Shown: piece after piece, positions 1 to 64,000 of the stretch | Layout: each line of letters opens with the position of its first letter | Numbering within the stretch: the first letter of the stretch is position 1 | Source: the human T2T-CHM13v2.0 reference genome, Homo sapiens | Assembly (NCBI RefSeq): GCF_009914755.1 | Contig: NC_060927.1 | Length of the DNA: 64,000 nucleotides | Reading direction: 5' to 3' (one strand) | The notes under the pieces: model-generated | Told to the model about the DNA's origin: nothing | The model's input: the letters and a program-made list of their open reading frames with translations, nothing else | The model's database searches: none | Program-made: the position numbers and the translations under genes

Positions 1-381
1 CTTACTGAGATAAGGACAAAATAAAATGTCCTGTCTGGAATGCAGGGAAACCAGAACTTCAGGTCAGGGGATATTTCCGTTGAATTGTATGGAATTTAAG
101 CCTAAAATGTTAACGAATGTATCTAAAATTCAGTTTGCCTTTACTTTATGCATCCATCATGTAGAGATCACGAAGCAGGCACCCATGATCGGTTTAATCA
201 TCGCTCACTTCCATTGGCTCAATTAGAAATCAACTCAGATGAGAGTGCTGAGTCTCAGAGGATGGACATCTCACCCCTTACTGTACAGATAAGTAGAAAG
301 GGTGGTATTGAAAATTAATGGCCAGACTCTGAGTCCCGGGTACTATACATGATGGTCTTCCAACTCTCAAAAAGTTGTGGG

Positions 382-689
382 TTTTTCTGTTTCTGTTTTT
401 GTTTTTTTGAGACGGAGTCTCGTTCTGTTGCCCAGACTGGAGTGCAGTGGAGTGATCTTGGCTCACTGCAACCTCCGCATCCCAGGTTCAAGCTATTCTC
501 TTGCCTTAGCCTGCTGAGTAGCTGAGATTACAGGCGCCCGCCACTACGCCCGGCTCATTTTTTTCTCTTTTTAGGAGAGACGGGGTTTCACTATGTTGGC
601 CAGGCTTGTCTCGAACACCTGACCTTGTGATTCGCCTGCCTCAGCCTCCCAAGGTGCTGGGATTACAGGCGTGAGCCACCGCGCCAAGC
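382..689 (-). mobile_element. Alu (AluS-like)
   Basis: Reverse Alu dimer from T-rich tail and gagacggagtctcg to gtgagccaccgcgcc. Confidence 0.95.
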
Positions 690-2374
690 TTCCAAAAGTT
701 TTAAGCAGAGCTCAGAGGTCTTAACCACAGGCACATCGGAGGAGCATTTTTGAAATGGTTTCCAGCCTCCTCAATAGGAGTGGAAGCCAAACTCCGAATT
801 TATGGCTCCTTTGAGGAAGTCGAGAGCTGTAAGGAAAGCCAGAAACAGGGGCAAGGGAGAGATGCATCCCGAATGATCCTCTCCCAATTCTTTCTGGAAT
901 TTTTGATGTGATCTCAGCTGCCCTTTCTATACTTGACACAGTGATTGTGGCACCCACTGGTCTAGCTGTGGTCTACAAGGAATCCCCAAAAGGAAGGGCA
1001 CAGTGAACAGGGGCATAGGCCTGAGTGATAAGGATTTGAGAGGGCAGGTTGGATGCAGGGACAGGACTGGCCAAATGCCATGTGTCTGGATTTAGACTGC
1101 CTGGTTCAAATTGGACTCCACCCTTTTTGACTTCATGATCTTGTAGAAGTTATATGAAAATGCGTTGCTCCTTTTCTAGTCTGTAAAATAATAATGAAAT
1201 GTGCACTAATAACTGGGAGACTACGCAGATGAAATGAAACAGGCTGCATACACCACAGAGCTCAGAGCCTGGCCTTTAGGAAGCCCTCAGTAAGGGTTCA
1301 TGACGCCATGGTGTCTGTCATCATCCTCTTTATCCTCATCATCACCTTCATAATCTTTTTGTTGTTCTGAGGGAATAGTTTAGAGGGATTCCTTCTCTGC
1401 TGTCATGGGTGAGATGTCTATGAAAAGGACAACCAGTGGGGGAGGAAAGCAACATTTTGAATAAGATTTCTGAGACCCCCCCACCACAACCAGGAGCAGT
1501 ATCTCCACAGTCTGCTGAGCTGACAGTTGGCACATTGGTCTCCTCCCATCTGCCCACCACACTCTCCTGTTTGTCCTGAGGATGAGGAAACAAAACAAGG
1601 CTCCCGACCATCCCTTAGCACTCACTGAACTGCCCTTCCTCTCTGCTGGGCCATGACCACGGAGAACAGGTCCACTATCCTCCCTGCGTGGTGCAGTTTG
1701 GAGGCCCAGACTCCGTCCTCAAGGCTGGCCAGAAGACAGGGTGAGACATGAGCCTCCTGATACAGGTGACGGGTGTGGAGCCCACAACACTGGAACCTCA
1801 CACTGCAGGGCTGGAGGCACAGACTGAGTATTTACTATTCTATGGCCTGGGGGGCTCAAGGCACAGAGCTCCTCATTAGCCAAAGTCGCCCAAGTTACCT
1901 CTAAGGATTTTCTCATAATAATGCAAGAAGAAGAGAAAAGTGAGTGTCCACAGAAGCTTTGGGGCTCTTCCTCTAATCAGGAGGAAGCTTGTGTGTACTA
2001 TTCGCTTCTTTCTTTTCTTTTGAAAGATCCAACTGCTTTAATTTTCACCTTTTATTATGCAAAAATATACCACCTATAAATATGAGAAATGATAAATATA
2101 TATTATTTCATATGGAATGGCCAGTGTAAACATTAACGATTTCCACGCTTTTTCAGTTTACAGTTTAATCACATTAAGTACATTCACATTGTTTAGCAAC
2201 CATCACCGCCATCATCTCCGGAACAGTTTTATCTTTCAAAATGGAAATTGCACCCATTGACCAAACTCTCCATTCCTCTCTCTCGCCCACCCTGGGGGCC
2301 ACCATTCTATTTTGCCAGTCTATGAGTTTAACTACTCTAGACCCTTGATCTAAGTGGAATCATACCGTGTTTAA

Positions 2375-3100
<726 letters not shown>

Positions 3101-4095
3101 AGAAGTGCCTGCCTTTTGAAGGGTGAAGAGTCTTCCATTGTATGAATGAACTGCAGTGTGCTTTTTCATTCATCTGTCCATGAACCATTGGGTTGCTTCC
3201 ACATTTTGGCTGTTGTGAATAATGCTGCTATGAATATGGGTGCACAAATATCTCTTCCACTCCTGGCTTCTAATTCTTTTTGGTAGGTATCCACAAGTGC
3301 AACTGTGGGAACATCTGATAATTCTGTTTCTAATTTTTCCAGTACACGCCATACTATTTTTCCTGTTCCTTCATGGTTTTACATTCCCTCCAATCATGTT
3401 CAAGCATTCCTACTTCCCTCTAGTTTCACCAATTCTTGTTTGTTTATTACATCCATCCTAATGTGTAATATCACATTCTTGGTTTGATTTGTGCTTCCCT
3501 ATGATGAGTGATATTGAACATCATTTTAGATGCTTATTGGCCATTGCTATATCTTCTTTAGGGACTCGTCTACTCGAATCTTCTGACCATTGTTAATGGG
3601 ATGCTCTGGTTTCTTGTTGTTTAGTTCTAGCTGTTCTTTCTCTATGATGGATATCAGCCCCTTTCCAGATGTATGATTTGCAAATACTTTTCCTCATCCA
3701 TGGGTTATGTTTTCACTCAGTTCACGGTGTTTTTTGATGCACAAAAGTGTCTGTCATTTAGACGTAATCCAAGGAATCTAATTTTCTTTTGTTGCCTATG
3801 CTTTTGATGTCATATACCAGAAAGCATTGCCCTATCTGATGACATGGAAATGTGGCCAATGTTTTCTTTTAGGCATATTATACTTTTAGCAGTTGGGGTT
3901 AAGGCTTTGATCCAGTTTGTGTTAAGTTTTGTACCGGGTGTGACATAGGGTCCACCTTCATTCTTCTGCATGTGGAAATCAAGTTTCCCCAACACCATTT
4001 CTTGAAAAGGCTGCTTTTCCACCAATGAACTTTCTTAGCACTCATGTTAAAAATCATTTGAACACATAGGTGAGAAGTTATTTCTGGGCTCAAAA
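3101..4095 (-). mobile_element. Old L1 (L1M) 3' ORF2/UTR fragment
   Basis: ORF-track peptides resemble the L1 ORF2 C-terminus (SLFKKWCWGNLISTCRRMKVDP); typical antisense L1 text such as gtgaataatgctgctatgaa. Confidence 0.85.
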
Positions 4096-4126
4096 ACAAA
4101 CAGACAACAGATAAGGATATAGCATG

Positions 4127-4435
<309 letters not shown>

Positions 4436-4721
4436 CCCAGCATGATTTCAAGAGCAAAAAGAGAATAGCTTAGAAACCAGCATAATGAGAAAGGTAGGAA
4501 GCTTCTTACCAAAGCATCTGGAAATACGCAAGAAATTCTTGTGTGCTAAAATTTTCATACTGTGCTGTCAAACACTAGAACTCACTTATTCCATCTTTCT
4601 GTATTTTGGGACCCAGTTATCCACTTCTCTTCCTTCCCCATCCCACCCGTTTTCTTCCTAGCATCTGCTAACCACCTTTATACTTTCCACCTTCCTGAGA
4701 TTCCTTTTGTGTGTAGGTGTA

Positions 4722-5003
4722 TGATGGAGTCTCTTTCTGTTGCCCAGGTTGGAGTATACAGGTACAATCCGGGCTCACTTGAACCTCCACCTCCCAAGTT
4801 CAAGCAGTTCTTGGGCCTCAGCCCTCCGAGTAGCTGAGACTACAGGCACGCATCACCAGGCCCGGCTAATTTTTTGTGTTTTCAGTAGAGACGGGGTTTC
4901 ACCATGTTGGCCAGGCTTGTCTTGAACTCCTGGACTCAAGTGATCCGTGCAATTTGGCCTCCTAAAATGCTGGGATTACAGGCCTGAGCCAATCCACCTG
5001 GCC
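4722..5003 (-). mobile_element. Alu
   Basis: Reverse Alu consensus motifs. Confidence 0.9.
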
Positions 5004-5371
5004 AAGATTTTCTTTCTTGTTCCTGAATATATGTGAGGACATGTAAGATTTGTCATTCTGTGCCTGGCTTATTTCACTTAACTCACAGACCTGCAATCTC
5101 ATCCATTTGGTCTGCAGTGGAGAGGATTTTATTCCTTTTTAGGCTGAATACTACTTCTTTGTGTGTGTATACCACAGTTTCTTAATTGAACAAATTTCTA
5201 GAAAGCAAATATTTTTAAAAAGTCTCGGAATGTGAAACTTTAGAGATACTCTGCCCATTTTATTCTTTTCTATTTCCCATCTTATGTATATGCAAGTGTA
5301 TAACAAAGCAGCAATCAGTGTGTGTATAAATCTATCACTTCAACAAATGTAAAATGAAAATGCTAAATGGT

Positions 5372-5695
<324 letters not shown>

Positions 5696-6086
5696 TGCTA
5701 AATGGTAAGAAAAAACAGCATAATAAACATTTGTATGGTGTTGATGGACAATTCATTGGAAGATAATATTTGAAGAAATCATATTGCAATTAACTTCTGT
5801 TCTTACTCATTGGAACTTGATGCCTCTAAAAACATTGGAACCACCTCTAGTGCTTTAAAAAAAAAAAAAAAAAGCCACATACCCACACAGGCCCAAGTAG
5901 ATCAGAATCTCAGCTAATGAGACCCAGGGCTCATCATTTGTAAGCTCACCAGGTGATTTGACTCAAAGCCAAGATTGAGGATGGGTAACATGGATCTCTA
6001 CACATAGCCTGCCTAAATAGATTCTCTAGAAGCAGTTTATAAAGAAATTCCACATGAACTCTGGAAGAGGATATGAATTTGATGTA

Positions 6087-6229
6087 CAGTATGTCCTCAC
6101 TTAACATCTTTGAAAGTCTCTTGGAATCTTCACCTTTAAGCAAAGTTATGGATAGTGAAACCACTTATTCCTCATCAACATTATAACTAGACAACTTTGA
6201 ACGCACCAATGGTGTTGGAGGACCTGCTG
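6087..6229. mobile_element. MER6-like TcMar-Tigger MITE
   Basis: Termini cagtatgtcctcacttaac and gaggacctgctg resemble MER6 ends as recalled; preceded by TA. Confidence 0.55.
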
Positions 6230-6536
6230 TGCATTGTTTCCATAAAGTCAGTTTTCAGGGAATTCCAAAGTGAAGTGAGGACTTCGTGTATATAAGTGAT
6301 GGTTGTGATTCCACCTAGATGACAGGCTTATTGCTCAGAAACTAAAGGAGGCCGCCTAGGTATAGAGGACTCAGTCAAGAGGTTTCTGCTAAACAAAGGA
6401 TTCCAGAATACTCACCCATTCCAGTTAAAGGCATAACGAAGAAAGCAATATTCACATAGCAAATGTGGAAAGGAATAAAAGCCATCAAGCAACAAAAAAA
6501 ATGTGACTAAGGGGCAGGATTTGCAGATGTAGGGAT

Positions 6537-7535
6537 TTAATGTGGTTGCCCTTTCTTACAGACACAAGAAAAAGGATGGAAGAGATCATGAGATTCAACT
6601 GTTGTGCTGCGCAGCCTCCACGGGGCACTTTGAATGTCCCTGTTTCTCAGGCTGTAGATGAAAGGGTTCAGCATGGGGGTGACCACAGTGTACATCACTG
6701 AAGCCACCACACCATTGCCGGAAGGTGGTGACACAGCTGAAGTCAGGTACACGCCAATGCCTGCTCCGTAAAATAAGCAAAAAACTGCCAGGTGAGAGCC
6801 ACAGGTGGAGAAGGCTTTATACTTCACATCTGACAATGACATCCTTAGAATGGAGGGGACAATTTTATAGTAAGACAAAAGGATCCCTGAAATGGGAAGA
6901 AAACCAAACATAGTACTATCTAAATATATGAATATGATATTGATGACGCTGTCAGAACAGGCAAGGTTGAGAAGTTGAGATGGCTCACAGACAAAATTAG
7001 AGATTTCCACATTCTTGAAGAAGGTGAATTGTAACACAATCCATCTATGCAGCTGGGAATCCAACAGGCTAAGGAAAAAGGACACCAAAACTAAGAAGAC
7101 ACAGAAGTGAGGATTCACGATGACTGGGTAGTGCAGGGGGTGACAGATGGCCAAAAATTGGTCATAGGACATCACAGTCAGGAGCATGTCTTCTATACAT
7201 GCAAAAAAGACCAAGAAAGACATCTGTGTCAGGCAGCCCGCATAAGAGATGACTCTGCTATGCGACTGCATGTCCACAATCATCTTGGGAACCGTGGCCG
7301 AGGTGAAACCGATGTCAACCCAGCGCAGGTTGGAGAGGACGAAGTACATGGAGGTGTGGAGGTGGGAGTCAGAGCTGACAGCCAGGATGATGAGCAGGTT
7401 CCTCAGCACCGTGACCAGGTACATGGACAGGGTCAGCCCAGCGAGGACGGGCTGCAGTTCTGGATCCTCTGAGATTCCCAGGAGGAGGAATTCTCAGACA
7501 CCCGTGAGATTCCGTGGCTCTGTGTGACTTGGACG
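6537..7535 (-). pseudogene. OR7E-family olfactory receptor pseudogene (copy 1); 295-aa ORF starting in TM1
   Basis: OR motifs [49 protein letters not shown]. The upstream frame reads [24 protein letters not shown], with TGA at 7494-7496 and no upstream [11 protein letters not shown] and [11 protein letters not shown] are OR7-type. Confidence 0.95.
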
Positions 7536-8183
7536 CCTTGAGAAGAAAAGAGGATTGGAAAAATAAAAGATAAAAACCAGCGCTTAATGCTGTGTGTATA
7601 TTTTGGATGCAAGCAATTCACAAGGAACATTTTCACACTTGAGGGCCATACACCATCAGCAATATTTCTCAGTTGTGACAAACCCAAAAATCTCAGAATT
7701 ATTACATGATTTACCTTTTTGCTCTTCAACTCTTTCTGTACATACTACTTTAGAGAAAATCCACTGAAGAATGTTAGAAGACCAAAACGTAACATATAAC
7801 AAATCCATGATCTCAGTAAAACATGGCCTACTCTTTTCAGAGAAAATAAAATGCAATAAACATATTCTTCTCTCTTCAAGAAAAAGATCTCAGTCTAATT
7901 GAAAGAAATTAAGAAGCAGTGGAATATACTCTATTTCATTCTGACACGATGCTACAAATTCCTTTGATGTAGAATATTTAAAAGGACGATACAAGAGCTA
8001 GGACCGCATTATCTAAAAATGAAATCAAACCTTAGAGTTCTTAATTGGAAGACCCTTTAACATTCCAGTTACTTTTCATATTTATTATCATCCTTAGGTT
8101 TTCTGACATCATTTCTTCATAAAGGTACATGCACACTCAAATATGGGAGCTGTGTTTCTAAATGAATTGAATATGTAACTCTT

Positions 8184-8401
8184 GTCCGAGCATGATGGCT
8201 CACACCTGTAATCCCAGCACTTTGGGAGGCTGAGGCTGATTTATCACCTGAGGTCAGGGGTTCCAGACCACCCTGGCCAACGTGGTGAAACCCGGTCTCT
8301 AGTGAAAATAGAAAAAATTAGCTGGGCGTGGTGGCGGGTAACCCTAGCTACTCGGGAGGCTGAAGCAGGCGAATCCCTTAGAACATGGAAGGCAGAGATT
8401 G
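8184..8401 (+). mobile_element. Alu truncated by satellite
   Basis: Alu left arm and part of the right arm end at ggcagagattg, directly followed by satellite; no tail. Confidence 0.9.
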
Positions 8402-9850
8402 TACACCCTGTGATATGATTTTTGATATCCTAGGAAGATATTGCTCCTGACATCAGAGTGGGCCTACACCCTGTGATATTATTTGTAATATCCTAGAAAG
8501 ATATTGCCCCTAATATCACAGTGGCTGTACACCCTGTGATCTTAATTGTAATATCCTACAGAGATATCACTCCTAATAATACAGTGAGTGTACACCCTGT
8601 GATATTATTCATAATATATGATGGAGATAGGACTCCTGATATCACAGTGAGTGTGCACCATGTTTGTACACCCTGTGATATTATTTGTAACAACGTAGAC
8701 AAATATTATAGCTAATATCAACGTGGGTGTACACCCTGTGATGTTATTTGTTATGCACTAGCTAGATATTACTCCTAACTTCACAGTGAGTGTACATCAT
8801 GTGTGTACACACTGTGAAATTATTTGTAATACCCTAGGAAGATATTACTCCTTGTATCACAGTGGGTGTACTCCATGGGATATTATTTGTAATCATCTAG
8901 GGATTTATGATTCCTTATATGACAGTGGGTGTACACTCTGTGATGTTATTTGTGATGTCCTAGGAAGATATTACTCCTAATAGCAAAGCGGATGTACACC
9001 ATGTACATCATAGTATCCCAGAGAGATATTTCTCCTAATATCACAGTGGGTGTACACTCTGTGATATTATTTGTACTATCCTAGAGAGATATTGCTCCCA
9101 GTATCACAGTGGGTGTACACCCTGTGATATTATTCATAATATCTAGAGAGATATTACCTCTAATATCACAGTTTCTGTACACCCTGTTGTATTATTCATA
9201 ATATCCTAGGGAGTTATTATCCCTAACATCACAGAGCATGTACACCATGGGTGGACACCCTGTGATGTTATTGGTAATATCCTAGGGGGATATTACCCTT
9301 AATGTCACAGTGGGTGTTCACCATGTGTGTACACACTGAGATGTTACCCGTAATATCTAGGGAGAAATTACAGTGGGTGTGCACCATGTGTTTCTATTCT
9401 GTGATGCTATTGGTAATATCTTAGAAAGTTATGAGCCCTAGTGCCACAGTGGGTGTATACCATGTGTGTCCACTCTGTGATGTTATTGGTATTGTCTAGG
9501 GAGATAGTTCTCATAATATCACCGTGGGTGTACATCATGTATGTACTCCCTGTGGTCTTATTGATTATGTCCTAGGTTGATAGTACTCCTAATATCACCG
9601 TGGGCGCACACCATGTGTGTACATTCTGTGATGGTATTCGTAATATCCTAGGGAGATATCACTCCTGATGACATAGTGGGTGTACAGCCTTGTGATATTC
9701 TTGGTAGTATCCTTGGGAAGTATTACTCGTGTTATCACAGTGAGTGTACACCCTGTGATAGTAGTTGTAATATCCTAGGGAAATATCATTGTATACCCTG
9801 TGATATTGTTTGGGACATTTGAGAGAGCTATTTCTCTTAAAGTCAGAGTG
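8401..9850. repeat. SATR2-like satellite (~64 bp palindromic unit)
   Basis: Repeats of gtacaccctgtgatattatttgtaatatcctagggagatattactcctaatatcacagtgggt. Confidence 0.9.
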
Positions 9851-11930
9851 GGTGTACATCCTGTAATATTCTTCCTAATATCACAGTGGGTGTACACCGT
9901 GAGTGATATTTTTTTCTAATATCCAGCGGGGGAGAGGATGATATTGCTTCCAATATCACGGAAGGTGTACACCCCCCTGTGATATTGTTCCTAATATCCA
10001 GGGAAGGAGAGGATGACATTATTCCCAATATCACTGGGGGTGTACCACCTCCCGCCGGGATATTGTTCTTAATATCCGGAGGTGGAGAGAATGATGTTAC
10101 TCCCAATATCACAGGGGGTGTGCACCACCCCTGTTTGTAAACACCCCCTGTGATATTGTTCCAAATGGCCTGTGAAAGAGTAAATATGACTCCCATTACC
10201 GCGGGGGGTGTTCAGCCCTGACGATATTGTTTTCTAACATCCAGGGAAGGAGAGTATGCTATTACTCCCAATATCGCAGGGGTTGTACACCCTTTTGTGT
10301 TTTTGTGCCCAATATCCAGGAAAATAGAGGATGATAGTACTCTCAATATCGAAGTAATTGTACAGCACCCCTGTGATATTCTTCCTAATATCCAGAAAGG
10401 AAAAGAATGAAATTACTCCCAACAGCATAGGAAATGTATACCCACACTGTGATATCTTTCCCAATATCCAGGTGGGGAGAGGATCATATTACTTCCAATG
10501 TCGCAGGGTGTGTACACCCCCTCTGTGATCTCATTGCTAACATCCAGGTTTGGGGAGGACGACATTACTCCCAATATCACAGGGGGAGTACACCCCCCCG
10601 TGACCTTGTTAGTCATTTCCTGGGTGGAGAGGATGATCTTACTCCCAATATCGCAGGAGGTGTACACACCCCTGTGAAAATCTTCCTCATATTCAGAGGG
10701 AGAGAGGATGATATTACTCCCAGTACCGCAGGGGGTTTACACAGCCCTGTGATACTCTTCCTAATATCCACAGGGAGAGAGGATGATATGACTCCCAATA
10801 TCGCAGGGAGTGTACACAACCCTGTGATATTGCTCCTAATATCCAGAGCGAAAGAGGATGATATGACTTTCAATATCGCAGGGGGTGTACACCCCTCCTG
10901 TCCTATTGTTCTGAATACCCTGGGAGGGAGAGGATAAGCTTACGTTGAATATCGCAGGGAATGTACGCCCTCCCCCTCTGATACCCTTCCTAATGTCCAG
11001 GGGAAGAAAGGAAAATTTTATTCCCAACATCGCAGAGGCAGTATACCCCACCTGTGATGTTGTTCCCAATATGCAAGGGGGGAGAGGATGATACTACTCT
11101 CAATACCGCAGAGCTGTTCACATCCCCAGTGACATTTTTCCTAATATCTAGGGGAGAGACAATTATATGACAGCAAAGGTCGCAGGGTCTGTACATCCCT
11201 TCCTGATATTGTTCCTAATATCCAGATGGGAAGAGGATGATATCAAATATGAAAGGGAGTGTACACCCCCCACCCCTACGATGTTGTTCTTAATATTCGT
11301 GAGGGGAGACGATGATATTACTCCAAATATCGCAGGGGTTGTTGACACCCCTCTGTGATATTGTTTCCGATATCCGGGGGGGGGAAGAAAATCATATTAC
11401 TTCCAATATTGCAGGTGGTGTATACCCCAGCTGAAATATGGCACCGAATATCCAAAGAGGGAGAGGATGGTATTAATACCAATATCGAAGTGTGTGTACA
11501 AGCCCCTTGTGATATGGTTTTTAATATCCAGTGGGCGGGAGGATATTAGTCCCAACATCCCAGAGGGTGTACACTACCCCTGTGATATTGTCCCTAACTT
11601 CCAGAGGGGAGAGGATGATATCACTCCCAATATCTCAGAAGTTGTACATCCCCCATGATCCTGTTCGTCATATCCAGGGAGGCACAGGATGACATTCCAT
11701 TGAATTTCGCGACAGGCGTACACACACAGTGTGATATTGTTCCTAATATCCAAGAAGGGAGAGGATGATATTACTCCCAATAAAGCAGTGGGTGTACATC
11801 ACCCCTGTGTTATTGTCTCTAATATCCGGGGCCGGGGGAGGTGGGGAGAGGATAACATTCCCTCAAATTTAGCAGGTGGTTTGACGCCCCTTGTGGTGTT
11901 GTTTTCAATATCCAGCGGGGAAGACAATAG
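9851..11930. repeat. SATR1-like satellite (~72-76 bp unit)
   Basis: Repeats of gggagaggatgatattactcccaatatcgcagggggtgtacacccc ctgtgatattgttcctaatatcca. Confidence 0.9.
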
Positions 11931-12524
11931 TACTATTTTTGATAGTCTGATTCATCCGCTCCACCTTTCCGGAACTCTGAGGCCGGGAGGCGGCATGCAG
12001 TTTCCCTGTGATCCCCAATACCTTTGCCGTCTTCTGTACCAAGGCAGCCAAAAACGCAGGCCCATTGTCTGAGCCAATCCGTAAGGGCGTCGAAATCTAG
12101 GAATCAGATCTCGAAGAAGCACAGAGGTTACTTCACGAGCTTTCTCAGTTCGTTCTGGATAGGCCTCCACCCACCCAGAGTAGGTACGCCCAAGAACTAG
12201 TACATACTTATTACCTCCACACTTTGGCATCTCTGTGAAGTCCACCTGGAGACCTTCAAAGAGGGCTGCTCCATAAGCTCGTATGCCGGGCGGAACAGCT
12301 GGACCTTGCCTCACATCATGCTGTCGGCAGGTAACACACCGCTGCCTCACCGTTTTGGCAAGGGCTGAGAAACTCGAGATGTAGAAATACCGGCCTAACA
12401 ACTTTTCCAATGACTGTTGACCTCGATGGGTGGTTTCTTGCACAGCCAGTACAACTGCAGCTCCTAGCAGCTGTGGCACAGCTACTCTCCCATCTGGTAA
12501 CCGAATCCATCCTTCCTTCATCAC
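11931..12524 (-). pseudogene. pol: Integrase N-terminus and core, truncated
   Basis: CVTC, LQVDFTEMPK, SGWVEAYP; the last readable stretch is [17 protein letters not shown]. Confidence 0.9.
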
Positions 12525-12813
12525 TTGTCCTTCCCTCTACCTGGAGAAAGTCCTTTTCTTCTTTAGAAGAAGCAGGTCCAAGATCAGGTGCTTGAGGGAG
12601 CACTGATGCCCAGAAGGGGGCAGATGCTGCTTTTTGAGCCTCTGAGTCAGCGCGGGGATTCCCCAAACCCAGCAAGGTGGAAGCTCGCTGGTGTCCTCTG
12701 CAATGCGTAACTGCCACCTTGTGGGGTTTCCATACTGCTTCTAATCATTGCAAGATTTCTTGTTGATATTTTCTGTCCTTTCCCCCAGAGTTCAATAGGA
12801 CCTTTTCTTTCTA

Positions 12814-13245
12814 TCATGCTCCATGCACTTGAAGGGTTAAAAAGACATACCGAGAATCAGTGTAAATGTTGACAGTCTCACCCTCACTGAGTTCTAAGGC
12901 CCGAATGAAAGCAATGAGTTCAGCTTTCTGGGCTGAAGTGGCCTGGGGCAACGATCTGGTTTCAACAACAGTGTCCAGGGTTCCCACTGCATACCCTGCA
13001 CCTCTCTCTCCTTGGGGGTTGAAGAAGCTGCTCCCATCCACGTATAGTTCCCAGTCTACTGATGCCCAAGCCTGGTCCCGGAGGTCAGGTCTGCTAGAGT
13101 CAATTGAGTCCAACACTTCTACACAATCAGGTTCGACAGGGCTCTCTGATACCGGGAGCAAGGTGGCGGGGTGTAGGGTGTTGCAAACTTCAATGGTTAT
13201 ACGGGGATTTTCGCAGAGCAGTTTGGTACTTGGTGAGTCTGGCAT
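12814..13245 (-). pseudogene. pol: RNase H domain
   Basis: LYVDGSSF, SAQKAELIA, NIYTDSRY. Confidence 0.9.
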
Positions 13246-13249
13246 TCGT

Positions 13250-14546
13250 TAGCCAATGATGTCCTTTAGTATTCATTAAAGTCACCACAGCACGGGAGGA
13301 CTTTATGTCCAGGTTTTGACCAAGAGTCAGCTTATTTGCTTCTTGTACTGGCAGGGCAGTTGCTGCCAAGGCCCTCAAACAGGGGGACAATCCTTTAGAA
13401 ACCCCGTCTAGTTGTTTAGAGAGGTAGGCCACCGGCCTCGGCCAGGGCCCCACAGTTTGGGTTCAAAGTCCAGCTGCCATCTTTTCTCTCTCTGATGCAT
13501 ACAATGGAAAAGGCTTTGTCAGATCGGGTAGCCCCAGGGCTGGGGCTGCCAGAAGTTTTTCCTTTAACTCACGAAAGACTTGCTGTTGTTGGGATCCGCA
13601 TTCCAAAGGTTTCCGGTCCCTGCACCCTTGTGACCTCCTACAAAGGCTTGGCTAATACTGCAAAGTTTGGGATCCACAGTCTACAAAACCCCACAGCTCC
13701 TAAGAATTCTCTCACCTGCCTTCTGCTCTTAGGCTCCGCTAGATTGCAAATGACCTGCTTTCATTCTGATCCCGGGCTGCGTTCCGACCCCTGTCGGATA
13801 GTAAATCCCAAGTAACGTACCTGCTGTCGGCAAATCTGAGCTTTCTTCTTGGACACCTTCTACCCACCGTCCTCCAGGTGCTGGTGTAGGGCATCTGTTC
13901 CCTTGGCACACCCGAATGCCGTGGGGTGTCCCAGCAGAAGGTCATCAACCTACTGGAGCAACACGCAGCCTAGGCCTCTGCTGGGAAAATTCTGGAGGTC
14001 TCGAGCCCACGCCTCCCCGAAGATGGTGGGGAAGTTCTTGAACCCTTGGGGAAGCCCGGTCCAAGTGTACTGAGTAGTGACACCTGACTCCGGATCTTCC
14101 CACTGAAAGGCAAACAGCTTCTGCCTCTCAGGGGCTAATCTGATAGGAAAGAAAGCGTCTTTCAGGTCCAAGCAGGTGAACCAGCTGTTCTCAGCTGGCG
14201 GCAACCCCAACAATGTGGACGGGTTAGGTACTGTTGGATGTAAAGTCAGTGTAGCTTGAAGAAGAAAGCGCAAATCCTGTACCGGCCGGTAGTCCTTGGT
14301 CTGTGGCTTGGGAACAGGCAGGAGGGGAGTGTTCCATGGACACTGACAAGGAACAATAATTCCATAAGTTCTTAGGTGCTTGAGACAGACCTGGATACCT
14401 TGAAGGGCTTCTCTGGGGACCGGCTCCTGTTTTTGCCTCACCGGCTGGGCCCCAGTCTTAACTGGCCAATCCTGGAAGGTTGTCTTCTGCCCGTACTTTT
14501 GGCCACGGCTTAGCCAGAGCTGGTCTTCTCTCTTGGCCCGGCTCAT
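13250..14546 (-). pseudogene. pol: Reverse transcriptase and connection domain, disrupted
   Basis: PWNTPLLPVPK, DYRPVQDLR, LDLKDAFF, LPQGFKN; YVDD is mutated to *VDD (TAG at 13950-13952); RPVAYLSKQLD. Confidence 0.92.
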
Positions 14547-14571
14547 TTAAGAAAAGTCTCCATTCCTCCTC

Positions 14572-14907
14572 TCAGGGGACCATAAGGGTCATAATGACTC
14601 CCGTTCCGGGTAACTTTAGCAGAGAAGAGCCATTCTCTGTCAAAGAGATAGTGGCTCCCAGCTTGCTGAGCAAGTCCCTTCCCAAAAAGGTCAAGGGACA
14701 GTCAGGCATGTACCAAAACTGATGAATGACTTTATGTCCTCCTACAGTACAAGTCCGAGGCAAGCAGAAAGCTTGCCTTGCTGAAACCCCTGTGGCTCCA
14801 ATGACGTCAATAGTCTTTTTGGATAAGAGGGCGACTGGGGCTGTTACTAGCGACTGTTGCGCACCGCTATCTACAAGAAAGTCAATGTCTCCACCCCCGA
14901 CTGTCAT
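14572..14907 (-). pseudogene. pro: Retroviral aspartic protease
   Basis: FLVDSGA active-site motif and LGRDLLSKL. Confidence 0.9.
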
Positions 14908-14959
14908 TCTGACCAGAGGCTCTTTGGGGACGCTTGAGCCCAGTCTCCCTCAGTCCAAG

Positions 14960-15990
14960 AACCCTTCTGCAGGTTGAGCAGGGCCCCTTCCTCCTTGTCC
15001 GGGGCCTCCTGCTCTGAGTCACCTTGTTTTCTTTTGAGCTGAGGGCATTTGTTCTTCCACTGTCCTATTTCTTTACCATGAGCACACTGGTTACGCTGCA
15101 AACTCTGACAGCCAAGCTGAGTTTCTTTCCCAGGGCCCCCCTTCCCTTGCCTCTTTGGGGAGGCCCCTCTGATTGCTGCAGCTGACAAACAGGTCGGCGT
15201 GTCGCCGGGCCTGACCTCCATTCTCTTTGCCGTTTTCCTTACGGCTTACTGCATCCCTGTTTACAAACACCTGGCTAGCTATTTCTAGTAATTGTGATGT
15301 ATTCATCCCTGCAAGCCCAGCCTGTTTCTGCAGTTTTCTTCTCATGTCTTCTGCGCTTTGACGGACTAAAGCCATGTGAATCATGCGCTGATTTTCAGGG
15401 TTATCGGGATCAAAGAGAGTATACATACGATAGGCCTCCCACAGTCTCTCGTACAATTGTGCTGGACTTTCTTCTTTTCCCTGAATGACCTCAGAGAGCT
15501 TGTTAATGTTTGTGGCCTTCTGAGCTCCACTCGTTAATCCTTCCAAGAGAGCTTCCCTGTCTCGGTTTAGCCTTTCCATATCCTCTCTTTCATGTGGGTC
15601 CAACTGGGCGTCGGTTCCTGGCCACTGAGTCCTTCCATACTCTTGGGGGTTTTGATAATCAGCTGGTGCATATTCCTCTGGCCACTTAGTTGCTGCTTGG
15701 AGGACTCTCCGCCTTTCTTCGCTGTTAAAGAGGAACATGAGCAACTGGTGCCAATCAGCCCAGGTGGGGTTGTGGGTCTGGATAATAGCTTGGAGCAAAT
15801 CAATTAGGGCTTGTGGCTTTTCGGTATAGGGCGGTGTATTGTTTTTCCAGTTGAGAAGGTTGACGCAGGTGAAGGGCTGGTAACAAAAAACACGCCTCTC
15901 CACCACGTGACCATCCTCATCTATCCCAGTCTACCGCTGCTCTCTCAGGGGCATTTGTGTCCCTGTTTTGGGTCATAAACGAGCTGCCGA
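14960..15990 (-). pseudogene. gag: HERV-E-like gag (capsid and nucleocapsid), disrupted
   Basis: YQPFT..LLNWKNNTP..EKPQALIDLL; MHR-like VIQGKEESPAQLYERL; degenerate zinc knuckle CAHGKEIGQWKNKC; frameshifted. Confidence 0.9.
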
Positions 15991-16024
15991 GGGAGGGGTG
16001 CAATGGAGCAATGCGACTTACCGC

Positions 16025-16360
16025 AATTAATAATCTCAATTATCAATTGACACTAATAATTATCAATATTAATAACCCATAATATAATTTTTAAAATCAA
16101 TACTGATAATAATGATAATTAATATTAGTTATACTAACGATAAGAATACATGATTAATATTAATGATTAATGAAGCCTGATATTAATAACTGATATTGAT
16201 CTTATTCATTAGAAAACAGTAATATTAGCTCCTAATAATTAATATTAATAATAATCTGAAAACTTTTTATTAGCAATTATTTCTTAATATTAATATTAAT
16301 ATCAGTCATTCATATTCATGTTAATAATAAATGAGGAATAATTCATACTAATATTATGCC
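16025..16360. repeat. AT-rich low-complexity tract
   Basis: Near-continuous taat/atta/aatatt repeats. Confidence 0.9.
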
Positions 16361-17240
16361 CTAATACCTCAGTGGGTGTACACCCACGTGTGATATTGCT
16401 CCTAATGTCCAGGGAGGGAGAGAGCATGATATTACGTTCAATATCGCAGTAGGTGTACACACAGGCGGTGATATTGATCCGAATATAATCTCCAGGGGTT
16501 GGAGTATGACGTTACTCCCAATATAACACTGGGTGTGCATCCATCCGGTGATTTTGCTCCTAATATTCACGGAAGAAGAGAATGCTATTACTCCCAACAT
16601 CGCAGGAAGTGTACACCCCCTTGTGAGGTGGTCCTTAAAAATATTCCAAGACGGAGGGGTTGATATGACTACATATATGGCAGAAAGTGGACACCCCCAA
16701 GGATATTGTTCCCATGATCCTGGAGGGAAGAGGATAATATTACTTTCAATATCACACAAGGTGGACATGCCCCCAGTGATATTGTTTCCAATTGCAACAT
16801 GGGAGAGGAGGACATGACACCCGATATCCCAGAGAGTAGAAACAGCCCTGTGATACTGTTCCTAATATTCAGGGAGGAAAATGATGATATGACTCCCCAT
16901 ACAGACGGGTGTACAACTTCTGTACACCCAGGTTGTACACCGGTCTGTGAAACAGTTCATAATCTCCAGAGGGGGAGATGATATTACTCACAATATGATA
17001 AACAGGCTGTGAGTCCACCGCGGATCCTAAGAGCCAGGGGGGCAAGAGGGGCTGGCTCTTTCTTACTCCCGGCATCTCGGGGGGCGCCTCGCCCCACTGT
17101 GATGTGGGTCCTACGAGCCAGGGGAGCAAGAGGGGCTGGCTATTTCTTACTCCCCTCATCGCGGGGGCTGCCTCGCCCCCCTGCGATGGGGGTCCTAAGA
17201 GCCAGGGGGGCAAGAGGGGGTGATATTACTCCCCTTCTCC
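16361..17240. repeat. SATR1-like satellite, including a GC-rich 84-bp variant at 17025-17220
   Basis: Same unit as 9851-11930; tcctaagagccagggg-type motif at 17025, 17109 and 17193. Confidence 0.85.
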
Positions 17241-20200
17241 TAGTATGTTTTCTGTACTGCCACACTTGGTTAACACCCTGGGACATTATTTTCCATATTC
17301 TAGGAAGGTGTCACTGTGTAAGTCCCCGCGGGTATACACCCTGTGATATTATTCGTGATATTGTAGCGAAATGTGAATCCTGATGTCACAAGTCTCTACA
17401 CACTCTGATATTGTTCGCAATACCCTAGCGGGACGTTAATAATAATGTCACAATGTGTGTACAGCTTGTGCTATTATTCTTAATCTCATAAGGGGAGGTT
17501 GATTTTATTGTCACACGGAATATTTTCCCTTAGGTATGATTCGGAATATCCTGGAGGGATGTCACTCCTTATGTCACAGGGTTTGTACACCTTGTCAAAT
17601 TACTCATATTACCCTTATAAGATGTCACTCCTCATATCACCGAGGGTGTACACTCTGTGATATTATCGTCATATTCTAGGGAAATGTTACTTTTAATGTC
17701 ACAGATGTTGCACACCTTGTGAAATTTTTCGTTATAGTTTTGTGTGATGTGACTCCTAACGTCACACGGGGTGTACACACAGTGATATTATGTGTAATCT
17801 TCTATAGAAATGTTACTCGTAAATCACAGGTCCTGTACACACTTTAGTATTCTTCATCATATTCTAGGAAAACGTGACTACTAATGTCACAGGGCGTGTA
17901 GACCCTGTCATAAAATTCATAATATCCCAGCGGGAGTTCACTACTAATTTCACAATGCATGTACACCCTTTGATACTGTTCGTATTATCCTAAAGAGATG
18001 TGACTACTGATGTCCCAATGCATGTACATTCTCTGATATTATTTGTTATATCCTCAGGGGATGTGACTTCTAATGTCACAGGGTGTGTACTCCCTGTGTT
18101 CTATTTCATAATATCCTAGGGCAATTGTACTGTTAATGACACAGGGGGTGTACACATTGTGATATTATTCATTATATTCTAGAAGGATTTTACTCCTAAT
18201 GTCACAGGGGTGTACACCCTGTGGTAGTATTCATAATTTCCCAGAGGTCTATACTCCTAATGTCACAGAAGATAACACCCTGTGACATTATTCGTAATAT
18301 TCTGGTGAGATGATTCTCCTAATATCACAGGGGGTGTACACCCTGTGATAGTATTCTTACTATTCTAGGGAGATGTCACTCTTAATGTCACAGGTGTGTT
18401 CCTTCTGTGATATTATTGCAAATATGCTAGCTGGATATTACTACTAATGTCACAATGCGTGTACACCTTGTGATATTATGAGTAATATTCTGGGGGGATG
18501 TTACCCCTAACGTTACAGGGGTGTACACTGTATGATATTGCTCCCAATATTGTAAGGGGATGTTACCCCTAATGTCACAGGGGGTCTACAGCCTTCGATA
18601 TTATTTGTAATCTTATAGAGAGATATTACTTTAATGATCACAGTGGGTGTACACACATGGGCTACACCCACTGGGATATTATTTGTAATATATTAGGGAG
18701 ATATAACTCCTAATATCACAGTGGGTGTACCCCATGTGTGTGCACCCTGTGATATTATTTGTAATATCCATGGTAAACATTACTTCTAGTATCCCACAGA
18801 GGGTACACCATATGATATTTTTCATAATATCATAGGGAGATATTGCTTCTAATAACACAGTAGTTTTACACCACGTGTGTACACTCTGTGATGTGATAAC
18901 TTATATCCTAGGGAGATATTCCTTCTAATATCACAGTGAGTGTACACCCTGTGATATCATTAGTAATCTCCTAGAAAGATGTTGCTGCTAATATCACAGA
19001 GAGTGTGCCCCCAGTGACATCATTCGAAATATCCTAGGGAGATGTTACTCGTAATGTCACAGGGGTTGTACACCCTGTTATATTATTGTAATATTCTAGG
19101 GGGGTGTTACTTTTAAAGTCACAGGGGTGTACACCCTGTGATGTTATTCGTAATATCCTAGGAAGGGGTTACTCCTAATATCACATGGGTTATCCTAGGA
19201 AGAGGTTACTCCTAATATCGCACTCCTAATATCACACCCTGTGATAGCATTCGGAATATCCAAAAGGGATGTTACTTTTAATGTCACATGGGGTGTACAC
19301 CCTTTGATAATATTCGTAAGATCCTAGGGACATATGACTTCAAATATCACATTGGGTGTACACCCATGGTGTACACATTGTGTGTGAACACCTCCTGTGA
19401 TATTATCCATAATATCCTAGGAAAATGGGACTCCTAATATCACGGTCAGTGGACACCCTGTGATATTATTGGTAATATCCTAAAGAGATGTTACCACTAA
19501 GGTCACAATGTATGTACGCCCCCTGATATTATTCGTTATATCCTCGGGGGATGTTACTCCTAATGTCACATTGGGTGTACTCCCTGTGATATTATTCATA
19601 ATATCCTAGGGAGATGTTACTTTCAATGTCACCGGGGGTCTATATCATGCGTATTCAATGCCTGTGTTACTATTCCTAATATCCTAGGGGCAGGCTACTT
19701 TCAATGTCACCGGGGGTCTATATCATGCGTATTCAACGCCTGTGTTACTATTCCTAATATCCTAGGGGCATGTTCCTCCTAATGTCTCAGGTGGTGAACA
19801 CCATATGTGTACACCTGCTGTGATATTATTCGTAATATCCTAGGGGAATATTACTCCTGATGGCACAGGAGATGTACACCATGTGTGTCAACCGCCTGTG
19901 TCATTATTCGTAATATCCTAGGGGGATGTTTCCTTGAATGGCACAAAGTGTGCACAAAAGGTCACAGAAGGTGTACACATTGTGATGTTATCTACAATAC
20001 CCTAGAAGGATGTTACTCCTAATATGTCACAGGGGTGTACACACTTTGATATTATTTGTAATCTCGTAGAGAGATATGACTTCAAATATCACAGTGGATG
20101 TTCACACATAGTGTATACCCTGTGATATTATTCATAATATCCTAGGGAGATGCAACTCCTGATATCACAGTGCGTGTAGCCGGTGTGTGTACACCCTTGA

Positions 20201-20406
20201 TATGAGTCGTGATATCCAGGGTAAATATGACTCCTCATATCACACAGTGTGCACACCCTGTGATATTTTTCTTAATATTTAAGGAAGATAGTGCTTCTAA
20301 TATCACCGTGGGTGTACCCCATGTGTGTGTACTCTGTGACAGTATTTTTTATATCCTAGGGAGGTATTACTCGTAATGTCACAGTGGGTGCTCACCCTGT
20401 GATATC
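17241..20406. repeat. SATR2-like satellite
   Basis: Repeats of aatgtcacaggggtgtacaccctgtgatattattcgtaatatcctagggagatgttactcct. Confidence 0.9.
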
Positions 20407-20410
20407 ATTC

Positions 20411-21441
20411 TTATTTGACCTTGCTGCCTTTTTTAACCCACACTACAAAAGGAATGGAACAGATAAGAAGATATTGAGATTAGACTGTGCTGCCGTGCGG
20501 CTGCCGCAGGACACTTTTAATATCCCCGTTTCTCAGGCTGTAGATGAAGGGGTTCAGCATGGGGGTGACCACCGTGTACATCACTGAGGCCACTGCACCC
20601 TTTCTCGGGGAAGATGACACATCTGAACTGAGGTACCCTCCAAAGCCTGTTCCATAAACTCAGTAAACAACTGACAGATGAGACCCACAGGCGGAGAAGG
20701 TTTATACTTCCCACCTGATGATGAAACCCTCAGAATGAAGGAAACAATTTTATAGTAAGAGAAAAGCGTCCCCGAGATGGGAAGAAAACCAAATATGGCA
20801 GCAGGGAAATACAGGTTGATGTTCCTGGTGAAGATGTCACAACATGCAAGATGGGGGAGTTGAGAAGGTTCCCAGAAGAAATTAGGAATTTCCACATCCT
20901 TGAAGCAGGTCATTTGTAAGGCAATCAAGTTGTGCAGCTGGGAGTCTAAAAGACTGAGAAAAAAAAAAAAAAAAAAACAAGGACAACGAATCTAGGAAGC
21001 CACAGAAACAGGGGTTTAAGATGGCTGAACGATATAAAGGGTGACAGATGGCTACAAACCGGTCATAGGCCACCACACTCAGGAACATGTCTCTCTTCCA
21101 TGTCTCCAAAAATGGCAAAGAGAGACATCTGAGTCAGGCAGCCTGCATAGGAGATGACTCTGCTGTGAGACTGGATGTCCACAATCATCTTGGGGACTGT
21201 GGTGGAGGTGAAACCGATGTCAGGAAAGGACAGGTTGGAGAGGAAGAAGTACATGGGGGTGTGGAGGTGGGAGTCAGGGCTGATGGCCAGGATGATGAGC
21301 AGGTTCCTGAGCACCGTGACCAGGCACATGGACAGGAACAGCCCAGCGAGGACCGGCTGCAGTTCTGGATCCTCTGAGAGTTCGAGGAGGAGGAATATAG
21401 AGACATCTGTTAGACTCTGTGGGTCTGTATCGTTTGGATAC
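20411..21441 (-). pseudogene. OR7E-family olfactory receptor pseudogene (copy 2), multiply frameshifted
   Basis: Fragments in different frames: [21 protein letters not shown]; [14 protein letters not shown]; [15 protein letters not shown]; [12 protein letters not shown]; stop TAA at 20411-20413; A19 run at 20959-20977. Confidence 0.95.
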
Positions 21442-22126
21442 AACCCTCTTTTGCCTGGAAAAGAGGGTTGAAAAATCGGAAACAAGTAAACCAATACCCA
21501 GCATTGTGTCTGCATTTTGGATAGAAGCAATTCACAAGTAATGTTTTCAGATTTCAGAGCAACCCACACTCAGTAATATTTGTAGTTCTGACAAACTCAA
21601 TTGCCTTATAATGCTTTCAACATTGATTGCTGTGTTATTCACGTCTTGCTGTACACACCTGCCTTAGAGACACTAGATTCAAGAACGTTCCAAAACCAGA
21701 TCATCATATATAACAAATTCGTAATTGCTAGAAAATACAGCCTATCTTTTCCGAAGGAAAAGATGTAATAAAACCATTGTCCTCACTTTAAGAAAAAGGT
21801 TATCCTAATTAAAGGAAATTAAGAACTCAAATACTTTATTTATTCTACTAGATTGATACAAATTCCCTTGATTTAGAACATTTGTAAACGCTGTATAACA
21901 GCTGAGACCATGCCATCTGGAAATGAAATGAAAGTTGATAGTTCATAAGCAGAAAATAGTTCCACATGCCAGTTAGGTCCTAGTGATTTCATCATTCTGT
22001 TTTCGGACTTTTCTCCTTCGAGAGAGTAATTGCTTACTCAAATCGATGGGTCTTGTTTTAAAATTCATGGAAGCTATAACTCCTGTCCTTAGCTTCAGTG
22101 GACTTAAAGTTTTCATCAGAACGTTT

Positions 22127-22428
<302 letters not shown>

Positions 22429-22899
22429 AATCAAGTAAGTCAAAGTCACGCTGATGACAGCCAATTTTGGTGAACAAGGAAGTGTCAATTCAATCATTAA
22501 CATAGATTTTGACTTTTGCTGTCTCCTAGGTGCCAAGCAAGATATAGGCTCTGGGGAATCAGAAACAAAAGAGACTCACTTGTTCCTCTCACAGTACTCA
22601 GTCCTTGCTGGGAGAAGGACAAAACAAAATGTCCTGTCTGGAATGCAGGGAAAGCAGAACTTCAGGTCAGGGGATATTTCCGTTGAATTGTTTGGAGTTG
22701 AAGCTGAAAATCTTAAGGAATGTATCTAAAATTCACTTTACCTTTACTTTATGCGTCCGTCACCTAGAGATCACGCAGCGGGCACCCACGATCGGCTTAA
22801 TCATCACTCACTTCCATCGGATCAACTGGAAATCAAGTCAGATGAGAGTGCTGAGTCTCAGAGGATGGACATCTCACCCCTTGCCATACAGAGAAGTAG

Positions 22900-23298
<399 letters not shown>

Positions 23299-24233
23299 TT
23301 CAAAAAGTTTTAAGCAGAGCTCAGAGGTCTTAACCACAGGCACATCAGAGGAGCATTTTTGAAACGCTTTCCAGCTTCCTCAATAGGAATGGAAGCCAAA
23401 CTCCGAATTGATGACTCCTTTGAGGAAGTCGAGAGCTGTAAGGAAAGCCAGGAACAGGGTCAAGGGAGAGATGCATCCCAAATGATCCTGTGCCAATTCT
23501 TTCTGGAATCCTCGATGTGATCTCAGCTGTCCTTTCTATACTTGACACAGTGATTGTAGCACCCACTTGTCTAGCTGTGGTCTACAAGGAACCCCCAAAG
23601 GGAAGGGCACAGTGAGCAGGGGCATCCGCCTGAGTGGCGAGGATTTGAGAAGGCAGGTTGGTTGCAGGGAGAGGACTGGCCAAATGCCATGTGTCTGGAC
23701 TTAGACTGCCTGGTTCAAATTGGACTTCACCCTTTTTGACTTCATAATCTAGTACGAGTTCTATGAAAAGGTGTTGCTCCTTTTCTAGTCTGTAAAATCA
23801 TCGTGAAATGTGCACTAATAACGTGGAGACTACGCAGATGAAATGAAACAAGCTGCATAGAGCACAGAGCTCAGAGCCTGGCCTTTAGGAAGCCCTCAGT
23901 AAGGGTTCGTGATGCCATGGTGTCTGCCGTCATCCTCTTTATCCTCATCATCACCTTCATAATCTTTTTGTTGTTCTGAGGGAATAGTTTAGAGGGACTG
24001 ATTCTCTGCTATCATGGGTGAGATGTCTATGAAAAGGACAACCAGTGGGGGAGGAAAGCAAAATTTTGAATAAGATTTCTGAGACGCCCAGCACAACCAA
24101 GAACAGAAACTGCACAGTCTGCTGAGCGGACAGTTTGCACATTGGTCTCCTCCCATCTGCCCACCGCACTCTCCTGTTTGTCCTGTGGAGGAGGAAACCA
24201 AACAAGGCTCCCGACCGTCCCTCAGCACTCACT

Positions 24234-25250
24234 TGAAGGGGTGGCCTGCCCCTCCACACCTGTGGGTATTTCTAGTCGGATGGGATGAGAGACTGAGGAA
24301 AGAAATAAGACACAGAGACAAAGTATAGAGAAACAACAGTGAGCCCAGGGGACCAGCGCTCAGCATGCCAAGGATCTGCACCGGCACTGGCCTCTTAGTT
24401 CCCTCAGTTTTTATTGATTATTATTTTTATTATTTTAGCAAAAAGGAATGTAGTAGGAGGGCAGGGTGATAATAAGGAGAAGGTCAGCAACAAACATGTG
24501 AGCAACAGAATCTATGTCATAAAGAAATTCACGGGAAGGTACTATGACTGGACATGTACATAAGCCAGATTTATGTTTCTCTCCACCCAAACATCTCAGT
24601 GGAGTAAAGAATAACAAGGCAGCATTGCTGCAAACATGTCTCACCTCCCACAATAGGGTGGGTTTTTCCCCCATCTCAGAATTGAACAAATGTACAATCG
24701 GGTTTTATACTGAGATGTTCAGTTCCCAGGGGCAGGCAGGAGACAGTGGCCTTCCTCTCTCTCAACTGCAAGAGGCTTTCCTCTTTGACTAATCCACCTC
24801 AGCACAGACCCTTTACGGGGGTCGGGTGGGGGGACGGTCAGGTCTTTCTCCTCCCACGAGACCACATTTCAGACTATCACATGGGGAGAAACCTTGGACA
24901 ATACGCCACTTTCAAGGGCAGGGCTCCCTGCGGCTTTCCACAGTGTATTGTGCCCCTGGTTTATTGAGACTGGAGAATGGCGATGACTTTTACCAAGTAT
25001 ACTGCTTGGAAACATCTTGTTAACAAGGCATGTCCTGCACAGCCCTAGATCCCTTAAAACTTGATTTCATACAACACATGTTTTTCTGAGCTTCAGGTTG
25101 GGTCAAAGTGGCTGGGGCAAAGCTACAGATGAACAACATCTCAGCAAAGCAATTGTTGAAAGTACAGGTCTTTTTCAAAATGGAGTCTCTTATGTCTTTC
25201 CTTTCTACATAGACACAGTAACAGTCTGATCTCTCTTTCTTTTGCCTACA
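24234..25250 (-). mobile_element. HERV-K(HML-2) solo LTR5 (LTR5A-like)
   Basis: Minus strand runs TGTAGGCAAAAGAAAGAGAGATCAGA...CCACCCCTTCA; 6-bp TSD ctcact at 24228-24233 and 25251-25256. Confidence 0.95.
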
Positions 25251-25986
25251 CTCACTGAACTGTCCTTCCCCTCTGATGAGCCATGACCACGGAGAGCAGG
25301 TCCACTGTCCTCCCTGTGTGGTGCACGGTGGATGCTCAGACTCCATCCTCAAGGCTGGCAAGAAGACAGGGTGAGACATGAGACTCCTGATACAGGTGAC
25401 GGCTGTGGAGCCCACAGGACTGCAACCTCACACTGCAGGACAGGAGGCACAGACTATTTACTGTTCTGTGGCCTGGGGGGCTCAAGGCACAGAGCTCCTC
25501 ATTAGCCAATGTCACCCAAGTTCCCCAACCTCTAAAGATTTCCTTCTCATCATGCAAGAAGAAGAAGAGAAAAGTGAGTGTCCATAGAAGCTTTGGGGCT
25601 CTTCCTCTAATCAGGAGAAAGCTGGTGTGTATTCTTTGTTTCTTTCTTTTCTTTTTAAAGATCCTACTGCTTTAATTTTCATCTTTTATTATGGGGAAAT
25701 ATACCACATATAAATGTTAAAAATTATAAATATATATTAGTTCATATAGAATGGCCAGTATAAACATTTACAGTTTCCACTCTTTTTCAGTTTACAGTTT
25801 AATGACATTAAGTACGTTCACATTGTTTAGCAACAATCACCGCCATCATCTCCGGAACGGTTTTATCTTTCAAAATGGAAATTGCAACCATTCACCAAGC
25901 TCTCCACTCCTCTCTCTCGCCCACCCCTGAGTGCCACCTTTCTAGTTTGCAACTCTAGGAGTCTAACTACTCTAGACACTTGATAG

Positions 25987-26335
<349 letters not shown>

Positions 26336-26390
26336 TGACGATAATGTCTTCAAGGTTCATGCATGTTGCAGCCTGCGTCAGAAGTGCCTG

Positions 26391-26724
26391 TTTGTTTTTG
26401 TTGTTTTTTTCTTGGTTTGGTTTTATTTTGTTTTGTTTTGCGTTTTCATGGAGTCTCACTCTGTTGCACAGGCTGTAGTGCAGTGGCACAATCTGGGCTT
26501 ACTGCAACCTCTGCCTGCCGGGTTCGAGCGATTCTTGTGCCTCAGCCTCCTGAGTAGCTGAGATTACAGGTGCATGCCACCACACCAGCTAATTTTTGTA
26601 TTTTTAGGAGAGATGGGGTTTGCCATGTTGGCCAAGCTGGTCTTGAACTCCTGAGCTTAGGTGATCCACCCGCCTCAACTTCCCAAAGTGTTAGGATTAC
26701 AGGCATGAGCGACTGTGCCCAGCC
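26391..26724 (-). mobile_element. Alu, probably chimeric, at the duplication breakpoint
   Basis: Left part matches the Alu at 2767-2930; the right flank lacks the agaagtgcctg TSD. Confidence 0.85.
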
Positions 26725-26786
26725 CAAGGATGTGTATATTTTCTATAGACTTTTGATGATAATACTTTGACAGCAAATATATTGTG

Positions 26787-26902
26787 AGTATATATATATA
26801 TACATATATATACACATATATATACATATATATACACATATATACACACACACATATATATATAGAGAGAGAGAGTGAGAGAGAGAGCGAGAAAGAGAGA
26901 GA
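26787..26902. repeat. (TA)n/(CA)n/(GA)n compound microsatellite
   Basis: Seen directly in the sequence. Confidence 0.95.
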
Positions 26903-27179
26903 GTCTCCCTTTTTCACCCAGACTGGAGTGCAGTGGCACAATCATAGCGTGCTGTGGCCTTGAATTTCTGGGCTCAAACAATCCTCTCACCTCAGCCTCC
27001 TGAGTAGCTGGGACTACAAGCATGTACTACCATGACCGGCTAACTTTTTATTATATTTTTTTGTAGAGATGAGGTCTGACTTTTTTGCCCAGGCTGGTCT
27101 TAAACTCCTGGCTGAAAGTGATCCTCCTGCCTTGGCCTCCCCAACTACTGGGATTACAGGTGTGAGCCATTGCACCTGG
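26903..27179 (-). mobile_element. AluJ-like
   Basis: atcatagc and ctgggctcaa are J-type diagnostics. Confidence 0.85.
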
Positions 27180-27374
27180 TGTGAAGCTGGGATTGCAGGT
27201 GTGAGACATGGCATCTGGTGTGAATATCTCCTGGTAAATACCTTGTACTTTCACTTTCATTAAGATGTCTTTCGACCTCATGAAATTATCTGAAAAACAG
27301 AGATGAAACACTGTTCTGCTCCATCTTCCCTGCAGGCACTTGGGCCCCATCCTGCTCTCTTGCCCCCCCTCTTC

Positions 27375-27490
27375 TAGTGAATGGCCAGATAGGAACTATT
27401 GCAGATTTATGGGCCATGTGGTCTCTGTTGCAAATATAACAGCTCTGCTGTTGTAGTGCAAAAGCAACCACAGACCATATGGAAATCATC
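27375..27490. mobile_element. MER58-like hAT fragment
   Basis: gggccatgtggtctctgttgcaaatataacagctctgctgttgtagtgcaaaagcaaccacagac. Confidence 0.6.
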
Positions 27491-27583
27491 TTTCCTGCAT
27501 GGCCTCTATAATCTTTCAGAAATACATGTTGGGTCACACTACTGCCTGACTTAAAACATATAGATGACCTCTTCCCTCTCCTA

Positions 27584-27989
<406 letters not shown>

Positions 27990-29943
27990 TCAAGTCCTGA
28001 ACACAGCCTAGGAAGCCGGCTATGATCTGGCCCTTCTCACCCTCCCCAAGTTCAACTCCCGAGACCTTCCGTTTCCTCTCTGCTCCCTGCTCCGTCCTCC
28101 CATTCCTCACTCGTGTTGCATCAGATGCCTGCGCACCCTAGTGTTTCTGCATGTGCTCTTCTGTTAGCCTGGAAAGTTCTTTCCTCCCTCTACCTCCAGC
28201 ACTACTAGATACCTCCCCCTGCCTTAGCCTAGCCAGGTCCCCTGTCATGTAGTCTCAGAGTATCTTGAATGTCTTCTTCACAGCCCAACTTATAAGCTCA
28301 CTCACTCGCTGAGTGGGTGCCATCCTTTCTCTCCACCTAGAATACAAGCTCCCTGAGGGCAGGGGCTGGAACCCTCTTGTTCTTTGCCAAGTCCCCAGTG
28401 CCATCTCTGGCACAGAGTGGGCATTATGAAAATATTTGCTGAGTGCATAAAAGGAGGGAATCATGGATTTAAGCCCTCGGCTTGGCGCCCTGGTGATGGG
28501 GCTCCATAAAACCAGTTCCCATTTTTTCTCTCTCCTCTTCTCCTGGGAGGAGGGTGTCTGGGTTCTCCTGCCAGTAGGGCTTCTCTCTCATAAGACTCCA
28601 GGTGCCTCTTGGCCTAGGCCTGCCTCCTGCTAAGTGAGCACTCTTTAGGGCAAGTCTGCATCGACTCTGCTGAGATCCAGCCACCAGAGATGGATAACAT
28701 GGGCAACGCTTGGCAGGTCCCTGGGAACGAGGCTTCCGAGTCATCTGGACCAACTAGTTTGAAGTTACAAACTCACCAGATGTTGGTCAGCTGGAATCTT
28801 AGTGATGAGCTGGTCCAACCCCTCTTGTTGTAGTCAAGTCACTTGTGCAAAGCCACCACTTGGCTGGGACCCCAAGCTCAGGCCAGGGATCTCTCCATGG
28901 TCCCAGGCTTTACACTAAGGGAATGTCAACTGTTCTCTAGAATCACTTGGACTACTTTATACTTTTTTGTCTCCTTTTCCTATTCTGTGTTCTGGAAAAA
29001 GAGAGTTTTCCTTGTGATTGAACAGAATCTTCACACTGTGTTATTGCCGGCATTGTTTTAAATTTAGCCTTGGTTCATCCCCAGCTGGAGTGAATGACTT
29101 TAATTTGATCAGCTGCTGTATGTGCTTGGGAGCCTCCGAAGGGGGTCCTATGGCCTTTAAGGCTCCTTTCCACTCTTAGATCCCGACTTGGGGCAAACAC
29201 ACACTCCAGCTCGTTCATGTCCAGATAAGACACCCAGAGGCCATGGCGAGGGTTCCCCCTGTCGGGGCCCTATTGCTGTTGAGAGGATCAAGGCAGCAGT
29301 CAGGGCCCGAGGGTTGTCCAGAAGAAAGCACAAAGCATACCCAGCGCTGGTCTGACAGCAATTAGGGGTGTGACAGAAACCTTCTGTCATGGAACCAGAG
29401 ATTGGAGACCGTGGGAACACATCCAAATCCACATCTCCGTGACAAGGTGGTGCTGATTTCCAGTGGTCCTCCCTGGTGGAGGAATCACGTAGCTCTGACT
29501 CTGGAGCGTGTTTCTGTGTTTCTCTTTCAGTATGAGCTTGTCTGTGGCCCTGGAGTTCCTCCCTTATGAAACAATGATGCCTCCCAACACAGGACGTCCC
29601 AGGCTGCAAGCCTGTCCCTTCTGCCCAGCTTCCTTACCCCATACCACAAAAGGTGCCCCAAAAGCCCACAGCAGGGCCTGCCAGAGGCTGATGACATATC
29701 TGTCACTGTCCCAAGGGGGCAGGGGCAGCGATGGAAATATTGGGCCACAAAAGGCATGCCTGCAGGCACATATGAGGTAAACACCCAAAGCCAGATGTCA
29801 ATGAAACAGTAATTCGGTGGAATAGGAGAGGTCATAGTCTCATGCAAGACTGTCTAAATACATAAGTCTCCTTGGGCACAATCTGCAAAGGGAAAATGTT
29901 TCATGCCGAGCCAGCTATTACACTGCCTTGCTAAGAACTTCCA

Positions 29944-30806
29944 ACACACACTTACACACACAGATACACACGCACATATGCATGCACACACATGAATGCA
30001 AACACACTTGCACCTACACACACATGCAAGCACACATACAGATACACACGCACAAACACACATACAGATACACATACGTACAGGCACACACATGGACACA
30101 CACAGATACACACATGCACACACAGATACACACATGCACACAAACACGAAGGCACACACATGCACATGCATACAGACACATGCACACACAGGCACACAAA
30201 TACATACTCACATGCACACACATATACACATATGCACAGAGATACACATGCATGCACACACATGCAAACACACATGCACATGCACAGACATACGCACACA
30301 TATGCACACATACATGCACACACACATGCACAGATGCACACACAGAGATACACATGTATGCACATACAGGCACACACATGCAAACATGCACACACAGATG
30401 CGCATGTACACACATGTACACACAAACACACATGCACATACACATGCACACACAAAAGCACAAGTGCACACACACATGCACACATACACATACAGATGCA
30501 CACACAGACACATGCACACAGATACAGACACACATGCACACACAGACGCACACACATGCACACATCCACACGCACACACACGCTCACACATATGCACACA
30601 CATGCACATGCACACACGCATGCACATGCTTACAGATGCACATGCACACTTGCACACATGCACACACGTGCACACACACGCACGCACATATGCACACACA
30701 TGCACGTGCACACACGTGCACACATGCACACACATATGCACACGTGCACACGTGCACACATGCACACACGCCCACACATGTTCACACATGCACACATACA
30801 CACACA
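29944..30806. repeat. Degenerate (CA)n/(CACATG)n tract, ~860 bp
   Basis: Alternating purine-pyrimidine sequence; the His/Thr- and Cys/Val-rich ORFs here are artefacts of it. Confidence 0.95.
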
Positions 30807-32263
30807 CCACTCCTTTTCCATTTCTCTAATTTCCGATTTTTTTCTATGAGCTTCCTCAGACTCATGATCTTGATTCTAGAATGAATTCAGGGAGTAAGTC
30901 TGTATTATTGAAATGACAGTAAATTCAAACATGCCTAAGAAGCTTTTTCAATGTTGGGGAAACCATCTCACAGATCATTCAAATGACCCCAGAAGACACT
31001 TCACCAGGAACACTTGTTCATCTCCCTCTCCCTTCTGCCAACCTCTGTGCTTTAATATCGGGGCCAAATCTCTCGATTTTGGTTTCTCATCTCTTTGTCC
31101 CCATGTACACTGGACTGCACTACTGTGTCAAAGCTACTTGCAGCCTGACCTGGGAAATGCACTTTTGGATTCACTCGATTTGCCACCTATTTGGGTGATT
31201 TGGGCTGGAAACTGCCCTGCTCACACTCTTGGCTCCCAGCTGCTCCTGCTTTGGGGGTGCCTAGAGACCCCAGCTCATCCCATGGGTCACATCCCCACAG
31301 TGGGGCCGGGGATGCGACTGAGAGTTGTCTGGGCACCTGTCTCCAGCAGCATTGAGGATGGAGCTCAGCACTGTGTGACGTTGGCTGGTGGCCACTGCCT
31401 GTTTAGGTTGAAATGGTCCAGCCTGATGTCCACATGCACCTCTGTGGCACACTGGCCTGCAGACCCCCGAGCATGCGCTGCATGCTTCTCACCTCTAGAG
31501 TGGCCACACAGACAGCGATACAGACACACCAGGAAAACCTACAGGCAAGCCCAGAGTCGCCCGTTCTACTAGGGCTTTGTGAGCCTCTGTGATTTAAGTC
31601 ACGAGCTTCTTGTGGTGATTTCATTTAGCTAACATCCAACACAGTGCATTTAGAGACTCTTTCTCTTGGACATTATATGGAGGCATGGCCATGGTTTGCT
31701 GAGATAAATGTCCCAAAACACCCCTCAATAAAACCAAATAACAGCTCATCAACTCCTTACATTAAAAAAAACCTGACATCTTATAAATAGCAAATACTGG
31801 ATGAAAATAAGGCACAGGAAAAAGCTCATAAGCCCAGATCAGCAGTCATCATTCAGTTGTTCCTTAACTACTGACTGCGCACCTGTTCTGTACCAGCACC
31901 GCATCCTAGATGCAGGGACACCACACGAAATAAGATGACAAATCACCTGCCCCTGTGGAGCTGAGCCACTAGCAGGAGAGACAGTCACTAAATGAATGTC
32001 TCTATCCTGTGGTTTCTGGGAATGACAATCACATAAAAGGATAGAAAGGGATGGAGGAAAGCTAATTTAGACAACTCAGGATCAGAATGGGGAGGTGGTT
32101 GCATCCCTCAAAATTCAGAGTAGCTGGAGTGCAAGCCTTGTATTAGCTGAGCCTGAATCCTGGCCCTGCCGTTGTCCATGGTGTCCTCAGGCAAATGGCT
32201 CAACTCCTCTGACCACCGACTTCAAGTGCAGAACAGGGGACCAGAGTCCCATCTCTCAGGGTT

Positions 32264-32590
32264 GTTGCTGTGGACTGAATTGTGTTCCCCCCAATTCACT
32301 CATTAGGAGCTAATTAACGTTAAAGGAGGTCATAAGGGTGGAATCCTAATCTGATAGGATTGGTGGTTTTATAAAAAGAAGAGATGTCTCTGTCTCTGTC
32401 TCTCCCCCTCTCTGCCATGTGAGGGCAAGCAAGAAGGCTGCTGTCTGCAAGGCAGGAAGACAGCCCTTACCAGAAAGGGATTGGTGGATACTTTGATCAT
32501 GAACTTCTGGCCGCCAGAACAGTGAGAAAATCAATGTCTGTTATTTAGGCCATGTGGCCTCAGGTACTTTGTTATGGCAGCTGGGCTGGC
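32264..32590 (+). mobile_element. MLT1-like MaLR LTR inside a MIR
   Basis: tgtggactgaattgtgttcccccc...ccagaacagtgagaaaat...tttgttatggcagc. Confidence 0.7.
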
Positions 32591-32990
32591 TGAGGCAGTT
32601 GTTGAGAGGAACCGACAAGGTTGTTGGGGTAAAGCACACAGCATGGCCACAGCTCACTGAGCAGAATGTCAGACTCATTCCCCTTCAATTGTTATTCTCT
32701 GTCTGGAGGATTTTCATGTTGGCTTTTCTCCAAGAAGCTCCCTGGGGTCTTTGTAAATATGGGGATATTTCTGACAAGAAAAATCCTTACGGTTCTTAAC
32801 ATTGACAATGATCAGGAACAGCAAGACATGAAAATGATAAGATGGCTAGAAAAGAGAGGACCCACAGAAGAAACCAACAACCACACAACACAAACACACA
32901 CACACAGGAGGACTCCTAATGCAGGAGGAGAATAGAACATCAGGGGACCCCGAGACTGAACTTTGCATCTCATGTATTGAGATCATTCCC

Positions 32991-33337
32991 TGATATGGTT
33001 TGGCTGTGTCCCCACCCAAATCTCATCTTGAAATGTAGCTCCCCTAATCCGCATGTGTCATGGGAGGGACGTAGTGGGAGGTAATTGAATCATTGGGTGG
33101 GTCTTTCCCATGCTGTTCTCATGATAGTGAATAAGTCTCAAGAGATCTGATGGTTTTATAAAGGGGATTTCCCCTGCACAAGCTCTCTTGCCTGCTACCA
33201 AGTAAGACTTGACTTTCCACCGAGACTGTGAGGCCTTCTTCACCATGTGGAACTGTGAGTCCATTAAACTTCTTTCCTTTATAAATTACCCAGCCTCAGG
33301 TATGTCTTTATTAGTAGCATGAGAACAGACAAATACA
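32991..33337 (+). mobile_element. THE1-like MaLR solo LTR
   Basis: tgatatggtttggctgtgtccccaccc...aataca with 5-bp TSD ttccc. Confidence 0.92.
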
Positions 33338-34569
33338 TTCCCTAAGCCTCTATTTTCCTCTGAGACAGGCTTACCCCGAATAGCCCTATCTTTGCAGGCC
33401 TTGAATAGTAATACTGTTATGTGTTACATTAACATGTATTTTACTGAAAGTCTCTGGTTTTTGTCTCTCTGAACATAGGCAGGCATTGCTGAAACTTGCA
33501 GATGACATTCCAAAATGCATTCTATCTTAAGATAAGCAGAGAGTGTGGTGAGGAAAAATTGTACATACCTTCCCCTCAATGAAGAGGTCCCCGTGGTGTG
33601 GCCGGCTTTGGTATAAGCCTTTTGGCTCTGTTAATTCACGAGGGCTGAGTTTGATTGATCCTCATGGGGAAGACTAACAAGGGAAACCTTGGCAACCATT
33701 AGGAATAACACTCATGACCCAGAAACTGGTTCTGTCTTCATGGGTCATCATCTGTCTTGTTTACTAAGTGACCTTCTGGCTCATTTTTCTTCCAGCCAGG
33801 GTTGGAATTCAATAATTCTAGTTCCTTCCCAAATTTTAGAGCTGGGAAATGCATTCCTCGGGTTTCTACTTTTCAAAAGCGAACAATATCTGTGGAGCTC
33901 AACTCCTAAATAGTGTGACTTTGTCTGTTTATGTGGTTCTCTTGCTGACTGCCTGATTGCGACTGTGCCTGAACTCAGGCCTCTGTGTTTCTGAATCTTA
34001 GAAGCGGTGGTTGGCATGTCAAACTTGAAGTCATTGTCCTTTAGTCCTCTGAGTGTTATAATTGAACAGCACATTTATGAACAACACTTTAGTAAATCCA
34101 TCAGCATTCTAGGAAGCTTTGATTCATTGACCTATCTCTAATGTAAGCAAAGGCTGCCAGAGAGTCGCTAACAAGAATTCCATCTTTCCTCAGAAACTTC
34201 GATTCGCTTGGGTCAAAGTTCATACCTGTTTCATGAAAAATGCAAAACCAATTAATCACAGCTGTTCATAGTAGGCTTATTCTAAGAGATCTCTGCTGTT
34301 CCTACCCCAGGGACAGCCAGAATAATTAAAAGTCACAGAAATGAAACAAAGGGGCCTCTGGCTAAATTATAGAAGATTAACCCAGGAAGAGCACTTATTA
34401 AATAGTAAGCAGTCCCCGAAAATATTAAAGTACAAAAAGGATTAGAAATTGTTTTAAGTGTTGGTTCCAACTTCAGGTGCTGGTCTTCCACTCCACTGTG
34501 GAAGGGAACAAATGGATTTTCCCATCCTAAAGACAGTGACATTAATCACACCCCTTGGAGGCTTAATAA

Positions 34570-34899
<330 letters not shown>

Positions 34900-35237
34900 A
34901 ATAGTATCTCACGTTAAGCATGGAGTTGCTGTCCGCTGTGTGGCCAGAGATAAAAAAAGCCTCCCTTACAGAGGGAGGTGGTATTGGGCTACTTTTTTTT
35001 GGAAACAACAGCAAAACGTGAGGCAAATCCGCTTTTAGATCCTGGTTACACTGCTGGATGGAGCTTAGCAAGCCTGTGATAGGGTAGCCTGGTGGTGGCT
35101 TGGTGGACTCCTAGCCATGTCAGACAGGACAGATGCCTTTGAGGAGAGATGGCACAGTGCTGGCTCTCAGGCCCCCACTGCAGGGGGATCGGGCTGTTTA
35201 TGGATCGGGTGGGAACCCTGTTAGAAAAATAAGAGGA

Positions 35238-35375
35238 GGCTGGGTGTGGTGGCCTACACCTGTAATCCCAGCACCTTTGGAGGATGAAGTGCGTGGATTG
35301 CTTGAGCCCGGGAGTTCGAGACCAGCCAGGGCAACTTGGCAAAGCCCTGTCTTTAGAAAAATAATAATAATTGTT
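35238..35375 (+). mobile_element. FLAM/Alu monomer
   Basis: Single arm with attgcttgagcccggg. Confidence 0.8.
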
Positions 35376-35778
35376 AATTAATCAGTTGATTTTTTTAAAA
35401 AAAGAAAGAGTAGTGGAGCTAAGGAACACAGAGCCTGCCAGAAAGCCAAGGTGGCCAGCTGAAAGGACACCGAAGAACATTACCATAGTCCTCTCTGAGC
35501 TTTTGGACTAGGGGTGTTTCATGTGGTTTTCATATCAAACATACTTTACTTTTATACTTAGGGGGGAAAGACCTAATACATACAATAAAGGTAACACAAG
35601 ACAAAACTCTCACCAAAGTATTCTTAGATGCTCTACTGGGTCTCTGCGATTTCTATTAGGGACCCCACGGGTTTGAATTCCATTCTAGATTTGATAAGAA
35701 AATCCAAATGCTCAACCTCCTCATCCCACCCCCCACCCCTCCACCCCATTTACAAAAGCCAAGTGAAAACTAAGGAGG

Positions 35779-36340
35779 GGCCGGGTGCAGTGGTTCACAC
35801 ATGTAATCCCAGCAGTTTGGGAGGCTGAGGCGACGGGAACACCTGAGGTCAGGAGTTCGAGACCAGCCTGACTAACATGGTAAAATCCCATCTCTACTAA
35901 AAGCACAAAAATTAGCAAGGTGTGGTGGTGGACGCCTATAATCCCAGCTACTTAGGGGACTGAGGCAGGAGAATCACTTGAACCCAGAGGCAGAGGTTGC
36001 AGTGAGTGGAGATTGTGCCACTGCACTCCAGCCTGGGTGAGAAAAAGCAGAACTCCAAAGAAAAAGAAGAAAGAAAGGAAGAAAGAAAGAAAAGAAAGAA
36101 GAAAGAAAGAAAGAGAGAGAGAGAGAGGGAGGGAGGGAAAGAAAGAAAGAGAGAGAGAGAAAAAGAAAGAAAGAAAGAGAGGGAGAGAGGGAGAGAGGGA
36201 AGGAGGGAGGGAAAGAAAGAGAGACAGAAGAATAAAGAAAGAGAGACAGGGCAAGAAAGAAAGAAAGAAGGAGAAGAAGGAAGGAAGGAAGAAAACGGAG
36301 AGAGGGAGGGAGGGAGGGAGGAAGGGAGGGAGGAAGGAAA
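35779..36340 (+). mobile_element. Alu with an expanded polypurine (GAAA/GGGA) tail
   Basis: Alu dimer followed by ~280 bp that is almost all A/G. Confidence 0.92.
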
Positions 36341-37260
36341 CTAAGGAGGAAGGTGGCGTGTACAGAGGTACAGAGGCCCTCAGGTCCTAGCCGGCCCTGG
36401 GTGAGAAGAGTGAAACTCCGAAGCAAAAGAAAGGAAGGAAGGAAGGAAGGAAAGAAGGAAGGAAGGAAACTAAGGAGGAAGGTGGCGTGAACAGAGGTAC
36501 AGAGGTCCTTAGGTGCTAGCCGGCACTGGTGCCTACGCAGCAGCTCCCAATGGGCTCAGCTTTGCAAAAAGCTCATTGTGTAACCCAGGAAGCCCAAATT
36601 TATTTCTGAGCAGATGTCTTTTCAAAGTGATTTTCCTTTTAGGAAGTGAGAGGAGAATGAAGGGGAGGTTTATCCTACTTCTGATGTTAAAAAAGTCAAA
36701 ACAAAATAAATTGGTCTTCATTGCAACTATTGGCTAAAGCACTAATCATCACCAGGACCGGTACCTCAAACACACCTCCTGACAGCCCCTTCCATTCTAA
36801 TCAAGGTGTGCCCAACTGTGGTCACCCAGGGGCTGTTTACCTTTACTTAAAAAGAAATGCTGGCAGTAAGCCATAAAAATTACCATATTCAGCATCTTTC
36901 TGCTTCAAAGGTTTTAGATTAACAATGGCTGGATCAATCACTTTGAGTATGTTCTTGGGAACTAAAAGCCAAAAAGAAATATTTTAAATACGTGGTATAT
37001 TTTTAAAATGTGGACTCAATATATTTTTAAATGCAATGTAGATAAGATTTTAAAATCACTTTCCAAATCGGTGCAAGAGTCACTCACTCTTCCTGTTAGA
37101 TACACATACTTACACACAACCCAATGCTATCCATGTGATCATCAAATCCTCCAGAGAGGTGGTTTTAGGCCCATTTTGCAATATTTAAAAAATGGAGAAT
37201 AAAAACAAGATATGATATATCCATCCAGCAGAATACACCTCAGTAATAAAAAGGAGTGAA

Positions 37261-37556
37261 GGCTCGGCATGGTGGCTTACACCTGTAATCCCACCACTTT
37301 GGGAGGTCGAGGTGGACAGATTACTTGAGGTCAGGAGTTCGAGACCAGCCTGGCCAACATATTCGAAACCCCGTCTGTACTAAAAATACAAAGTGAGCTG
37401 GGCGTGGTGGCACACGGCTGTAATCCCAGCTACTTGGGAGGCTGAGGCAGGGAGAATTGCTTGAACCTGGGAGGCAGAGGTTGCAGTGAGCGAACATCGC
37501 ACCACTGCATTCCAGTCTGGGTGACAGCGTGAGACTTCAACTCTAAAAAAAAAAAA
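37261..37556 (+). mobile_element. Alu inside an old L1 3' fragment
   Basis: Full dimer; flanks resemble an L1M 3' end (acatggatgaacctctgaaacattac). Confidence 0.92.
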
Positions 37557-37923
37557 GTGAAGTACTGATATGATACATGGTACAACATGGATGAACCTCT
37601 GAAACATTACATTCAGTTAAAGAAGTCAGCCATGCACACACACACAAAACCATCCATTGCATAATTCCATTTGTATGAAATATTCAGAAAAGGCAAATCT
37701 AGAGAGAAAGTAGATGCGTGGTTACCTGGGACCGGGGGGTTGGAAATGGGGCAGTGATGGCAAATGGGCATAAGGGAGCTTCGGGGGATTGTGAAAATGT
37801 TTTAAAACTGGAGGGTAGTGATGGTTGCACAACTCTAAATTTACTAAAATTCATTGTATTGTATTCACGTGTAATAGAATTTTAAGAAAAATAAACAACA
37901 CCTCAATAGAGTGGTTAACTCTG

Positions 37924-38188
37924 GGCCAGGCATGGTGGCTCACGCCTGTAATCCTGGCACTTTGGGAGTCTGAGGCAGGTGGATCACTTGAGTCAGGAGT
38001 TCAAGACCAGCCTGGCCAACATGGTGAAACCCCGTCTCTACTAAAAAATACAAAAATTAGCCGGACGTGCTCACTTGAACCCAGGAAGTGGAGGTTGCAG
38101 TGAGCTGAGAGTGTGCCACTGCACTTCAGCCTGGGTGACAGAGCAAGACTCCATCTCAAAAAAAAAAAAAAAAAAAAGAAAAAAAAAA
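37924..38188 (+). mobile_element. Alu with internal deletion
   Basis: Right arm jumps at gccggacgtg|ctcacttgaaccc. Confidence 0.9.
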
Positions 38189-39915
38189 TATATATATATA
38201 TGGTGGTTAACTCTGAAGATGAGCTTCCCTGGACTTAGTAAAGCAAAATGACTGTGACCAACTCAAAATTCACCATCAAACTCTCCCAGCACCTGCTCTT
38301 CTGCTTTCTACCCCAAGCTCTTTGCCTCTGTGTTTCCATCGTAAATCTGGAAAGAATTCGAAGATTCTGTGCTAAAGTGATTTGCTAAATATTATCAGAA
38401 AGGACTACAGAAAGATGCAGAGAGGACGGCAGCGTGACCGACTCCTTTGAAGGTGGTTTAAGACTCTGCTGAACTGACCCTAAGAATAAGCCCTGGGATG
38501 TCAGAATCCCCAGGCAAAGCAGCTGGCAGATGACGGCACCCACTGAAACAGAGGGCAGAGCAAGAATTCTGCAGGCCAAGCACACTGCCACAGGCTGGGA
38601 GAAGGGAGTGGAAACTGAATATTCCTACTACATAAAATTGCTTATTTTTATTAGTTCCTCAGCCCAGCTGAGATCTTGGAGAAGTAGCAACAGGAAATGG
38701 AAAGAAAGTGAAAACAAACTGCAAATTCAACTGCACTGCTTTTTAAAAAAAGAACAAGTGAGACATCTTCAGCAGCAAGAAAACCTTTTTTCCTTTCTTG
38801 GAGGGCTTAACTAAGTTCTTCTGGAGATGTCCCAGGATCAACAACCACAGGACATTCCTAGATTGTGAGTTTTCCATGTACAGGAGGCCCTGGTGCCTTC
38901 GTGCCCATCAGCAAGGGAGACTTCCCAGGGAGGCCCGGTGAAGTTGCTGGAGGTGGCTGATGATTTCCAGGGCCTCGAGGAATGTCCCTTGGCTGTCCTC
39001 AGGGCACACCACTGATCCTGGGACCATGGCAGCTTCGAAGAGCTGAGCTGAGCTGCTGCAAAATGCTTTCTGCTTTAATTACCTCTCATTCATTTCTGGG
39101 CCCTGAGAAGGATGCAGTAGCCTGGGAAGTGTCAGCTCTCCCTGCCAGGGGTGGTACTTCTTTCTCATGTCTGCCTCTTCGCTTGTTCTCAAACTGTGGC
39201 TTCAGGAGGGCCTTGGCTCTTGGCAAATGCCAGAGGCTTTATAGTTTGAGAAAGAATCAGAATTTTGAAGAGGAGCTCAGAGAGGAAGGTCATTCTAGGA
39301 TGCACTTTGCAGAATAACCAGGCAGTGAAAAGGTGAAATTGGCTGTGTATGACACAGGCCACTGCAGGGAATGTGCCCCTCTACTATGTGAAATTGGCTC
39401 TGATATCCAGAGAATCTTTTAGGACCTTTAAAATCACCATTGTCAACACACTTGTCAGATTTTTGCATCTCCTTGTTTCAAACTGTTTTAGAATGAGGTC
39501 AGGGACAGGGGTGTGATTGATCACCTTCCTGCTCCACTTCAGATATGTTGGTGAAAACATTAGGAAGCACTCTTCATGGAGCTCCTACTGTGTGCAGGAC
39601 ACTGTTCTCAACAGTTTAAACCAGGGCCATCTTCCTCCTCATCAACACCTTTCCTCTCCCACTCAGCAGATTCACTGTCTCAGCCCCTAGTGTGCAGCTA
39701 GTGTGCATGCCCTAGTGTTCACCCTACAGGATGCTTCTCTTTGGAAGACTTAAAACACCACCCCCAAGCTAAAATAGGCCCCCTCCACTGCTATAGTCTT
39801 CTTCCCTTTTCTAAAATAGCATTTGTCACAATAGGGCATGCTGATGTGTCTGGCTATTTGGTTAATGCTTGCCTTTCTCCCTCAACTGTTCACCCCATGA
39901 AAACAGGACCGTGTC

Positions 39916-40560
39916 TTTTTTTTTTTTTTTTTTTTTTTTGAGACAGAGTTTCACCCTTCTCACCCAAGCTGAGTGCAGTGGTGAGATCTCAGCTCACTGC
40001 AACTCCGCCTACCAGGTTCAAGTGATTCTCCTTGTCACAGCCTCCCGAGTAGCTGGGATTACAGGCATGCCCCACCATGCCCAGATAATTTTGTATTTTC
40101 AGTAGAGACGGGGTTTCACCATGTTAGCCAGGATGGTCTCGATCTCCTGACCTCATGATCTGCCTGCCTCGGCCTCCCAAAGTGCTGGGATTACAGGCGT
40201 GAGCCACAACGCCCAGCATTAGTTTAGTTTTTTAGAGACAGGGTTTCACTCTGTTACCCAGGCTGGAGTGCAGTGGTGCAATCATAGCTCACTGCAGCCT
40301 TGAACTCTTGGGCTCAAACCTAGGCTCAAGGGATCCTCTCACCTCAGCTTCTCAAGTACCTGGGAATATATGAATGCACACCATGCCCAGCTTACATTTA
40401 TTTGTTTAAAAGACAAGAAAGAGGCTACGCACAGTGGCTCACACCTGTAATCCCAGCATTTTGGGAGGGAGGCTGAGGCAGGAGGATCGCTTGGGCCCAG
40501 AAGTTGGAGACCAGCCTGGGAAACATAGCAAGGCCTCATCTCTAATTAAAAAAAAAAAAA
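39916..40560. mobile_element. Alu cluster (reverse Alu, reverse J-type arm, forward monomer)
   Basis: 39916-40217 (-), ~40225-40410 (-), ~40422-40560 (+). Confidence 0.85.
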
Positions 40561-40916
40561 AGCAAGAAAGATGATATGATACCAAATCAAATCATTTCCT
40601 TTACTAGGAAAAGGGCAAAAACAAGGCACGGTGTCAGTTAAGAATCCCTCTTTAGAGAAGCATGAAAAGTCTGCCCCAAATCTGGTAAATCCAGGAACAA
40701 CTGACTATCAAGCTGATGGTGCATTCTAGGTTAGGATGATTTGGACCAGGTTGTACTTTGTTCCCAAAGAATTCAAGGAAAAGTTTGTTTGTTTAATCTG
40801 CTTAACATAGTAAAATCTTCCTTTGCAATGTCATACAAAGTTGGCATTACATGTGCACTGTTGAAGAAAACATAGTTAATTGTTTTTTTTAAAGAATGTA
40901 CTCCAAAACCATTTAA

Positions 40917-41253
<337 letters not shown>

Positions 41254-41693
41254 CTTTGAGTACATTTTCTAAGAAGTTAGTCATGAGTTCAGATGTCTGC
41301 CTCAAAGAGATACTTGTGGTTTCCATTAAAGAACCCACCTTCCCTTTCTACGGGAGTATTTATGGGAGATATGGGCCTGGAGGTTGGAATCCATCCTGGT
41401 TGTACTTTGCTATACTGAAGTAAGGAGTAAACCTACAAATAAATTCATATTGAAGTGTACAAAGGGGGCTCTACAATAGGTAGGAATTCTATTTAGTTTT
41501 GTTGGGTAACAAATCCTTTGAGAAGCAAATAATAGCTCACCTACAAAACTGGTGATCTGTATAAGTTGGGATTTTTCATGGATCAGTTTTGCTTGGATTG
41601 AACTATATAATCACAAATATATTTATACCCAGAGAGACAGAAAGAGTGTCTGTTGAAACTGTATCTTCTTAACCTGTCTATAAAAGGCAACAC

Positions 41694-41890
41694 CTGGAAG
41701 GTGGTGGATGCCACACAGGTTAAGCTATCTTCCTTCTGGGAGGCAGGCTTCTGGGAACTACACATTTGGTAATCTTGCCCATAAAATGCCAATTGGACAC
41801 TTATCGTAGAATGCCGAGGGCACTGTAGATTCAGATAGTCCCCATCACAGTCATAGGTGGTGTGGTTTTGCAGGAGTTTGGTTAGGTAAC
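41694..41890 (-). pseudogene. EVA1C: EVA1C (FAM176C/C21orf63)-like duplicated exon, N-half of a SUEL-type lectin domain
   Basis: GYLTKLLQNHTTYDCDGDYLNLQCPRHSTISVQLAFYGQDYQMCSSQKPASQKEDSLTCVASTTFQ; acceptor ttttccAG (41891-41892), donor GT (41692-41693); 197 nt. The symbol names the parent gene; this copy is a paralogous fragment. Confidence 0.9.
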
Positions 41891-42093
41891 CTGGAAAATA
41901 TTCAGTCGGGTTACAAGAGGCCCAGGAACCCACAACTCCTCCTTGGGTTTGGGGACAGGAGGACATTGGTTCCCCTGGGGAAGGGCTATTGAGTTAACAA
42001 CATGTGGGGTAGGGCCTCCCTAGCAGCTCTGGTGCAGAGGTCACAAAACCAGGCCCAGAGGTGGGGCACAGGAGCCAATGTCAGCTTTCATGT

Positions 42094-42898
42094 TGATATG
42101 GAAGGGTGGCAGGGGAGTGCTGGGTAGAGAAGGGTGGAGTCCCTGGCTAGGGCTCCGCCCTTGGGCTTGTGCCTTTGGACCTTAGTGAGAACTGGCACTC
42201 CTGTTTTCATGACCAAATGTTGCATTTTCCAAGACTACTCTGGCCTGCTATGACCCCCATCCTGTGCCCATAAAAAACCCAAGACCCTAGTGGGCACAGA
42301 CACAAGTGGCTGGACATTGAGAGGAGGAGAGAAGCAGAAGAGCACACCGACAGACATCAGCAGATGCTGGCAGGCTTTTGACAGTGGGGAGATGTGGAAT
42401 TCAGTTGGGGGCTGTCGGAGGAGAGTCTGGCTGCTAGGCAGCCCGACTCTAGGGGAAGACCACCTTCCCATTGCATCCGCCTTCTGGCTCCCCATCCATC
42501 TGAGAGCCACCTCCTCCACTCAATAAAATCTTGCATTCATTCTCCAAGTCCACATGCGATCTGATTTTTCAAGTACACTAGGGCAAGAACCCGGGATACA
42601 GAAAGCCCTCTGTCTTTGTGATAAGGCAGAGGGCCTAATTGAGCTGATTAACACAAGCCACCTGCAGATGACAAAACTGAAGGAGACCTCTGTAACACAT
42701 GCCCACTGGGGCTTCGGGAGCTGTAAACACCCCGAACTGAATTCCACACGCTGCTGTGGGGCCAGAGCCCAGAAACGCTCCCCACGACATGCCCGTCTGC
42801 ACGCTCCCTCTAGGGGTTTGAGCAGCAGGGTACTGAGAAGCGAGCCATGCCCCTGTAGCTTGCCCTGCAAGGGGGATAAGGTTACTCCTCCTGTTTCA
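42094..42898 (+). mobile_element. ERV1 solo LTR (MER50-like)
   Basis: TG...CA ends, internal aataaa, 4-bp TSD atgt. Confidence 0.8.
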
Positions 42899-43229
42899 AT
42901 GTCTGGGTCAGAAAACTTGGTCTGGGATGGCCCACTGAATGGTTTGGAGGGCTATTTCCCCTTCAGGAAGCACTAAGGTATCGGCCAGGAGCCAAGAAGT
43001 CCTGAAGCACCTTTATAAACCAGGAAAAAAAATTGGGGGAGTATCCCCTGGACGTGTGGATGCCCATCCTGAGGGAGGCTTTCATTTGCTCATCTCCCAC
43101 TAGTGAGGCCATGCCTTATTGGGATGAGAGGATGCAGTTTCATTTCAAGAAATCACTCTTGGCTCTGTCTTGGTTCTGAAGAGGAAAGACAGGCAGGGTG
43201 ACCTGTGCAGAGAGGTGATGGTGGGGCTC

Positions 43230-44600
43230 TGCTGTGGGTTGAATGGTGTCCCCTCAAATTCACGTTCATCAGTGTGGGGAAAAGCAAGAGAGATCAGATT
43301 GTTACTGTGTCTGTGTAGAAAGTAGACATAAGAGACTCCATTTTGTTCTGTATTAAGAAAAATTCTTCTGCCTTGAGATGCCGTTAATCTGTAACCCTAC
43401 CCCCAACCCTGTGCTCCCTGAGACATGTGCTGTGTCAACTCAGGGTTAAATGGATTAAGGGCTGTGCAGGGTGTGCTTTGTTAAACAAACGCTTGAAGGC
43501 AGCATGCTTGTTAAGAGTCATCACCACTCCCTAATCTCAAGTACCCAGAGACACAAAACACTGCGGAAGTCCACAGGGACCTCTGCCTGGAAAAGCCAGG
43601 TATTGTCCAAGGTTTCTGCCCATGTGATAGCCTGAGATATGGCCTCCTGGGAAGGGAAAGACCTGACTGTCCCCCAGCCTGACACCCATAAAAGGTCTGT
43701 GCTGAGGAGGATTAGTGAAAGAGGAAGGCCTCTTTGCAGTTGAGATAAGAGGAAGGCATTTGTCTCCTGCTTGTCCCTGGGCAATGGAACGTCTTGGTGT
43801 CAAGTCCGATTGTATATTCCATCTACTGAGATAAGGGAAAACCACCTTAGGGCTGGAGGTGGGACATGTTGGCAGCAATACTGCTCTTTAATGGATTAAG
43901 ATGTTTATGTGTATGCACATCAAAAGCACAGCACTTAATTCTTTACTTTGTTTAAGATGCAGAGAGCTTTGTTCACGTGTTTTCCTACTAACCTTCTCTT
44001 GGCTATTACCCTATTGTCCTGCCAAATCCCCCTCTCCGGAAACGCCTGATAATTATCAATAAATACTAAGGGAACTCAGAGGCCGGTGCCTGCATGGGTC
44101 CTCAGTATGCTGAACGCCCGTCCCCTGGGCCCTATTTTCTTTCTCTATACTTTGTGTCTCTTTCTTTTCCAGGTCTCTCATTCCACCTAACGAGAAACGC
44201 CCACAGGTGTGGAGGGGCAACCCACCCCTTCAATCAGGAACCTCAGAATGTGACATTTGGAAATTGGGTGGTTGCAGATGTAACGAATTAACTTGGCGAC
44301 ATACTGGAGTAAGGTGGGCCCTTCACACCATATGACTGGTATCCTTATAAGAAGAAAAGAAGAGACTCAAAGGGAAGACAGCTGTGTGCAGCTGGAATGA
44401 TGCATCTGAAGCCAAGGAATGCCGCGTATTGCCGGCCACCACCCAAAACTGGAAAAAGTCAGGAAGGATTCTTCCCTAGAACCTTCAAAGGCAGCACAGC
44501 CCTGCCAACACCTGCATTCAGACTCTGGCCTCCAGAACTGTGAGAGGATGAATTTCTGTTGTTTTCAGCCACCCAAGCTTAGGAAATGGGTTGCAGCAGA
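43230..44600 (+). mobile_element. MLT1-like MaLR LTR split by LTR5
   Basis: tgctgtgggttgaatggtgtcccctcaaattc resumes after the LTR5 as gaacctcagaatgtgac...ctggcctccagaactgtgaga. Confidence 0.75.
43273..44232 (+). mobile_element. HERV-K(HML-2) solo LTR5 (LTR5B-like)
   Basis: tgtggggaaaagcaagagagatcagattgttac...gcaacccaccccttca; TSD atcag. Confidence 0.95.
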
Positions 44601-45267
44601 CTGGGAATAAGACAGGCAGCCAGTCAGCCTCCGTGGAATTCCCAGGCAGCTTGCAGGAGCCACAGCGGGCCCTGGGCTCTGAGAAGGTCTGAGGCCCAGC
44701 AGGCGCAGGGGCCTAAACTATTTATCGGCAAGGAGGAAGGAAGGTTCATCCAGAACGTGGATCCCCTTCCTCCTTCTCACACCTCACAAGGTCACAGCGA
44801 GGTGGCTGGGAGGAGAGCCAGGGACTTTTCACTGAGGTGTGTGGGAGACAGCTTGGCAGCCCTTGGACTCTGAAGGGAGGAGGTGGTGGGAAGGAGGGCA
44901 GCTTCGGAACTTCCCAGTTCCTGCTTGATGACCTGTGTGTAAAGTATTCCTGTTTAGGTCTCAAAATCCTCTCAGAAACATAATTCTCAGAAAATCCAGG
45001 CACCCAATCCAGCTCCCTGGCCTTCCCTGAAATCTGAAGTCAAAGGGGCTGAGCCAGCCTGCCCTGGGTGTCAGGCCTCTGAGCCCAAGCTAAGCCATCA
45101 TATCCCCTGTGACCTGCACCTACACATCCAGATGGCAGGTTCCTGCCTTAACTGATGACATTCCACCACAAAAGAAGTGAAAATGAAAAGGCACACAGCG
45201 CTGGCACAGGCGCTGGGAGGCGCACAGGAGACCTCAGGCCCAGGCTCCACTCCCCAGCTGTGAAAGG

Positions 45268-45402
45268 ACCGCTGGCTGGACCCCCAAGCTAGCCCACCAG
45301 GCCTCCATAGAGCTGCTCAGCATGGCCGTGGCCAGTACCAAGAGACGGTGGGAGACGGGTGAGGTACAGGCTCAGTCTGCGGCCAAGACTCTGTCCTGCA
45401 AG
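45268..45402 (+). pseudogene. LSP1: LSP1-derived exon
   Basis: Translates to TAGWTPKLAHQASIELLSMAVASTKRRWETGEVQAQSAAKTLSCK, versus LSP1 TAGRTPKLARQASIELPSMAVASTKSRWETGEVQAQSAAKTPSCK as recalled. The symbol names the parent gene. Confidence 0.92.
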
Positions 45403-46600
<1,198 letters not shown>

Positions 46601-47197
46601 ATCTGGCACTTGGCACTCTGCAGCCACGGGGATGAGGCTGAGCACTGGTTCTCGGCCTCATGGCGCCGCTGGGGCCACAGCCTGACTTCACCTCCCCTTC
46701 ACCCAAGTCGTGTGATGGGCACGTGTGAGGAGGGGCAATCGGGGTTCCCAAGGCTGCTGCCTGCATGTCACTCCGTGGCCACTAGGATAGGGCTGAGGAG
46801 CTACCAGGGGATGAGCACATTGTGGCCATCAGGATGGGGCTGAGAGTCTATCTTTATCCTTATGCACCTGCCCAGCCGACTTCCCGACAGCCACTACTGC
46901 AGCGTCCTGTCAGGGAGTCCTTGCTGTTGGGGCTGGGATGGGGAGGGCATGGAGAATCAGGGATGGTCTGGCCATTGCTGCTGGTGCCTGATGTGCAGGT
47001 GGCAGCTGCACCTAGGGCATGGGCTGGTAGTTCTTCTCTTTTGGATGGTTTCCAGGTGGCCCATTGTGCTGTGACCAAGCCAGAGGGTCCACTCCACCTT
47101 AGCCCACACTAGGAGTCCAGGGGCTACAGGCGTGGGTACTGTGTGGCCAACCAGAAGGGGCTCAGCAGCCAGTTCGGCTTTCCTGCCTTTGCAGGGC

Positions 47198-47908
47198 TTT
47201 TTTAAATTTTTTTTTTATTTAACATTTTCTAAAAATACCTACGAACAAAAAGATGCATATCAAACACATTAGGAAGGTTGCACATGGGAAGACGGGGAAT
47301 AGAAATGGGGGTGAGAATGAAAGAAAAATAAATGAGACAGGAACTTTGTATGGATCAATGATAATAACTCAATCCTCTATGTCTTTGACAAGAAGGAGAA
47401 GGAAGAGGAAGAAAAAGAAAGTGGGATAAAGGATCAGAAAGGGAGGAAAATAGAAAAACTTAGAGTATAACTCCAGGGTAGACCTGTTTTGTTGTTGCTG
47501 GGTTGGTTGGTTGGTTGCTTTGTTGTAATTTTCATATGTTTCGCCATGTTGGCCAGGCTGGTCTCGAACCCCTAGCCTCAAGTGATCAACCTGCCTCGGC
47601 CTCCCAGAGTGCTGGGATTACAGGCATGAGCCACCACGTCCAGCCCCCACACTGCGTCTGGCATCCGTGGTAGACCTCCCAGACAGAGCAGCCGGGCAGA
47701 GGCGCTCCTCAGTTCCCAGATGGGGTGGCCAGGCAGAGGCGCTCCTCACATCCCAGACGATGGGCGGCCGGGCAGAGGCTCTCCTCACTGCCCAGACGAT
47801 GGGCGGCCGGGCAGAGGCGCTCCTCACTTCCCAGACGGGGTGGCCGGGCAGAAGGGCTCCTCACTTTCCAGACGGCGAGGCCGGGCAGAGGCTCTCCTCA
47901 CATCCCAG
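47198..47908 (-). mobile_element. 5'-truncated VNTR-composite retroelement, LAVA-like (VNTR-U1-Alu fragment-U2-L1-like-polyA)
   Basis: Minus strand: six SVA-type VNTR units (47676-47908), GTCTACCACGGATGCCAGACGCAGTGTGG, sense Alu left arm (47538-47645), pyrimidine-rich unique segment, AATAAA/poly(A) (T-run 47198-47220 on +). Confidence 0.75.
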
Positions 47909-48242
47909 ATCCACAAAAGAAGTGAAAATAGCCTTAACTGATGACATTCCACCATTGTGATTTGTTTCTGCCCCACCCTAACTGATGTACTTTGTAATCT
48001 CCAACACCCTTAAGAAAGTTCTTTGTAATCTCCCTCACCCTTGAGAAGGTTCTTTGTAATTTATAATTCTCCCCACCCTTGAGAATGTACTTTGTGAGAT
48101 CCACCTCCTGCCCACAAAACATTGCTCCTAACTCCACCGCCTATCCCAAAACCTTTAAGAATTAATGATAATCCCATCACCCTTTGCTCTCTTTTCGGAC
48201 TCGGCCTGCCTGCACCCAGGTGAAATAAACAGCCTTGTTGCT
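47909..48242 (+). mobile_element. LTR7B-type HERV-H LTR fragment ending at its poly(A) site
   Basis: atccacaaaagaagtgaaaatagcc, repeated ctttgtaat...cacccttgagaa units, cacccaggtgaaataaacagccttgttgct, then poly(A); U5 absent. Confidence 0.88.
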
Positions 48243-49721
48243 GGAAAAAAAAAAAAAAAAAAGAAAGAAAAGTGAAAATGGCCTGTTCCTGCCTTAACTG
48301 ATGACATTGTCTTGTGAAATTCCTTCTCCTGGCTCATCCTGGCTCAAAACCTCCCACACTGAGTACCTTGTGACCCCCACTCTGCCCACCAGAGAACAAC
48401 CCCCCTTTGACTGTAATTTTCCTTTACCTATGCAAATCCTATAAAACGGCCCCACGCCTGTCTCCCTTCACTGACTCTCTTTTCAGACTCAGCCCGCCTG
48501 CACCCAGGTGAAATAAACAGCCATGTTGCTCACACAAAGCCTGTTTGGTGGCCTCTTCACATGGACGCGCATGAAAGTGGGGTCCTCATGCCCACCAGTC
48601 CAGAGTGCTCTCTAGAGGAAGGCTACAGACACTTCCTGGCTCACTCATCCAGATGTTAGCTGTCTTGGTGAAACTCCTTTTTTCACCCTTGAAAACCACT
48701 GGAAGAATGGCCAAGAACCCAGCTATCCTGAGTAAGTTCACTTAGAGAAGCAAAATCTAACATGAGTGGCAAAATGGACATTGGCACCAGGAGTGTGGGT
48801 CAGAATCCTGCCCCTTGGAACTACATCATCGCTTGTACAGTGTACCCCCCAGGCACCAAGAGACCAGGCCGAGACCCTTCAGTGTCCCTGGGCCTCTGGT
48901 CAGTGTCTTCCCACCTGGCACACAGGCAGGCCCTCATAAAACAATGAGTACTGAAAGTTCCTGCCTTCTTGGTGGGTTCTCAGCACCCCGTCGTGAGCCA
49001 CACCCTGACCCAGGGAAATCAGGATCACCCTGATGCTACCCGTAGGCTAGTGCCCCTTCTGAAGTGCCCCAGGCTGGCACCCCTATACTTAGATCTCTTC
49101 AGCCTCCTCATGAAAACCTTCTTGTCCATCACCCCAGCAGTCCCCACACTGTGCAAAATGAGCAGCTGACCACACGTCAAATCAATTTTCAGAGTTTGCC
49201 TTTGGTTTAATATTGACGGCTCATCCAAAAGATCTTGTCACTATAGCTAGATGAAAAAAATGACAAGGCTCTGGAGAAGCAGAGCCACAACATGGAAGAT
49301 ACCTGGGTCCCAGGTTCATGAGGAGAGGAGCTGCCTGCTCCACAGACTGTCACATGAGTGGGAATGAAACTTTTTCTGCGTTTAGACCATTACCTTTCTT
49401 CAGTCTGTCCCATAGTCTACCCCCGCTAAACAGAACTTGACCTCCACCAGACCGTTTACATCAAGACCTGTATGTGCAGTGCAGTGGCCTGAGCCTCCAA
49501 TCCATGCCCCACCTATCCAACCGGCCTTGCCATATTCTTACTCTGAGAGTGGTATTCTGGGGACAGAAGCTCAGTGCATAGAATTGACTAATGCCAGATC
49601 CTTCAGGCGCTTTGCACTTTGAAGTCTATCTGTCCTAGCACATTCCAAGTACAAAGAAGACACTTCAACAGTACAACCTGGCCTACACTCAGTTCAATTC
49701 CTTCTTCAAAAACCTAGGCCC

Positions 49722-50004
49722 GGCCAGGTGTGGTGGCTCACATCTGTAATCCCAACACTTTGGGAGGCTGAGACGGATGGATCACCTGAGGTCAGGAGTT
49801 CGAGACCAGCCTGGCCAACATGGTGAAATTCCATCTCTACTAAAAATGCAAAAAATTAGCCGGGTGTGGTGGCACGCCCCTGTAATTGCAGCTACGCTGG
49901 AGGCTGAGGTGGCGGAATTGGTTGAACCCCGGAGGTGGAGGCTGCAGTGAGCTGAGATTGTGCCACTGCACTCCAGCTGGGGAAACAGAGCAAAACCCCA
50001 TCTC

Positions 50005-50043
<39 letters not shown>

Positions 50044-50047
50044 ACAA
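49722..50047 (+). mobile_element. Alu with (CAA)n tail
   Basis: Full dimer; caa repeats at about 50004-50047. Confidence 0.95.
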
Positions 50048-50059
50048 AGAAGCCTAGGC

Positions 50060-50966
<907 letters not shown>

Positions 50967-51588
50967 TCTGCTCCATTTTTCTATGAATCTAGAACTTCTC
51001 TAACACATTAAGTCTATTTAAAAGGAAAAAAAAAATCACAAAGGTAGCATTACCTTTGTGAGGAGAGGAGCTAACGTTAGGGAGGGGAGAACGAGGAGAT
51101 CAGGCAAGCTGGCCATGCCCTGTTCCTTGATCTGCATGGCATGCATGTGCTTTACTTTGTGAAAGCTCACCCAGTTATCAACTTTGGATGTGTAAACAAA
51201 AATGTTTAAGAAAACTTCACCTGCAGTTATCTGATCCACACTCTTAAGCAATAAAGAAAGCCTAGGCACACGGAGCCTTGGGTAACTCATGGAGCAAGGG
51301 GGTGTGGAATGCCTTCTGTAGCCAGCCTCAGTCCCACGAGGATGTGCTGCTGGGTGACAGCAGGACAGGTTCATGAGGACCAGCCATCGCCCAAATGCTC
51401 TGTTCCTCCAGGCTGCCTGCCTATGTCTCAAGCTGTTTGGTCTACAGTGCCCAAAGGTCAAGAAGAAGGACAGTTAGAACAATCCCATGGTTTCAGCAAC
51501 ATGGAGGCCATCAAGAACCATTTTGAAACCATATGGAATGGGGGGTGGGACAGAAGCTTGTTTGGAAAAGGTTGAAAAGTGAGTGGAG

Positions 51589-51918
51589 GGGCCAGGTGCG
51601 GTGGCTCACGCTTGTAATCTCAGCACTTTGGGAGGCTGAGGCAGGCAGATCACCTGAGATGGAGAGTTCAAGACCAGCCTGACTACATAGAAAACCCCCG
51701 TCTCTGCTAAAAATACAAAATTAGCCGGGCGTGGTGGCAGGTGCTTGTAATCCCAGTGAGGAAGCTGAGGCAGCTGAATGACTTGAATCTGGGAGGCAGA
51801 GTTTGCAGTGAGCTGAGACTGCGCCATTGCATGCCAGCCTGGGCAACAAGAGATAATCTCCACCTCAAAAAAAAAAAAAAAAGAAAAAGAAAAAGAAAAA
51901 AGGAAAGAAAAAAGAAAA
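51589..51918 (+). mobile_element. Alu
   Basis: Dimer plus tail; TSD aaaagtgagtgg. Confidence 0.93.
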
Positions 51919-51952
51919 GTGAGTGGGAGGTAAGAAAGTCAAAGATGGTCCA

Positions 51953-52722
<770 letters not shown>

Positions 52723-52781
52723 TACAGTTTGTATAGATGACTGTGGCAACAGTGTGGTGAAGATGAGAGAAACAGAGCTGT

Positions 52782-53476
<695 letters not shown>

Positions 53477-54315
53477 TCATATGTATTAGATTTCTTACTG
53501 TGGGTTATGGTCCGACAAGTTTGAAGGGGGATATTGTCGAGAGACTGCTCAAAATGATGAACCGTGGGCTCCAAGCTAATTATAAGAAAGGAAATGAGCA
53601 CAGAAGAGGCAAGGGGCCCAAGGGATCAGAGATTCTGATGAGGACCAGCAAGGTCAGAGTGAGGGAATCACACAGCAGGCTGGAAAGGCAGGAGGCTGTG
53701 CCCATGAGTTGTTTGAGGAGTGATTTCAAGGTGGATTTGCAGGTTATGGAAAAGTCCAGGAGTGGCCATAGAAGGAGGTTGGTGGAGAAGGTTGCTGGAA
53801 ACAAGGATGCCAGGACTGAGAGTGAAGATGCCCTGTGGACCAGGCATCTCCCAGGATGAAGGTAGGAAGTGGGTTGGAGCAGGAGTCAGCTGCCAAGTTT
53901 GTCCTTAAACAAAAGGCAGATGACAGATGAGCTGCTCCCAATCTAACGCCCTTTTTGGCATTCTCCTTTCCCGGTAGGCAAGTTCACGCATTCCAGTGTG
54001 CTGGGCAGAGTCATGCCACTGAACTTCCCACACCTTGGTTTCTTGGCTGGTTGAAGAGAGATCCTTTTTAAAGAACAGCTACTAATGCAGCTGTTTATTA
54101 ATGATTCCCTCCGGGTAAAATTAGCCATCATGTTGGATCAGTCAAAACTGCTTTATTTCTTAATAATTTCAGCCAGAGCTTGTACGGTCTAACTCTATTT
54201 GTGGGCAAGTATTTGCCATCCTGGAAGACGGCAGTTGTGCACACTCTGTTAAGAAATCAGTCCTGGAATCCAGTAGAACTTGGAGATGCTCTGTTGATTC
54301 TTGTTAAACTGGTGA

Positions 54316-54782
<467 letters not shown>

Positions 54783-55011
54783 TGAAAGGCTTGGGTGGAG
54801 CAAATCTTAGAAAAGCTTAGATCAAAGTTCTCAGGTTTTCATTTTTAGAATACATATTAGGAGTTCACGACATGAACCCCTAAGAGTGGAGGGAGCTCTC
54901 CTCTGTCTTCTGAAAGACACAGGGAAATCCTTCTTGGGATTGGCATCCTCATCACATTTACAATGAAAATCCATTAATATTCAAATAATCCAGTGACTAT
55001 AGAAAGACCAG

Positions 55012-55617
55012 CGTGAGAGGAAAATAAATCTTGGGGCCCCATACTTACTAAGCCAAAGGGAACAGTCAAGCTGGGAACTGGGTCACGCAAACCTGCCTCC
55101 CATTTGGTTCCTAACTAAGATGGCTACAAAGATAAAAAGCTACATACATCGCTCACCTTTTGCCCACAAGGAGATTCCTTGCAGGCCCCAAGATCTTTAC
55201 TTGAAAACAGTTCTGTTGAATTTCACCCTGGCAATATCAATTGATAGCTTATCCACAGATGCGGGACGGGACAGGACAGAACTCAAAGTCATCCTTCTGC
55301 TCGCCTGAGAGCAATCACAAATGTATATCTGATTTCTGATTGCTTCCTCTGCCCTGTTGTTTACATCATCTTATGTAAAATTGCAGATTCCCTTAGCCAG
55401 ATGAAGTGACAGCATGAATGACTATTTCCTCTACTCACCCTCATATGAAACTTGTATATTCCCCCAATATCCATCCTTTCCCCTTTAAATATTGAAGCCC
55501 TTAAAATTATCTTTGGAGAAAGGCATAGACCTGTCTCCCTGGTGGATGTCCTTAACTTTGGCAAATAAACCCCTTAAAATGATTACAACTTGCCACGGTC
55601 ATTTTCATTGATTTATA
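55012..55617 (+). mobile_element. ERV1 solo LTR (MER4-family-like)
   Basis: gaaaataaatcttggggcccc...gtcaagctgggaactg...cttaactttggcaaataaac; 4-bp TSD ccag. Confidence 0.75.
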
Positions 55618-55685
55618 CCAGAATGAGGTAAATAACTGATTTTCAAAGAATCATGGTATGTGTCCCAAAGTGTTCTAAAGGAGTG

Positions 55686-56525
55686 TGATATTTTGAAATA
55701 TATATTTGATCTTTCACATGTTTCCTTCCATACAACTCCTAAAACCCTTAGAATCTCCAAAGTGATGTGTTTTGGTATGCTAATAAGTTGACTGATGGCT
55801 GGCAGCCCCTAGCTATCTTCAGAATGGGGGCCAGTCCCTGGAACGACCAAGGCAAGATTAGAGAGTTGGGACTTTGAGCCTAACCCAAACTTCCAGGGAG
55901 AGGAGAGGAACTGAAGGTTTTATTGGTCACTAATGGCCAGTGATTTAATCAATTGTGCCTAGGTAATGATGCTTCTATAAAAGTCCAAAAGAATTGGGTT
56001 TGGAGAGCTTCTGGATAGCAAAACATGTACAAGTTTCTGGAGGGCAGGGCACCCAAGGTGGGCATAGAAGCTCCACACTCCTTCCCCATCCCTTTCCCTG
56101 TGTGTCTCCTCATCTGTATCCTTTGTAATAGCCTTTATAATGAACTGATAAACATAAGTAAACTTCCCTAAAGTTTTTCTGTGAACCCTCCATATTGATG
56201 GAACCCAAGGAGGGGGTTATGGGATCCTCAACTTGAAGCTGGTTGTTCAGAAGTTCTGGAGGCCCAGACTGTGACTGCTGGGAAGAAGGGCAATAATCTT
56301 GGGGACCCAGCCCTCAATCTGTGGGATATGATGCTATCTCCAGGTAGATGGTGTCAGAATTGAATTGGAGTATAGCCAGCTGGTATTTGCTGCAGAATTG
56401 ATTGTTTGCTTGTTGGTGGGGAGGAATCCCCAAACATTTGGTCACAAAAATATTCTGTGTTGATTGTTGTTGAGTGAAAGAATAGAGAAAGTATTTTGAG
56501 TTTGTGTGTGTATGTGTTTTCACAC
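55686..56525 (+). mobile_element. MER21-like LTR (5' LTR)
   Basis: tgtgatattttgaaatatatatttg, cagcccctag, gctatctccaggtagatggtgtcagaattgaattg; followed by a primer-binding site. Confidence 0.75.
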
Positions 56526-56528
56526 AAC

Positions 56529-60950
<4,422 letters not shown>

Positions 60951-60954
60951 GCTG

Positions 60955-61730
<776 letters not shown>

Positions 61731-61783
61731 GCTGGCTTGCACGCTTTGTGAGTGTGCACTCATCCTTAGCATTAGTGGTCTAA

Positions 61784-62168
<385 letters not shown>

Positions 62169-62476
62169 AATGAACAGTTCTTGAATGAATGACACAATGA
62201 AGAAGACTACCAGAACAAGAGCAGATCAAAGGTGAATAAGTGAGTAGTAGCTTCTGATTAATCCTCATCAGCAACCAACATAACCCAGGGCTTATAGATT
62301 TCTCTATGTAATATGCTACACACATGTCTACGGAAAGAGAGAGAGAGAAGCACATCAGTCAACCAATTTTAAAAAGTTACTCTAAATGTGCTGTGTTGGT
62401 CTTGTATTACAATCTTTAGATTACAGTATTATTTTATTTCAAACAGGACTGGTAGAAACTTCTTCATGCCTTTTCA

Positions 62477-62755
<279 letters not shown>

Positions 62756-63900
62756 TTAGATTAATTGAAAAGTAACTGGATCAATCCCCCTTTACCCCAA
62801 GCATCTAAATGGAACAATTTGCTTTTCTTTTCTTCGGGATGCAGCATAATCCTCAAACTACAGAGCCACTTGGCAATGAAGCCAGGATCACAGTGCATTT
62901 GATAACTTAATGCAACTTTTTACTAGCACTTAAAACTCAGATATGAAATCTATACTTGATCTTTTCTGCTTGGAATTGGCCAAATTAGTGGTTCTGCCCC
63001 AGTATACAACAAAAGGCTCTCAGAAACACTCAGGGTCGCTAACCAATCAGAAGGACCAACAGAGCTCGACAAACAGACAAGGGGGTGGAAGTGCACCGCC
63101 TTCCACCCCACCCGCTTAGACAGCCTTGCAACTCCGCCCACTTTGAGGATGTGTAGGATGATCAAGGTAAGCATGATACCTATCTTAACTTCAAGGTAGA
63201 AATTAAGGCTTGAGGGCACTTATTTGGTGCCTTATTCAGTTAATTGGAAGATTATATGGTAATTTCACTGCTCATAATAATTAAACCTTTTTTTTTCACT
63301 TTAGGGATGATAATGACATTTGGAGACTAGCACTGTAAACCTCAAAAATCTATTTTGAAGATGACTGGATTTAGGAGCAGGACAGGTTTGCTGTACACTT
63401 GAATGAACATGCTTTGTTCCCCAAAGCAGCAAAAAAGCCAGAGTCTGGAAGTTTCTAAAACTTGAAGAAGACGCAAGTGGCAAATCCAAAAAGCTGTGCC
63501 TAGAGAACAGGTCAGTTGACCGGCTGTATCTATTCCAGGCTCCCGAGTGGCTCGGTGGAGGATTTCGGACAGGTCTCTCAGTTTCCCCTTCTTTGGTTTC
63601 ACCTTAGAGTGAGAGAAAGTCACAGCATTTCTTCCTTTGTATTTCACAGAAACACAGGTGGCTGGATTGACAGTCAGCAAATGTAAAGAAATACAGGCGC
63701 CCACATGGCACTTATGCTGGCCTGGCCTCAAGCTTCATATTCATCCTTAATTGGTTCCCTGGCACACTCACCAGTGACCTGGCTCCACTTCACCAAATGG
63801 ACCCAAGGGCCCACACTTTCTTAATTCTCCTGTAGACCCTTTATTCACTCCCCCTCATCCTTTCTTTGCTGGCGGTGGTCGCTTCTGACTGCCCGAATCC

Positions 63901-64000
63901 TTTTTTTTTTTTTTTTTTGAGATGTAGTCTCACTCTGTTGCCCAGGCTGGAGTGCTGTGGTGAGATCTCAGCTCACTGCAACCTCCGCCTCCCCAGTTCA
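63901..64000 (-). mobile_element. Alu running off the window end
   Basis: Poly(T) then gagatgtagtctcactctgttgcccaggctgg. Confidence 0.9.

What the first reader, a model, noticed from the sequence alone, without database searches (positions are those of the whole stretch)
47198..47908. LAVA-like retroelement in apparently human DNA
Seen, on the minus strand: six SVA-type VNTR units join at GTCTGGGAG|GTCTACCACGG to a short unique piece. Then come a sense Alu left arm, a CAAC-repeat/pyrimidine-rich segment, an AT-rich end, AATAAA and poly(A). There is no SINE-R, so it is not a canonical SVA. Known: LAVA (VNTR-U1-AluSz-U2-L1ME5, 3' part derived from an HSD17B3 intron) is described as gibbon-specific, and this module order and the U1/U2 text match my recollection of it. 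Inference: if the DNA is great-ape, a proto-LAVA existed before the gibbon split and survived by hitch-hiking in duplications and in this retrocopy. RepeatMasker with a human library would split it into SVA, Alu and L1 pieces and hide it.
Basis: partly seen in the sequence, partly recalled or inferred. Interest (0 to 1): 0.85.

Follow-up and report, generated by a model that had tools for sequence, protein, structure and literature searches.

The report
Human fossil of a LAVA-like retroelement
Human DNA holds a dead, truncated relative of the gibbon LAVA jumping gene, preserved only because it sat inside a host transcript that was itself copied back into the genome several times.

Summary
On the minus strand, 47198-47908 reads: six SVA-type VNTR units, the junction GTCTGGGAG|GTCTACC, about 26 unique bases, a sense Alu left arm, a unique/L1-derived stretch, and an A-rich tail holding AATAAA. 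Bases 47221-47675 align collinearly (91%) with one tail-less, VNTR-less locus. I mapped that locus to HSD17B3 intron 2, the published source of the LAVA 3' part.

It is not a free-standing insertion. It lies antisense inside a 3.1-kb plus-strand processed retrocopy (about 45186-48271, annotated LSP1P2) of an LSP1-STRN fusion transcript that ends at the poly(A) signal of an LTR. T2T-CHM13 has six copies. Four are independent insertions with target-site duplications (chr3, 5, 9, 13); the chr9 copy was later triplicated.

Gibbon LAVA primers printed in Lupan 2015 match the start of U1. They also show that gibbon LAVA runs at least 16 bases beyond the point where the human copies become poly(A).

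Carbone 2012 already reported six human copies of U1-AluS-U2-L1ME5, without mentioning a VNTR. Clock estimates put the capture near or before the gibbon split but cannot settle it. A proto-LAVA shared with gibbons and an independent splice capture both remain open. No LAVA consensus or other ape genome was available.

The parts
47677..47909 (-). SVA-type VNTR, 6 units (37/39 bases) plus a terminal TGGGAG. It is 5'-truncated and joined to the LTR fragment through 3 bases of microhomology (TCT, 47907-47909).
   Evidence: TRF; units. The best genome match is a canonical SVA, 91% over 233 bases. Microhomology was read.
47650..47675 (-). U1: unique bases from HSD17B3 intron 2, starting GTCTACC directly after the VNTR's GAG. 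The source locus reads TATAG|GTCTACC.
   Evidence: Alignment of the 6 copies with the intron locus. Gibbon LAVA_E and LAVA_F U1 primers match here with 4-5 mismatches in 26, one of them engineered.
47536..47649 (-). Sense Alu left arm (AluSz in the LAVA literature). All six copies share a 7-base deletion relative to the intron locus.
   Evidence: The only part of the query with many other genomic hits; the deletion is seen.
47221..47535 (-). U2 (CAAC repeat and pyrimidine-rich unique stretch) followed by the L1ME5-derived AT-rich stretch. The internal border was not determined here.
   Evidence: Collinear with the intron locus to ...AAAATGTT. Module names and lengths are from Meyer 2016.
47198..47220 (-). 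A-rich tail with AATAAA at 47219-47214. It begins at least 16 bases before the end of gibbon LAVA's 3' part.
45186..48271 (+). Host unit: a processed retrocopy (LSP1P2) of an LSP1-STRN fusion transcript. Its start is uncertain by about 5 bases.
   Evidence: Shared by six loci whose flanks otherwise differ. Introns are removed. Poly(A) and target-site duplications are present.
45187..45402 (+). Two spliced LSP1-type exons (45187-45267 and 45267-45402).
   Evidence: They match chr1/chr2 LSP1 duplicates, where the two exons lie 4.4 kb apart, and chr11 at 94%. The hub table annotates 45268-45402 as LSP1P2.
45401..45482 (+). STRN exon, 100% identical to chr2:36912676-36912757, where it is flanked by AG and GTAAGT.
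   Evidence: The chr5 and chr13 copies carry further STRN exons (Pfam Striatin, E = 2.4e-16).
45483..47197 (+). GC-rich segment 'D', paralogous to chr2:88773463-88775193 (90%). The homology stops exactly at the tail of the LAVA-like piece.
47909..48244 (+). 3' part of an LTR (the name LTR12/HERV9 is recalled, not tested), lacking about 85 bases of its 5' end. It carries AATAAA about 20 bases before the tail.
   Evidence: 1923 first-look candidates. The closest outside the family is a complete solo LTR at chrX:151956269-151956608, 96%.
48245..48271 (+). Poly(A) tail of the host retrocopy.
   Evidence: TRF. The flanks of the copies diverge immediately after it.
45175..45185 (+). Target-site duplication AAGTGAAAATG of the host retrocopy. 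It is repeated directly after the tail, about 48278-48288. The target is another LTR of the same family.

Best explanation
The piece is a dead, 5'-truncated VNTR-composite retrotransposon fragment. Its 3' module is a cryptic terminal exon of HSD17B3 intron 2.

Proposed history:
1. An SVA-type VNTR RNA was spliced from a VNTR donor (GAG|GTGAGG register) to the intronic acceptor TATAG|GTCTACC, then polyadenylated. This is inferred from the junction.
2. L1 copied the chimeric RNA into an LTR, antisense and truncated in the VNTR. This is inferred from the tail and the 3-base microhomology.
3. A rearrangement, probably within its tail, placed segment D next to it. This is inferred.
4. The locus became the last exon of an LSP1-STRN fusion gene whose transcripts ended at the LTR's poly(A) signal. 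That locus is not found in CHM13.
5. Spliced transcripts were retrotransposed at least four times, to chr3, chr5, chr9 and chr13. This is shown.
6. The chr9 copy was triplicated by duplication. This is shown.

The window holds the chr3 retrocopy. The element does nothing now.

On its relation to LAVA: it has the same source locus and the same 5' border, but a shorter 3' end. I lean slightly towards one capture in the common hominoid ancestor (about 0.45) over an independent capture in the great-ape line (about 0.40).
For: - Collinearity. The 503-base query finds 7 long matches among the 54 listed. Six carry both the VNTR end and the tail (92-100% identity). One, chr9:108435613-108436071, covers only query 24-480, at 91%.
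- Source locus. That locus lies on the gene strand between HSD17B3 exon 2 (108469870-108469790) and exon 3 (108426314-108426237). Exon 1 is named by 73 database hits. This agrees with Meyer 2016.
- Junction. It has GT-AG logic. VNTR splice donors are shown experimentally in Damert 2020 (passages).
- Canonical SVA. It breaks its VNTR in the same register.
- Host retrocopy. Homology among the six loci is limited to window 45189-48278. Three splice isoforms are present (Pfam Striatin). Target-site duplications are AAGTGAAAATG (chr3), AAAAAATTTAGCAC (chr13), TAGACAAAAG (all three chr9 copies, in alpha satellite) and a weak GAAAAGG (chr5).
- LAVA primers.
- Prior print. Carbone 2012 aligned six human U1-AluS-U2-L1ME5 copies with gibbon LAVA.
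- Dating. Non-CpG K2P distances are 0.043-0.073 between the intron locus and the copies (n about 430), and 0.022-0.041 among independent retrocopies (n about 2130).
Against: - The LAVA-like piece has no target-site duplication.
- Its tail abuts GC-rich sequence (...GCAGGGC) that does not look like an L1 endonuclease site.
- No empty site was found. The chr2:88.77 Mb paralogue of D continues with unrelated sequence, not with the LTR.
- The source gene is not in CHM13, so steps 2-4 are reconstruction.
- No canonical poly(A) hexamer lies upstream of the tail.
- There is no direct alignment to a LAVA consensus. Only 26 + 28 primer bases of gibbon sequence were available.
Confidence: 0.8

Rival explanations
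1. Independent (parallel) capture. After the gibbon split, a great-ape VNTR transcript was spliced to the same cryptic acceptor in HSD17B3 intron 2. It was polyadenylated at a different point and inserted once. It shares with LAVA only the source and the splice sites.
For: - The 3' end differs from gibbon LAVA by at least 16 bases.
- In the 26 U1 bases, LAVA_E and LAVA_F carry two changes that the human copies and the intron locus lack. No derived base is shared.
- Only one insertion event is visible in human, since all six copies share one VNTR/LTR junction.
- Parallel exon capture by SVA splicing is documented: MAST2 in human and STK40 in chimpanzee (Damert 2018, passages).
- The dating error (about 0.01 on 0.045) allows a date after the split.
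Against: - It needs the same rare event twice.
- No VNTR lies in the 60 kb examined around the human locus, which includes 50 kb upstream and the gene start.
- Meyer 2016 reports no suitable upstream VNTR in gibbon.
- The per-lineage depth of the capture from the tree (about 0.033-0.037) exceeds my recalled per-lineage value for the gibbon split (about 0.022-0.024).
Confidence: 0.4
2. DNA-level origin. A VNTR element inserted just upstream of U1 at the intron locus (Meyer's model A, 'allele B'), or at a duplicated copy of it. The human pieces descend from that DNA, not from a spliced RNA.
For: Meyer 2016 proposes this model for LAVA. The human piece lacks its own target-site duplication.
Against: - Homology to the intron stops exactly at an AG and exactly at an A-rich tail.
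- No intron flank is carried on either side in any of the six copies.
- The VNTR ends in the donor register GAG|GT.
Confidence: 0.08
3. Chance juxtaposition of separate SVA, Alu and L1 fragments, or an assembly artefact.
For: None found. The region is duplication-rich.
Against: The same composite is present at six loci on four chromosomes, at 92-94% identity to the window copy. It is collinear with one intron locus at E = 6.7e-184.
Confidence: 0.01

Closest known systems
LAVA (L1-Alu-VNTR-Alu), gibbon VNTR-composite retrotransposon
   Same: - An SVA-type VNTR is joined directly to U1-AluSz-U2-L1ME5 from HSD17B3 intron 2.
- U1 starts at GTCTACC.
- The tail contains AATAAA.
- There is no SINE-R.
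   Different: - It ends at least 16 bases earlier than LAVA_E and LAVA_F.
- It is 5'-truncated, so no CT-hexamer or Alu-like region is seen.
- It stems from a single insertion event, has no target-site duplication of its own, and is found in human.
- Subfamily placement was not testable.
SVA (SINE-R-VNTR-Alu)
   Same: Same VNTR unit type. The best VNTR match is a canonical SVA at 91%. The VNTR breaks in the same register, after TGGGA(A/G) and before GT.
   Different: The 3' module is the HSD17B3 intron piece, not SINE-R.
PVA and FVA of gibbons; SVA_F1 (MAST2) and pt_SVA_D6 (STK40)
   Same: Host sequence acquired by a VNTR composite through splicing (Lupan 2015 abstract; Damert 2018 passages).
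   Different: Different captured genes. The MAST2 and STK40 captures are at the 5' end.
Processed chimeric retrocopies (LSP1P family)
   Same: The carrier unit has removed introns, a poly(A) tail, target-site duplications and several independent insertions.
   Different: It is the vehicle, not the element. The LAVA-like piece is a passenger in antisense orientation.

Membership tests
LAVA | VNTR joined directly to U1 at the border of the HSD17B3 intron-2 sequence | tested here: met
   GTCTGGGAG|GTCTACC in 6 of 6 copies. The intron locus reads TATAG|GTCTACC. Gibbon U1 primers align at this start.
LAVA | U1-AluSz-U2-L1ME5 collinear with the progenitor locus | tested here: met
   459 bases at 91% identity, one block. 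The locus lies in intron 2 on the gene strand.
LAVA | Same 3' terminus as gibbon LAVA | tested here: not met
   The reverse complement of primer L876_Nhe matches the intron locus over its 28 element bases with one indel. The six human copies share only the first 12 bases and then become A-rich tail.
LAVA | 5' CT-rich hexamers and Alu-like region | tested here: inconclusive
   Absent in 6 of 6 copies, but all are cut in the VNTR at one shared junction with an LTR. The original 5' end is unknown.
LAVA | Own target-site duplications (L1-mediated insertion) | tested here: not met
   The sequence after the tail (GCCCTGCAAAGG...) is not repeated before the VNTR. Only a tail and a 3-base microhomology are present.
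LAVA | Diagnostic bases of LAVA subfamilies A-F | not testable with these tools
   No consensus is held. Only 54 primer bases of gibbon sequence are in print in the texts I could read.
SVA (canonical) | SINE-R module 3' of the VNTR | tested here: not met
   The VNTR is followed by U1. Compare the canonical SVA L053.
SVA2 | VNTR followed by the SVA2-specific unique 3' sequence; units mainly 40 and 39 bases | not tested
   No SVA2 reference was available. Units here are 37 and 39 bases, against 40 and 39 reported for SVA2 (Lupan 2015).
Processed retrocopy (carrier unit) | Introns removed, poly(A) tail, target-site duplication | tested here: met

The most novel reading that the evidence does not exclude
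The capture of the HSD17B3 intron-2 module by a VNTR element happened once, in the common ancestor of gibbons and great apes or earlier. On this reading LAVA's 3' half was not invented in gibbons. Gibbons amplified it. The great-ape line kept a single, 3'-shortened insertion that survives only as a passenger in LSP1-STRN retrocopies. The human copies would then be an outgroup for reconstructing the first LAVA.
Probability: 0.45. Interest if true: 0.65.

Novelty: new member of a known kind. Interest (0 to 1): 0.5.

Why it matters
LAVA is presented as a gibbon invention, and its 3' module as a sequence that sat immobile at one locus in all other primates (Meyer 2016). The human genome shows that this module was spliced to a VNTR and retrotransposed outside the LAVA family as we know it.

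That gives the splice-capture model a second witness. The acceptor AG that Meyer's model B has to postulate by mutation is present in the human intron if U1 is taken to start at GTCTACC.

It also turns the question 'when and how did LAVA arise?' into a simple test. The test is whether gibbon LAVA shares the derived states of the human copies, and whether the retrocopies have orthologues in gibbons.

For annotation, it explains an SVA/Alu/L1 mosaic in LSP1P2 and its relatives. There is no sign of present function.

Tried and rejected
- LAVA sequence from paper supplements.
- Ianc 2014 is not held. Hara 2012 was not sought by id. Either may already describe the human VNTR-linked copies.
- Empty site: none found. 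The chr2:88.77 Mb paralogue of D diverges at the tail, and the LTR does not follow.
- Cis donor: no VNTR in chr9:108425700-108485699. The best hits were 13 bases or fewer.
- chrX:151.956 Mb looked like a possible source of the LTR part (96% identity). It is an ordinary complete solo LTR flanked by Alus, with no VNTR.
- Pfam on the two short HSD17B3 exon ORFs was uninformative: adh_short E = 0.27 for one, nothing for the other. This was replaced.
- Typing the VNTR units with the Lupan 2015 letter code failed, because the unit sequences are only in figures.
- Literature searches for a human LAVA-like element found none. Terms used: LAVA+gibbon+HSD17B3; SVA2+VNTR+retrotransposon; LAVA+L1ME5+AluSz; LAVA+PVA+FVA+splicing; the Ianc title phrase; LAVA+siamang+SVA+composite; non-canonical SVAs+splicing; LSP1+STRN+pericentromeric+duplication.
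- Hartley 2021 has no LAVA oligonucleotides in its main text.

Full report
**What is there**

There are six VNTR units of 37 or 39 bases plus a terminal TGGGAG. TRF gives 47677-47909, period 37, 6.2 copies, score 304; the units are listed.

The junction GTCTGGGAG|GTCTACC falls at 47676/47675. It is followed by about 26 unique bases and a sense Alu left arm (about 47536-47649). Then come a CAAC repeat and a pyrimidine-rich stretch, an AT-rich stretch ending ...AAAATGTT at 47221, and a 23-base A-rich tail holding AATAAA.

No SINE-R follows the VNTR. The best genomic match of the VNTR is a canonical SVA (91% over 233 bases). In that SVA the VNTR breaks in the same register...GTCTGGGAA|GT, before a different 3' module. 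The names SINE-R and SVA for that locus rest on my reading of its layout.

**The source of the 3' part**

I searched the window's own genome, which is human (3.117 Gb, 24 contigs), with 47198-47700. This gave 7 long matches among the 54 listed (2260 first-look candidates, 40 scored).

Six carry both the end of the VNTR and the tail:
- chr3, the window copy
- chr13:24.228 Mb
- chr5:29.034 Mb
- chr9:42.409 Mb
- chr9:47.593 Mb
- chr9:77.277 Mb

These are 92-94% identical to the window copy.

The seventh is chr9:108435613-108436071. It covers only query 24-480, at 91%. It has neither VNTR nor tail, and its flanks are unrelated.

An ORF 38 kb upstream on the same strand is exon 1 of 17-beta-hydroxysteroid dehydrogenase 3, named by 73 database hits. 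A macaque HSD17B3 protein places exons 1, 2 and 3 at 108473813-661, 108469870-790 and 108426314-237. The locus therefore lies in intron 2, in gene orientation.

This is the 'LAVA 3' progenitor locus' of Meyer 2016 (hg19 chr9:99026506-99026986, HSD17B3 intron 2). That paper gives U1 as 28 bases, U2 as 103, L1ME5 as 211, and the whole 3' part as 473 (passages and Discussion).

**The junction is a splice junction**

The intron locus reads ...AAAATATAG|GTCTACC. The copies read ...GTCTGGGAG|GTCTACC. A VNTR unit normally continues GAG|GTGAGG, so the join is donor GAG|GT to acceptor AG|G.

Damert 2020 shows experimentally that SVA VNTRs hold working splice donors (passages).

Meyer 2016 states that the two bases before U1 at the locus are AT, and postulates a T-to-G mutation to create an acceptor. 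In the human sequence AT precedes AGGTCTACC. If U1 is taken to start two bases later, the AG is already there. This is my inference from text and sequence. I could not see their figure.

**Comparison with real gibbon LAVA**

No LAVA consensus was available to any tool. The Methods of Lupan 2015 print three useful oligonucleotides. Two upstream primers sit at the start of the 3' part of LAVA_E and LAVA_F. One downstream primer sits at its end.

Aligned, the U1 primers sit exactly at GTCTACC in all seven human sequences. They show 4-5 mismatches in 26 bases, one of which is the engineered RsaI base. The paper also cuts LAVA at an AccI site at the VNTR/3' border, which fits GTCTAC. The 5' border is therefore the same.

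The reverse complement of the 3' primer matches the intron locus over its 28 element bases, with one indel. The six human copies share only the first 12 bases (TTAGAAAATGTT) and then turn into tail. Gibbon LAVA therefore extends at least 16 bases further than the human copies. My 459-base alignment against Meyer's 481-base interval agrees with this.

A shortened copy cannot be LAVA's ancestor. It could be an offshoot, through earlier cleavage or a small deletion, or a separate capture.

**It is a passenger, not a free-standing insertion**

The six loci share only window 45189-48278. Beyond that their flanks differ, except that the three chr9 copies share an alpha-satellite flank.

On the plus strand this unit consists of:
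- two LSP1-type exons. In chr1/chr2 LSP1 duplicates they lie 4.4 kb apart, and the second matches chr11 at 94%.
- an 82-base STRN exon, flanked by AG and GTAAGT at chr2:36.91 Mb.
- a GC-rich segment D, paralogous to chr2:88.77 Mb at 90%.
- the LAVA-like piece in antisense.
- the 3' 336 bases of an LTR with AATAAA.
- a tail of 27 bases.

The chr13 and chr5 copies hold extra STRN exons, and chr5 an extra LSP1 exon, in frame. Pfam finds Striatin at E = 2.4e-16 and Caldesmon at 0.0052, the latter below its cut-off. So there are at least three splice isoforms.

Each independent copy has a tail and a target-site duplication:
- chr3: AAGTGAAAATG, inside another LTR of the same family
- chr13: AAAAAATTTAGCAC
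- chr9: TAGACAAAAG
- chr5: a weak GAAAAGG

The unit is therefore a processed retrocopy of an LSP1-STRN fusion transcript. It was made at least four times, and the chr9 copy was later triplicated. The hub table's LSP1P2 (45268-45402) is one exon of it.

No intron-bearing source gene with the LAVA-like piece exists in this assembly.

**How the piece got into the source gene is only partly readable**

All six copies share one VNTR/LTR junction with 3 bases of microhomology (TCT). This fits the 5' end of a truncated L1-mediated insertion into the LTR.

On the other side, the tail abuts D exactly where the chr2:88.77 Mb paralogue continues with unrelated sequence. The first 85 bases or so of the LTR are missing, there is no target-site duplication, and the site is GC-rich. 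I take this as a later breakpoint within the tail. That is a guess.

**Dating**

Non-CpG K2P distances:
- intron locus versus copies: 0.043-0.048 for chr5, chr13 and chr9:47.6; up to 0.073 for the window copy (n about 430, standard error about 0.01)
- independent retrocopies versus each other: 0.022-0.041 (n about 2130)
- the two youngest chr9 duplicates: 0.007

In the ML tree, the branch from the intron locus to the node of the copies is 0.044, and the terminal branches are about 0.02-0.05. That gives a per-lineage depth of roughly 0.033-0.037 for the capture and 0.02-0.03 for the retrocopies.

I set these against recalled genome-wide per-lineage values of about 0.022-0.024 for the gibbon split and about 0.032 for the macaque split. 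These values come from no call. On that scale the capture falls at or before the gibbon split and the oldest retrocopy near it. The difference is only about 1.5 standard errors, and these are duplicated, partly pericentromeric sequences.

**What was known**

[quoted passage not shown] The authors aligned these with 18 gibbon LAVAs and used them as a copy-number standard (sections read). The main text mentions neither a VNTR nor a tail on them. T2T-CHM13 has seven, and the extra one is presumably a chr9 pericentromeric copy.

Meyer 2016 later treats the module as unique and immobile outside gibbons.

My eight searches found no paper describing a human VNTR-linked copy. I cannot say it is unpublished.

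**Verdict**

The identification as LAVA-like is right for the module order, the source locus and the 5' border. It is wrong for the 3' end and untestable for the 5' end.

The hitch-hiking idea is right and can be made precise. 'Proto-LAVA before the gibbon split' remains an open reading at about 45%, against about 40% for an independent capture at the same cryptic exon.

Noticed in passing
window 45186-48271; L031/L036 (chr13), L033/L037 (chr5), L032/L038, L034, L035 (chr9): A family of processed retrocopies of an LSP1-STRN-'D' fusion transcript with at least three splice isoforms. The chr5 copy keeps an in-frame LSP1-striatin reading frame over about 170 codons. No intron-bearing source gene was found in this assembly.
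   Followed up: partly
window 45401-45482: The STRN exon in the window copy is 100% identical (82 of 82 bases) to the STRN gene at chr2:36912676-36912757. The rest of the unit differs by 6-10% between copies. This may be chance, conservation or gene conversion.
   Followed up: no
window 47221-47675: In the window copy the LAVA-like 3' part is about twice as diverged from its paralogues as segment D of the same copy: non-CpG 0.048-0.064 against 0.019-0.033.
   Followed up: no
L007 / chr9:108436072 region: The human HSD17B3 intron-2 locus reads TATAG|GTCTACC. The acceptor AG that Meyer 2016's trans-splicing model obtains by a postulated T-to-G mutation is therefore present if U1 is taken to start at GTCTACC rather than two bases earlier.
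   Followed up: partly
window about 44990-45185 and 48272-48570: The retrocopy sits inside another LTR of the same family as the one it carries. The name LTR12/HERV9 is recalled, not tested.
   Followed up: partly
L051, chrX:151956187-151956720: A complete solo LTR 96% identical to the LTR fragment in the unit, much closer than the other genomic copies (89-92%). It is flanked by Alus and carries no VNTR.
   Followed up: yes
window 45483-47197; L039, L040: The GC- and CpG-rich segment D has paralogues at chr2:88.77 Mb, at chr2:96.3, 97.6 and 98.0 Mb (these only up to window 46777) and on chrY:27.2 Mb. It holds internal repeats around GGTGGCAGCTGCAGC.
   Followed up: no
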